A stretch of DNA of 64,000 bases from Guillardia theta CCMP2712 (lineage: Eukaryota > Protista > Cryptophyta), in the NCBI RefSeq assembly GCF_000315625.1, contig NW_005434527.1:1-64000 (forward strand), given 5' to 3'. Both the position numbers and the translations under genes were made by a program. The first letter of the stretch is position 1. The number at the start of each line of letters is the position of its first letter. The notes below the pieces were generated by a model. The model saw nothing but the letters and a program-made list of their open reading frames with translations, was not told where the DNA came from and ran no database searches. Positions 1 to 64,000 of the stretch are shown piece after piece.

Positions 1-52
1 TAGGCACGACCGTCGAAAAGGATCGCAAAAAAAGGGGTAGCCCTTCAAATTC

Positions 53-1414
53 CTGGGAATAGACATACAAAATATCGGGTCACACAGTGTAAGAAAAGGT
101 ACTGTACATGGTTTGGTATCCACTCGGATCCAATGACTGATGTTGTGCAAAGGATCCGCTACTTATTGTTCCGGTGGAAGTCCAGATGGTCCAAGATATG
201 TTCCTCTGAGTAATAGGTGACAAACAATATCCATCACTGGATTCTGAGCCGTAGCGCAGAATTGGCTGGAAGATGGGACCTGTGCAAGACACATACATGA
301 GACTTGAGGCTGCAGGTAATTCTCTTCTCTGAGGTGACATGGAAGGGCAACGACTTGACCGCGCGATAGGCGACCAGTATGTGGGAAGGACAGCGACGGG
401 CCTGCCCCTGGACAAGGCAGAGTTTGCCACGTTGCCCCCCTACTTTCGCTGGTCTGATGGGGATGAAAGAGCATTTGTATCGTCTTACATCTCAGAGATG
501 TTCCCTGGAATTACAACCAAACTGTATCTTGTTGCAGAATACGCTGTGGCTTCTGTTGTGTATCATTCTGAATTTTTGATGAAGACACTCCCGAAGGAAC
601 ATGCTTTGTTGGCTACTTGCCTGTTCACGCAACAAGGAATTCTTCAACGAATGAAGAAAATGGTGACAATCGAGGGTCGGATGGCAGACGGTGTACAGGC
701 ATTCCAGCGCATGTAACAATCCTCAGAGGCATGAAAGGGCTTGAAGCTAGCAGGAAGGAGGTAGAAACGCGTGATACGCAAACAGACATCAGTCTGATGG
801 CATCAAACTCAGTGAACAATGGCAACATGGAGCAGAGTCACTGTGTTGGAAATATCGGCGGAGGGATGATGATGCCAATTGTGCTTCAAAAAGTGGAAGA
901 GATGACAACTCGATTTCGTCATATGGAGGATATGTTAGAGGTCCTGATGAGACAGGTGAATGGGAGGGCAGACTGTCAAAGCAGTCCAAGACAGCCTGCA
1001 CAAGTTGAGCAGAGTGGAGCATTGCAGGTGAACGGATACAACTGGGGTCGACGCATTCGCCTTCTGCCAGAAGATTTTTTATGGCCAAAGATGTTCGTTG
1101 ATGTGGCTTACGAGTGGTGGATGCAAGGAAATGCAGAAAAAGGGTATCCACCATTCAAAAACCTGGAACCGAGTGATTTTGCCGACCAGAATGCAAGGAA
1201 ACGTTTGAGTGACTTCAGGTATCTGATGGGCAAAATAGACCAATGTGCACAGGAGAAAGGAGTGTATAAGGAGAACGCAACCATGGAGGAAACCAAGGAA
1301 ATCTTCAAGCAGTGCGTGGAATGCTTGAAACTACCGAGGAAAGAAGGGAGGCAACGACGGACCTGGCAGTCTGTAGCGACCTGGTGCAGAGAACAAGACG
1401 GATTGCATCGTTGA
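53..1414 (+). pseudogene. Crypton (CryptonS-like) tyrosine recombinase, C-terminal part, with three introns and a 1-nt frameshift
   Basis: Splicing GT-AG introns 99-152, 217-259 and 316-369 gives LGIDIQNIGSHSVRKGSATYCSGGSPDGPRYVPLSNRIGWKMGPVQDTYMRLEAAGDQYVGRTATGLP. This contains the YR catalytic HxxR, GW and Tyr. A frame change near 673-677 joins to RCTGIPAHV and a C-terminal domain (LPEDFLWP...WWMQGN...PPF). No upstream coding sequence is recognisable before ~50. Confidence 0.8.
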
Positions 1415-1958
1415 GAACCAGTAGTTAGACGAATGAGATGATTACAGTGACAGATTTTATAGCAAAACATATGACGTACGCAAGTGCCGATATTCCACAG
1501 AAAAAATGAGTGGTAATGGACGTGTAGGAATGAAGAACGAAGGTGATGGTGGACTAAGGAGTTGAGGTTGTCTCTTTCCTTGCGATGTGGCAATATATTG
1601 ATGAGATTTGAATCGTGAGATTGTAGTTCAAGATCATTGTGTACATCATACATCCATTGTCATATGGCTAGCTATGATGTAAAGAGGAAAAGAATGCTCT
1701 CATCTACTCAGAATCGCTCACAGCACCGTCTTTCATCCTCTTCTGAAGCCATTGCGCAAATTTTATGGGAAATTTACTGCGAACTATAAACTTTCATAAA
1801 TTCTGGTACAACCCGAAAATCGGATACATAATAATATGATCCGGAAGAAACCTCCTACCCATAAAAATTCCAAATTTCTGACTCATCCGGATTGATATCC
1901 CCGTCTGACAATAAACTATTATAAGACCTACAATAAAAAAATCCGGATGGTTACTGAG

Positions 1959-2008
1959 AATTATGATTTATTCGCAAAACAGATAAAAATTATGATTTAT
2001 TCGCAAAA
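1959..2008 (+). repeat. Direct repeat of AATTATGATTTATTCGCAAAA (2 copies)
   Basis: Identical 21-mers at 1959-1979 and 1988-2008, downstream of the Crypton ORF. Confidence 0.85.
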
Positions 2009-2216
2009 AGTTGTCTCCTCACGTTTCCATATAATATAAGTGCAGCGCTGCTAAGTGTTTATCATTCTGAGGCAGACTTGCAAGGATGAATGGTCATCGA
2101 ACCCCTTTGCCCCCGGGGGGTGGTCCATTTATGTGGTGAACAATAAAAATGACAGAAAACCTCCAGAGTTGAAAGAAAGTATATATCGTGCCGGAAGAAG
2201 TCTTGGAAAGCTAATT

Positions 2217-2284
2217 TGTCAGGGTCAAGCCTCCTCTATTCTCCTTATTGTCCTCGTACTGATTTTAACTTAACTTTGAGTAAA
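2217..2284 (+). repeat. Dispersed 3'-anchored repeat, ~68-nt copy
   Basis: TGTCAGGGTCAAGCCTCCTC...TTGTCCTCGTACTGATTTTAACTTAACTTTGAGTAAA is nearly identical to 8829-8896 and to the reverse complement of 11502-11570. Confidence 0.9.
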
Positions 2285-2518
2285 GGAGTTTAGGACAGAA
2301 CACCACCTTTTTTTGTATTTGCGCTATTTTGGGATCCCCTCCAAAAAAAGGGGGAGGAAATTCAACTTTTTCCCCAAAACTTGTCCGAATATATTTCAAA
2401 AGTCAGGGCAGAGTTTTCAATGTTTTTCAGGAGTCTTGCACAAAAATTAATAATTTTTTTTAAAAAAGATGTATTTTTCCTCCTTGTTTGCTCCGGTTTG
2501 CCTTTCCCTGGGTGCAGC

Positions 2519-4633
2519 ATGCAGCCAGAACACGTTGCGTCGAACAAGCGCAAGAGACGGCGAGAGACGGGGGAGGAGCGAGCGAAGGTTGAGGTTGAGG
2601 AGGAGGCCCCACAAGCAAGTGGTCAACGGGAGGCCCACCAAGACCATTTTGTAGAGTTGGATCAGCTACACAATCATAGGAGGAGGAACCAGCTTCGCGA
2701 GAAGCAGAAGCAGCTTCCCAAGAGGAACAAGGATCCGCATCGCAAGGAGGAGGAGGACGAGAGGGAGCAGCAGCGCAAGAAGGAGGAGGAGCAGCGCAAG
2801 GAGAAGGAGGAGCTTCGCAAGAAGGTGGAGCAGCTTCGCAAGAAGGAGCAGCTTCGCAAGAAGAGGGAGAAGCTTCGCAAGGAGAAGGAGGAGCAGCTTC
2901 GCAAGAAGGTGGAGCAGCTTCGCAAGAAGGTGGAGCAGCTTCGCAAGGAGAAGAATGAGCAGCTTCGCAAGAAGGAGGAGGAGCTTCGCAGCAAGGAGAA
3001 GGAGCATCTTCGCAAGGAGAAGCTTCGCAAGAAGGTGGAGAAGCTTCGCAGGGAGAACCTGGTTTTGAGGCAGATTCCGTCATCTGTAGAGCGAGGGATA
3101 GCTTGGGAGGAGTCAGAGGCAGGGCTTGATCGCATGGGCTTTTGCGAGCAGAGAAAGTTCTTCCGCCTCGATAGCTCGTACTTATCGATGGATGCAAGCG
3201 ATGTCAGCAACCAGGAGCTCTTTCTCTACTGCCGAGAAGCCTTCACGAAGCAGCAGAGCTTCCTGAGAGAGCGAGTGCTGGAGCAAGGCGCTCTGGGCTG
3301 GATCCAAGGGCCGCCAGGAACAGGGAAGACGACTACGACGCTAGCGTTCTGCCTGTCGCTGGACATGAAAGAGTGGATGGTGACTTTTCTCAGGCTGAAG
3401 CCTGTACACATCTACTGCATGCAAGTGGTGAACGGGAGGCGAAGATTTTGCAAGATCTTGTATAGCTCTGCAGCAGAGGGGTTACGGGAGGCCTTTGCAG
3501 GGCGCGAGGGCAAGAAGCATGTGGTAGTGCTAGATGGTTTCCTGAGACAGCAAGAAACTCATCAAGGCGTGTATCGGGAGTGTCTGGTATGGCGTGATGC
3601 AGACCAGCAACATCGACGACTGGCTGTTGTAACATCGATGTCATCTCGGGGGAAGGTGTACACAGAGTGGGATCAAGAAATGAAGCTTGAGACGCATAAG
3701 GTTGTTTCCTGGACGCTCGATGAGTACCTGCAGGCGGTGCAGCACGACGAGCTGTATGAGCAAGTGAAGCCCTTCTTGGAGATGGATGTGGAGGTAGAAT
3801 GGATGCTAATCACGACATGCGATGGGCAAGAGACGAGAGAGGAGCGGGTCGTAAGGAAGTACTATCTCGCCGGGGGCTCATGTCGGTTCATGTTCCAGAG
3901 AACCGTGGCCAATGTGAAAGAGGCATTGGACGACGCCATTGAGAGTGGTACGAACCTGGAGACCGTCCTCCAGGGCAACGTAGGAGAGTTTTCGCCGCAA
4001 GCCATCAACCGGTTGATAGCATACGTCGAGTTTGGGAGTAAGAGAAGCTGGTTGCCAGTGAGCAAGTATGTTGCAAGTACGCTTGCGGAGCGTACTGCAG
4101 AATCGACTTTGAGGCAGTTGGCTCTCAGTTATGGCTATGGAAATCCGGGCGTGAAGGGAAGTCTTTTCGAGATGCTTTTCTTCAAGAAGATGGAACAAAC
4201 AGGGTTGAGTGTGACTTACCGTGGCCCGAGACAGACCGAGAGCTGGGATCGATGTCTTGTGGTGAATTTCTCATCATTGCAAGGGATCAAGACGCTTCCT
4301 GCGCAAAATACGTGCTTGAGGCCCATTAGCGCGTTTCAGGGGGGCTATGACGCAGTGATGGTCGACAAAGAGAAGCGGAAGGTGATGTTTGTACAAGCAA
4401 CGATCGCACAGAAACACTCTTTCAAACTCTCTTTCTTCTTGAAGGCTCTGAAAGCGCTTAACATCCCGGAAGGTGGGGAGTGGAAGGTGGAGGTTGTTTT
4501 CCTGATTCCGGTTGAGGAGCTTGCAAGGTTTGAGATCAAACCCATCGAAGACAGCGGGGCGCTAAAGGATTACGGATGGAAGAGAGGAGAGGAGGCAATG
4601 CAAGCAGAAGTAGCAGGGATTTCTATCTTATAG
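2519..4633 (+). CDS. Crinkler/RHS-type protein: charged coiled-coil repeats + P-loop NTPase + restriction-endonuclease-fold domain
   Basis: Intronless ORF. Walker A GPPGTGKT, Walker B VVVLDG, AGGSCR motif, then GSLFE...GGYDAV...FVQATIAQKH, which matches the CR-NTPase+CR-REase architecture. N-terminal KRKRRR (NLS-like). Confidence 0.7.
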   Translation: MQPEHVASNKRKRRRETGEERAKVEVEEEAPQASGQREAHQDHFVELDQLHNHRRRNQLREKQKQLPKRNKDPHRKEEEDEREQQRKKEEEQRKEKEELRKKVEQLRKKEQLRKKREKLRKEKEEQLRKKVEQLRKKVEQLRKEKNEQLRKKEEELRSKEKEHLRKEKLRKKVEKLRRENLVLRQIPSSVERGIAWEESEAGLDRMGFCEQRKFFRLDSSYLSMDASDVSNQELFLYCREAFTKQQSFLRERVLEQGALGWIQGPPGTGKTTTTLAFCLSLDMKEWMVTFLRLKPVHIYCMQVVNGRRRFCKILYSSAAEGLREAFAGREGKKHVVVLDGFLRQQETHQGVYRECLVWRDADQQHRRLAVVTSMSSRGKVYTEWDQEMKLETHKVVSWTLDEYLQAVQHDELYEQVKPFLEMDVEVEWMLITTCDGQETREERVVRKYYLAGGSCRFMFQRTVANVKEALDDAIESGTNLETVLQGNVGEFSPQAINRLIAYVEFGSKRSWLPVSKYVASTLAERTAESTLRQLALSYGYGNPGVKGSLFEMLFFKKMEQTGLSVTYRGPRQTESWDRCLVVNFSSLQGIKTLPAQNTCLRPISAFQGGYDAVMVDKEKRKVMFVQATIAQKHSFKLSFFLKALKALNIPEGGEWKVEVVFLIPVEELARFEIKPIEDSGALKDYGWKRGEEAMQAEVAGISIL
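2690..3052 (+). repeat. Coding tandem array (GAGCAGCTTCGCAAGAAG units; EQLRKK)
   Basis: Many variable-length copies of CAGCTTCGCAAG. Confidence 0.9.
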
Positions 4634-5100
4634 TCAGGGAGATCCTTAGAGAGGAGAGGTCACATGCCGAAGAACATCGTTTCTTGAGGCACGCATGGAG
4701 GTAGCCAAACCCCTTCACAGTTATGCGGCTGATGTTTGTGAAGAGTAAAGTCTTGGACATGTCAAGCAAAGGCTTTCACTGGTCATGTTGTTCCAATCGA
4801 GACGCAGCAGTTCTTCATCATCCGTCTCCTTCCATGCCGAGGCTGAGAGCCAAGTGCCTACTTGTCATTGAAGCTGGCGCCCAGATGACTTAATTCGTGC
4901 TCGCGCCGGCGCAAGGCACACTCGAGCGTTTGTCCGTTGAGGGTACTCCATGGCGGCAGGCTGCAGCAGGACTCGATGGAAAGGTCGCCCCTTTCCGCTC
5001 TTCTTTCCTTGCATCATCATTGACACGACGGTGAAGGTTGTACACTGCAACTTCAACAAGTTCAAGCAGCTCTACTCGTATGTGACAGCATGCTATCTTT

Positions 5101-5180
5101 ATTTATTATGTATCCGGTTTTCGGGTTGAACCAGATTTTATGGAAGTTTATATCATACAAATACATATCCCATAAATTTT
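5101..5180 (-). repeat. Diverged inverted copy of 1758-1836 (region 3' of the Crypton ORF)
   Basis: Reverse complement reads AAATTTATGGGA...TATAAACTTCCATAAAATCTGGTTCAACCCGAAAACCGGATACATAATAA; the original reads AAATTTTATGGGA...TATAAACTTTCATAAATTCTGGTACAACCCGAAAATCGGATACATAATAA. Confidence 0.8.
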
Positions 5181-6003
5181 CGTGAAGGCTTCTCGGCAGT
5201 AGAGAAAGAGCTCCTGGTTGCTGACATCGCTTGCATCCATCGATAAGTACGAGCTATCGAGGCGGAAGCACTTTCTCTGCTCGCAAAAGCCCATGCGATC
5301 AAGCCCTGCCTCTGACTCCTCCCAAGCTATCCCTCGCTCTACAGATGACGGAATCTGCCTCAAAACCAGGTTCTCCTTGCAAAGCTGGGCCTCCTTCTTG
5401 CGAAGCTGCTCCACCTTCTTGCGAAGCTGCTCCTCCTTCTCCTTGCGAAGCTGCTCCTCCTCCTTGCGAAAAGCTGCTCCTCCTTCTTGCGAAGCTGCTC
5501 CTCCTTTTTGCGAAGCTCCTCCTCATTCTCCTTGCGGAGCTGCTCCTTCTCCTTGCGAAGCTGCTCCTCCTCCTTCTTGCGAAGCTGGGCCTCCTCCTTC
5601 TCCTTGCGAAGCTGCTCCTCCTTCTTGCGCAGCTGCTCCTCCTCCTTCTTGCGCAGCTGCTCCTCCTCCTTCTTGCGCAGCTGCTCCTCCTTCTCCTTGC
5701 GCAGCTGCTCCTCCTTCTCCTTGCGAAGCTGCTCATTCTTCTCCTTGCGAAGCTCCTCCTCCTTCTTGCGAAGCTGCTCCTCCTTCTCCTTACGAAGCTC
5801 GTCCTCCTCCTTCTTGCGAAGCTGCTCCTCCTCCTTCTCCTTGCGAAGCTCTCCTCCTTTTTCTTGCGGAGCTGCTCCTCCTTCTTGCGCAGCTGCTCCT
5901 CCTTCTTGCGCAGCTCCTCCTCCTTCTTGCGGAGCTGCTCCTTCTCTTTGCGCAGCTGCTCCCCCTCTTCCTCCTTGCGATGCGGATCCTTGTTCCTCTT
6001 GGC
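5179..6003 (-). pseudogene. Inverted partial duplicate of the CR-NTPase gene (about 2718-3249) with an expanded, frameshifted repeat array
   Basis: Near-identical ENLVLRQIPSSVERGIAWEESEAG...CREAFTK. The repeat array is longer than in the + copy, has a frameshift near 5470, and the copy stops before Walker A. Confidence 0.9.
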
Positions 6004-7200
6004 AAGTTGAAGTCATAGTCTCTATTACCCAGCGCTTGATTCTTATCCCTCACATACTGCTTTACTTGCAGATGAGTATCAATTGCAACTATGAAGCCTT
6101 CAAATATTACAAAGGATAGTCCCTTGACATATTTGTGGCTGACATTGGTCCAGTCGATGCCTTCCAATAGCCATCGACCCTCGTGAACGAGACGTATCCT
6201 CTCTGAAACTTTCAGCACTCTTTCATCGAATGCTTTGTGCAGGCCAGACATAGCCTCTGCCATTCTTGCTGTCGCTTCATGTCCTTCTGCCTTTAGTAGA
6301 CTGATGGCCTTGTCACTGAACATCTTCAGCATGATATCCACCGATTGTGGATCGGCGGTCCCGTCGACTTCCATCTGAGTCATCCAAGCAGGATTCTTCT
6401 TGGCGATATCGCTGTAAGCTTTATGCCCCATCATCGCTTCGCTTGATGATGACTGCGACTTCCCTGATCCAATTCAACAAGTGATTGATGCACGGCGAGA
6501 AAAACAACTTGTTCGTAACTGGAGAGAGGACCGGGGATTGGATAACCATTCGTCGAATCTAAAGCGGATCTTGTGTTCATCAAAGTCATTTAGTCCATCA
6601 GCTATTCTTCGCTCCATCTCCCAAGGAGTGAATGTTTCCTCCTTCTCGTCATTGTGGTTGGCCAATGAAAGAACTTCTTCATATCCATACCGTCTGCAAA
6701 ATATTTGAAGCCTGCAAAACATCTCTTTCAGGGTCGCTCTCGGCCTCTTGCTCGTGTTGCATCGTAGCGTCTTCTTCTTTTGAACTTGCCATATGGCCTG
6801 GTTCTGTCACAACTGCAAAACAAACTGTTTGATTTCTCTGAGTCATCTCGGCAACATCCATCTGTACAATTCCTTGCTGAGGTGTGTAAATCCACGAAGT
6901 GACCAGTAGACCATTCTTCCATTCGAGAAAGAAGGTTTCCATTCTTCCTGCGAATGTTGCAAATACGTGTACGAAGTTGATTCAAGTGCTCATAAATGAC
7001 CTTTGTGCCTCCATGTGATTTACCAGATGCTTGTTGTTCGAAAACCTGCATGTAGTGCTGGAGAAACAATCTCGAAAATCCTTCTGATGTATGCCCATAG
7101 ACATCTCCGAGGACCTTTAGTTTGTTCTGGATTTCAAACAAAGATACAGAACGAAGATTCCACTTGAGGTTCTGGGTCGCTGAACTCAGCTAAAAGATTC
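6004..7200 (-). pseudogene. Degraded DDE transposase-like sequence (P-element/THAP9-like motifs)
   Basis: Broken ORFs with VYGHTSEG, EHLNQLRTRI and DPQSVDIMLKMFS...GHEATA...AFD. These resemble P-superfamily motifs; the match is by eye only. Confidence 0.4.
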
Positions 7201-7899
7201 TAGTCTTCACACTCCACAGATAAAGTTGCATGGCCATGACATCGCAAGAAATCCAACAGCTTGAAAACCAAGGCATCATCCCATTTAGAGAGCAAGATCT
7301 GCTCAAGATCATTGCAAGTGTTTTGTTTTTTGAACCTTGCAACATGCGGCACTTTCGAATACTGGTCATCTCTCTTCGTCTGTGGCATGATGTGCATGTT
7401 TTCTTCGCTGGAGGCCTCGCCGGGCCTGCCCATGGTGTGGTGCAACATAGCTTTGCCCGCCAAAACTTTGATTTGAATTTTCTCGTGACACCCTGCCATG
7501 GCATGCAGCACCCCCTAAATCCCCCGCCGCCCCGAACGCTCTGCATGGAGGCGCGATGAGGAAAGGAGGGGGGGTATTTAACTAAATATTTGTACCAGTT
7601 TTAATTCCCACACTAGGGGTTGGCCCGTCTGTCAGATCATTGACTGAAAAACCGGGAAAACCAAACCGGGAGCAAGCAAGGAGGAAAACTTAGGAGAAAA
7701 CCTACAACTCCGCCTCGAGAAAATACTAGGAAACGAAGGAGGCAGCAAAACCGCTACTCCAACCACGCAAGCGGCGACGGCAGGCAAGGCAATGACTCTC
7801 CGAGCCAGAACCACTGACCCCATCAACGATGGAGGCTGACTCTGTGCCACCGTGAAGCGATCGACTGTCCCTCGTGCGAGGCTCAGTGGATGGGCCCGG

Positions 7900-8280
7900 C
7901 ATGATGGGGCACTGGCCGCGTCAGTGCCGCAGGGCTCCACTGCCCGGGGGGCCCCCGGAACCGTGGGCTCGAAGGTTGACTTGCTGACTCTGGGGGATAG
8001 AGCCGCCTCCACTGTGTAGCTGCCATGAGCCCGGAGAAGTGTTACCCTGGCATCCAGGCGAGAGAACAGGGGACTGCCTCAGGGGGTCGAGAATGTCGGC
8101 TGAGGTCTGCGAAGAAGCTGGCCGTGGACTTTCTATGCAGTGTCGAAACCCGCGGTAAGACGAGAGGAAGTTGGCAGAATGAAGTTCCGGAAGTTGTAGG
8201 CATCCTTGGTAGCCTCGTCCCGGCGTTCCATTCGAAGGATCGGGTTTTACTGAGTCCGATCATGTCAGGTCCACTGGCCT
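7900..8280 (-). pseudogene. Possible decayed 3' end of a CRE-like non-LTR element
   Basis: The - strand frame ...TKDAYNFRNFILP...*KVHGQLLR resembles the end of the RLE domain seen at 8907-9872. It is followed by a pyrimidine-rich UTR-like stretch (- strand 7760-7640). Confidence 0.3.
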
Positions 8281-8727
8281 GCAGCTGACTTGGCAGTGAA
8301 CTGATTTATTGAGGACCGTGGCATGAAGGATGGCGTCCAACTTCGGAGAGATTCCGCCCGGTCAGTCTGCATCTTCGTCCGGGAGTCGCCCGAGGCCATG
8401 ACTCTGTGATGAGCCGCTGATGACGAGAGGCTTGAATGTTTCAAGTTTCAGGGCCGAGGCCTGCCACTGCCTAACCGGCCCCCGACGAACTCCTTGAAGT
8501 CTTGAAGGACCACCGTGCCAGCCCGTGACTGCCGCGGCCTCGGCGGCCTCCGCCTGGCACCTCACTGTGATACACAGAGTCTCTGGTCCAGGATCTTTCG
8601 TCAGCTCAAGGCCTCCCTGTCCTATGCTGCCATCATTGCGGGTGCGTACAGATATGCGTCTCATTCCTTCGGCGGCGGCCACAGCGACATCGGTGACATG
8701 GCGCGGGGGAATGGCCTGCGCGCCGGG

Positions 8728-8896
8728 GTTAAGTGAAGGTATCAGTTAAGTTTGAGGGACAGCAGTGGGCAGGATGAGGGTTGGTTCTCGCTGTCTTTTC
8801 TCTTCTCGCCGTTCGGCTTGTGCGGCAGTGTCAGGGTCAAGCCTCCTCTCTTCTCCTTATTGTCCTCGTACTGATTTTAACTTAACTTTGAGTAAA
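8728..8896 (+). repeat. Dispersed 3'-anchored repeat, longest uninterrupted copy (~169 nt)
   Basis: Matches the reverse complement of 12669-12769 joined to 11502-11571; ends AACTTAACTTTGAGTAAA. Confidence 0.9.
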
Positions 8897-8906
8897 GAGC
8901 TCTGAA

Positions 8907-9872
8907 CTAACCGTCGGGTGACTCAGGTGGAAGAGCCTGCAAGTACGGAGAGGGCGACCACGTATATTGGTGCGGCCCCCCCGTTTCCTTGTTCGCCGAG
9001 CGATCCGCCAGCCACCACAGAAAGCGCAACGCATCGTCCTGCAAGAGGCCATCAGTGCTGGCGATGATGGGAAGAAAGGCCTTTGGCGGGACGTGCTGAG
9101 CATATGCATTACGATGCCCTCGGATCTTCCGCTGTGCTGCCGCTTGCAGTTTGCTCCGAGCGAGGTCCGGTATTCCATCATTGTCAAACACATGTGACAT
9201 GCTGAAGTCCAGGATTAACCCATGCCATCCGCCGCCAGTAGCCATCAGTTGTGGAAGTTCAAAGTCCCCTACATGATGATCTTCCGGGCCATGTTGGGAA
9301 ACGTTCTGCCTGGTGCCGGGTACGCCTTGCACGTGGACGCGGCATCTCACTCCGGAATCTTTGATGAGGGTACTGAGGACGGCATTGCACTTCTCATGCG
9401 CATCAGTCCATAACTGGCTGCGGTGCCTGCAGGTTGCCATGTGTGTGGTCCCCCCAGGATGACGGAGAAGATGATGGCATCGATCGCAGTGCGGCGGGAG
9501 GTCAACCGGCAATCCATGAAGAAACTTGTCAGCGGCAGCCACCAAGCTGATGGGCTGCTGCTCAAAGATCCCAAGGTTTGTACTTTCCATAGTCGAGTGC
9601 CAAATCGTGCGCTGAGGGGTAAACTGAGACAGAAGTTCATCAACCGGGTGGCCTGGTACTCGAAGGGGAGTAGAGAAGCTGGAGTGGTGTGCCAACAAAG
9701 ATCTCTGGCGCTCAGAAAGGTGAGCCCGAATACTGCGGAACCGAGGAAACTCCGAGAGGAACTGAGCCGTGAGCTCCCGCTGGGCGGGGATGAAAAGCAC
9801 ACTGCCCGACGTCCCAAATAATTCAGGCGAGGGGATCCAGCCATTGTCGCACGCCTGAGGAAGCTCCGCCAA
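8907..9872 (-). mobile_element. Non-LTR retrotransposon fragment (CRE-like), Zn-knuckle + restriction-like endonuclease domain, RT missing
   Basis: CDRC...H...C knuckle, AHEK, GD...LILDFSMSH, AAAQRKIRGHRNAY, FLPIIASTDG. This motif order matches the C-termini of RLE-type LINEs. Confidence 0.7.
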
Positions 9873-10244
9873 GGAGGTGTACGCCGAGAAATTTCAAAAA
9901 GTGATTCGGTACGAGCTGTACTATCCGAAAGAACGAATTTCAATTTGTTTCAAAGTAGAATGTTGTTCGGCCGCGTATGGGCTCTCATACACAATCATAG
10001 TCTAAAGTGGCGCGCCTCTGTGGTCTCTTTGTACTTTCTACTTCTGCATCTTCCTGTAGCAACAAAACTAACTCTTTACTTCCAACACACAAAACGCCGT
10101 CACGTCCTACATGTCCTTCCACTGTTTGCCTTTCTTCCTGCAGTACTGCCGCGGTACCGTACGGTAGGCGCGCAAGGCCGACTTGGTTGGAGAGGGGCCT
10201 AGACCCCCACGGCGAGGGACAAGGAGACCCAACCGTCCCAGTTA

Positions 10245-11350
10245 TCACCTTGAATATCCGGACGAATTCGTTTGGTTTTTTGGGGGAAAATCAGCTTCCA
10301 GGGTCTCTCCCGCATTTACCGACACGACGTCGAAATAGTCTACATCCTTCTCGAAAAGCTTTGAAACCTCACCGAAAAATCTGATCTCCAATTCGCCTGC
10401 ATTCGACGGTAGATACACATACTTTCCCGATGACCCGTGTATCACTTCAGAGAGCTGCCCATACAACATCGTTTTTGAATCAAACGTGGGTATCACAAGG
10501 TCCTGTGGTACCCCGATCGTTTCCCACACTTTCCGTCGAAACCTTGCGTGCTCCTCATCCTTCAAGAGCCGATTTACGGCAGTCATAGAAATATCTCCTT
10601 TCAGCATCGCATTGAGATCCTTCTTCGACAACATAGATTGCAGCGCACCATCTTCGGAATATTCAACAATCTGCACCACTTTCCTGAACAGCTTCTCAAG
10701 GATATGATGTTGTACCCGTGACATCCGCATATTTCAATCAAGCCTGATGCACACCTTTGGGTGAGGAATGACAGTTGACACTTGTAGTAATTAGCAAGCT
10801 GCTGCAGCTGCGTCTCCATGTCCTTCTTCTGCTGCTGCAGCTCCTTCTCCATGTCCTTCTTCTGCTGCTGCAGCTCCGTCTCCATGTCCTTCTTCTGCAG
10901 CTGCAGCTCCTTCTCCATGTCCTTCTTCTGCAGCTGCAGCTCCGTCTCCATGTCCTTCTTCTGCAGCTCCAATGCAATAACATACACATTCGAGGTCGCA
11001 TTCGCAGCATCAATCCCCAGCATATCGCACACCTCAGTGACATATGCTTTCCCAGAGCTTATGGCTGAGATCCGTACCCGCCCGCGAGCGGCTGAGAAGA
11101 TTGGCAGTATTCTGCGTGAGGGCCTCGGACCTAAGCCCATCCTAGTAGCTGACAAGGCAGACAAGCGGGACCGCGATGCTAGTAAGTTGAGGTCCCTGAC
11201 GGGAACCAGGTTTGACTGCAACCAGGCATGAGACGATTCCAATGCCGGCGGGATCCCGAAGCCATGACAAGGGGCAACCAGAGCTGCAAACCAAGAGAAG
11301 GCCAGGCCTAGAACCAGATATCTTGTAGGATTCATTTCATTCGTCGCCAT
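10245..11350 (-). CDS. Putative plastid-targeted coiled-coil protein with C-terminal LYxxLSxxIH domain
   Basis: Signal peptide ending CHG-F, S/R-rich transit-like segment, 11-aa repeats, and a donor GTGTGC after LTQR. The second exon is ORF 10245-10730; the acceptor position is uncertain. Confidence 0.55.
10803..10975 (-). repeat. 33-bp tandem repeat (~5 copies; LQ(L/Q)QKKDME(T/K)E)
   Basis: Direct inspection of the repeated CTCCATGTCCTTCTTCTGC. Confidence 0.9.
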
Positions 11351-11428
11351 GTGTGCATCAAGCATCTCTAAATCCTTCTCGTGCGAGAAAACTAAAAAAA
11401 AACTATCCCGTCCTCAGGAGAAGATAGT

Positions 11429-11449
11429 AGGTGTGTCCGGTACGCTACT
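11429..11449 (+). mobile_element. Solo terminal inverted repeat of the 11572-12668 family
   Basis: AGGTGTGTCCGGTACGCTACT, preceded by AGT (the reverse complement of the ACT target). Confidence 0.75.
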
Positions 11450-11501
11450 ATCTGTACGTTGTTAGTAACTGTAGGTTAAATTCGCGTACAGTAGGCTAAG
11501 T

Positions 11502-12769
11502 TTTACTCAAAGTTAAGTTAAAATCAGTACGAGGACAATCAGGAGAGTCGAGGAGGCTTGACCCTGACACTAGGTGTGTCCGGTACGCTACTGTCGGTAT
11601 TTTTCATGGTACAAATTTCACCGACAGTTCGTTAAATTTCACTACAACCGTTTTCAACGGTAAACGTACAGACAGTAGCCTACCGCCGACAGTTCTTATT
11701 TTTCAAATCCGATCAAAATAAGGACCACCACTTTTTACTTGACGTTCTCTAAATTTAAAACTCAAGTTTTTAAATACCCCCCTTGCGCTCCCCCGTCCAC
11801 CATCACATCGTTCCCGCCCATGAGCCCTTGTCAGGGAACTTCTATGCGCGTGGCTGCATCAGATCACTTCAGGTCCCTGCACAGGACATGCCTGGCAAGA
11901 CATCGAGACACACCGTCCTCGATGCCTCCACCGTGCCGTGACTGATGTCATCGCCTGAACTGGGAGGTTTTGCAGATTCTGAGTTGCTGAAGCGGTTTCG
12001 CCGCAGTTTAGACAGGAGCATTTCCTCGAAATGCTTGAGTCACTCAATGCCCTTGATCAGAATGGCGAAGCCATGGCTGTTGATGGTGTTCCCGGCAACT
12101 ATAATGCGATTCGGGAAAACATGGTGACAACTTCGGAGAAGACGTTCATGATACCGTTGCGAAGTCGTGCAACTCCTTGCTGCATGTGCACCTTCCTGCT
12201 AATTGTTTTAATGTGCTTTTCCCATGTTGAATGAAGTTTCCTCTCCATCTTGAAGGATTGAGTGCACGAATTGTAATAGCATCATGCCATTTGTCTCATC
12301 TCGTAATTGTTTTGATGGTACCGTCCGCAACGCATATATCTTCATTCAATGGCAAAGTTTTGATGGCATCAAGATACGGAAGTTCTGTGCGCAAGGATCT
12401 TCATCTCCATCGAATGGAGATCCCCTGATCCGCCGAGGCATGAGGCATGCGCCGGTGCCTTGTGCCATGGTGCTGCTGTTCGCACCATTGAAGCATGGTC
12501 GCCTCGATCAATTTCGTAATTTCCTCGTGTAATTTGAAACTTTTGAAATTCATCGAAATTCACATTTGCAGATAGTATAGTTGATACCGAACCTGATTTG
12601 CAATTTGCACTCTACGCAAATTTTACGGCCAGAATAACGTCACCGTCAGTAGCGTACCGGACACACCTACTGTCGCACAGGCCAAACGGCGAGAAGAGAA
12701 AAGACAGCGAGAACCAAACCTAATCCTGCCGACTGCTGTCCCCCAAACTTAACTGATACCTTCACTTAA
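11502..12769 (-). repeat. Copy of the 3'-anchored repeat split by the TIR element
   Basis: 11502-11571 and 12669-12769 rejoin into a copy of 8728-8896. Confidence 0.9.
11572..12668. mobile_element. Non-autonomous TIR DNA transposon (1097 bp, 27-bp TIRs, 3-bp TSD ACT)
   Basis: The TIR AGGTGTGTCCGGTACGCTACTG(T/A)CGGT matches at 26/27 positions. ACT lies at 11569-11571 and 12669-12671, and the empty site is visible in the 8728-8896 copy. Confidence 0.9.
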
Positions 12770-15497
12770 CCTTTAAACGACAAAATTTTTTGTCTGGAGT
12801 GTAGCGATTTCGGCAGTTTCAGAGCTGCAAGTGCCTCATGAAGGGGGTGGGGGGTAGTTGAATGAGAGATAGTACGGGGTTGATGCGCTAGTCTAATCCT
12901 GATATAAGATGGGTGGGGGTCATTTTGGAGTAGGTGGGGGTTTGCAATAATCGCAATGGTGGCGCGCGCATGCTGGCGAGGAGAGCATCCAGTTCCACAG
13001 TAGCAGCACCTCGTCAGCCTGCAGAACATCTCCACGTATTGAGAGATAGATTTTATATCAATTTCTAATCTAAGGTGAATGATATCTTGATTGTGTGAGG
13101 TACAACATTCTGTTTTCACCATTTTTTGAGCCGCCAACCGCTGTAGATTTACATTTAGAAGTACCATGCCGGATGATTTCGGTGTGCTGACTCGCTTCTG
13201 AAGCAAAGTTGATCTTGTACAAATGTTACTAAAAAGGATTCATTTCTTAGCTATATTATCTTATACCATTTCACCGATGTTGATCTTGGTGCTCCTGTAA
13301 GCAATTTCTACGCGACGCTGGTCCGCAGATACCAAATGGTCTCTTAAGAGGATCATTCTTGCTACAAAGTGAACAACAGAAGGTAGTGTACAAACCCTTT
13401 CCATTGCCACTTCGACAAATCCTGCATCTCACTCTTTTCAACCGCTGTGCATTACCCACTTGTGTACTTTGTTGGATGAAAGATCGAGCGTGGTCGTCAA
13501 CAAGTATCAGTTGGTGATCATCCAACGGCGCTTCTGCTTCATGACTGTCATCATCCACGCTGGTATCTGTGCTATCCTGTCCTCCTCTTCTTGGAATCGA
13601 TGAATCTGGACAACCTTCGTACGAATTTCTCATCAATGCTTTGGCCAGGGCGTCAGTAAACAGGAAAATCTTGTATGCATCCACTTCAATGAACCCAAGT
13701 ATCGTACAGAACATTCTGAATCTCCAGTCATCAGTTCCAACTTTTTCTTCCAGTCCCAGTCCACTCTGTCTCAGGTGATTGTGCACATCGATCACAGATG
13801 CTCCGTTGAAATATGACTTGATCATGGCCGTTCTTGGCGTTGACAGTGTTTTTTTCTTCCCTGTTCCTGGCTGGGTATCAGGCCTGCCAGGTTCATTCCA
13901 TGCATGCCCGAAAATGAACATTTCCCTGCCATTATGCTGCCATGAAGTTGATACGGTCTTCGTAGCACCTCTTGCTGCACTAGCCTCCCATGCATCCTTG
14001 TTCAGATACTATGATTGTTTTGGAAAGCCTCTGTGACATTGTTTGACCAATCCTGTGAAAAAAGTGTTCCTCTCCAACAGAGCTTGTGCAGTTGACACTG
14101 ACGCAAAAGCGGAATCTGCGTAAAGAATGTGACCCTGGTTGAAGTAAGGCTTCATCAATCTGAGAACCCATGATGTATGCTTCGGATATTGATCAGTAAA
14201 TTCTTGATTCTCCATCACTCGTTTGCCTTCTTGTAACCGTCTAGCTGCAACATAATTCCGTAGGTACACTCTGCAATGTTCTTGTACTCACTGCCAATAC
14301 CTTGTGGTTTTCGGGCAATTTTTGTTAGAAATGGGATTCCATCATCAACGTCCTTCATACAAAGTCAGTCACACAAATTTCCAACACAATATGGTAGGAT
14401 ACCTCAGCAACTGGTATCCATTTACTGGCATGCTTTCATCCAAAATCAATTCAGATCCAGGACGAATTGTTTGCAATCTGTTCGCATTGAAAGCGTGTAT
14501 AAGGGGTCGGATACAATTAAAAGCATTGTCTGTAATGTATGCATACGGAGGAGCGAATTTTATGTGCTTTCGCCATTGTTCCAATCGAAAACGACTGACT
14601 CCAAAGCGCTTACCCAAATCAACAGGCGGACTGGCAGAGTCGTAATCGCTGCCCCATAAACTCCTTATTGGACCGTTTGGATGTAGAGTTCTCATGAACA
14701 ACACCGTGACCCATGAACTGAAGCCATTCATGTACAGTGAATGGTTTCACATTTGCTGGCAAAGAATTGTCCGTCCAGAGCAAACAACATCCAGTTTCAT
14801 CACAATCTCCGAAAAAATACTTCCACGGAAGCAGAAATTTCCACTGCAATCAAATGGAGTTTTCTCGTCAAGGATCCTGCAGAGCTGGTGTCCAGCGAAT
14901 CACAGTTTTGCGCATTGCAAATCCACTTGACAGTCGTTGATCTTCTGCAACACCAGTCGGTGATAACTGCCAAACGAGGACATTTTCTCCAAAATTGCAA
15001 TTGATGGTCATAGGCGAAGAGGAATCATTTTCATGGTTTGATTCCCCTTGCATAGGGACAGGGTCATGATGAGACACCACTACATCATTAGAGCCAGCGT
15101 CATCGGACGCGGCTACATCGCGGGCAGCGGAAACATTGGTAGAATTTTGCAAATTTGGCACTGTTTCCCCAGGCAACAATGTGGATCGTTTCACTATCAC
15201 CTTTCCAGTAATCGCGACGGAGTTCCAATCGCATCTATGCACGCCCATGAGAATGCTCTTTGCAGGCCTGAAACGGCCAAAAATCTTACTTTTCACAGCT
15301 ATCTCCTGTCCTATCTCGACAACGGGTTGGTCGTTTGCAACGCGAATTTCAGCGTTGGAAAGTTCTTCCTCCCCTCTTCCTTCCCCTGCCATTTTCCCCG
15401 CCTTTATGCCCTTCCAAGGGGGCTGTATGAGGGCTCGAAAAAGGGACTCCCCGGGGAGTCCGGGATTCCCAGGGGAGGCCTTTGTCGATTTTAAAGG
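12770..15497 (-). mobile_element. piggyBac-superfamily transposon, decayed
   Basis: TTAA at 12766-12769 and 15498-15501; termini CCTTTAAA(AT)CGACAAA; encloses transposase fragments. Confidence 0.88.
13271..15392 (-). pseudogene. piggyBac DDD transposase, multiply frameshifted
   Basis: ILDESM, KPQGIG, LYADSAFAS...FFTGLVK, IDVHNHLRQ and a C-terminal Cys-rich domain (CRIC...CSLC...C...H), spread over different frames. Confidence 0.85.
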
Positions 15498-15727
15498 TTA
15501 ACTTCGAAACCACCGGTAACCCTAAAAACCACCCCTCCTTTTTACCAAATCTCATACACACTCACTTTGAGTAAAGGGACTCAGGGCCGGTCATTAGTGT
15601 CAGTGTTAACTTCGAAACCACTGGTATTCCGAGTTTACCAGCCTTTTAAGTCCCACCCCCAGACATTTCAGTGACCTCTTCATATTCGTCTCCGCATCCA
15701 CCTATCCCCACCCACCTTCCCCACAGC

Positions 15728-16858
15728 ATGTCCGCGATACCGTGGCAATGTCCTGACTGCAAGGCAAGACAGCAGCGATGAGATGCTATTACCTTCACTC
15801 TCATACTTGATTGAGATGCTTTCTTTACTCCCGTACATCTTTTCCTTTTGATCATTCACTTGCTTTGTGTTGGCAGCTCCTGCTCTTGCTTTTTCTACTC
15901 GAAGCACTTTGATGGCCTCCTGACTCGAAATGCTGCAGATCATCAATGTCGATCCTGGTACCTATGACAAGGCTACTTTCAAAGCTGGAGCCGAAGGAAA
16001 GTGCGAGAACTGCCCGAAGCTTGAAAACGATCATTATGGATCATCCAAGTTCTGCTCCGTAAGGAACCGTTCGCTCAGGGAACGATCGGCTGACATGAAT
16101 GTTTGCGTTTTTATCGGTTATTGCTTGGATGGACTGTCGATGATGCTGGATAGTGGGTAAGTGAAGCTTATGAAAGATGCAGGGGACGATTGGCTGACAT
16201 GTCCTTTGCAATGTCTGCTGTTTCTGGGTGGATGGATGAAACTTGGGCCTGACAGCGAGTAAGTAGCATATGCTATGATGCGCTCAGGGGACGATTAGGC
16301 TGACAAATTTTTCAGACCTTCGTTCTGGATGACGATGGCACCTGCAAGAAGTGTAAAGCAGAGGAGGAAGATCACGTTGGCGAAAAGAAGATTTGCCCGG
16401 TAAACCCAATCATTTCTTCAACGATGCGGTCAGGGGACGATAGACTGACATGTATTTTGCAAATTCCTGGTTTATCCTTGCTTGCATGGATCAAATTCGC
16501 CTTCGTAGGACGTAAGTGTCATATCATATGATGCGGTCAGGGAATGATTGGCTGACATGGTTTTCGTTTTTTGTTGCAATTTTTGGTTCTCTCGTCGGAT
16601 GGGTTGTTGATTGGGCTGGCTAGTATGTAAGTTACAATCATGAATGACGCGGTCATAGACTGACATGTACTTTGCAAACTCTGTCGTTGCTGCTCGGACG
16701 GATTGAACTTGGGCCTGGTAGCGTGTAAGTTATGATTATGAAATATGCGGTCACCGCATGTTTCAATCAAGATACTTATCACCTATCCAGACCCAAGTGT
16801 CCCTTTGTTTTTCTTGCAGCCATTAGGTAATGTCACAATTTGCAAATCATATATATAA
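15728..16858 (+). CDS. Small Cys/His zinc-finger-repeat protein gene with five 3-nt microexons
   Basis: Two 28-aa paralogous modules, TFKAGAEGKCENCPKLENDHYGSSKFCS (ends 16058) and TFVLDDDGTCKKCKAEEEDHVGEKKICP (16316-16399). Microexons at 16154-6, 16256-8, 16509-11, 16624-6 and 16722-4. The 5' and 3' gene ends are uncertain. Confidence 0.6.
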
Positions 16859-16877
16859 TTCAAATTAGATCCAATGC

Positions 16878-17270
16878 CTAGATTTTCACCATCTGTAAGG
16901 TCTCTTGAATAAACCTTAAAATGACATCATCTTGAACTTTCAATTGATCATCTATATCTTGAAGATATCGCATCAAAGCAATGACTGCTTCCCTAGTAGC
17001 TGCAGCTTCTATCATGGACGGAATAGCAAGAGCTGAACCAGCTAATCCGCCAAATATAGCACCAGCGACAGCTGAAACAACAGAACCAGCCAATCCGCCG
17101 CCTGCTGTGATTGCATCGGCCCCTGCCTGTGCTGCGTCTGTTGCTGCATCCCTTGATGTGCTGAAGAGATTTTAAAAGCTTCCATTTTCCAAAGCAAATT
17201 TAATTGATGATTTTTCAAGATCAAGATCATATTTCAAATAAATTAACATTCTCATTTGGTTCATGATAAA
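16878..17270 (-). pseudogene. Gly/Ala-rich glycine-zipper-like ORF with an in-frame stop
   Basis: ORFs 17172-17462 and 16878-17093 are in the same frame, separated by a TAA; GGGLAGSVVSAVAGAIFGGLAGS. Confidence 0.35.
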
Positions 17271-17618
17271 ATTTGTTGATTGGAAATTGATGATCGGCCC
17301 GACTCTCCTCCCAGGTTCCCCCCACTGTCCACCTCTCAGACCTGACTTGAGCCTCAAGCGCGAGAGGGGCCTGCGCCGGCCTCCTCCGCCTCCATGTCGA
17401 CTTCCTCCCTCGAAGGCGCTTGCCCTTCTCGCTGCCTGCTGGAGCTTCTTGTTCCCTTGCACCCGTGACCAGGACTGCTCGCCGAAATAACCTCGCTATG
17501 AAGGTTGCTTGCTCTACTTATGATCAGGCATCAAAGCGATGAGTTCTGAACTCGCTTGCTCCACTCCGTCATGTTTGTTTCATGCTTGCAAAGTAACAAC
17601 AGCCATCAGGAATCCAAG

Positions 17619-17908
17619 AGAGAGAGCGGCAGAACGAGAGGGAGGGAGGGTGGAAGGGAGAGAGCCCCCGGGAGGTGGGGAGGGAGGGGGAGAGGGAGGG
17701 GGAGAGGGAGGGGGAGACAGAGACAGAGACAGAGACAGAGACAGACAGAGAGGGACAGAGAGGGACAGAGAGGGACAGAGAGGGAGGGAGGGGAAGACAG
17801 AGGCAGAGAGAGGGACAGAGGGACAGAGAGGGAGAGGGAGGGAGGGAGGGAGGGAGACAGAGAGAGAGACAGACTGAGAGAGAGTTGGGGGGGGGGAGGG
17901 AGGGAGGC
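17619..17908 (+). repeat. GA/GGGA/GAGACA purine-rich simple repeat
   Basis: Direct inspection. Confidence 0.95.
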
Positions 17909-18316
17909 AGACTTTGGCATATAGTGATGGAGACAGACAACGAGTGGAAAGTCTCGGAGAGGAGACAAAGTCGATAGAGACTCACATGAAAGAAATGACT
18001 AACAGCCCGTGTGATCGAAATAAGTGAACGAGTGAAAATCCAAATTATTTGGTGACCCGGGGAGAAGACCGCATCCGGTCTTTGGCGGCGGAAACATGTT
18101 AGCCTTTAGACTGTTTTGTGATGATGCACAAGATTTGTTAAGGCCCCTACTTTGGCAGGAGGCTTTGTAGTCTCCCCACAACAGTCAGTTGACCATCACC
18201 TGGCTTCATTACATTTGATCCACTTTCAGTTTTCATTGATTGAAGATGTCCGATTTTGCACTATCTCAGTCTATAATAGTCCAAGAATGTAATTCCAGCA
18301 TCCCTTCCTACTTCAA

Positions 18317-20715
18317 TTAGTGTCTGTGAGAAAACGAGATGTTATGCAAGAATTCTTCACGTCCAAGTTGACCTGTTGAGTAAAAGGTGTTGGACGGCAG
18401 CCGACATTTTGATAACAGAAAAACGATGCCTCTAGTGTGTAGCAATGCGTATGATCTTGCACTACCTGTCACAGAAATTAGCTCAATGGTTTTGCAAGTT
18501 GATTTAAAACTTGCGGTAGTTCCCTTCTCCCCGTTCCCAATTTTGAAGGGTCTGTGCAAGCGGAGATTAATCACGGCATAATGAACAAATGCAGAAGTTC
18601 AACACCGCAACAAATCCTTGAAGAGTTGAGGCTGAACATTTTACAATTGATGCTCATCAACCTCAAGAATCTGTTGTACAATTCAGCCAAAACCACCAAG
18701 AATAGGCTGCTAAATACGTCAATTCATCTTGCATTCGTGATATGTCACGAGAGTCATCAGCAACAAGATTTACGAAGCAGAAAGCATTCATGGATGTTGA
18801 GTGGGCTGATTCCAGTCAGATCACAGCAAGATAAACTTAAACAAATACCATGCATGTCAATAACAAAATCCAAAGAGATCCAAGGATCATCAGCAAGTTC
18901 TTTGATCAACTACAAAACATGTCATTTTGAATACTGCCTTTCAAAGACTTGAAAAAATTCTAAAAAATCTTACCGATTTGACATGATAATTCTCCGGAAC
19001 CAGCCATTCTGCGGGATTTGCCCATCTCCAAACATTTCAGATCTTGAATCAACGAATAAATTGATTTACTGTCTGTTCAGATCAAGCCCACAAAAGGCTG
19101 TACGGTAATTTCCAAGGAAAACGCCATCAGGATTCAGCATTGGTACAATCATGAATGTGATGTGTTTTCGTAACTATAAAAAGCAGATAGTGTCATACGG
19201 ATCTCGATTGTAACAACCAGACATCATCAAATTTACGTTTCATACCAATTGAGCTAAAGGGGTTGAGCTCAAAAGAAATTCTATCAACCCATGACACATG
19301 TACGAAGCAGGTGACTCTCCAGGATGTACCTATGAATCCCTTAAACAAGAAGGAGCAAATCAAAATCATACTCTTGCTGACACAAAAACCACTCGTCTTC
19401 TTTCCCCTCTCCTGGACTTGAAAGGAAAAATCGTTAAATAAAAGGCGCCGATCCTTGAAAAAATCACTTCAATCTGGCTGAGAGAATTTCTCGTTCCACG
19501 TGGGTCTTTGCCGATCACAAGGAGATCCACCCTTTTCGACGAATTTACATCAAAATTTCGGCAAGACTGTCAAATCATACATGCCTGCGTTGCAGTATGG
19601 TTTTACACAAAAGTTCTCGTTTACAAAAAGACAGCTTTCGACTGTGTTGAAGAGCTTTCAGTTCTTGGCATCTTGGAATTCTCTGCAAACCTTTCTATCT
19701 GATATAAATATTTCTGTAGGTCGCTGTACGTATATGGGAAGGAATAGGCAAAAAAGTATTCTTCCTGTTGACTGCATGATTACCCCCAAAATATTAGAAT
19801 TTGCAAATCTGCCCACATCTTCATTGTCGAATTCAAAAATGAAAGACAGAACATAATTCATCTTGTGCTTTGGGCTCTTTTGCTTGTCAGCGTACGCACT
19901 ACCTTATAAAGGTGCTCACCTTGTAGTAAAAGCTGTTTCTAGAAGGAATTCTTTGCCAATGTGTTCGTTTAGTGGAACGTACCAAAGGTGTCATGCCTAC
20001 AGCAAGATATATCATCATCGAGTGAGAGATATCTTCAAGTGACCTTCACGATAAAGGCTCCTACCCTTCGAAAAATTTATCACATTGAAAATGCAAACCT
20101 GTAATCGCATTGAGTTATGATAAGGAACTCACACTTTCCTAGTAGGTACCTGCTTGTTTTTGACATTTGAAACGGCGAAGTAGAACCAAACTCGATCTTC
20201 GAGCGAAAGGAAGTTTAGTTACATTGCAACACCAATTGAGCATGAAAGTACGAGCATACATTTGGAATTGTTGGTGTCTCCTCGTATTTCCAAATCCCTT
20301 TTCAATCATCAAACATTCCCGATCATGTAGGATAAGACTATACAAGGTACCATTCAGCCTGTGGTACAGTTTCCCTAGCCGCATCAAGATTTCCATTCTC
20401 AAAATTACTGGCGAAACAGTCAAGTAGAGATAATTGCGCAAATTGATTGTTGCAAGAGATATGCATACCAACGAAAGAATAATTTTCCTTTTGCCTTCAA
20501 ATTTGTATATTTTCCTGTTGGATTTGTACTTGCTCCTTTTCGATTGGCTTGCGGATAGAATATAAGCTAGACGAAAGGATGGTCAAAAGCATACTTGGTG
20601 TTCCGTTCGTCAGATTGTGTTGGAAAATCGTGTCTCTGTTCGATCCCTGCTCTGTTAGCTCCTCGATTTCCTCTCCTCCCTCGTCTTCGCCGTAGACAAT
20701 GGTGACTCCGTTCAT
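18317..20715 (-). CDS. Cytosolic carboxypeptidase (M14D tubulin deglutamylase, AGBL4/CCP6-like), multi-exon
   Basis: Exons encode [35 protein letters not shown]...GNYR...DLNR and TLE. The 3' end is approximate. Confidence 0.85.
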
Positions 20716-21165
20716 GGTGATGGACGACTAATAAAAAGAGAACGTCTTTTAGTTGGTTTTTTAAATTTTACACCAGAGCTTTCCCTACCGCAGCCCTACC
20801 CCCACAAACAGATATGACACCGCGGAAAACTACCCCACCCTACCCCAGCGATCACCTTCCATGAAATCTCGCATGCTGCGGTAAGACAGAAGGAAAAATA
20901 AAGTAGAAATGTTTACTTGCTTGCTCGCTTGTCTTTTCCAAGAATGTTCCTCTCTTTCCTTCTGTCTGTCTGTCTTCTTTTTCCTTTCTTTTCGATGAAA
21001 GTTACGAAAAGCAAAGAACACACCATGTGAAGCGTGGATAGATTAAAGAATGACCCCGTGAACAAACATCTACTTGCTCCCTAATTCCTGCTAGATTGCT
21101 TGCCTTCAGTCGGAATTTCTAGATTGAGAACTTGTCTGAACCTTGTGGTTGGTAGGAACCCAAAG

Positions 21166-21808
21166 ATGACAACACGACTGTTGGTTCCTTTGCTGCTCTT
21201 GTTGCTGGCAGGATACTGCAATGCCTTTTTGTCGAATCCTCTCAGCCTCACACGAATCTCTCTCAGCACAAAAGTCTGCTCTGTCAGGCGAGAGAAGATT
21301 CATTTTGCTGGACTGCGCATGATCGAAGATACCAGCACTGATGAATGTGAAGGGCCTGCAAGGGAGGGCAAGGTCGGAAACGTTGACATATCTAACTCCA
21401 GATGGAATCAAGATGAGATCAAAACAGATGGGATAATAAGACTTACGCAGCCAGCAATCAGCCAGATTCAGAAGCTTCGTACGAACAGAGGTGAACAAGA
21501 AGTGGTACTACGCGTTGGCGTACGAGCTGGAGGCTGCAGGTATGGATAATATTTTAAGCGAGCTTTACAGTTAACTTTGAACTAGTGGCATGTCTTACGT
21601 AATGGAGTTCGAAGATGCTAAGAATGTTGATGAATCAGATACAGAGCTCAAATTTGAAGGCTTCCGTGTAGTGGTCGACCCCAAATCGCTAATGTTTATC
21701 TTCGGGATGGAGTTAGACTACAGCGATGCTTTAATTGGAGGTGGCTTCAAGTTCAGCAATCCAAATGCAGCAAGCACCTGTGGATGTGGACAATCTTTTG
21801 GTGCTTAA
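21166..21808 (+). CDS. sufA: Plastid-targeted A-type Fe-S carrier (SufA/IscA, HesB family)
   Basis: Signal peptide ending CNA-F; LRVGVRAGGC|SGMSY across an intron (~21540-21584); C-terminal NPNAASTCGCGQSF. Confidence 0.9.
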
Positions 21809-22064
21809 AGAACTAGTTGTTCAGTTTCTTAAATATCTCATCTACGATATCGCTTTTATCTTTTACGCCATACTTGCCCAAACATTTGTTCATGTTCAAC
21901 CTGTTCGGAAGAAATCTGTGAACAAGACAAAAATGTTCTATTAATCAAGTTACCTTGAACAATCTTGATCTTGTGTAGGGTTTGAAGATCTTAGGTCTTG
22001 TGTCAAATTCCTAGGCACACGAGTGTGTGATGTTGCTTTAGCACCAATTGAGAGTCAGTCAAAC

Positions 22065-23057
22065 TTACCTTTTCACGAGTGAGACCGGTCTGTGGCTGTT
22101 TGCATTTGTGCCATAACTTCCGTGTTTTACTGATTTCCCCACGACAATGCTGGACCATGCTGACTCTTGAGGTGTGGGATAGAAGCCTGTTGCTCTTGTT
22201 GATACACCTTCTGCTAGAATCTCGCGCATTGCCTCGATCAGCTTCATGTTAAACTTTACTGAATGATCTTGCTTGACGTTTAACATCACCAAGTTGTTTT
22301 TGGAAGTAGATGGAATGAAGTGCCAGACAAGATGAGGTGATGATTGACCACAACCAGGACCATCTAGAAGAATTAATAAAAAATCTTTCGCATTGATTGA
22401 CTTGATACACGCTTTTGCAAGTTGGGGCATAATCCATAGACACTCTGCTATATCCAATGCTTCACAGTCTTCCAGATCTGGAGATAACCTTTTCGGCGAT
22501 ACGCACATGTGCCCAGTATTCGAAGGACTCGAGAACAATTCACAACAAATTCGATCTGTTTCGTATAGGAGGTTCCCTTGGGATTCCTGAGAGTGTAACA
22601 TCATACACTTACGTAGCATTGAAATTAGATTCTTGGCTTTTGCAGGGCAGAGCATCTTTTCCTTCATAGTGAACAAATTCTTGTCAGATTTCCAATCTAT
22701 GTGGAAATTTGGGTTCAATTCAGAGGTGGGAATGATTTCGAAATGTGTCTGATTGTTCTCCTGACCATAGTCATGACCACTTCGGAGAAACACACCGAAA
22801 TTGGAGTAGCCCGTTGTTAATCTCAGTGCGCGCTTGATTTCGGGGAGAATCATTCCAATGGCTGAGATTGTATCTCTGTCAAAATTTTCCAAGGACGTTG
22901 TAACCTGCTTTGTAACGATGATGCAATGACCAACGCATGCAGGTTGTGGGTGCAGGATCACAAGGACACCCTGACGATCTAAAATTCTCCTTTCACTCTC
23001 GAGCCACTGTTGTGGGAGCATTGCAGTCAATGAGGGAGTTTCTGATGGACCGCTCAT
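22065..23057 (-). CDS. Protein with two HIT-like domains
   Basis: GHCIIVTK...GQENNQTHFEIIP and GHMCVSPK...GQSSPHLVWHFIP; additional terminal exons are likely. Confidence 0.65.
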   Translation of the reverse strand: MSGPSETPSLTAMLPQQWLESERRILDRQGVLVILHPQPACVGHCIIVTKQVTTSLENFDRDTISAIGMILPEIKRALRLTTGYSNFGVFLRSGHDYGQENNQTHFEIIPTSELNPNFHIDWKSDKNLFTMKEKMLCPAKAKNLISMLRKCMMLHSQESQGNLLYETDRICCELFSSPSNTGHMCVSPKRLSPDLEDCEALDIAECLWIMPQLAKACIKSINAKDFLLILLDGPGCGQSSPHLVWHFIPSTSKNNLVMLNVKQDHSVKFNMKLIEAMREILAEGVSTRATGFYPTPQESAWSSIVVGKSVKHGSYGTNANSHRPVSLVKR

Positions 23058-23417
23058 AGAGTGGTCAACAAGGTCTGATCTGTTGTCTGTATTTTCCCTT
23101 GCTGTTCTCTTCCTAGCAATAATAATATTTCACTCACGGCACCATCTCCAGACGTTATGCATCGGACCTAATCACTTTTAGAACGGTGTACCCCCAGGGT
23201 GTCGGTGAAACAGATGGGTGGCACTATGCCAAAGACGGGGTGGTGGGTCCGAGGAGAGGGTTGTCGGATAAATGGGCGGCCACAGTCAGTGAGATGAGAT
23301 GAATTGAGAGTCAGGAGAATATTGTGAATCTTAACACAAGAGCCTTTCAGATCTACGAACTACACAACAGAGGCTGAGTATGTTTGCCGTGATGAAAAAC
23401 ATATAGCTACTCTTTGG

Positions 23418-26400
23418 TTGTTGTCTGGAACCTTAGCTAATGAGGTTGAGGGACTGCTAGTCAAAGTGGCATCAAGGAGGAAGAGAAACTTTATGAAAAG
23501 AAACTTTATGAAAAGAATAGAGTGTGATGAAAATGTCACAATACGTGAAACGTGTATGTGCATGAAAAGAAATAGCACGTCGACCTGCAGTTTTTTCTTC
23601 GATAGCTTTCGAATTGAAAAGGTGTTACAGGTGATGGGATCCACCCCGACTCGAAAAAGTTGGATTGGTATCCGAGAATGGAATGATTTTGGCGACAATG
23701 TCTCGAACTTTGCAGAGGCATCTCACCACAAGCAGGTCGAAGATTCTATGGCACTGGTTCGGGAAGAGATTGAGCGCATGTCGAGTGAGCTGCATGAAGT
23801 AAAGCTCAAATATCGAAAGGAGGCATCAGAAACAGACTTGACATACCGTTCAGTCGCAAAGCGTATTCTCAACAATCCAAGTGCAAGCTTGAAGGAACTG
23901 ATCCTTGCGTTGCAAAGAGTTCACAGGGAAATTTATTCTGAATTCAAGTTTCATCTAGAAAATTCAGATGCACGATTGAAAAGGTATAGATTGAGATTAA
24001 TGTCATTGATATCTGATAATGAGGCTCGAGAAGCTAAACTGAGGTATGTCTTGTTTGGTGAAAAGTCTCATGCGTACCATCATCAAGGATCCATTTCAAG
24101 CCCGAATTTTGATCCTGTCACCTCAGACAGTGCCTTCTCTAGACCAGATGTCTCAAGGCCCTCAGAATCGATGGAAGACGACGATGTTCTTGATAGGTAG
24201 TTCCTTTCAATTCCAAGTTTGCTTTTTGTTTTGAAATATCTGAAAATAGGTACATACAATCTGTTGAGAGGAAAACAGATGTACTATCAAGGCAAATAGG
24301 AGATGTCAAATATTTATTTGATCTTCAGCAGCAGAGGGTCAGAGAATTACAAGCGGAAACGAGGAGAATTGAAATGGAATTGAACATGGAAAAATCCAAA
24401 GTCTGGGCAATTTCGCAAGTTGATGATAGGAATGTGACGAAGAATCCACATTCTATGAAAGGCCGAGAAATCAGCGTTGCACCTCAAGAAATGAGGGCCT
24501 TCGAAAATCAGAACCAAATGTTGAATAGTGACTTGGAAGACGTGAGATCAGCTCTTCGACAAGCCGAGAAGACCATTGAACAACAAGAGTTGCATCATCA
24601 AACTATATTTTCGGACATATTCTGTCAGAAAGAAGATCTAGAAAATGAAAATTTCAGTCTAAAAGAGAAGCTGGCCATGTATGAAAGGAATTTACAGAAT
24701 TTGAAAGAGATGCTCTCAAGTAACAATGAGTTTGACTCTGATAACTTCAACAGAAAGTCGCCTGATAATGATTTCAGTCCCATAAAAGCCAAGGATTCAG
24801 TCAATGCAGAAAAGCCGATTAGTAAAGCTATCGAAGAATACTTGGTTCAGTCTGATGGAGGGCAAGCACAGGAGTTTTTTACTAGATTGCTTAAAGCAAA
24901 CGAAAATCTTGCCTGTCAGCTCGTCAACCCTTCTTCAGATTCGTTGTTCATGAATGCGAATGTGTCAGGTACAAAGATTTCCCCCTTGCAAAGTTTAGTG
25001 AAAGATTTTGTCACTCTCATCGGGCTGGTTTCAACAATCATGAAGAGTAATGGCAGTCAGGTGACACAACCGTTGCTATTCAAAAGCTATGATCAGAAAG
25101 CATCGATGGTTGAGCGATTGTTATCGAAGAAAGGCATTTCGGAAGATGAAGATGATGTTGTTTTTGAGAACTTGATCAAATTACTTGAAGCAGATTTTTT
25201 TGATATCTTGGATTCCATCTGGAAAAGGCATCTGTATTTTGAGCATGTACAGAACGACGTGAAAACGCTGTTTGAGCATGTCAGGCTATCTATGATGCTC
25301 TCGATGAGGGTTTTGAAAACAAGATTTTCAAAACAGGTAATTCATGGCACCTTGCAAGCGAATCAAGAACTTCTCAGGGGTGTCGACACGGCTGAAAGAA
25401 TGACTTTGGTGATTGAAGACCGCATGAATACCATTTTCAGACATACAATCCAGCTTTCGTCCCGAGCCAAGTTAGAAAAAATTCGCAACTTTGCCCTTCT
25501 GGATGCTTTGCGACAAAGCGAATTATACGAGCATCAAATTGTAAGTCAAACAAAGAAATCAATAGCCACGTCTGAGTATATCAACAAGTGCCCAAAGTGT
25601 AGGGAAGGTGAGAAAGAGATAGAGACGATGAAGAAGCAGGTCGTTTCAAATCAGCACACATTTGCAATTCTCCGAGCAAATTTGTTAGTTCTCCTGGAAG
25701 AGTTTACCAGGTGTGTGGAAGGTGTTTCATTCCGAGAAGAAGATTGGGAGGTAGAGCTCAATGAGCTGAAGAAAACTCAGAGAAAAATTCTTGATCATCA
25801 AGACACCATCGATCTGGTATTGAAGACCAAGAACTTAGCACAAAGGATCATCAAAGAAAGGCTGGAGAGATCTCCTATAAACAAGACTGGATTGTCTGGT
25901 GGGGAAACGTCATCGACGCAGAAGGAGCTTCGAAGATTGGAATCAAGTCTTTTCATCATGCAAGAACAGAAGCTATCAATTGAGAGAGGAATTGTTGAAG
26001 TAGAACACGAGTTGCTTGAGGCAAAAATATCCTTATTAGAAGCTCAGAACAATTTGAGAGACAATAGGGTTCAGCACAGCTTGTACCAAAAACGGATGTC
26101 TGAATTACAGCTTAAAGCAGAGCAAGATGCAATCAAATTTCAGAACAAGGAACTTGAAATATCCAACCTGAAGAAATATCAGTCTGATCTCGAAGAAATT
26201 CTAAATCAAATACCGTTGGGATCTGCTTCCCCAGATACAGAAAGACTTCAAAAGAGACTCAACTTGAACGAACGAAAGTTGAAGGATGCAAGAATAGAGA
26301 TCGAACGATTGGAAGAATCGCGTGAGATCTATGAGGAACAATCAAGGCTTAAATTTGAGGGAATGGCTGCCACAGTAGCTGTCCTACATGACGAGCTGAA

Positions 26401-26977
26401 CCATCTCTCTTCCAAGTTTATGGATTGTGAACGATCGCTTTCACAAGAATCACACAGGAGGAGACAGTTAGAAGTCTTGTATGCTGGCTCTCAAGCCTGC
26501 CAGAAAAACCTTTTGAGGGGTTCTCGTGACGTGAATGACAGAAACTCAACTTCGATTATTGCGTCAACAGAAATATTGAGAGATCGCAGTAGAGTCAGTC
26601 CGCAGCGACAAGAGCGAATCAATGACATAGGCTCTGTCCAGAAACAATTGAACAATTGTTGGCATGAAGAGATTGTGCAGTCACGTGTGCAAAGGGAAGG
26701 TATGTGGAAGCGAATCAATGATTCATTGTATTCTAACGAAAACATGCATTTATATGCGAGTGACACTGAAAGCAATCTCAGCCTTCCGAGCACTTACGAT
26801 ATAAGCAGCACGAACATTTACGTGCCTGATTCCAGAAACTTTCAAGGGGCAACGAAAGAAGTGCAAGTGCACAGTGCGAGTCCGACAGCATTAGCTGAAC
26901 AAATTGAATTTTTCCCTCCCCAGGGCCAACAAGGGACTATGATGCACTACTTACAGGCTAGGGGCAGAGAATCCTGA
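23418..26977 (+). CDS. Large coiled-coil protein, unknown function
   Basis: A 2.6-kb open frame (24374-26977) plus upstream exon(s); E/K/Q/L heptad-rich. Start uncertain. Confidence 0.6.
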
Positions 26978-27052
26978 GATCAATTCAATTGAAGAGTTGC
27001 TGTTTGGTTTAAAATGATTGTCTGATCTGTTGCTTAGGTCCAAGAACACTCT

Positions 27053-29773
27053 TTATTTCAGATCTTTTGATGGACAATATCTGTTAGCATCAAGAAATTC
27101 ATTTTCCAAAGATCTCAAATTGTGTAACAAAGCCAGTTTCTCTCTGCATTCAATCAGATCCTGGCTATCATCCTCACCGCATTTGTCTCACCTCAGTCTA
27201 TGCACAACATATTCCATTTCGCATTGCAAGACTCTGACACCGTCATGGATGACAATGACGAGATCACGCAGGCCGTCACGGGTCAAGTCAACCCAATACC
27301 TTCATTTCACTTGAGATATCACGTAGGTGACAACAGAGCCACTCACATGCCGAGAACAGGGCCACCCGCATGAAACACGTAAGAGAGAGAAATACCTCCT
27401 TGCCGGTCGGATTTTGACATCCATCCGCGATCTTCTTGATCGCTGCTATGACCACCTTACAATCACGCGAATTGGAATGTTACACTTACCTTTCAATCGA
27501 GGCTGGAGCTTCGTAGACGATGGAGCGATCAGAATAGGAGAAGTGTATACCTGCAAAGTATCAAAAAATTGCATTTTGATGCAGAAATTCAATGACACCA
27601 AGGTCATTCTTAATTTTCCGATAATCTCGGTCCACATCATAACGCATCGAATTGCGCACATCCTTTTCTGACTCGACTCGTCGGAAGGTTCCACTTCCTT
27701 GATGGCTTCCGTCATCGTTCCAGGGTGCAGGTTTGATAGCCTTGCCTAAAAAGCTTTTTCAGTGTTTGTCGTCTGAGGTAGAGGACTAGATAATACCTGA
27801 GGAAGGAGTCACAGGCAGGCTTGTCTCTCGCTCGAGACTTCTTTTCATGTTGCTATTCGTGTTTGGAAACTGTGCCAAAGAAACCCTTGAGGCATGTGTT
27901 GTGTTTGTCTCGACGTCATGCAGAACGGGGATAGGCGAGCTGCTACTTGACACCGGAATCGGAGATTCCGTGCGTCTGCCCATTTGAGCCGTCAGATACC
28001 CCGTCTCAGAATTGAGAGAACCAGCCACTGACAACTCCGTTAACTTGGTCCCATCTCGCAACTCAGTAATGCTTTCTCCTCGTGCAGGGTTGCTCAGCTT
28101 TGATGAGCTGTCAGACTCAATGCATTCCAGTCTCTCTCTCAGGCCGTTAGTGAATGCTGGAGTCTCACCTGGAAAAGGCTGTAAGATGTTTCCAAAGGTC
28201 TCCTGAATGCTGGAGCTCAGTTGCACAGGGTCAGCTGAAAATCCGCCAGATGAAATGCTATTCAGAGGTGAGACATTTGTCGATCTGTCGTCTGGATTAT
28301 CAGCATCTTCGACCACTCCAATCGGACGAAAGAATTCATAGACAAGAACCTAATAGAGTTAGTTCAGAGATGAGTTGAAAAGAGTGTATACCCGGCCCGA
28401 GTACGTCCCAACAAAGAGTTTGTGGAAACCATCAAGCTCTATGTCAGCGACGCACGCACACAATAGAGCATCATTATCCAATGCACTCCTGAGACAAAAC
28501 GATTAAACGTTGTAAACAAAGATAGAAAAATCATTACTTAATTCCAGGAAGGAATGAAGCATCAAGAAGAGCATTACGCGCGACATTTTGGTACAAAACG
28601 CCGTAACCAAGTGCGGTACAAACAAGTAGATGCCCATCTCCTACAAAGCTAGAAAGCCCCTCTTGAACCTCTGCACTCTTTTCCCCACAGCATGATTGAG
28701 AAACAATCTGCTTGTGGAATTCCTCGTCGATGCAATCTTTGAATGCTGTAACCTGTTGCTCATAATCTTTCATCGTCGTTTTCAGAATTTATGCTAACCT
28801 TAAAGGGGTGATCCTGCACAGATGCAACATCTGCAATGTTCTCTGAAGAAGAGAACAAAGACAGAGCTGAAATCGGACCGTCAATGCGGACAAGCTGACT
28901 TTGTACGACAGAGTTGACTTCCATATTCACGACCGTATAGCACACTGTTCCAACCAAGCTGCCTGCTGCCATGTGACGAAAGTTTCCGAGATATTTGACA
29001 TTCATACTGCACAAGGGACCAGCATCTTGCAGCAATCCTATCTCAGGAAGTATGCCGACGAAACTTGATGCATCTACAAGTGCGCATGTAGCTGTACTGT
29101 TACCGACTTCCAACCCCTTTTCTTTGACTTCTTTCTTTTGCCTCCAAACAACTTTTAACGAGCCATCAAAGCCCGAAACAACCAATCCATAATTTACACC
29201 CTTGCTGTCACATGTTGCCACGCTTGCCATCGCACAAGGCTCGAATGTTGTTGGAATCCTTGTGCAATCCAGTGCAAGAGAATGGATACTTGCATCCTGA
29301 CGATTATTTTCACCATACAGATGAATTGCCCCTTGCTTTTTGTGTGCCTTAGGTTTTATAATCGAGACAGCAAAGCTGCAGGCAGAACTGTGACAATCTC
29401 GTGGAAAGGCGCAAATGCTGGATATGGAGAAATCATTCTCGTCTTGGAGTCCTGCAAGATGCAAGGGCTCTGAGGAAAGCAAGTTAGGCTGAAAGATGGT
29501 CTCGGAGGCATGAATGACATGAACAGTTCGATGACCTCCGACGAGCAGAGATAAGTTGTTCAGCCCACGAACTGTACAGTGCGAAATTGTTGAAGGGGCG
29601 GAATGTGGAAATGGAAGGGATGAGCTGGAAGTGCAAGATGGCGAAAGAAGCAGGGGTGGTAGTGAGAACAACGGAGTGCTTGCAATGAGAGGAGGAGAGG
29701 AAAGAGGTTGCTCATACGATAGCGGCAGAAAGAAGAGCTCTTCTACTGGTGGTCCCTCTTTCTCCCTCCGCAT
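27053..29773 (-). CDS. KPTN: Kaptin (KICSTOR subunit)-like protein, multi-exon
   Basis: IDGPISALSLF, VLYQNV...FLPG, DALLCACVADIELDG...LLLGTY and VDLTRDGLRDLVIV...GVRVLQ occur in the order found in kaptin. Confidence 0.7.
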
Positions 29774-30436
29774 TGCACCGCACCGACCTTGACAGACTTT
29801 GAGACAACCTGTTGTTGGACTGAAAAAGAAAAGAACTTCCGAAAACAGTTTGCCCGGCGCACTGCGGCACCGCCCGGGCCCGGAGTCCGATCATTACTTA
29901 GTTAATCCGAGGCGACTCCCGGCGTCACCACGTGACCGTCACAGAGTCACCGGCGGCGGCCACCGTCGGCGTCACCGGACGGCGCGGCCGCCGTTAGCCT
30001 AGTAGGCTTCTCTCACATGACCGAGTGATGACGGCGTGGCCCGGCCGTGACTGCCGATTCGGAAGTTCACCGAACTTGACTTCGGAGGCTGCTCAGTACT
30101 GGAGGCGGGTGGCATGCCAGGGTTAATCAGTCCTGGAATCAATTCCGAGTTCCGAAGTTCCGCCGAGCATGTCACATGTTTTGTCGGACAACACTGGTGA
30201 TGGCAAACTGCACTCGGCAGTGCGGCAGTGCGGCAGCAGCAGTGACTCAGTGCGGCACGCGGCGGCAGCGGGCCCGGGAAGATCGGCGAGGGCATCGTAG
30301 CAATTCAGCCTGGCAGTGTCCAACTGGCAAGTTCGGCGCTGCCGCAGTGCCGCACTGACCGGCGGACCCTCGCCGCGCCGCCGGGTGGCCGCCGCGTCAG
30401 ACTGGTGGCACTGGAATTCCGCGGAGTCCGGTATGC

Positions 30437-30512
30437 GTCTCATTCTGAGGGCCCGGGCCTTCGGCGGCGACAGTGTGGCCGCCGCCGAAGGCCCGGGCCC
30501 TCAGAATGAGAC
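30437..30512. repeat. Perfect 33-bp inverted repeat with 10-nt loop
   Basis: GTCTCATTCTGAGGGCCCGGGCCTTCGGCGGCG (30437-30469) and its exact complement at 30480-30512. Confidence 0.95.
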
Positions 30513-30577
30513 CGGGGGAATGGTCCTATGCGCTGTTAAGTGTTGAAGGCCCGGTATCAACGTGACTCGGGCGTTAC

Positions 30578-30606
30578 TACTCATTTTTAACTTAATTTTG
30601 AGTAAA
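30578..30606 (+). repeat. Short copy of the 3'-anchored repeat
   Basis: TACTCATTTTTAACTTAATTTTGAGTAAA. Confidence 0.7.
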
Positions 30607-30828
30607 GTACTTCGGAAGTTCACGCAAACTTTCCCGGATTCCGTTGCCCGGGCCCGGCCCGACGGTCCGGCCTCACTCAGACGGTGCACGGTGCCACGGC
30701 GGTGGCGTGCGACCTCGCCTCCGGCGGAAACTCCCGAGTCTCAGTCTGAGAGTCCGATCCGGGCCCGATACATACTAGTTCAGTACTTAAAGTCATGAGC
30801 CTGTACACATAAGCAATTAGGCGGTATA

Positions 30829-32691
30829 ATGCAAGGCGAAGCCATGAAAAGCGACGCCATGATAGCTCGTGATGTGCTTGCGGGGCTGCTTCTGCTATTG
30901 CTGTTCTCTGAAAGCAACGCGTATACGTACACACATATCAATCACTTCGTCATAGGCCACCGCTCATCAAGCAAAAACATTATTTACAAACATGACAATT
31001 GTTGGAACCTTGGAAGAGCCCAGGTTTCGTTCAGGTGTCATAATCTACGCAAGGAGCTATTTTCAAGTTGTCTGCGGAAATTGAGTCCAAGTCCAAAGGA
31101 AGCTGTTCTGGATAAAATGGACGAAAAACTTGTGAAACCTCTTTTGCGTAGAGATGTCGTAGATGCCATTTTTCAGAGAATCGACGTTGATGGTGACGGA
31201 GCGATTTCCTTCGATGAGTTTTTTGACATGCTTCATCAATTTGATGAGAATGCAACTGAACTTCGAACAAAACAAGAATTCTTGAGAGCTGATATTGATC
31301 CTACTGACAACAGGGTGACTGAGGACGAGTTCTATCAGTGGATGAGCCACAGCCAAAACGAAATCGTGGAACAACTCCTTGAGAGATTTTTTCGTGAGCA
31401 GGCGAGAGAAATATTTGATGAGATTGACACAGATAAGAACGGAGGGATTGATGTAAATGAGCTGCAACTAGTGGCGAAGGCGCTGGGTTTGAAGTGGACG
31501 TATCGACAGGCTGTTGAGGTTCTCAACACGATTGACGCGGACAAAAACAACTTGATAGATTTTGAAGAATTCTTTGAATGGTTTCACATGCAAAATGCTT
31601 CTTCTGATGGTTTGGTGAATGCTTTAGGAGCAAAACTTCGTGTTATTCTTCGCAAAAGACCCGAAGTTGATTCTAGGAGTGTTCTGGTGCGAGGAATGTC
31701 CAAATTTGCTACAGAAGAGGATGTGGTTGAATATTTTCAAGAGTGTGGAGAAATAGAAGCTGTTAATACACTGAACTGGTCTAGAGATGGTAAGCCTTCA
31801 GGACGATGCATCATCATGTTTAAGGAAAGCTGTAGCGCAAAGAAAGCCTTGAAAATGCATCGAAGGCGGATGGGACCCAAGTATGTTGAGATTTATCGAT
31901 TGAACATTGGGGACAAGGAAGAAAGGCTCGCACTCGACAAGTCACTTCACAGCTCGATTCTTGGCCGACATGGTCTTTTCCTGCAGAAACTGGAGAACGA
32001 GAGCGGAGCAAGGCTATTTCTTCAGAGCAACGAGACAGACGGGTGGGTGATAGTGAAAGGAACTTACGGTGAACGCGAAGCTGCAAAGCGGATGATTTCG
32101 AAGGCGATCATGGGATGGCCAGAGGCAGGGGTAGCATGTGACTCGATTGACATCCTTTCAAATGAGAAAGGACGGGTAATCGGAAAGTCTGGGACGATGC
32201 TTTCAAAAATTATGACAGCTTCTGGAGCCGAGGTCGGCTTCCAGGACAAGTCGGAGGAAGAGGTAAGGATAATCATCCGTGGCATGCCAGAGCAGAGGAA
32301 AGTTGCTAAACAGTTAATCCAAAGCATCCTGGAGTCGAAGCTGGAAGCGAGTTACAAGTTACCAGATAAGTATCATGGCAACCTAAGGGGAAAAGGCGCT
32401 ATCTGCGTACGAGCTATGGAGCAAATGACCAATACTACAATCAACTTTTCAAAAGAAGCTGGTGGAATTGTGAAGATCAAAGGAGACTTAGAGTCCAGGG
32501 AGCAAGCGTGGAGTTTAATCACCTTTGCGAAACAGGAGCTTCCAAGAGTACTTTCACTTGTTCGAGGAGACATTGTGCTTCCAGGGTCTCTAAAGTCGAA
32601 ACCAGAGTTTTCAGGTAAAGTGAGTAAGGAAAACGTTTGGGCATACGCAATCGAAGAAGTACTATTCCTGTTCTCGCATTCTTCTCAATAA
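30829..32691 (+). CDS. EF-hand + RRM + KH-domain protein with bipartite targeting signal
   Basis: DVDGDGAISFDE, DTDKNGGIDVNE and DADKNNLIDFEE; RRM (SVLVRGM...KPSGRCIIMF); KH loops ILGRHG, VIGKSG and LRGKGA; signal peptide ending SNA-Y. Intronless. Confidence 0.85.
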   Translation: MQGEAMKSDAMIARDVLAGLLLLLLFSESNAYTYTHINHFVIGHRSSSKNIIYKHDNCWNLGRAQVSFRCHNLRKELFSSCLRKLSPSPKEAVLDKMDEKLVKPLLRRDVVDAIFQRIDVDGDGAISFDEFFDMLHQFDENATELRTKQEFLRADIDPTDNRVTEDEFYQWMSHSQNEIVEQLLERFFREQAREIFDEIDTDKNGGIDVNELQLVAKALGLKWTYRQAVEVLNTIDADKNNLIDFEEFFEWFHMQNASSDGLVNALGAKLRVILRKRPEVDSRSVLVRGMSKFATEEDVVEYFQECGEIEAVNTLNWSRDGKPSGRCIIMFKESCSAKKALKMHRRRMGPKYVEIYRLNIGDKEERLALDKSLHSSILGRHGLFLQKLENESGARLFLQSNETDGWVIVKGTYGEREAAKRMISKAIMGWPEAGVACDSIDILSNEKGRVIGKSGTMLSKIMTASGAEVGFQDKSEEEVRIIIRGMPEQRKVAKQLIQSILESKLEASYKLPDKYHGNLRGKGAICVRAMEQMTNTTINFSKEAGGIVKIKGDLESREQAWSLITFAKQELPRVLSLVRGDIVLPGSLKSKPEFSGKVSKENVWAYAIEEVLFLFSHSSQ

Positions 32692-32988
32692 AGCAATCTA
32701 AACTATCATGACCGTAGGCTCCCGGCGATAATGATAGCAATCAGGAGACTGAGAGTCACTGAGAGGCTTGGCACTGATGGAGTTTAGACCCGGCTAGCCT
32801 GGCTCCCTGCGGGCAGGCGCAGTGCCCCGGCGGGCGGAGAAAACCGTGACTCCGAGGCTGACTCAGTCGGATAGCCTGGATCCTGGCCCCCTGTCGCCGG
32901 ATCTGGGATTCAAGCCGCAGGAGTCCAGGCAGCCTGGATCCGATTGACGAGTTCAGAAGTAGGGGGATGAGGGTCTCAAGGAGCGGAC

Positions 32989-33258
32989 ATGTCGGAAATC
33001 CAGGTTGTTGAAGCTCCAGGAGCTGACGAAATCGCAGAGGCGAAGAAGTGGCCGACATGGGACTGTGAACCTTCAAAGTTTCCTTGGTCATACAGCCAGA
33101 CAGAGACTTGTTATGTTCTTGAAGGACACGTCACTGTTACCCCAGACGGAAGCCAACCAGTTGAGATCAAGGCAGGGCAGATGGCTACGTTCCCCAAGGG
33201 AATGAAATGCACTTGGGAGGTGCACACATACATTAAAAAGCATTACAACTTTGAGTAA
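32989..33258 (+). CDS. Cupin_3 (DUF861) protein
   Basis: WPTWDCEPSKFPWSYSQTETCYVLEGHVTV...FPKGMKCTWEV...KHY. Confidence 0.9.
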   Translation: MSEIQVVEAPGADEIAEAKKWPTWDCEPSKFPWSYSQTETCYVLEGHVTVTPDGSQPVEIKAGQMATFPKGMKCTWEVHTYIKKHYNFE

Positions 33259-33314
33259 ACAAGAGTGTTGGAAAGGTTCGTTAATCACAGGTTTTGATAA
33301 CTCAATTCATTTTT

Positions 33315-35025
33315 TCAAATTTCACCCTTTTCTTTGTGCTTTACGAGATCCTCCAGCGTGTATGCTGATTGATTCACCCACCATTCTGAAACATGTGCTA
33401 ATCCATATCTAGGAGCCCATGAGTAGGTATCTAGCGAGATAAAGGGGGGCAAGTATCCCTTGGATGCAATATTTAACTCCAAAGCTAACCGTGAAAATTC
33501 CCCAGAAAGTTGCAAAATGAGGTAGTCACATTCTCTGAGTAAGAACAAGTCTAAAAGAGCAGAATCAGCAGCCAGACGTCTGTCTAACACCCCAATTCTC
33601 ATAGCCAGATCATAATTTGTGTCGGATTGTAGAAAGTTCCTTTTGACGTCAACACCCATCCATTGGACTTCAGAAAGCTGCGCGTGAATTGAAGGATTGT
33701 TTCGAATCTCGGTCAGGACGTTAGGATCATCTGCTTCAAACGTTCAGAGCAGACCATTGCAGAGAAGATCAAATGAAATAGAGAAAACAAGCTTACAGAC
33801 CTGTGGATATAAAAACAGACTTTGTGCTATACACTCTGCTGAACAGCTTGATCGCTGGAACCACATCTTTTTCCACGTCCAAACAAAATGACTTTGGCAT
33901 AAGTTCTGCATGATGCATTTTTCCGTTGCGCCATCCTGCACAGGCATCCCCTCGGCGAACATGGACGCCGATGACAGGGTCCCTTCCCCAACCCATAATG
34001 GTTTTGTATCTTGAAATCATTGTCTCCAATCTATGATTAGGCGCGAGAAGGTATTGAATCAGCGCACTGCAATTACAAGAGCAACGTTCAGATATTCCAA
34101 TCCTTGCAAAAACACTATATACTTACATATTCCACCACAAAATCCCGGCAGAGAAGCCATATCTATCGCTGATAAACTCTGGTGGAAGGTAATTGCGCCA
34201 AAAACTGGATAATGCTTTCGCTTCTTTACATTGCGATTCATCAGTGAATAAAAGGCCCGAAAACAGCGGCTCAAAATAGCAAGCACTGTATGTGCATAGA
34301 GCTCAAAACAGAACTTCACAACAAATAATTAGATGACTCACCAGTTCTCAAATTGAAGTTCTTCATTTGTCTTTGGTGCACAACTACGGAATCTAAAACT
34401 TTGGCTAGTGGGAAAGCAATACGCACCCATCATGTAGGAAATAATCGTAGGGGTACCTAAGAACAAGAGTTGAATTTGATGTTAAAGCTGATGACATCGC
34501 GCCTTGCATGTGATGCACCCAAGAGCCGAAGCCTCTACTTTCCATCTTCACCATCAGTACCTTAAAGTCTGGACTCGCACATCCACGACGATGTTGCAAT
34601 CGATTTAAGTCCAAAGTTAGTTGTGAGAAATTTCGCATAAAACCATAAGTCTGTTCCATTCGTTTGATTGTTCTTATCCTTGGGTCATTTGAGGGAACAT
34701 AGAATGAATCGGACAGAATGTGGAAGTCACAACTGTCTCCAAACCAATCTGCATCACAGATACATGTTCGATTGAGTTTACAAAGGCCGTGAATACAAGC
34801 ACAGCCTCCGCAGCAATTACTCGTTGATCGGCATGTTAGACATTCGTCCTCATCAGTACGCCTGATTTGCCTGGTAGAAAGCATTGAAATTGTTGCCATC
34901 ATTTTTCTCAAATACTTCTCTTTCCCTTCGAATTCTGTTTGCCTTGTCAAATCCTCTCCAACATTCCGCACTATCATCCAGATCAGGACCAGAAGGACCT
35001 TGACAAGCACGTTATGGTTTGACAT
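33315..35025 (-). CDS. GT23-like (alpha-1,6-fucosyltransferase-like) glycosyltransferase with EGF-like domain
   Basis: N-terminal TM; CIHGLC...CICDADWFGDSC; GFGSWVH; IGVHVRRGDAC; DLFLLRECDYLI...FSRLA. Confidence 0.75.
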
Positions 35026-35354
35026 GATAGCTACAGCTTCGTTCTAGCACCAGCTTCGATCATACTCTCCTCTCGCATCCGACGGAAATCGAACAGTCTC
35101 AAAAATGCCAGAGGGGGTGGGGGTACCCTGGTACTGCGAACCCAATAGATGCCAGGGGTACAGATGGCTACTGGGGGTGGATGTGGGAGCGTATCAAGAT
35201 GGCGAATGAAGCTCGGGGAAGGCAACAGAAAGCAGAGTAGAGAAGAGCATAGTACAGTAAGCAGCCAAGAACAAGGGATACAGGTGCAGACAAGTGCCTC
35301 AAGCCTCATTCTTACCTAGCCTAATCCCTCAACTTCGCCGCAGTAATCCAATCA

Positions 35355-38300
35355 ATGCTTGCAGCAGATCCTTCCGAACAACTCGATGATTTCGTCAAGA
35401 AATACATATTCGATCAAGATCACAGCCTGCCGTCTGCAAGCGAGCTTCAAGAAGCAGCCACCTTGGCGCAGAAGGGTGTGATTCGCGATCTAGAATATGA
35501 GCCCAAGCTTCTCATCAGCTCTGTCACTTTCTTACGTCGCATTTTGTCGGCTTCTGTTCAATGTGGAGGCAACCAGCATGGGAAGTTTTCAAAGGCGGAG
35601 CAGCAAGGTGCTGTCAACTGCTGTGATCCATTCAAAAAGCCCAACCCGCCAAGTACAATAACAGGGGTGGCTCCTTGGGCCGCCAAACCTGCAGGCGTAA
35701 AGGCTTCCAAGGGAGGGTGGACCGCGGGAAGTGCAGGAAAACCTATGACGGTTGCTCCATGGATGAACAGCCCAGGAAGCAGTGTTGGCGCGTCACTGGC
35801 AAGAAGCTCAGCAACAAATCGTCCCATTCAACTCTCTGATTCTACTTTGTGTGCGATGTCAGCGTCTAACTTGGTTCGCGAAGTCTACGATGCAGAAGAA
35901 TGCACGCAGCTGATACCTCTACTGAACGAAGATCAAGTGATTCTGATCCTACAGGTATGCTGTGAAGTGGTAGATCATCTATGCTCGATTGGAGCACTCC
36001 GCGAGGCTGCAGGATCCGTAGCTGCTGTTGAGTTCGCCGAATACCCTGAGGAAGAGAGACTCAAGATTTGCAAGAGTTTCAAAAGCTTCATCATATCGAT
36101 GTACTTGAGGTTTCCGAGGCTTCGATTCGAGATGAGGCGCAAGTTGGCATCATCTGTTCTGTTGAATGTGCAGCAAAGTTCCCAGGTGCCACGAAATCAG
36201 ATGGGCGTCCGGTTGCACCTACTTGATGGGGGATCTCGAGACTCCTCCATCACCTTGACAGGAGTCACTTGCGCTTTGGAGATTCTGTGTGGGATGATAA
36301 AAGGATTTCGAAGATCTGAAAGCTCCAAAAGGCATCTTCAGCTGCTTAGAGATTTTCTTCTCCCACTGCACGCGCCGAGCAGTATGGTGGATGATCGTAC
36401 TCCTCTCCTCGAGCTGATCCACAAAGAGCTTTGCTTGTGTCTTGTTTCTTTTGTAGAGTATTGCCCAAGTACAGCAGCTGAAATCTTGAAGTCTATCATG
36501 GATCATTGGCCGACTGCTCTGTCTGCAAACAGCACGAAAGAAGTCCTTCTGCTGCATGAAATTGAAATGCTTCTTGATCACTCTCCGGCAGAGGCACTTG
36601 GAGATCCCGCCCTTCGTGATCTGTTGATGGATAAGATTACGACATGTTTCGAAGGATCAAAGAATTTCAGGGTAGCCGAACGAGCATTGATGATGTTTCG
36701 CAGCGATGGGGTTGTGAACCTGATGAGGCAGCATCATGACTCTATCGTTCCTTGGATGATCCCGAAATTGCTGCGAGCAGCTTCGGAGCACTGGAACCAA
36801 TCGGTACTGAAGATGATCGGGTCGGCTCTGTCCGTGTTAGATAGCATGGACTCAGAATCCTTTGAGAGGCTCATGGGCGATCGGACTGAATCAGTTCGCG
36901 AAACTGCTGCGCGATTGAATCCTCCGGAAGACGAAGCCAAAGTTGCTGCCGATAACTCTGCTAAGCAGAGAGCAATTGAAAAACTGAGAGACGCGAGAGA
37001 CCTCAATCTGTTCAAGTTGGCTATGGGCCATGACCTCGGCGTTGGCGCTTACTCCCGGGTTCGCTTTGGCAAGTTGATCGTGAAGGAACTTCCGCAGTCC
37101 CTGTGGCCGCACATTGCTGTCAAGATTCAGGACAGAGAGGTAATGAATGCTCAGGGCTATGCAGCCAATGTTGAAAGAGAAATCAAAATACTGAGCATGA
37201 TCAAACATCCTTCTATAGTGGGATTCATCGGATCCTTTACTACAGAGCAAAGTGTTTTCATTGCTATGGAATATCTACCAAATGGAGATCTACAGACCAT
37301 ACTTGCAGCAAAGGGATCCTTGTCAACATCGGCTACCCGATTTGTTACCGCAGAAATCATACTGGGTCTCCAGCATTTGCATCAGAACGGAATCGTCTAT
37401 GGCGATCTCAAACCTGAAAACGTCTTGTTTGATCTGCAGGTGAGAATTGTATTTGTTGCTAAATCGAGACTTGTCGCAAAAGTGATACGGCGAACCTGCT
37501 GCCAAGCAGAGTGCTTGGGATGTCTAATAAACGGGGCTGATTTGATTTTTTTGCAGTTCCACGTCAAACTTTCAGATTTTGGTTCTTCGCGATTGAGTAC
37601 TTTGATCCTTATTCTAACCTTTCTGTTGAATGAGTGTGCAGTATCGGAAGAAGAGGAGGAAGAAGGATTCCGTGAAAATCGGGTTGAAGGAACAGCAGAT
37701 TACATTTCGCCGGAGGTTAATTTGTGAGCCAGAAAGAGCTTGTCTTTACAACCCATTCTCTTAGGTTGCACAAGGGTTGAGTCGTTCCACCTTCGCCTCA
37801 GACGCGTGGGCCTTTGGCTGCGTCCTCTTTCAGCTATTGGCTGGTCATGTTCCCATCGTCTCTTCACTCGACAGGCACCTAGAGGTAGCTTAATCCCCCC
37901 CTCCTAGAAATAGGGAGCAACATGGGGAGGAGAGAGGAAGAGCAGTAGCGAGTCGGGAAAAGCTTGAACAGGAGGGAACCGAGGAGCGAATATGATGACC
38001 TTGTGGCAGCACGAAAATGGCATCGAAGGGAACAAGAGAAAACTCAGCCGGATTGTTCAATTCAGTGAGACCTTCGGTGCTGAAGGTCCTTCTTGTGTTT
38101 GGTTGAACTCTTGTCGCATCCCTTTGATCAAGATTTCTCACTGCTCAGGTCCCGAAGATGACTTCTTCGACGATGGCTTTCCGCAGGAGGTTGAAGTCTC
38201 ATGCAGACAAACTTGTCCTGATGCCATCGCAGGCAAAGGCTCTAGTCCGCAAACTTCTCTCTGTAGATCCCGCACAACGTTTGGATACAACGAACCCTCA

Positions 38301-38886
38301 AGGTATTTGGAGTGATGTGAAGAGTGACGGGTTCTACGCAAGGTTGTAAACAGAAAACTCTCCTAGCCCTCACTGAGCTGCTTTCTTCCCAGTGTTAATT
38401 TTGAGACCCTCCCGTCCCTGCAACCTCCACAATTCCATTCAGGGCTCGTCTCAGCAGCCACTGCCAACGATCGGCAATGGAACCGGAGGAAGCAATCCAT
38501 GCTCTGGTCGCCCATGCCTGACAACTACTCCAAGGTAAAGACGGTGGAGCCGTGGAGTGCATGGTGTCTTGACGGCTAGCCTTCAGGCTTCTTCTGCTTC
38601 CCTCGTTGTCCTTCCAGAGGAGCCGGAGGGAACGCAGCAGGTGGTTATAAGGTCCTGCAAAGACGAACATCATGCTCTCCCACCTACTGGCATCGTGCCG
38701 GCCATCAAGGAGGACGTGGCCATGGAAGAGGAAGGTGGAGGGGAGTCACAGGGGTCGATGCTAGGGCATCCGCGTGAAGAGGACGAGGAGATCGAACACA
38801 AGAGACCCTTCATATCGCCAACGAGTGGACGTCCGCCTACTGTTCCTTCAAGAAGTGGCGCGAGGCAGACTGGGGGTCATATTTAA
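35355..38886 (+). CDS. PP2A B56-type regulatory domain fused to a Ser/Thr (AGC/PDK1-like) kinase
   Basis: FLLPLH, HWP...KEVLLLHEI, FRVAERAL and HWNQSV (B56), followed in the same frame by LGVGAYSRV, IAVK, YGDLKPEN, DFG and GTADYISPE. Confidence 0.85.
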
Positions 38887-38934
38887 TTCGAGGGTACGAA
38901 AGCCAGGGAAATCAGCGATTCGGCCTACTTTTCC

Positions 38935-41528
38935 TCATGCTCCCATGCTTTTGGCTCCAGCCATCTGATGTTTCGCCATGACTGAGTACATGCCCTGCAA
39001 CATGCGATAAGGAAGAGAGCACTGAGTGCGGGCAACATGCGATATGGAAGAGCTCTCTCTCTCTCTCTCTCTCTACCTGTAGCTTCATGAGCTCTTGATG
39101 GGTTCCCTTCTCTACAATCTCTCCATCTTCAAGGACGCAGATACCTGCAGATCACAATGAGGCGACAAATTCAAACTTCATGCTCTTCTCACAGGTGGCG
39201 TCCTTAATGGTGCTCAGGCGATGTGCGATCACGAGGACAGTTCTTCCCTTCATCAGCCTGTAGCCACTCACATCCTCCCTGCTCCAAGAGACAGGTACCG
39301 GTCGAGCGCCTCTTGCACGGCTCCTTCACTCCTCGCGTCAAGCTGACTTGTAGCTTCATCGAGTATGAGAATCTTCGGGTCTTTCAGGATGGCTCGCGCG
39401 ATACTGGGAAGTCAGATTAGTCACTTCCTCTGCCACGCGTTTTGTCGGACCTGAGACGCTGCCTCTGCCCTGCACTTAGTCCGACCTGACTCACCATAGT
39501 CTCATACCTAGCAAGGATGTCAGTAACAGAAGAATGAAGAGTGCATGGCAGACCCCTGCGGAAGCTTGTTGATGAATTCTTCCGCGTTTGCCTCACGAGC
39601 TGCTCGGATCACCTCCTCATCAGTGGCGTGGGGTTTGCCATAGCGAATATTGTCCGCCACAGAGCCATGAAAGAGCATCGGCTCCTGGCTTACCGTCGCC
39701 AACTTGCTACGAAGCCACTCCAGGTCGAGTTGGCGGAGATCGCGACCATCAAGCTAATCGTGCGTGTGAGGTCAAGTACAAGGGAGGTGGGAGGGAGTGG
39801 AGGACAGTCTGAAGCCAAAAGAACACAAGGAAGCAATGAAGAGCACATGAGGAACGGGTATTCGGGACATGTTAGCGAAATGACAACCTTAATGTGCCCG
39901 GAGTCAGGATCGTAGAATCGCTGGAGCAGAACAGCAATGGTGGACTTGCCGTTACCGCTGCCTCCTACGAGCGCTGTAATGGTGCCGGGATTGAGGGTGA
40001 GGTTGAGTCCCCTTATCACTGTGACATCAGGTCTCGTTGGGTATGAGAAGAAGACGTTCTGCAGCTCGAGGGTGCCATGGATACTGTTTGGTTGGCTGCC
40101 TCTGCCTCGTTCAATGAGAGGCTGACGACGAAGAGTGCCAAAAACCTTGGAGGCGGACGCGAGAGCTCGTTGCTGCTCGTTGAGTATCTGCATGAGACTT
40201 CCAAGGGCGTTCCCAATCTTCCAGCTGTACTGCATGAACTGCATCATGTTCTCCAGGGTGATTCTTCCCTGCGCCACAAGAGATCCGCCATAGTACATTC
40301 CGCCAGCAGACAACATGAGGTTGACAGCATTGAAGAAGAGATGCGCTCCTCCCGTGAAGATACGATACTCGTTCTCCATCACGTACTGTTGCATCATCCT
40401 CTCCTCATACCTCTCGCTCTCCTTGCCTTCCGCACAGAATGATTGAACTGTTCTGGCGTTGTTGAGAACCTCAGAGGCGATTGCCGCTGTTTCTCGAGCT
40501 GCTTCATGTGCTCGAATCGCCTTCTTCCGACTTGCTCCCTGTGCTGCAACTGAGGCAATCGAAAGTACTGGAACAGCTGCGACCACCAAGAGAGTCGCAT
40601 ACGGTGAGATAGAAAGGACTTTGTATGCTCCATATACGATGGTAGTCAACGATGTCAAGGTGTTGGTGATCTGGTCAGTCACTGCCTGCTGCATTCTCAC
40701 CACATCCTCGCCCATCATGGACATGAGCTGGCCTTTGCTGTTTGCATCAAAGAAACCTATCTCCTGTTGAAGCATGGCAGCATACAGCTTGATCCTCAGT
40801 TTCTGCCGAATGCGTTCGGCCAGAGTTGCCATGAGAAAGTGTCTTGTTCCATCCAGCAGAATGATCGCTCCTTGAAGAAGCATGAATGTGTAAATAGGGG
40901 CTTTCAAGGGTAACTTTTCTCGACAAGCTGTCATGACGCCAGAAAACGCTGAAGGGAGATACAGGTTGAGGAGAGTGAATGTTAGCGTGACCGCTATGGC
41001 TGCCGCAAGGAAAAACCATTCACCATCGAGAATGCTGAACAAGTCATAGAAGCTAACGGGCTCTTCCTCGTCGCTGAGTGAAGAAGCCGGTTGCTGCTGG
41101 TGTCCTCCCTGCATTGTTGGAAGACCTGTTCCTGGTTCGCAAATCGCATCGTTACTCTGTCCTGATAGCTGCAAGCACAGCACTGAAGACGCCCCTGCTG
41201 CCAGCAAGCTTGCCAATCGTGATCCTGATGTATCACATGACCAGTTTTGGTCGTCATGGTGATGATTCTCGTGACTTTTGTTTTTGAACGTTCCCGAGGT
41301 CTTAAGATGTTTGGTCTTCTCCAGATCTGAAGGGGATTGAAAAATGTTGGAGATGTGCGGGTGTCTTGAAACCACGTTGGACGTGGAATAAAGCTGCTTC
41401 ACGTGATTGAGAAGGATCCTCGATGAAGAGCTGACGGTTACCCTCTGCATTGAAGATAGTGGCAGAAGAGAAGTAGAACACCACATAGATCGTGCAAGCA
41501 GTGATATTCTTGAATGTGGAAACATCAT
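38935..41528 (-). CDS. ABCB half-transporter (ABCB8/ABCB10/MDL1-like, probably mitochondrial)
   Basis: TM domain; FSYPTRPDV; Walker [10 protein letters not shown]; VSQEPMLF; LILDEATS; IAHRLSTI; presequence-like N-terminus. Confidence 0.9.
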
Positions 41529-42237
41529 GGATCTTGCAATGCTCCTTTGTCCTCAAGCCGTCAAGCAACTACTAGACTAGTTCCCTACCATATCTCCAGC
41601 CATGCTGAAGCTATTTTTTACTCCCAAGTGTCCACCACGGTCATCAGTAGTGCCAGTCCCGGATCCGGCCTCATCCAAGGCCCCGCAACCGTGTATTTAA
41701 TTGATTTATTCAAAGAATCAAACTGGTTTGATTCGATCGCATTTAACTTAAAAACTTTGAGCAAAGAGTGCAGGGGACCAGATTTGAATTCTATTCCCCA
41801 AGCATCCAGTACCGGTATGATTCACTGTAAAACGTACTCATGAACATGGGTGGGTGATTACTTGCGTTCAAACGGAAAGGGTGGACCGACCCCTCACCAT
41901 CCTCTGCTACTTTCACAATGAAATGTTTATCCTAAATTTGGAAATTTAGTGGACTCTTACCCCCCAAATGCAATAAAATTCTCATAGGGGAGGGGTGGAA
42001 TTGTTGGCAGTTGGTTGGTATCGCGGTTGGGCGGGGAAACTCGGGGAGAACAGAGGGAGGGGTGGTGGTAGGATCGGAGGGGTTGATTTGAATTTTGTAG
42101 GGGTAGGGTAAAGAGTAGTACGGGGTGATGCCTGGGAAGATTATGGGAATATTGGGGTCATGTGAGATAATGTTGGATGACGGGGTACTACTTTTTTTGA
42201 ATCCCAGGGTGGGTAGCAACGGGCTGGGAATTATTAA

Positions 42238-43710
<1,473 letters not shown>

Positions 43711-44037
43711 ATTTCCCAACACTTAACTAACAGAGTTTTGTATTTTGTTTCCATCTAGATCTTTCCTAATAGAGCTCGACATAGTATTGTACCATTTGCG
43801 TGTAGTTTCATTGATTTGGAATAGTTGTATGGAAGTTTTGACTAACTCTGCAAAACCCTAAACTTTAGATAAAATTTTAAGGTTTCCTTCCAGACCTATT
43901 TTTCTCTCCATCACGCTTGACGGAGTGTCATGGCCTAGATGTTGCAAGAACATTTGCTGTGAGTTACGGTACGGTCCGACAGTCGATGTGAAACAGCATG
44001 TTACAGTAGTGCTGGCCGGTATGAGGATCAAAGTCTG

Positions 44038-44109
44038 AACTTTGAGTAAACCGTAGCCGAGCGTCCACTACTGTTGCTCGTACTGATTTTTAACTTAACT
44101 TTGAGTAAA
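44038..44109 (+). repeat. Two tandem short copies of the 3'-anchored repeat
   Basis: AACTTTGAGTAAA (44038-44050) and CTCGTACTGATTTTTAACTTAACTTTGAGTAAA (44077-44109). Confidence 0.8.
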
Positions 44110-46066
44110 GGACTGTTGCCCAGCATTCCCGCAAAGCAAGGCGGCATGCACATGATGAACGATGTCTTATTTGCTGCTGTATCTCTATTCGTCTCCTTCA
44201 CTCTCTCTCTATGAACTTCCCTCTTGTTTCCTTTGTCTTTCTCTGCTCTCTTATTCAAACGAAATCCGTCTCTTCGCGGCATGTGCAAGATGTAATTCGA
44301 GCCATATCTCCGCCGGGCGTAGGACCACGAAGCGAGGAATTTGGTCCTAGGCGTGCGCTGGGAAGCACGGACATAGATGGGAGAGGCGTACAGCATACTG
44401 TGTCTGTCTGTGGCCCTTTCATGTTCTTGGAAGACGCATTGCTTCCACGAGGTTTTGCTTCCCTTCAGTACTTTTCAGGCTATTGAGAACATTTCAGGAA
44501 AAATGCCGCCTCTGGGCAAGCATCCGCATGCTGGGCTATGTACTGCCACGATCTTGCTGCGAGGAGACTCCATCAAACACTGGGATAACATAAGGGACAT
44601 AGAGGAAACGGCAAAAAGCGGGGGCGTTTTGTGCCTGCACAGTGCCGGAGGCATCGTACATTCTGAGGAAGCTCATGATGAGGACAAGGATGAGAGCAGC
44701 TTCACGCACATTTTGTACGTGTGGTTCGATCCAGGTAAATGAATGCCGTGTTTAAAATCCAGATTCATCGATTATTCCAGGAATTCATAGAAGTCAATTG
44801 ATGTTTCCAAGAATTGAAATATTTGAGCCCTGTCAGTTGCCAATGGTATTTCCCCTTCTCTTTCCCTTTCCCCACACCCTGTTGATGTCTGAATTGGACT
44901 AAACAGATACAAGAAAGAGACATGCGCATACGCTTGTTCATGGGTTCTTACATGGGTCGGACTTCCCCAGTCTCTACGTACGACGCTGAGTAAGAACTCT
45001 TTGATCCTCATTCGCGTGAGTGACCTCTACTAGCATACTAGTACTCGACTGTCACTTGCCACCCGGGGAAGAGGAGCATGTCATTTTGATCCCCTCGCGC
45101 ATGGATGCGGCTATCGTCTTCATTCCGAGGTTCGGAGGGTCAGGCTATTTCGGTGGCTCGAGGACGCCAATATCAGAGCTGGAAACAGGAATGCTTTCAG
45201 CCACTGGCAACTTCATGTCAGTTAGGAGCGCTTCCAGTCTCAGTTTGCATTTTTTCCTCCTTGCTGGCAAGAGTTTCTCCCTAGAGGAGCGAACTTTCCT
45301 TTTGACAGGCCACAGCGGGGCGGTAAGTGGTCATGCTCGGCACCCGCAGCGATTGACCCCAATGCCGACAGGTGCTTGCTACCAGTGAGGAGAAAGCGAG
45401 GAGTTTGATGGAAGACTTCGAGAGAGACCCAGATAACTTTGGAAACTTTTTTGATGTATTGCATCCTTGCGCTTCTTCTTCTCTAACCTCAAGCAGGAGG
45501 AGGCTTGGCACAAAAAGAACGAGGAGCTGGACATGTCCTACCCTGAAGAATCGTCACCACCTTCTCTTACCGATATCCCTGACTTTCCAGACCCCGGAGG
45601 AAGGCTCAATGTCACATACGATGATTCAGAATGAAAGGTGGAAGGAAGGAGAGAAGAGTCATGGCATTCCAGTTTCATAACATACCATTCCAATCATTTA
45701 CCTCATCTCCAACCTGTACATTCTTATTTTACAGTAGCTAGCCAGATGCTTGGCATCTTATCAGGCGGTTTGTTTGAGAGCCCCCCGTCCTTGTGGCCTG
45801 CTAACATCTACAATATGCTCTAAGGATTCACCTCTGTCTTTCAAATATTGCTGCAACCTGAGTCAGCAGGTAGTGGTCGTATAGAGTCATTCACCTCCAG
45901 TTTCGCGATCCCTCGCAGCTGAACTTCTCGATCGGGAGGAATGTAAAATTTCTCCACGCATGTGCCTCCTCTTCTCGAGATCTCTGTAACTTGCCACCCC
46001 AATCTTTCCAGCGAATCATCAAGAACCTAGGGTTGAGTCAAGCTGCAAACAGTTCCAGATGAGATC

Positions 46067-49000
46067 TCACCCTGTTTGGTGCAGAGCAGGTTCTCTTGAC
46101 ATGCCCCGAGCCCCCACAATTATTGCAGAGGTATTTGTTCTGGACCTTGTAGTACTTGCCTCTGACTCCTTCTCGCCGACACCATTCTCCCTTGGTTCGG
46201 TTCTCTGGAGCTTGTTTGACTTTGACCGGCTTGGCATGTTTTCTTTTCTTTTCTTTTTCTCCAGTCTTCTCCTGCTGAGCACTTCACCCCCACTTGAAGC
46301 CTGACCATGCCGGAAGGACCGAGAAGTTTTCTTCTTCTTTTTCTTTTCGAGTTTGCGTTCTTCTTCCTGGTCAATGACGTCGCTTGCTTGTGAGGTGCAA
46401 TCGGAAAGCGAGCTGCCTTGCCGCTCTTCTTTCGACAACGCTGAGTTTGCTTGCGCATGTTCCGCGCTCTTCCAACCTGCGTCTGCAAATGCGTCGGTCA
46501 CCACGGAAGGGAGCGAGCTTCCCATCAGTTCTTCCGCAGCCGAAGTTCCTTCGCTCTCGTAGACCGCGCGGACCATCTCGGCTCTGAATTGCTCCAATCT
46601 TGAAAGCCCTGGCTGCTTGGGATCCACCTTACGTGGATGGCAGCTCAAGCTCCGCAGTCGACTAGGCCTCTCGACAACATCTTCGCCGGCATGGTTGGAC
46701 TTATATTTTGTTGACTGCCCGGAAAATGACTGCACTGCCTGAGACTTTCTCACCCTCGAGACGGAACTTGAGGGCGTCATGTCGTCACTCTCAAGTTGCA
46801 AGTTGTCATTCGTCATCTTCCATTCATCCTCACTCTCCCATGTCGATGTTTCCTTCTCCAAAGATGACAAATCTTCGCGAGTCTCTCTGCGCGTGGGCTT
46901 GACAGTCAGTCCGAGCTCTTCCAATGCTTTCTTGTTCTGCTCGATTCTTCGAAATCTGTCTTGCTCATAATTGCATGCTGCTTCTGAATCGCGCTTGTCT
47001 GCTTGGTCGTGATCCTGTTCCATCTCGTCGTTACTTACAGGACTCTTATTGACATTTACTTGAGATTCATTCCCGACCACCTCAGCTTTTCTCGGAGAAT
47101 TCACGCACATGACCTTGCAAGTGAGTAGAGCGGCCAAGAGAAAGTTGTTGATAGACATTTGCTGCTGCAATTTGTCCTGTAAGATAGAACAATCATTGCA
47201 ACGCTTGACAGGTAGGGTTGTCACATTCCGCGAAAAGACAACTTTAGCGAACTCATTGTCAAGTAGAAAACGATCGCAAGCTTGGAGAAGAGACTCCACT
47301 GAAATAGGTTTGACGACTGAATCAAAATTCGCTTGTTTAAATTCATCACATGTGGAACTTGCATTCAAGATAGTTGGCTCATTATTCTTCAAATTTTGTT
47401 TTGTGGCATCCAGAGAAGGAGTATTATTTTGTTCTGCTGCTATATCATCAAGCGTCTTGGTATCCATATCTCTCTGGCTTTTGGTCATTTCGGAATTGCG
47501 CTGTGTGACTTTCTGATCCTTTAAGTGGTGATCAGAGCAATGAGAATCTTGTGCGCGAAGTACTGGACCAAGACTTTTATCGTCTTCGCTTTCAACGACC
47601 ATCTTCTGAGTATCAGTCTCCCAGTCAATCATCATACCCTTCAGCTCAGGCGTCGGAACTTGAGATTTCAAGGTCTCCCTGTTGCAATGCGTTTCAAACT
47701 GGAAGCTCTTCGCTTCTCGGCTAACGGAAGAGCTCAAGGCTGTTGAACTGTTTACTCTCTTCTGCTCACACCGTTCGACGCTTGATACATCATTGCAGCC
47801 AACCATGCTCTCGTCGTTATCTGACTCGCTGCTAAAAACATAGTCCATGTCGTCAAAGCTGATTTTGCGACTGTGATCAAGTGGTGGTTCAGATCGAAAC
47901 GACTTCTCGGAGGGAGCTGAGCAAGGACGATTCAACTTTCCTTTCTGGGAGCTTTGGAGGTCCTTCTTGGGTTCCAGCGATTCTCTTATCTTCCTTACCG
48001 GCGTCTTGAGAAACCTGAACGTGGGAGTGAGCATCCATTTCTCAAATTCTGACTGATCTTGAGGCTTGTCAACTGGAACCCTTCTGGGAGGACTTGTCAG
48101 GAAGCTCGTGTGAGGCGTGTCTGTGTTCAAACAAGCGTTTTCCGGAAGGCTGTTGGCTGTTGCGCTCTCTTCACCTGCAGAGGATGAATCCTTCTGCAAA
48201 AACCTTCTGCGGAACGAATGGAAATCGTGATCTTCAGGCCTTGATTTTTGATTTTTGTTGAAATCTTCCAACTTCAATGTCTTGAGGAGATGATTCCTCA
48301 TATTTGCCGAAGTCTGTTTCACAATCTCCCGCGCATGTTCGGGGAATTTTTCAGCGACCTGAGAGACAGCTTGTTTCCCGCAACTGCGCACAGCAACTGA
48401 AGGATCATTCAAGGCCTTGACGACCAGACGAGAGATATTCTCAATGTGAGCAGTCAGCTCCTTGTCACTTCGATTTCTAAGCGTTTGGATAAGGACACTC
48501 GCGCAGCAATGCCTTACAACCCCGTGAGATGAGACAAACCTCCTTTGAGTCTTTTTACCTGAGAGGGAGATGCAAATCTTGAAACCCCCGATCCAGTTCG
48601 ATCAAGACATTGGCAAGGTTCAAGTAATCAGCTATGGAATGAATACAATCCCATGAAGCCGAGGAGATCACTTTGACCTTCAAAACTTGAGCTTAGACAA
48701 GACAGTAGATTTGAGTTGTGCACAAGAACTCACTGTCACGTATGTCAGTTGGAGCAAACTTGATAGGAGAACAGATGGATATGAGTCAAAAGCTTTTCCT
48801 ATATTTTGAATACAAGCAGTGATTGTACCTTTTCATCGTGATCAGAACGAACCAAAGAGAAACAGACACAGAATCGACTTACCACAGGTTTCTTTGACCA
48901 GACTAGACCTCTTGTCTAGCAATTGTTCACATATCATCGGGACGAACTTGCAGAACAAGTTCACAGGAGTGTGTTGAACACTGTATCACGGGTCACACCA

Positions 49001-49260
49001 ACTATTTTGCTTGCTCACGGGATATTTGACCTCACACCGCCGGGAAGCTGCCCTGTTTCAATCTCTTTGAGCACTTTCGGAATTTCTTGTATTGCCTTCA
49101 CTCTCTGCGAAACTCCTGAATCAAAAACGAATTTCCTCGCCAAATACAAACCATAGCCCAGTCAACATTTCGCTCAGCTAACGAAGTTTCAATGTTCTGC
49201 ACCCTTGACTCCCACAACTGAACACCCTGCAACCAATCAAGGTCGATTCGAACTGGAAAA
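46067..49260 (-). CDS. CLASP-N/TOG (HEAT) domain protein with long low-complexity region
   Basis: Exons encode LLDKRSSLVKETC, VISSASWDCI, VVRHCC and LNDPSVAVRSCG. Further 3' exons are likely below 46067. Confidence 0.6.
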
Positions 49261-49458
49261 TGGAGAGCACATTCAAGGCATTCGTATCCTCTTTGGTTGA
49301 CTCCGAGAACTTGGCTGCTGCACAGAAATCAGTATTGTAGTGTTTGAAAATGCGAAGAGACCTCTGATTAACGGTTGTTTCTGTGTTGCCTTAGCACTGC
49401 TTTTCAGTATCCTTACCGATTCCGACGATCTGGAAGCACTCAGAATACATACATGCAT

Positions 49459-49530
49459 GGGGAGGGAGGGAGGGAGGGAGGGAGGGAGGGAGGGAGGGAG
49501 GGAGGGAGGGAGGGAGAGGATGGGAGAGGG
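49459..49530 (+). repeat. (GGGA)n microsatellite
   Basis: Direct inspection. Confidence 0.95.
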
Positions 49531-49555
49531 CGAGGGTGAACGAGGGCGAGCGGGA

Positions 49556-49954
49556 TTACCCTTTCAAAACGTTGTCTTGTTTAAGAAAGCCGGTCTGATG
49601 TTGCAAGACCTGAGCGTCGGCACCTTTGAGCTCTTCAGTCTCGTCATCCTCAAGGAACTTGCAGGTCTTTTGAAGGAGAAAGGGAGGTGTTTCCGATCCT
49701 CCTCTCAGAGTGCTGCAGCCAAACCCTTGAGGCTTGAGACGCGAGACGGCATTCGCTGATACTAGCTGCGCATCTACTGAACTGAAAACTCTTGCGTCCT
49801 CAATTAGCTTAGCGATGTCCCACTTGCACGGGCATGACGTGGAGGGATGGCTCGACACAAAGGAGCTTCGCATGGGAGAGTAGAGTGGATCGACAGGGAG
49901 GAGCATAACGACGACACAGATCAAGACCTGGACGAGTCCTGCGCTCTTCATCAC
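49556..49954 (-). CDS. Signal-peptide-bearing ORF (first exon of an unknown gene)
   Basis: Hydrophobic N-terminus, LRGG motif, ends at a GTAATC donor-like site. Confidence 0.4.
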   Translation of the reverse strand: MMKSAGLVQVLICVVVMLLPVDPLYSPMRSSFVSSHPSTSCPCKWDIAKLIEDARVFSSVDAQLVSANAVSRLKPQGFGCSTLRGGSETPPFLLQKTCKFLEDDETEELKGADAQVLQHQTGFLKQDNVLKG

Positions 49955-50294
49955 AGGGATCTCAGTGGATCAATGCACGAGGGACCCCTTCGCCTCCGCT
50001 TGACGGGGGCCTCTCGTTCATCTTTATGTGCATGTCTTCATCCTCCAGTGCGTCGAGTCTTCCGCTAGTTGTCACGCACATGCTGACTAGCAGGAGCATC
50101 TCCCATCCTCCCATCCTCCCTCACTCACGCATGGAAGGGCTTTTCCCCGCCATATTTCCTTTTAAATTTTGAAATCCAACCCAAATTTCGATCAGCGAAT
50201 GCAGCTCTGAGGCGCAGGAATGCGCTCCATGCGACGCCTGTGGGTGTGGCGGATGCTCATGGCGGCGGTGGCAGGGAGCGTGGCAGGAGGAGAC

Positions 50295-53263
50295 ATGGCG
50301 CAGGGAAGGCGGCTCCTGGTTCTATACGGTTCTCAGACAGGAACAGCAGAAGAGATGGCTGTTCATGGGTCATCCAGGCTTGCGCTTGCTGGTGCAGCTC
50401 CAATATGCAAGAGCTTGAGTGAATGCTCGCTTCAAAGTTTGCAGCAGGCAGAAGCTGCTGTCTTTGTCGTGTCAACTACCGGAGATGGTGAGGCTCCGTT
50501 GACCATGAGACGGTTTTGGATGACCTTGCGAAAGCGGGACCTTGACCAAGCGTGCCTTGCAAATCTCAGTTATGCTGTGTACGGTTGTGGAGATTCCTCA
50601 TACCCCAAGTTTAACGCGGTAGCCAGAAGACTTGATATTCGCCTCCAAGCTCTGGGTGCCAAGCGATTGTGTGATGTAGTGTTGGGTGATGAGCAATCCC
50701 CCTTGGGTGTCGCGCAAGGTCATGGCATGTGCTGTTCTCAAATTTGTTTTGAAACTTTTCTTAACAGGACTATCTGAATGGACGGATCGAATCGCTTCGA
50801 AGCTGAAGCTCCTCCATTCTGATCATATGGACAAATACCTGCACACTCATCAGGCTATGAAATATTTTCTTGGCAGCAGAGATGGAGCATCTGTAAAGCG
50901 CAAACCCATGGATTTTTCAGATTATGTGAGTAATTCATGGATGAAGTATAAGTTTTGAAATAGGCACAGGAAGAAACTGTCCATTCGCTTTCTTTGTGCT
51001 CACAAATCGTTCTCTTTGCCAATGGCAACCCACTCTCCAAACAAATGTGCAGTGGAACAAAGAACGGTGAAATTTCTGTCCGCTTGCGTTGACGGTCTGA
51101 GCAAGTTCCAGCATTTTCTTTGCTGCGACTGGCAGGATTGAGTTTTTCCTATTTTGATACGTCTCTCGATCAGGAGATCAGAGAGAGTTTGACCAGACGC
51201 TTTCAAGTGAATCCGCCGTTTGTGTGCGGAAATGGATCTATCCTTGTCAGCAGAGACGAGCTGAGAGCATTGGAAGAGAACATAACACTTGGAGAGCTAT
51301 CCTTACAGAGGTTGATGTGCTTCCAAGAACCAGGAGATAGATATGAGAGGTCACTGAATGATGACCTGAGGGCTGGAGATTGTGGAGAGAACAGAACTCA
51401 ACACATGTGGGACTCTGAATCGATTTCGAACCATATACCAGGCATCAGAGAATCTATCTTGAAAGGTCTTTTGAAAGGAATTTTACACTACATCTGATGC
51501 TCTTTGATTCTTTTCCCGGCTTCCAGCGACTGTCAAATTTGTCAGCACGCTTACAAAAGGAAGGGATTTCGATGTCAACGACGTTAGACACGTTGAACTG
51601 AAACTCCCAAATGGTCCGTTCGATCAGTGCCAGATCTTATTCTAACAACAATGGAAGAATACAGGTACAAAGCTGGAAATGTTGCGCTTATCATGCCAAG
51701 GAATCGGCCATGTTGCACTGAACGCTTCTTACGTTTGCTCCGCCTGAATGGTGTCTGAAGGCTCACGCGAATTGGATGCTGAACTTGCAGCAGGCAACAC
51801 AATCATTGATAGCATCAATGTATCCAACTCTTCCTTTGATTTCTTGCTCAACCGCTTGAATTTCCGTCTTCCTTGTACAGTGCGAGAAATCGTTTCTTCA
51901 CAGCTTGTAGCCTTTATCTCCTTTGTTCACAAGCACTAAGTTCCTGAAGGATCTTGAGGGGCGGCCGCAGCCCTATCTCCTGCATCTACTGTCCTATTTT
52001 GCTGATGACGCCGAAGAGGCCGAAAGACTCGCTTACTTTGCTAGCACGGTCAGCCAACACCTTGTGTTATCTTCAAGATTCTAATGTGAAGCAGGAAGGC
52101 GTGGAAGACAGAATCGAATACTGTGAAAAGACGAAAAGGACTATCCTCAATGTTCTTGAAGATTTCCCTTCTCTCTGTAAAGCGGGTACTTCCTTAAGAT
52201 TTCCCCATGGGACTGCCATAGTGCTGCCATAACGGTACGTCAGATTTCAGTCATCTTCTTGCAATACTTCCCCGGCTTCAACCGCGAGCGTATTCGATTG
52301 CATCTTCGCCATTAGCTCACAGGCAAGCACAGCATTTTTTGAGATCTCACTCATTGTTTTGTTAATCAGTCAAGAGCTACATTTCTGTATTGTTGTTGTC
52401 GAGTATCGATCACCTCTTGGACGGAGTCTGAAGAAGGGTGTGTGCTCAAGCTACGTGTCTGGTCTGGTACATGTAGTCACATACATTCACTGACAGATGA
52501 TCTGATCCCATCTTGTCAGGAGCGATTTGACTGTCTCCCTGCTGCCATCTTTCCTGATTTTGGTTGCGGCCTGGCGTTCAATTTCTTCAAACCAGCAATT
52601 GTGATTGCTGCTGGATCTGGGATCGCACCGTGAGTCTGCAGCAGAGGAAGCATTCAGAGGAGACTTGAATGTTGACACAAGCCTGTTGACAGCTTCAGGG
52701 GAATCTTGTGGGAGCGGAAGATGATGAAAGAACAGAGCCTTCCCGTTTGCTCTGTGCTCGCCATTGTTGGCTTTCGCTACAGGTGAATGCTTTTTTAGGA
52801 TCGAGCCACTGATGCATTGCCTTGCAGAAAGGCAGATTACATGTACGAAAAAGATTGGGAAGAGCTCTTCAGCAATGACCATGATGCCGTGCTGAAGCTT
52901 GCGTATACTGTTTCCCAGCCGCGGAAGTTTACTAATATATTTCACAGATTCTCTCGCGACGGGAAGCAAAAGGAGTATGTCCAACACAAGATTGCTCTGT
53001 TCTCAGATGAAATCTGGGACGCTCTGACGTCGTTTCTCGATTTTGTCAGCCTTGAGCTCAGATCATCGCAGGCGGGGAGCTGTTATTTACGTCGCAGGAT
53101 CTGCTGGGGCTATGCCAAGAGCTGTCGAGGAAGCTTTCATCAAGGCATCAGGCGAGCAGAGCACCTCGTGGTGGTTAAAAGTGCTAGCAGGTGGCGGCCG
53201 AGCGGATACGAGACCCGCGCAGCCTGGAGCAGTGGACACATGAACTCAAGACCAAGCGACTGA
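50295..53263 (+). CDS. NDOR1: NADPH-dependent diflavin oxidoreductase 1 (Tah18), multi-exon
   Basis: LVLYGSQTGTAEEMA, STTGDGEAP, GDSSYPKFN, PRAYSIAS, GVCSSY, GSGIAP, FSRD...YVQH, YVAGSAGAMP. Confidence 0.9.
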
Positions 53264-54392
53264 GGGTTGAGAGCTGGTAGCTGAGTTACGGCATCCGATC
53301 ATATCATACCGCATGTTAGTGAATCGAAACTTGTGATAGCCTAGTAGCACGACTACCCGCCGGGCCCCGTCACGGTTTGAGTAACGTGCCAGGCAAAAAA
53401 ACTCAGTGGTGCCATGATCGGGCAGCCGCTGAGCGGTGAAGCACTGCCCGGCGGGCTCAGTACGGCCGGGCCCTGGCGACCCAGTATGCCGCATGATGCT
53501 TTGCCAAGTTGAGTAAAGGAAGATGCGGGGACTCCGGGAGTGACTATCGGCCCGATCGGTGACTCAGGCCCGACACTGACTTGACCGCCGACGGTGTGTC
53601 AGCGGCTGGGTGCGACCAGACAGCGACCTCCGAGCCCCAGTCAAACATGCCTTACCTACCTCGCAGATTTCCTATCTGAGCTAATATGTAATTTCCTACA
53701 GGTGGGTAGTATTCACCTTCGGGAGCACCCCATTGGAGTTTACCATCACCTCAGGGGGTGCTCGGGCAGTTGTGAAGCGATATTCTATGCCCGCCTCAGG
53801 AGCTGTGCCGCGTGCGTCAAATATGTGGCCCTTCCAGAAGATGGCGAGGAGAGGCGACAGCTATGGTGGGGAAGGGGTTGACAATGATAGTGATCGTGAG
53901 CACAAGAACAGTAAGATATGAAATCAAAGATCTTGGTGAAGAGGGTCGAACTGGAGTTGAAGGACCCAGGCTTTTTGCTATTGAAAACTTGACAGCGTTA
54001 CAACTAGTCCATATCCATCAGTCCGCTGTATTGCTGTGTATTCACCTAATTGACGAAAGGACCATAGGTTGAAATAACTCATTTTATGAAAGATTATGCG
54101 TGATCATGGCGTTTTGTGACTTTATCAAGGAATCCTTCAGACGCGTAATTTTAAAACGCTGGCTACTGAACACTTGCTGCAACTTAACTTGACAGCGATG
54201 TGTCTGAAGAGTTAGGGAATATATCTGCATTCTTTTCCATGTCTGACCATTTATATTGAAATGAAGCACAATTAGTGGTGATTTTTGTTGAAAACGCATA
54301 TTCTTGTTTCTGCACAAACAATTTTGACCAGTTTGGTAGGAATTGCGTGTGGCACAGATTGGATTTCATCTTCAACTACTTCGATTTATAAA

Positions 54393-54978
54393 ATGGCAGT
54401 ATCTAGCAGGATACAAAAGGTATGTTGATTCTGATTCTTCAACTTGAGGATTTATTGAACGACGATGAATTTCCAGGAAACTCAACGCATGCTTCAGAAG
54501 CCAGATCCAGGAATTAGCGCCACTCCCCATGAAGATAACTTGAGATATTTCAATGTTATCATCGCAGGACCGCAAGACTCTGCTTATGATGGTGCGATTT
54601 GTGTTGTAATATTAATGATTGATCATTTCTCCCATCTTTATCGACAATCAAAATGTAACGGCTGAATCAGGTGGAGTTTACAAATTAGAGCTCTTCTTGC
54701 CGGAGGAATATCCAATGACTCCTCCGAAAGTGAGATTTCTCACAAAGATTTATCATCCCAATGTAGACCGTCTGGGAAGGATCTGCCTTGATATCCTCAA
54801 GGATAAGTGGAGCCCTGCTTTGCAGATCCGAACGGTTCTTATCAGCATTCAAGCACTTATGTCAGCTCCGAACCCAGATGATCCTCTCAACAACGAGGCC
54901 GCAGAACATTGGAAACGCAATGAAAAAGAAGCTCTTGATATGGCAAAATCTTGGAATCGGCAGTATGCCATGAACTGA
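54393..54978 (+). CDS. UBC13: Ubiquitin-conjugating enzyme E2 N
   Basis: RIQK|ETQR...NLRYFNV...[11 protein letters not shown]...[29 protein letters not shown]; two introns. Confidence 0.95.
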
Positions 54979-55149
54979 TTTGCCTTTTTGACACAACCTC
55001 AAGGAATACAACTACAACAGGCTGGAATGATTTGCATGTTGGGTTCAGTCTCCTAGTTTTGTGAGTGCGATTCAAGCAAGATACCTGGTTCGGAGCTTTA
55101 GATTTTTTTTATCGATATTGGCTTAAATATGATTTTGAGATGTTGGCTG

Positions 55150-56378
55150 ATATCAACCACAAGAAATGCGTTGTGCGTTAACTTTCTTCATGATTACGAC
55201 CTTGAGACCACTGTCGAAATCTTCGGATAAGTCCTTGGACCTGCTGCTACATTAGAACATCCAACCACCCTTCTTGAAAATTGCACATTGCAAGGCCACA
55301 AGAAGATGAAGACGCGAGTTGCTGAATCTCGTCCAGCGAGTGATTGCAGGTTTTCAGTAGAAGGAAGCCTCCAGGTTCTAGTAGTGCAGCAATGTTACGA
55401 AAGTATCCGATCGCTCCTGAACTGCATCCAGTCATTATCACACAAATGTTTGTCACGAAAAAATACGATTCTAATCCTGTTTCATCTTGAGAATCTGAGC
55501 GCTGTCCATGTAAGCCTCCTAATGTTCCTCGAGCCCCTCGATCAGGAACAGTCATGGCAATGCTATCAAGAGTTCCTTTGCAAATGACAAGTAACTCAAA
55601 CAAACAGTGAGATCACCTCAAACTTACCACTGTCATGGATTAGACGGAAGCTTTCTTTCTCCAAACTTGTGTTCAAAACATCATCACATACGTACCTTAC
55701 CAATCAAAAGCTCATGATTTGTTCACGTGAGTAAAAGTCCTTTCAGCAAATCTTACCGTGTTCCCCAGGATTGTAAATCAGATTTTTGTTTCCTAAAGTA
55801 CGACTGTACCTCATTCGCAAGATTTATCGCCTCCATGGAATAGTCCAACCCAACGATATTTGTGAATCCCAGTGCATGCAGGACTTCGCAAAAGAAACCG
55901 TTTCCACACCCAACATCCAAAATAGCTGCATCATGTCTTATGTTGAGATCAGCTCCTTGAATGACGTTTGCTGTGTATACCATGTTCATTTTCCCGAACC
56001 ATACAAACAACTTTTCCATCGGATCAGGGTTCCCATCGGCCATAGCCTGTGAAAGCTCGTTTAACTCCTTAATGTACGTGTTGCTCCAGTAGGCATGATG
56101 CTCATTGCCAAGCATGGAGACCAACATTGCAACTTCTTCCGGTATTTCCTCGAGGTGATCCTGCAACCTTTGATCATGCCAATACAATGACAACGGAGAT
56201 AAAATTCTTTCTATCTTCTTCTATTGTTCTCGGTTCATATCCTGCATCTTCTATTGTTTTCGGTTCATATCCTGCATCTTCTATTGTTTTCGGTTCATAT
56301 CCTGCATGTTTCTCATGTTCCTAGGCCTCCTTCTACTTTCGTGTGCAGGGATAGAGACCTACCGAGTCGGCCGCCATT
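55150..56378 (-). CDS. EFM4/EEF1AKMT2 (METTL10)-like protein-lysine methyltransferase
   Basis: YW...Y..EL, VWFG, ILDVGCGNG, GLDYSMEAI, KGTLDSI and TCNHSLDEI; ends approximate. Confidence 0.75.
56214..56307 (-). repeat. 30-bp tandem repeat (3 copies)
   Basis: TCTTCTATTGTTYTCGGTTCATATCCTGCA x3. Confidence 0.9.
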
Positions 56379-56430
56379 ATGGTTTGATCACATGTATCCT
56401 TCAGGATAATGCTCTACTGGCTGAGTTCAG

Positions 56431-56750
56431 TTAAAACTTAAAACTTTGAGTAAACTGGCGACGCCACTCAGTGCCAGCCTGGCCGCGCCGCGCCGGAGCA
56501 TCTTGTAGTACCGGCCCGCGGTAGTACCGTACCCGGCGGCCGCCGGGCTGGGCCCGTGGGCGGGGGCTCACGGCAAGATCATTCTGTCACGTTATGGCAT
56601 ACTTCTAAGTCCGCCGGCCCCACTGACCCTTCGAGATCGAGGCTTTCTTTACTTTAACGCCGGTCCGACAATGTGACAGCGGCTAATCATGGCATGCAAA
56701 GTCACAAGTTAAGTTAATGAAATCCGAGTACGTGGACAATCAGGAGAGAG
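56431..56750. repeat. Two degenerate copies of the 3'-anchored repeat (+ at 56431-56454, - at 56706-56750)
   Basis: AACTTAAAACTTTGAGTAAA, and AAGTTAAGTTAA...GTACGTGGACAATCAGGAGAG. Confidence 0.7.
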
Positions 56751-57545
56751 AAGAGAGAACATTTCCGAGCCTGCCCCTAAGTTCCGACCGGCGCGAGACT
56801 CCGGGAGTCCCGGAGTCCTGCCAGAACCGTGAGCCTCAACGGGCCTCCGATAACCGTTGAACACGGCCGCGGGCGCAACCCCCGTCCGATCGGATCATTA
56901 TTGCCCAGCTGGCAGTGCCAAGCAGCGAAGGACCGTGACCCGGTGGTACGGTACAGGGCCGGGCCGGAGTTCGGCGAGGCTACGCCCGGCCGAGTCACAG
57001 GCTAGGCTAACCGGCGGGCCCGTCCTACCTCCCGTGACCCTCCATGTTCACGGTTCTACAGTAGAATAAGAAGATCGACACAACAACAGTAATTTACTTA
57101 ACTATATTCTGATAGATGTTTTGCTCGACATTGTTTTCTGTAGTTGTTTCCATCCGGGTAGGGTGAAATGAGTGGGGGTGGTTTTCAATATAACAATTGG
57201 GGTACTTATGGTCGGTCCGGTAGTACTGGAGTCACAGGGGTAGGGTGTATTGTTTCTTGCAATCCATCCGTGACGATGCACTTTGTGCTGTCGCGGCTAG
57301 TGGCTAGGGAACGTTGGGAGGATAAGAGGGAGAGGGAGAGGTAGAGTAGAGGTGAAGAAATGCTATGTGCAAGACAGTTCACAGGCGATAGAAGTTCAAT
57401 GTCGACGATGTGACCATTTGAAACAATACTACCTGCTCTTGCATTCGACATGATTGTGTAAACTTGCGTTTTGTTTGTCTCATGCATTCTGCTGTCAACC
57501 GTTTTTGTAGCTGACGTCTTTTGGCAGGGTAAACCTAATCTCCCC

Positions 57546-59900
57546 ATGAGAAAAATTAAGAAGAATATCTCTGGTGCCGTGGCTAGTGTAGGTAAGCTAT
57601 ATGCGACTTATCAACTTGATATTTCGATTTGTTGACAGTTGTGTCGTAGGCAAGAAAGTCATACCATCAGCAGTGAACAAAGTCTGCAATGTAGAGAGCA
57701 TAGACAACGATACTACTCGCTTTGAATGGATTGTTGGCTCCCTCTCAAGATTTACCTTGGGCGATAAAATCACCAGCTCTTCTGTATCGGCTGGAGGTTC
57801 AAAATGGGTGTTGGACTTTTATCCGAAGGGATATGTGATGCCAGAGCATGCTTCTCTATACTTGAACGTCGCAAATCCTGAAAACCTCGCAGCTGATTGG
57901 AGTTGTCATGTTACTTTCACTCTTTCTGTGCTTAATCCTGCGACCAAAGAGCCCATAGAAAAGTCAACGTTTTCAAAGCTGTTCACGAAGGAAGTTCATA
58001 GCTGGGGCAAAAACAATTTTGTATCAATAAGGGGGATTCAAGCTGGTCAGTATACTGTCAACGATACTATTCTCATCGGAGCAGAGATATCAAGTGTAAA
58101 GGAGATTGCTCATGATATTGAGGATTGGGGACTTATGTCAGACGGTCGCCATCGTTTTGTTTGGAAAGTGCAGAACTACAAGTCTACATTTTCTAGATTG
58201 AAAACGGGACAAAAGATTTCAAGTGCCTCCTTTGTTACCGGAGAACTACCGTGGTTTCTTGATTTGTATCCCAATGGTTACAAGAATCCCAACTACATCG
58301 CAGTCTATCTGCACTCGGGATCCAATAGTAAGGAAGCTCGAGCTGCACGGGTGCCGTTCTCACTTCTGGTTTTTGATAACCATTCCCAACAATTTCAGCT
58401 CTGTGCTAATTTGTGTCAAACGTTTGACCGGAGTGCACGATGCTGGGGTAAGCATAGCCTCAAACGAAAAGCAGATGTGATGTCAGGTGATAAGAGGTAT
58501 ATCGATAACAACATGCTTGTATTGGCGGTTGACATTGCTATGATGAAAGAAAATTTTGCGCAAGCAAAGAGATATCTGTGGGTGCCTATTGCCAGCGCCA
58601 GCCGTTGTAGAGGATGCCAAAAAAGTCTCTTCTTCAATGCACAGAAAGTTCAATGTCATTACACTGGAGAAGTTTTCTGTGGAAAATGCTGCAAGACTAA
58701 AATCAAATTGCCTGAGCTCGGATACAAGACTGAAGTCACGGTGTGCGACCGTGCAATTGCAGAAAGGCATCTTGCAAAGAGTTTTAAGCAACTATCTGCG
58801 AATCCCCTCAACTTCCACCCTGCTCTGGTACAATATAAGGGACCTCGCGATGGCTTTGAAGATTTCGAGTGCATGGCATATGGAGTTTTGTGGGAGCCTG
58901 AGCCAGCTGTATTTCAATGCAGAGCATGTTTCAAGCCTTTCGGCTTCTTTCGAAGAAAACACCATTGCAGGTTATTTGATATTTTTCAACGAAAAAACTG
59001 CTTTACATTTTTTTTGATAAGGTGTTGTGGAATGATTTTCTGTTCGGATTGTACTAGTTTCAAAGCTACCTTGCCCGAGCTTGAATTGAACGAACAGGTT
59101 TTCGATCATTTTCTGCTTTTTCTGGATCTAAGTATTAATTTCAATAGGTCAGAATGTGCCAGAATTGTTTCCATGCTCGAAAGGCATCCAACGTTCGACT
59201 CGTTCCTGTTACTCCAAAAGCAGAGAAAAAGGTTGCCCTCATGACAGAAGATTCTAGCACTTATTTGGTCTTAGGGGATGGCTGCGAGAGCAAAGCGCAA
59301 GAGGGAGGCTAAGGATGTTGATGAAGGAGATCTTTCAAAGCTACGACTGTACTGTCCGTTCCTTGCCAATGCGATCATGAAGGCAGGAAGATTCGGCAAA
59401 AAGAAAGACGACAAGAAGAAGCCTCAGAAGGTGATATTGCTTTATTGAAGGGACTCAAGCATGACAGCGATGGGTTTAGGGAGATGATGACTTCGACAGC
59501 GATGATGAAGAAGCTGAGATGTTGAAGAAGAAGAAGGTGACACTTTCCCGCCTTTTCTCACGTCTCATGTCCCACTTCGCAGGAGAAAGCGAGAGCGAAG
59601 GCGAAGGCGGGTAAGAAAGGAAGCAAAGCCAAGGTAAATCCACTGCGCTTTTTATCATGAAATAAGTATTTTTCGTCACAGGGGTCATCTGGACCACTGT
59701 CTATTGTAGCAAAGGGTATTAGAGATGTTCTGGATTACGACCCTAAGAAGGGAGCCAAGGATGAAGGTATTTTTAGCTTGCTTTGTTTTTTGCAAAACTG
59801 ATATTTCCTATAAAGGCGAAGAAGCTGCTGAGAATGAAGATGGAGGGGGAGGGGGAGGAGATTCGGACTGATTGCTTGTTTGAAAATCCTCTCAGGCATG
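57546..59900 (+). CDS. 2x MATH (TRAF) + 2x FYVE-type zinc finger protein
   Basis: WVLDFYPKG...SLYL...SWG and WFLDLYPNG...AVYL...CWG; CRGC...FCGKC and CRACFKPFGFFRRKHHCR|CCGMIFCSDC; acidic/basic tail. 3' end approximate. Confidence 0.8.
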
Positions 59901-60049
59901 GTATGACGAAATGTTCGATAAGATGGAAAACAAAATACAGCAATTCAGATTTTCTTCATCGTTTTACTAGTTTCTACATATCACTACGTTCCTATTGCAT
60001 GTCGAATCATGCTGAAGCTGTCTTGGTAACCGTTTTCACCCACTCTACA

Positions 60050-60780
60050 CTATAATACATTGAAAACCAGCGTTTCCGAAGGCATCACACTTCCCAGCGT
60101 GGTTACATGTTCTTGCCGCATTGAATCAGAAGTACTTAGTACGATTCGTCAGAGGGACCATGGTTCTTCCTTTGTTAGACTCAGCACAACGCCTAAAGGA
60201 GCCACAACATGTGATGTCGGAATAGTCCTGCAAGTGTGTCAATGAATCTGAGATCCAAGCTGGATTGTTCAGACCTTCTCTTTCACTCGCTTCGGCTCAG
60301 CATTGTTTTCTGACCACCGGACACGTATTACTGTAACATGCTCTAGGGAACCATCGACGGTCTCAAGTTCGAGGGTGACTGCGGTTCCTGGCTTACCGTA
60401 GATCATCCTATGAACTGAAAATTCATCGCAACCCTACACGCCATCAACGACAGTTATCATGACATGCTACAACATTACCGTCACTGAATTCCAATCTACA
60501 GAGAGGAGCTCATCCCCAACACGAATCTGTCTTGCAGCGTGCGCAGGCCCCCCGGGTCGAATTCCCGCTACATACCATCCACCACCATCGCCACGTTCTA
60601 GTTCAACACCAATGCCGCAGTCTTGCATTGTCGTCTCATCTTCCCTTTCCAGTTCGGAAGTCGTTTCAGTCTTTGAATACTCAAGACCCATCGCAAGCCC
60701 TGGCACAAGCAAAAAATCAAGACTTTCTGAATTGGGAAAAACACGATGGCAGGTAAGCAAATGGCTGGCAAACATTTGAT
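60050..60780 (-). CDS. PDZ-domain protein (multi-exon)
   Basis: GIGVEL...YVAGIRPGGPAH...IRVGDELLSVD, followed by GKPGTAVTLEL. Confidence 0.6.
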
Positions 60781-60782
60781 AG

Positions 60783-61380
60783 GATGGAGGATAGGGTAGG
60801 GAAGGGTAGGGTAGGAGGTGGAGACACAAGGCAGGTGAGGATATGGAAGGAGTAAAGGATAGGATGAGGTGAGGGGATGCAGGTGGGATGAGGAGATGAG
60901 GATGGGGAGAGGGGGAGGAGAGGAGGATGATGGGGAGAGGGGGAGGAGAGGAGAGGGAAAGGAGAGGGCGATAGGAGGAGGATGGGGAGAGTGGTAGGAG
61001 AGCAAGAGAGGGGAGGTAAGAGGAGGAGGAGGAAGGGAAGAGTGGTAGGAAAGCAGGAGATGAGGAAGAGGAAGAGGAANNNNNNNNNNNNNNNNNNNNN
61101 NNNNNNNNNNNNNNNNNNNNNNNNNNNNNNNNNNNNNNNNNNNNNNNNNNNNNNNNNNNNNNNNNNNNNNNNNNNNNNNGGAGGAGGGGGAGAGTGGTAG
61201 GAGAGGAGGAGAGGAGGAGGGGTGGGGTTGGGAGAGGGGCGATAGAGGGGGGGAAGGGAAGAGGAGGAGGAGGGGGAGAGTGGTATTTAGAGAGGATGAG
61301 AGGGGGAGGGGAGAGTGTAGGAGAGAAGAAGGTGAGGGCGATAGAGGGGGGATAAGAGGAGGAGGAGACGATGATGGATG
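60783..61380 (+). repeat. Purine-rich low-complexity tract containing an assembly gap (N 61080-61179)
   Basis: GGA/GAG repeats and 100 Ns. Confidence 0.95.
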
Positions 61381-61682
61381 TGGGAGATGCGCAGAGGATT
61401 GTGAGGGTGCGCATGCCATCACGCAAGGTAAAGGCAGAGGGAAATGCGGCAGGCAGCAAGGCCGGCATGTCCCACCGAAACGTTCAAGTTACCACAAGGT
61501 CTGTCCATACTTCTATGTGGATTTATATTAGGAGCCCAATCAATAAAAGCTCCACCCTCAGAGGGGTCGAATACTCACCCCTGGTAACTTATGTGGCTGC
61601 TACAGTAGCTGCAACACCGCCGCAAGGTTTTAGTTAACTGCAGTTTTTCCCGCCCTCTGAGGCCACAAACTCTTTGCAGAGA

Positions 61683-64000
61683 ATGCAGACACCAGCATGC
61701 GTTCGCCTGCAGACTCCGAGTGGACATTTCGATTCTTCTTCCAGAAAGATGGTTCCAAGCACCATCAACACACTATCTACTGGTGGAAAGAAGCATAGAG
61801 AAGATTTCATCTTGGCTGTAACAGAAAACAAACACAGAGAGGTTCATGTTGTGATTTGGCTCTCTTTGTTTCATCCTGAGACTTGCTCTAATATTTGCCA
61901 GATTGGAATATCATTGCTGAGCATTCGAGGAGCAACAATACTTCTCAGTCAATTCAAGGATGACTGTATGTATTCAACGCTTTTGCATTTAATTGATACA
62001 TACACCCCAACGGAGATCCTGTTGCCCCACACGATGGAAAATAGCGGTACGGCATATGGTTGAGAAGAACTGGAATTGATACTGACAACCTAATCCCTCC
62101 TTTTGTATATAAAGCACTCCATACAGTGATTCTACAGACCGAGCATGGATTCATAGTTTTCGTCAAAAGGCATCACTGGAACGATAATAAAGGGTTAGAA
62201 CAGATGAGAATCCTAGCTACCAAGGAGACAATATCCATCGAGCTTGAAGTTTCTTCAAAATATCTTGCCTTATCTTCATTTCATGCATTAATTCGGTACA
62301 CGGAATTTGGGCAGGGATACTCGTATGCTGCGACAAGTTGTCGATTCGAGTACAGGTTTGAAAATAAGTCCCTAAGAATCGTTTTCGATTGTGATGTATC
62401 AGTTGCAGATGCCCAAAGGAATATTTGCAGATTGACCCCAGAACTGCTGCAAATCTTGAGATTATTCATAATGCCCGTGATGTAAAAAATGCATCCTTAT
62501 TCGGAATCATGAATTTTTGTAAGACACATATGGGGCAAAGACTGCTGCGAACAAACATGCTGCAGCCACTCAGTTACCTTTCCAGCGGAAAAATCCAAGA
62601 AAGACTTGATTTCTTGGAGATTCTTTTGAAAAACGAAGAAGCATTTTACGAGATTTCTGAAAAGTTGCCACCATTTCCTGACCTGGAGTACATTGTTACA
62701 GCGACCCTTGTGCAGGTAAACCCGTTCATTCTGATGCGAGTACGATGGTAATGATTCTTTGATCTGCAGATTCCAAAATGCGGAACACAATGCATTTCGG
62801 TTGAAAAATGCCAGTCTCTCATTTCCAAAATTCTCAACATGAAAAATGCTCTGAACCTGGCTACTGGATTGGCGAACACTTTGAAAAAAATGAAAGGATC
62901 ATGTGCCATTTTAGATAAAATGTTGGACTCACTTTCAGAGCCGAAGCTCGATTCAGTCAAAAATGCAATTGATAGAATACTAGCTGATGAATCTTTTCCA
63001 GCAAAGGGAAATATCCTTTCACAGGTGCAGCGATGCTTTGCACTGAGAGCAGGCATCGATTCATTATTGGATGTTGCGCGACAGAGTTACAATGACGTGA
63101 TTGACGATATATACAATTTAGCCCAGCAATACAGGGACGAATATGGAATTGGTTCCATCAAAGTGGTCTACAATATTCGTAGAGGGTATCATCTCAGCAT
63201 GAAATCTGATATTTCTTCTCTACCCCCGATTTTCATACAAAAATCGCAAAAAGGGCATTGCACGTTGTGCACGACAGAAGATCTTGCGAGTCTTGCTAAT
63301 CGCCATAATGAATCTGTGCAAGAAATATATTTGATGACAGGACGGATTCTTGAGGTTATTTAGCTGTATTACTTAAGATCAACCGATTTTGACCATCTTT
63401 AGGACCTTGTTGTTCGATTGAGGGAACATACTGGGTATCTTGCTTTGTATAGTATAATCACCTATCCATTGTGAGATTTTGCAGATGCCTCCTTGATGTT
63501 GCAGACTCAATCAGCCTCCTGGATATGCTGGTCAATGCATCATGAACGGAAACGAGTCGATTGACCATATTTGTTCACAGCGGTCGTTTGCGCATATGAT
63601 TAGTGTATCTTCGCAGCCATTTGTTAGGCCACAATTCTACCCTGATGGACCACTTGCAATTAGACAAGGGTGATGATATGCAACCGATGAATGACAACAC
63701 ATGTATGTAACTTTGACCCGAACAGACGGCATCCGATGTGTGAGATTCTTGCTCCTGGGTCTTTCGTGTCAAACAATACTATGATGAAGCCCAGAACATC
63801 TAGTTCGTTTTGTGTTTTGACAGGTCCAAATATGTCTGGAAAAAGTTGTTATCTTCGCCAGGTTAACTTTGAATTTTGGAGAAGGAGGTTTCATGTTGCC
63901 TCAGGTCGCCCTCATCATCATATTAGCTCACATGGGAAGCTTCATTCCAGGTAAGGTTCAATAAGAGTTTAAGATTTGGCAATACCAGTAATTATGCATT
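61683..64000 (+). CDS. MSH4: MutS homolog 4 (meiotic crossover), 3'-partial
   Basis: No mismatch-binding domain; KYLALSS...ALIRY, IDPRTAANLEII, GQRLLRTNMLQP, CFALRAGIDSLLDVARQSY, TGPNMSGKS. Confidence 0.85.

Follow-up and report, generated by a model that had tools for sequence, protein, structure and literature searches.

The window, a 64,000-nt stretch of the Guillardia theta genome, raises the question of whether exons of a single codon can be real and, if so, what a gene might do with a row of them. Five 3-nt segments lie between an acceptor and a donor at one locus, and the original prediction took them to be microexons, each behind a dedicated intron with a distant branch point. Our answer, which taken as a whole we judge quite probable, is that the locus is a truncated relic of a family whose members carry one-codon exons, include them mostly constitutively and diversify a protein loop at the DNA level, and that the relic itself is now read in antisense only. 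The parts of the locus are listed below (plus, forward strand; minus, reverse strand).

15728-15763, plus: exon 1 (MSAIPWQCPDCK) with a GC donor at its end, as read from the sequence
15939-16058, plus: in-frame fusion of family exon 2 with the module-A exon, through a deletion at about 15969/15972
16059-16156, plus: cassette 1, with intron 16059-16153, branch A 16093 and the 3-nt exon TGG (W)
16157-16258, plus: cassette 2, with intron 16157-16255, branch A 16197 and the 3-nt exon CGA (R)
16259-16399, plus: 84-nt module-B exon 16316-16399 behind a short intron (16259-16315) whose branch A is 12 nt from the AG
16400-16511, plus: cassette 3, with intron 16400-16508, branch A 16448 and the 3-nt exon GAC (D)
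16512-16626, plus: cassette 4, with intron 16512-16623, branch A 16555 and the 3-nt exon TAT (Y)
16627-16724, plus: cassette 5, with intron 16627-16721, branch A 16663 and the 3-nt exon CGT (R)
16725-16753, plus: start only of a sixth cassette, broken before its branch point; every paralogue alignment ends at 16753
16753-16796, minus: breakpoint, with 43 nt of a family cassette in inverted orientation
16798-17267, minus: dispersed repeat unrelated to the family, with five other copies at 80-91% identity

The predicted splice sites are all in place. Each 3-nt segment (16154-6, 16256-8, 16509-11, 16624-6 and 16722-4) follows an AG acceptor (TAG, CAG, TAG, TAG and TAG, in order) and is directly followed by GTAAGT. 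The branch points had been placed 58-68 nt upstream, behind AG-free spacers, and the distances from the CTGAC branch A to the acceptor were measured as 60, 58, 60, 68 and 58 nt in cassettes 1-5, with no AG in any spacer; the 12-nt distance claimed for the intron before the 84-nt exon was likewise found. The cassettes form a tandem repeat with a unit of about 105 nt and are homologous to cassettes at other loci, each composed of a distant-branch-point intron and a 3-nt exon. Only four other YAG-NNN-GTRAG sites occur on both strands of the 64 kb, and none is preceded by CTRAC within 90 nt. Of 15 background intron-like sites in the window, 14 have the branch no more than 20 nt from the AG.

The genome (87,145,349 bases in 669 contigs) was then searched with the pattern CTGAC-N48-72-YAG-NNN-GTRAGT. 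This gave 282 matches against 77 in the reversed control. The same distant-CTGAC pattern with a 4-nt exon gave 49 matches against 69 in the reversed control, and the 3-nt exon pattern with a near branch point 49 against 65; because neither variant is in excess, the enrichment belongs to the combination of 3 nt with a distant branch point alone. Outside this family, four possible 3-nt exons at G000 C105:50023-57083 and two at G000 C271:7949-8480 have ordinary near branch points. As judged by the C105 sites, 3-nt exons in G. theta may not strictly depend on a distant branch point.

Arrays on about 18 other contigs match the window region, and divergent arrays of the same layout lie on yet more contigs; the family comprises at least 20 loci of G. 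theta. Its repeat unit is an intron of about 105 nt plus a 3-nt phase-0 exon, in tandem at 70-95% identity, and zinc-finger-like module exons of 84-90 nt can be interspersed. When exons at 20 loci, including the window, were called from the first AG that follows the branch motif, 188 of 207 donor-to-donor segments gave an exon of exactly 3 nt. Among the other 19, six are CC exons of 6 nt, which are conserved, and four are module or ordinary exons; in the remaining nine cassettes an additional AG is present or the branch motif was picked wrongly, and most of these nine still finish with AG-NNN. The longest run among the loci read has 18 successive 3-nt exons (C308). The 188 exons use 39 codons and encode 19 amino acids. 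Stops are absent from them, where position-wise base frequencies predict about nine TAA or TGA and 90 of the codons are one step away from one; codons ending in AG are absent as well. Exon length is fixed, while the donor-to-branch length (31-66 nt) and the branch-to-AG length (41-76 nt, mean 59) drift, with branch points predicted from the CTGAC-type motif.

Across the family, the proposed tie between the distant-branch intron and the one-codon exon is upheld, since the mean of 59 nt in the 188 cassettes compares with 10-13 nt in the 16 introns before module exons of 84-90 nt. A TTGCAA/TTGCG mark near the usual acceptor position had also been singled out. It is seen, but only in about half of the family: TTGCAA/TGCG lies near BP+10..14 in 90 of 188 cassettes and is displaced further downstream in the fourth unit of the window, and TGC is found near BP+10..14 in more than half of the cassettes. 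A spacer hairpin that would pull the branch point to the AG was rejected as a specific feature, the 170 spacers examined showing no excess folding over dinucleotide shuffles (mean z +0.18).

Divergent codon arrays were noted at C116:129660-134035 and C92:11877-13285, and also on C33, C56, C60, C12, C14, C41 and C66; the introns of the C116 array are purine-rich, and its 3-nt spacing is kept over at least 4 kb. Further truncated relics of two cassettes each are L045 (C21) and L047 (C167), the one on C21 occurring twice, 3.5 kb apart.

Set beside its paralogues, the window copy is incomplete. Both the M-x3-CxxC exon 1 with its GC donor and exon 2 are found, with C269 and C150 as the nearest paralogues of exon 1. 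The exon-1 pattern ATG-N9-TGY-N6-TGY-NAG-GCAAG has 22 matches against 0 in the control. The family start codon (ATG-CCG) reads ATA here, at 15737-15739, and an in-frame ATG sits 9 nt upstream of it. Paralogue alignments stop at 15969 and resume at 15970, which is the basis for calling the deletion that fused exon 2 with module A and removed the family's first codon array. Module A has the motif F-x5-G-x-C-x2-C-x3-E-x2-H-x6-C, taken from the alignment, and the module-B exon carries the same CCHC-type motif. The flanks of cassette 3 (codon D) are 95% identical to those of paralogue cassettes whose codon is E or G, and those of cassette 5 are 99% identical to a C228 cassette with codon H in place of R.

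At the 3' end the prediction fails. Its last intron (16725-16819) contains no CTRAC and family homology is gone beyond 16753, so the proposed '...R-PL' junction is not a family feature; the terminal exon 'PL' falls in unrelated repeat DNA. No closing CC exon and no effector exon (ROCO-TIR or kinase) was found near the locus, the window has no effector match, the Roc-COR tandem domain is absent from this copy, and a Pfam search of both window exons returned nothing. A stop-free model of about 97 residues, ending PLGNVTICKSYI, can be built from it. We read the window locus as a 3'-truncated, probably non-functional copy of the G. theta one-codon-exon family.

Several mobile or repeated sequences surround it. 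A piggyBac-like remnant lies at 13271-15504 on the minus strand, with a weak DDE_Tnp_1_7 match at 14372-14746 (E 0.017) and a Cys-rich C-terminal frame at 13271-13921; its end adjoins TTAA near 15500, about 230 nt upstream of exon 1, and for 15400-15504 there are copies at 98% identity on C154 and C19. A 22-nt direct repeat (15497-15518 and 15605-15626, 108 nt apart) also precedes exon 1, and the upstream segment of paralogue C269 is likewise duplicated. The dispersed repeat at 16798-17267, whose other copies are on C184, C94, C322, C164 and C23, is transcribed and drives the antisense RNA described below; its Gly/Ala-rich frame of 94 residues on the minus strand has weak C19orf12 and Tic110 matches. 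Further away, a 321-residue frame at 8907-9872 on the minus strand resembles by eye the zinc-finger/endonuclease end of a non-LTR retroelement and has no Pfam match.

Four runs from four studies, presumed to be RNA, were aligned on 15500-17400; one of the four was sampled at 6% and has reads of at most 60 nt. None of them holds a sense splice joint of the window copy, and none supports its stop-free model. Contigs cross 15616-16500 ungapped, the sense introns being retained in an antisense transcript:

15807-17163, minus: antisense polyadenylated transcript over the whole putative relic, with joints in X1, X2 and X4 and an oligo-T end in X20

Raw reads pile up beside the oligo-T loose end at 15807, which corresponds to the poly(A) tail of a minus-strand RNA, and three GT-AG introns are spliced from the minus strand (16501-16556, 16616-16664 and 16715-16782, seen as CT..AC joints in all three contig runs). 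First mates lie on the minus strand, which usually denotes plus-strand RNA, but tail and intron polarity both indicate minus. The RNA begins near 17150 in the dispersed repeat. As the 94-residue frame (17162-16881) stops at 16880, ahead of the array, the array is a 3' non-coding part of this RNA. The antisense introns are cryptic, the reverse complements of CTGAC and GTAAG being donor-like and branch-like; cassettes are spliceable on both strands because the donor motif is nearly the reverse complement of the branch motif. In 112 of 188 cassettes an antisense AG lies exactly 12 nt after the antisense CTTAC. This AG stems from a CT 8 nt before the sense acceptor, kept in 86% of family cassettes. 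The window copy itself is apparently unexpressed.

The claim that the 3-nt segments are exons, which finds no sense-spliced RNA in the window copy, is borne out in the family. Successive 3-nt exons are spliced in order in the sister genes C206 and C23. For C206, a contig loose end of run X1 contains a retained acceptor followed by Y-E-S-G and the first base of module A, and one of run X2 contains M-G-S-P and a retained intron; for C23, a loose end of run X2 contains T-G and a retained intron. All three spliced strings match the predicted joins letter for letter and are absent from the genomic loci read, a check that covered the family loci read in the genome; the unspliced form of one of them is also present in X1. 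The support amounts to three short contig ends from two genes, in which the codons are joined in genomic order (4/4, 4/4 and 2/2) and none is skipped; the runs yielded no transcript of full length. Combinatorial skipping, as originally envisaged, thus has no counterpart in any of the three strings. The sister-gene RNAs are partly spliced, a neighbouring intron still being retained on either side. A further C206 contig of run X2 joins Y-E and continues 62 nt inside the next intron (a loose end behind 16252), with an odd joint at a non-AG position 16 nt past the branch A; it is one contig, possibly an assembly artefact.

Script-based splicing by rule gave open models, all in phase 0, for eight paralogues, seven of which continue into an effector exon; the C308b model meets a stop after the conserved part, probably through a missed donor. 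The models run in the order M-x3-CxxC, a 13-residue exon ending in KC, A, the codon string with optional modules, CC-x-C and CxxC, and intact members share the scaffold M-x3-CxxC-x12-C-(variable loop)-CC-x-C...CxxC followed by the effector. Domain searches, run exon by exon, identified Roc-COR-TIR effector exons in C228, C150, C23 and C72, kinase-PARP in C234 and C221a, kinase-RING in C206, and in C118 a kinase with a caspase-like frame just downstream. The codons had been seen as linkers between zinc-finger modules, which is partly right; mostly they make up a loop between conserved cysteines, of 8-18 residues in most paralogues. Public protein models begin at an internal Met downstream of the array, in keeping with the expectation that gene predictors would miss one-codon exons, and a database search for full-length transcript-derived proteins with codon strings gave only downstream-starting annotation models or nothing. 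By eye, the N-terminus of the spliced models is CxxC, with no signal peptide or secretion of the schistosome MEG type.

Homologues without codon arrays were found on metagenome contigs (L050-L056). Those on P0006/L050-L054 and L055 are intronless, and L056 has ordinary introns. They run from a Cys-rich start through a short linker, one or two modules and a variable stretch to CC-x-C, CxxC and a coiled coil. The intronless homologues repeat the family's cysteine scaffold and modules, and 11-14 residues take the place of the last array, which provides independent support, from outside G. theta, for the reading frame and for inclusion of the loop. P0006 has an in-frame TAG within the coiled coil, and L056 has, by eye, an extra ubiquitin-like N-terminus and a SAM-like end. 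For the fold of the Cys-rich domain, ESM Atlas features, AlphaFold (mean pLDDT 53) and Foldseek on the intronless homologue L055 gave low confidence and no match. The spacing of a RING finger, C-x2-C-x(9-39)-C-x(1-3)-H/C-x(2-3)-C-x2-C-x(4-48)-C-x2-C, does not fit: the third Cys is followed by 8-18 residues in the models and by 11-14 residues plus modules in the intronless homologues, and there is no fold match.

The codons and their flanks evolve very differently. In cassette pairs with less than 5% flank divergence (mean 2.6%), 34% of codon bases differ, and 72 close pairs hold 42 amino-acid changes against 2 silent ones. Codons thus diverge about 13-fold faster than flanks, a descriptive figure given that the pairs lack independence. 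Twelve different codons occur among the 32 near-identical cassettes of one cluster, and cassette blocks recur across different genes, in different orders and in tandem duplicates. Loop diversity looks to arise at the DNA level, through cassette shuffling and diversifying selection.

These data bear on other readings of the array. An expressed small zinc-finger gene at the window locus, with combinatorial isoforms from skipping of codon subsets, would be in keeping with its five intact sites and branch points, the stop-free model of about 97 residues, a frame that skipping would preserve and about one plus-strand read within 15948-16075. We nonetheless find it very unlikely, given four runs with no sense joint and contigs ungapped over 15616-16500, a last intron that has no CTRAC and an acceptor inside an unrelated repeat, and the three sister-gene strings spliced with no skipping. 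The same strings weigh on whether intact members also vary the loop by regulated skipping, as Dscam or MEG genes do, besides DNA shuffling. Every exon is symmetrical, so any skip stays in frame, and the partly spliced intermediates indicate that splicing order is not fixed; yet all codons in the three strings were joined in order, a result that excludes only dominant skipping since contigs drop rare variants. Such regulation in addition to shuffling is unlikely.

Barely credible, in our estimation, is a non-coding satellite or decayed element that kept splice-like motifs by descent alone. It would agree with tandem repeats of about 105 nt at 70-95% identity and with public models that start downstream, but a 3-nt spacing fixed while other spacings drift, the lack of stops, the exclusion of AG, the non-synonymous excess, the layout kept in divergent arrays and the spliced junctions in RNA all speak against it. 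A minus-strand gene with exons of about 50 nt would draw on the three antisense GT-AG introns, spliced in three studies, and on the 112 of 188 cassettes with the regularly placed antisense AG. The antisense exons, however, are 50 and 59 nt long and follow the stop of the only protein-like frame, the branch-to-AG lengths are unimodal and not 3n-periodic, no conserved minus-strand frame was seen across paralogues, and reverse-complementary motifs make cryptic antisense introns expected. On the unimodal lengths and the position of these exons behind a stop codon we rejected minus-strand coding of the array, which is extremely improbable.

For the reading we prefer, one-codon exons in a family of which the window holds a relic, the following mechanism is proposed. 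The branch point and a U-rich tract would lie about 59 nt upstream, behind an AG-free spacer, at a distance that could keep branch-site recognition from clashing with U1 on the donor 3 nt past the acceptor; the first AG would then be located by scanning, and inclusion of the codon would be mostly constitutive. Look-alike introns could undergo unequal crossover and gene conversion, by which single residues would be added, deleted and swapped in frame, with selection then diversifying the codon. The loop may be the surface with which intracellular receptors for immunity or cell death sense a ligand, a role suggested by the effector domains. The same recombination-prone layout would have produced the relic, by internal deletion, truncation and a small inversion, and the relic would now be read only in antisense, from the neighbouring repeat. 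A bolder version, in which G. theta has a dedicated system of single-residue diversification for immune receptors, with intron recombination (possibly somatic or with regulated skipping) building the loops and with relics and antisense RNA acting as cassette donors or regulators, we regard as rather doubtful.

Up to 18 successive 3-nt exons at the loci read are a limit case of exon shuffling, and they offer a natural substrate in which to ask how an exon that cannot hold both complexes is defined by the spliceosome. They point, too, towards a candidate immune-receptor family of a unicellular alga, fast-evolving and unannotated, with one swappable sensor in front of TIR, ROCO, PARP, RING and caspase-like outputs. 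The window copy shows how such genes break.

Animal neural microexons are mostly isolated and tissue-regulated, and SRRM3/4-type regulation is not known outside animals. Those dependent on SRRM3/4 have a strong branch point and pyrimidine tract far from the AG, an AG-free zone and often UGC after the tract (bioRxiv 10.1101/2024.09.17.613571), and distant-branch-point exons are known in animals (PMC1431707), as are isolated 3-nt exons. The G. theta family shares the predicted distant branch point (mean 59 nt), the AG-free zone and the UGC motif, and differs in having up to 18 such exons in succession that evolve as a repeat array.

In Schistosoma, MEG genes have exons of 6-81 nt (3-81 in the abstract), mostly 15, separated by introns of 0.1-5 kb, and encode secreted products diversified by alternative splicing (PMC10526429). 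The likeness lies in series of 10-20 very short exons, symmetrical for the most part, that encode variable proteins and are missed by annotation. In contrast, the G. theta exons are uniformly 3 nt and their introns are homologous repeats of about 105 nt, no skipping is seen in the three short strings, and the products look intracellular.

A close parallel in gene design is with the Ectocarpus genes for LRR-ROCO and for NB-ARC-TPR proteins, candidate receptors built from shuffled, positively selected phase-0 repeat exons that in some cases remain in inverted orientation, in genes that often arise and die out (PMC3341825; PMC11378527). Both sets include Roc-COR genes with a variable N-terminal part made of repeated phase-0 exons, and shuffled phase-0 repeat exons under diversifying selection are found in the G. 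theta family as well, on descriptive evidence from pairs that are not independent. The exon, however, is a 72-nt LRR or a 42-residue TPR in Ectocarpus and one codon within a Cys-rich domain here; 72-nt LRR exons are absent from the family, whose exons are 3 nt or 84-90 nt and have no LRR Pfam match. Unlike in Ectocarpus, one and the same sensor in G. theta is found in fusions with TIR-bearing ROCO, with kinase-PARP and with kinase-RING effectors. A literature search for G. theta microexons and ROCO genes and for single-codon or tandem microexons, among papers readable without subscription, returned no description of one-codon-exon arrays. The arrays of one-codon exons appear to be new, while the logic of the distant-branch intron has animal precedent and is not new in principle, and the family is an extreme variant of exon-shuffled candidate receptors.
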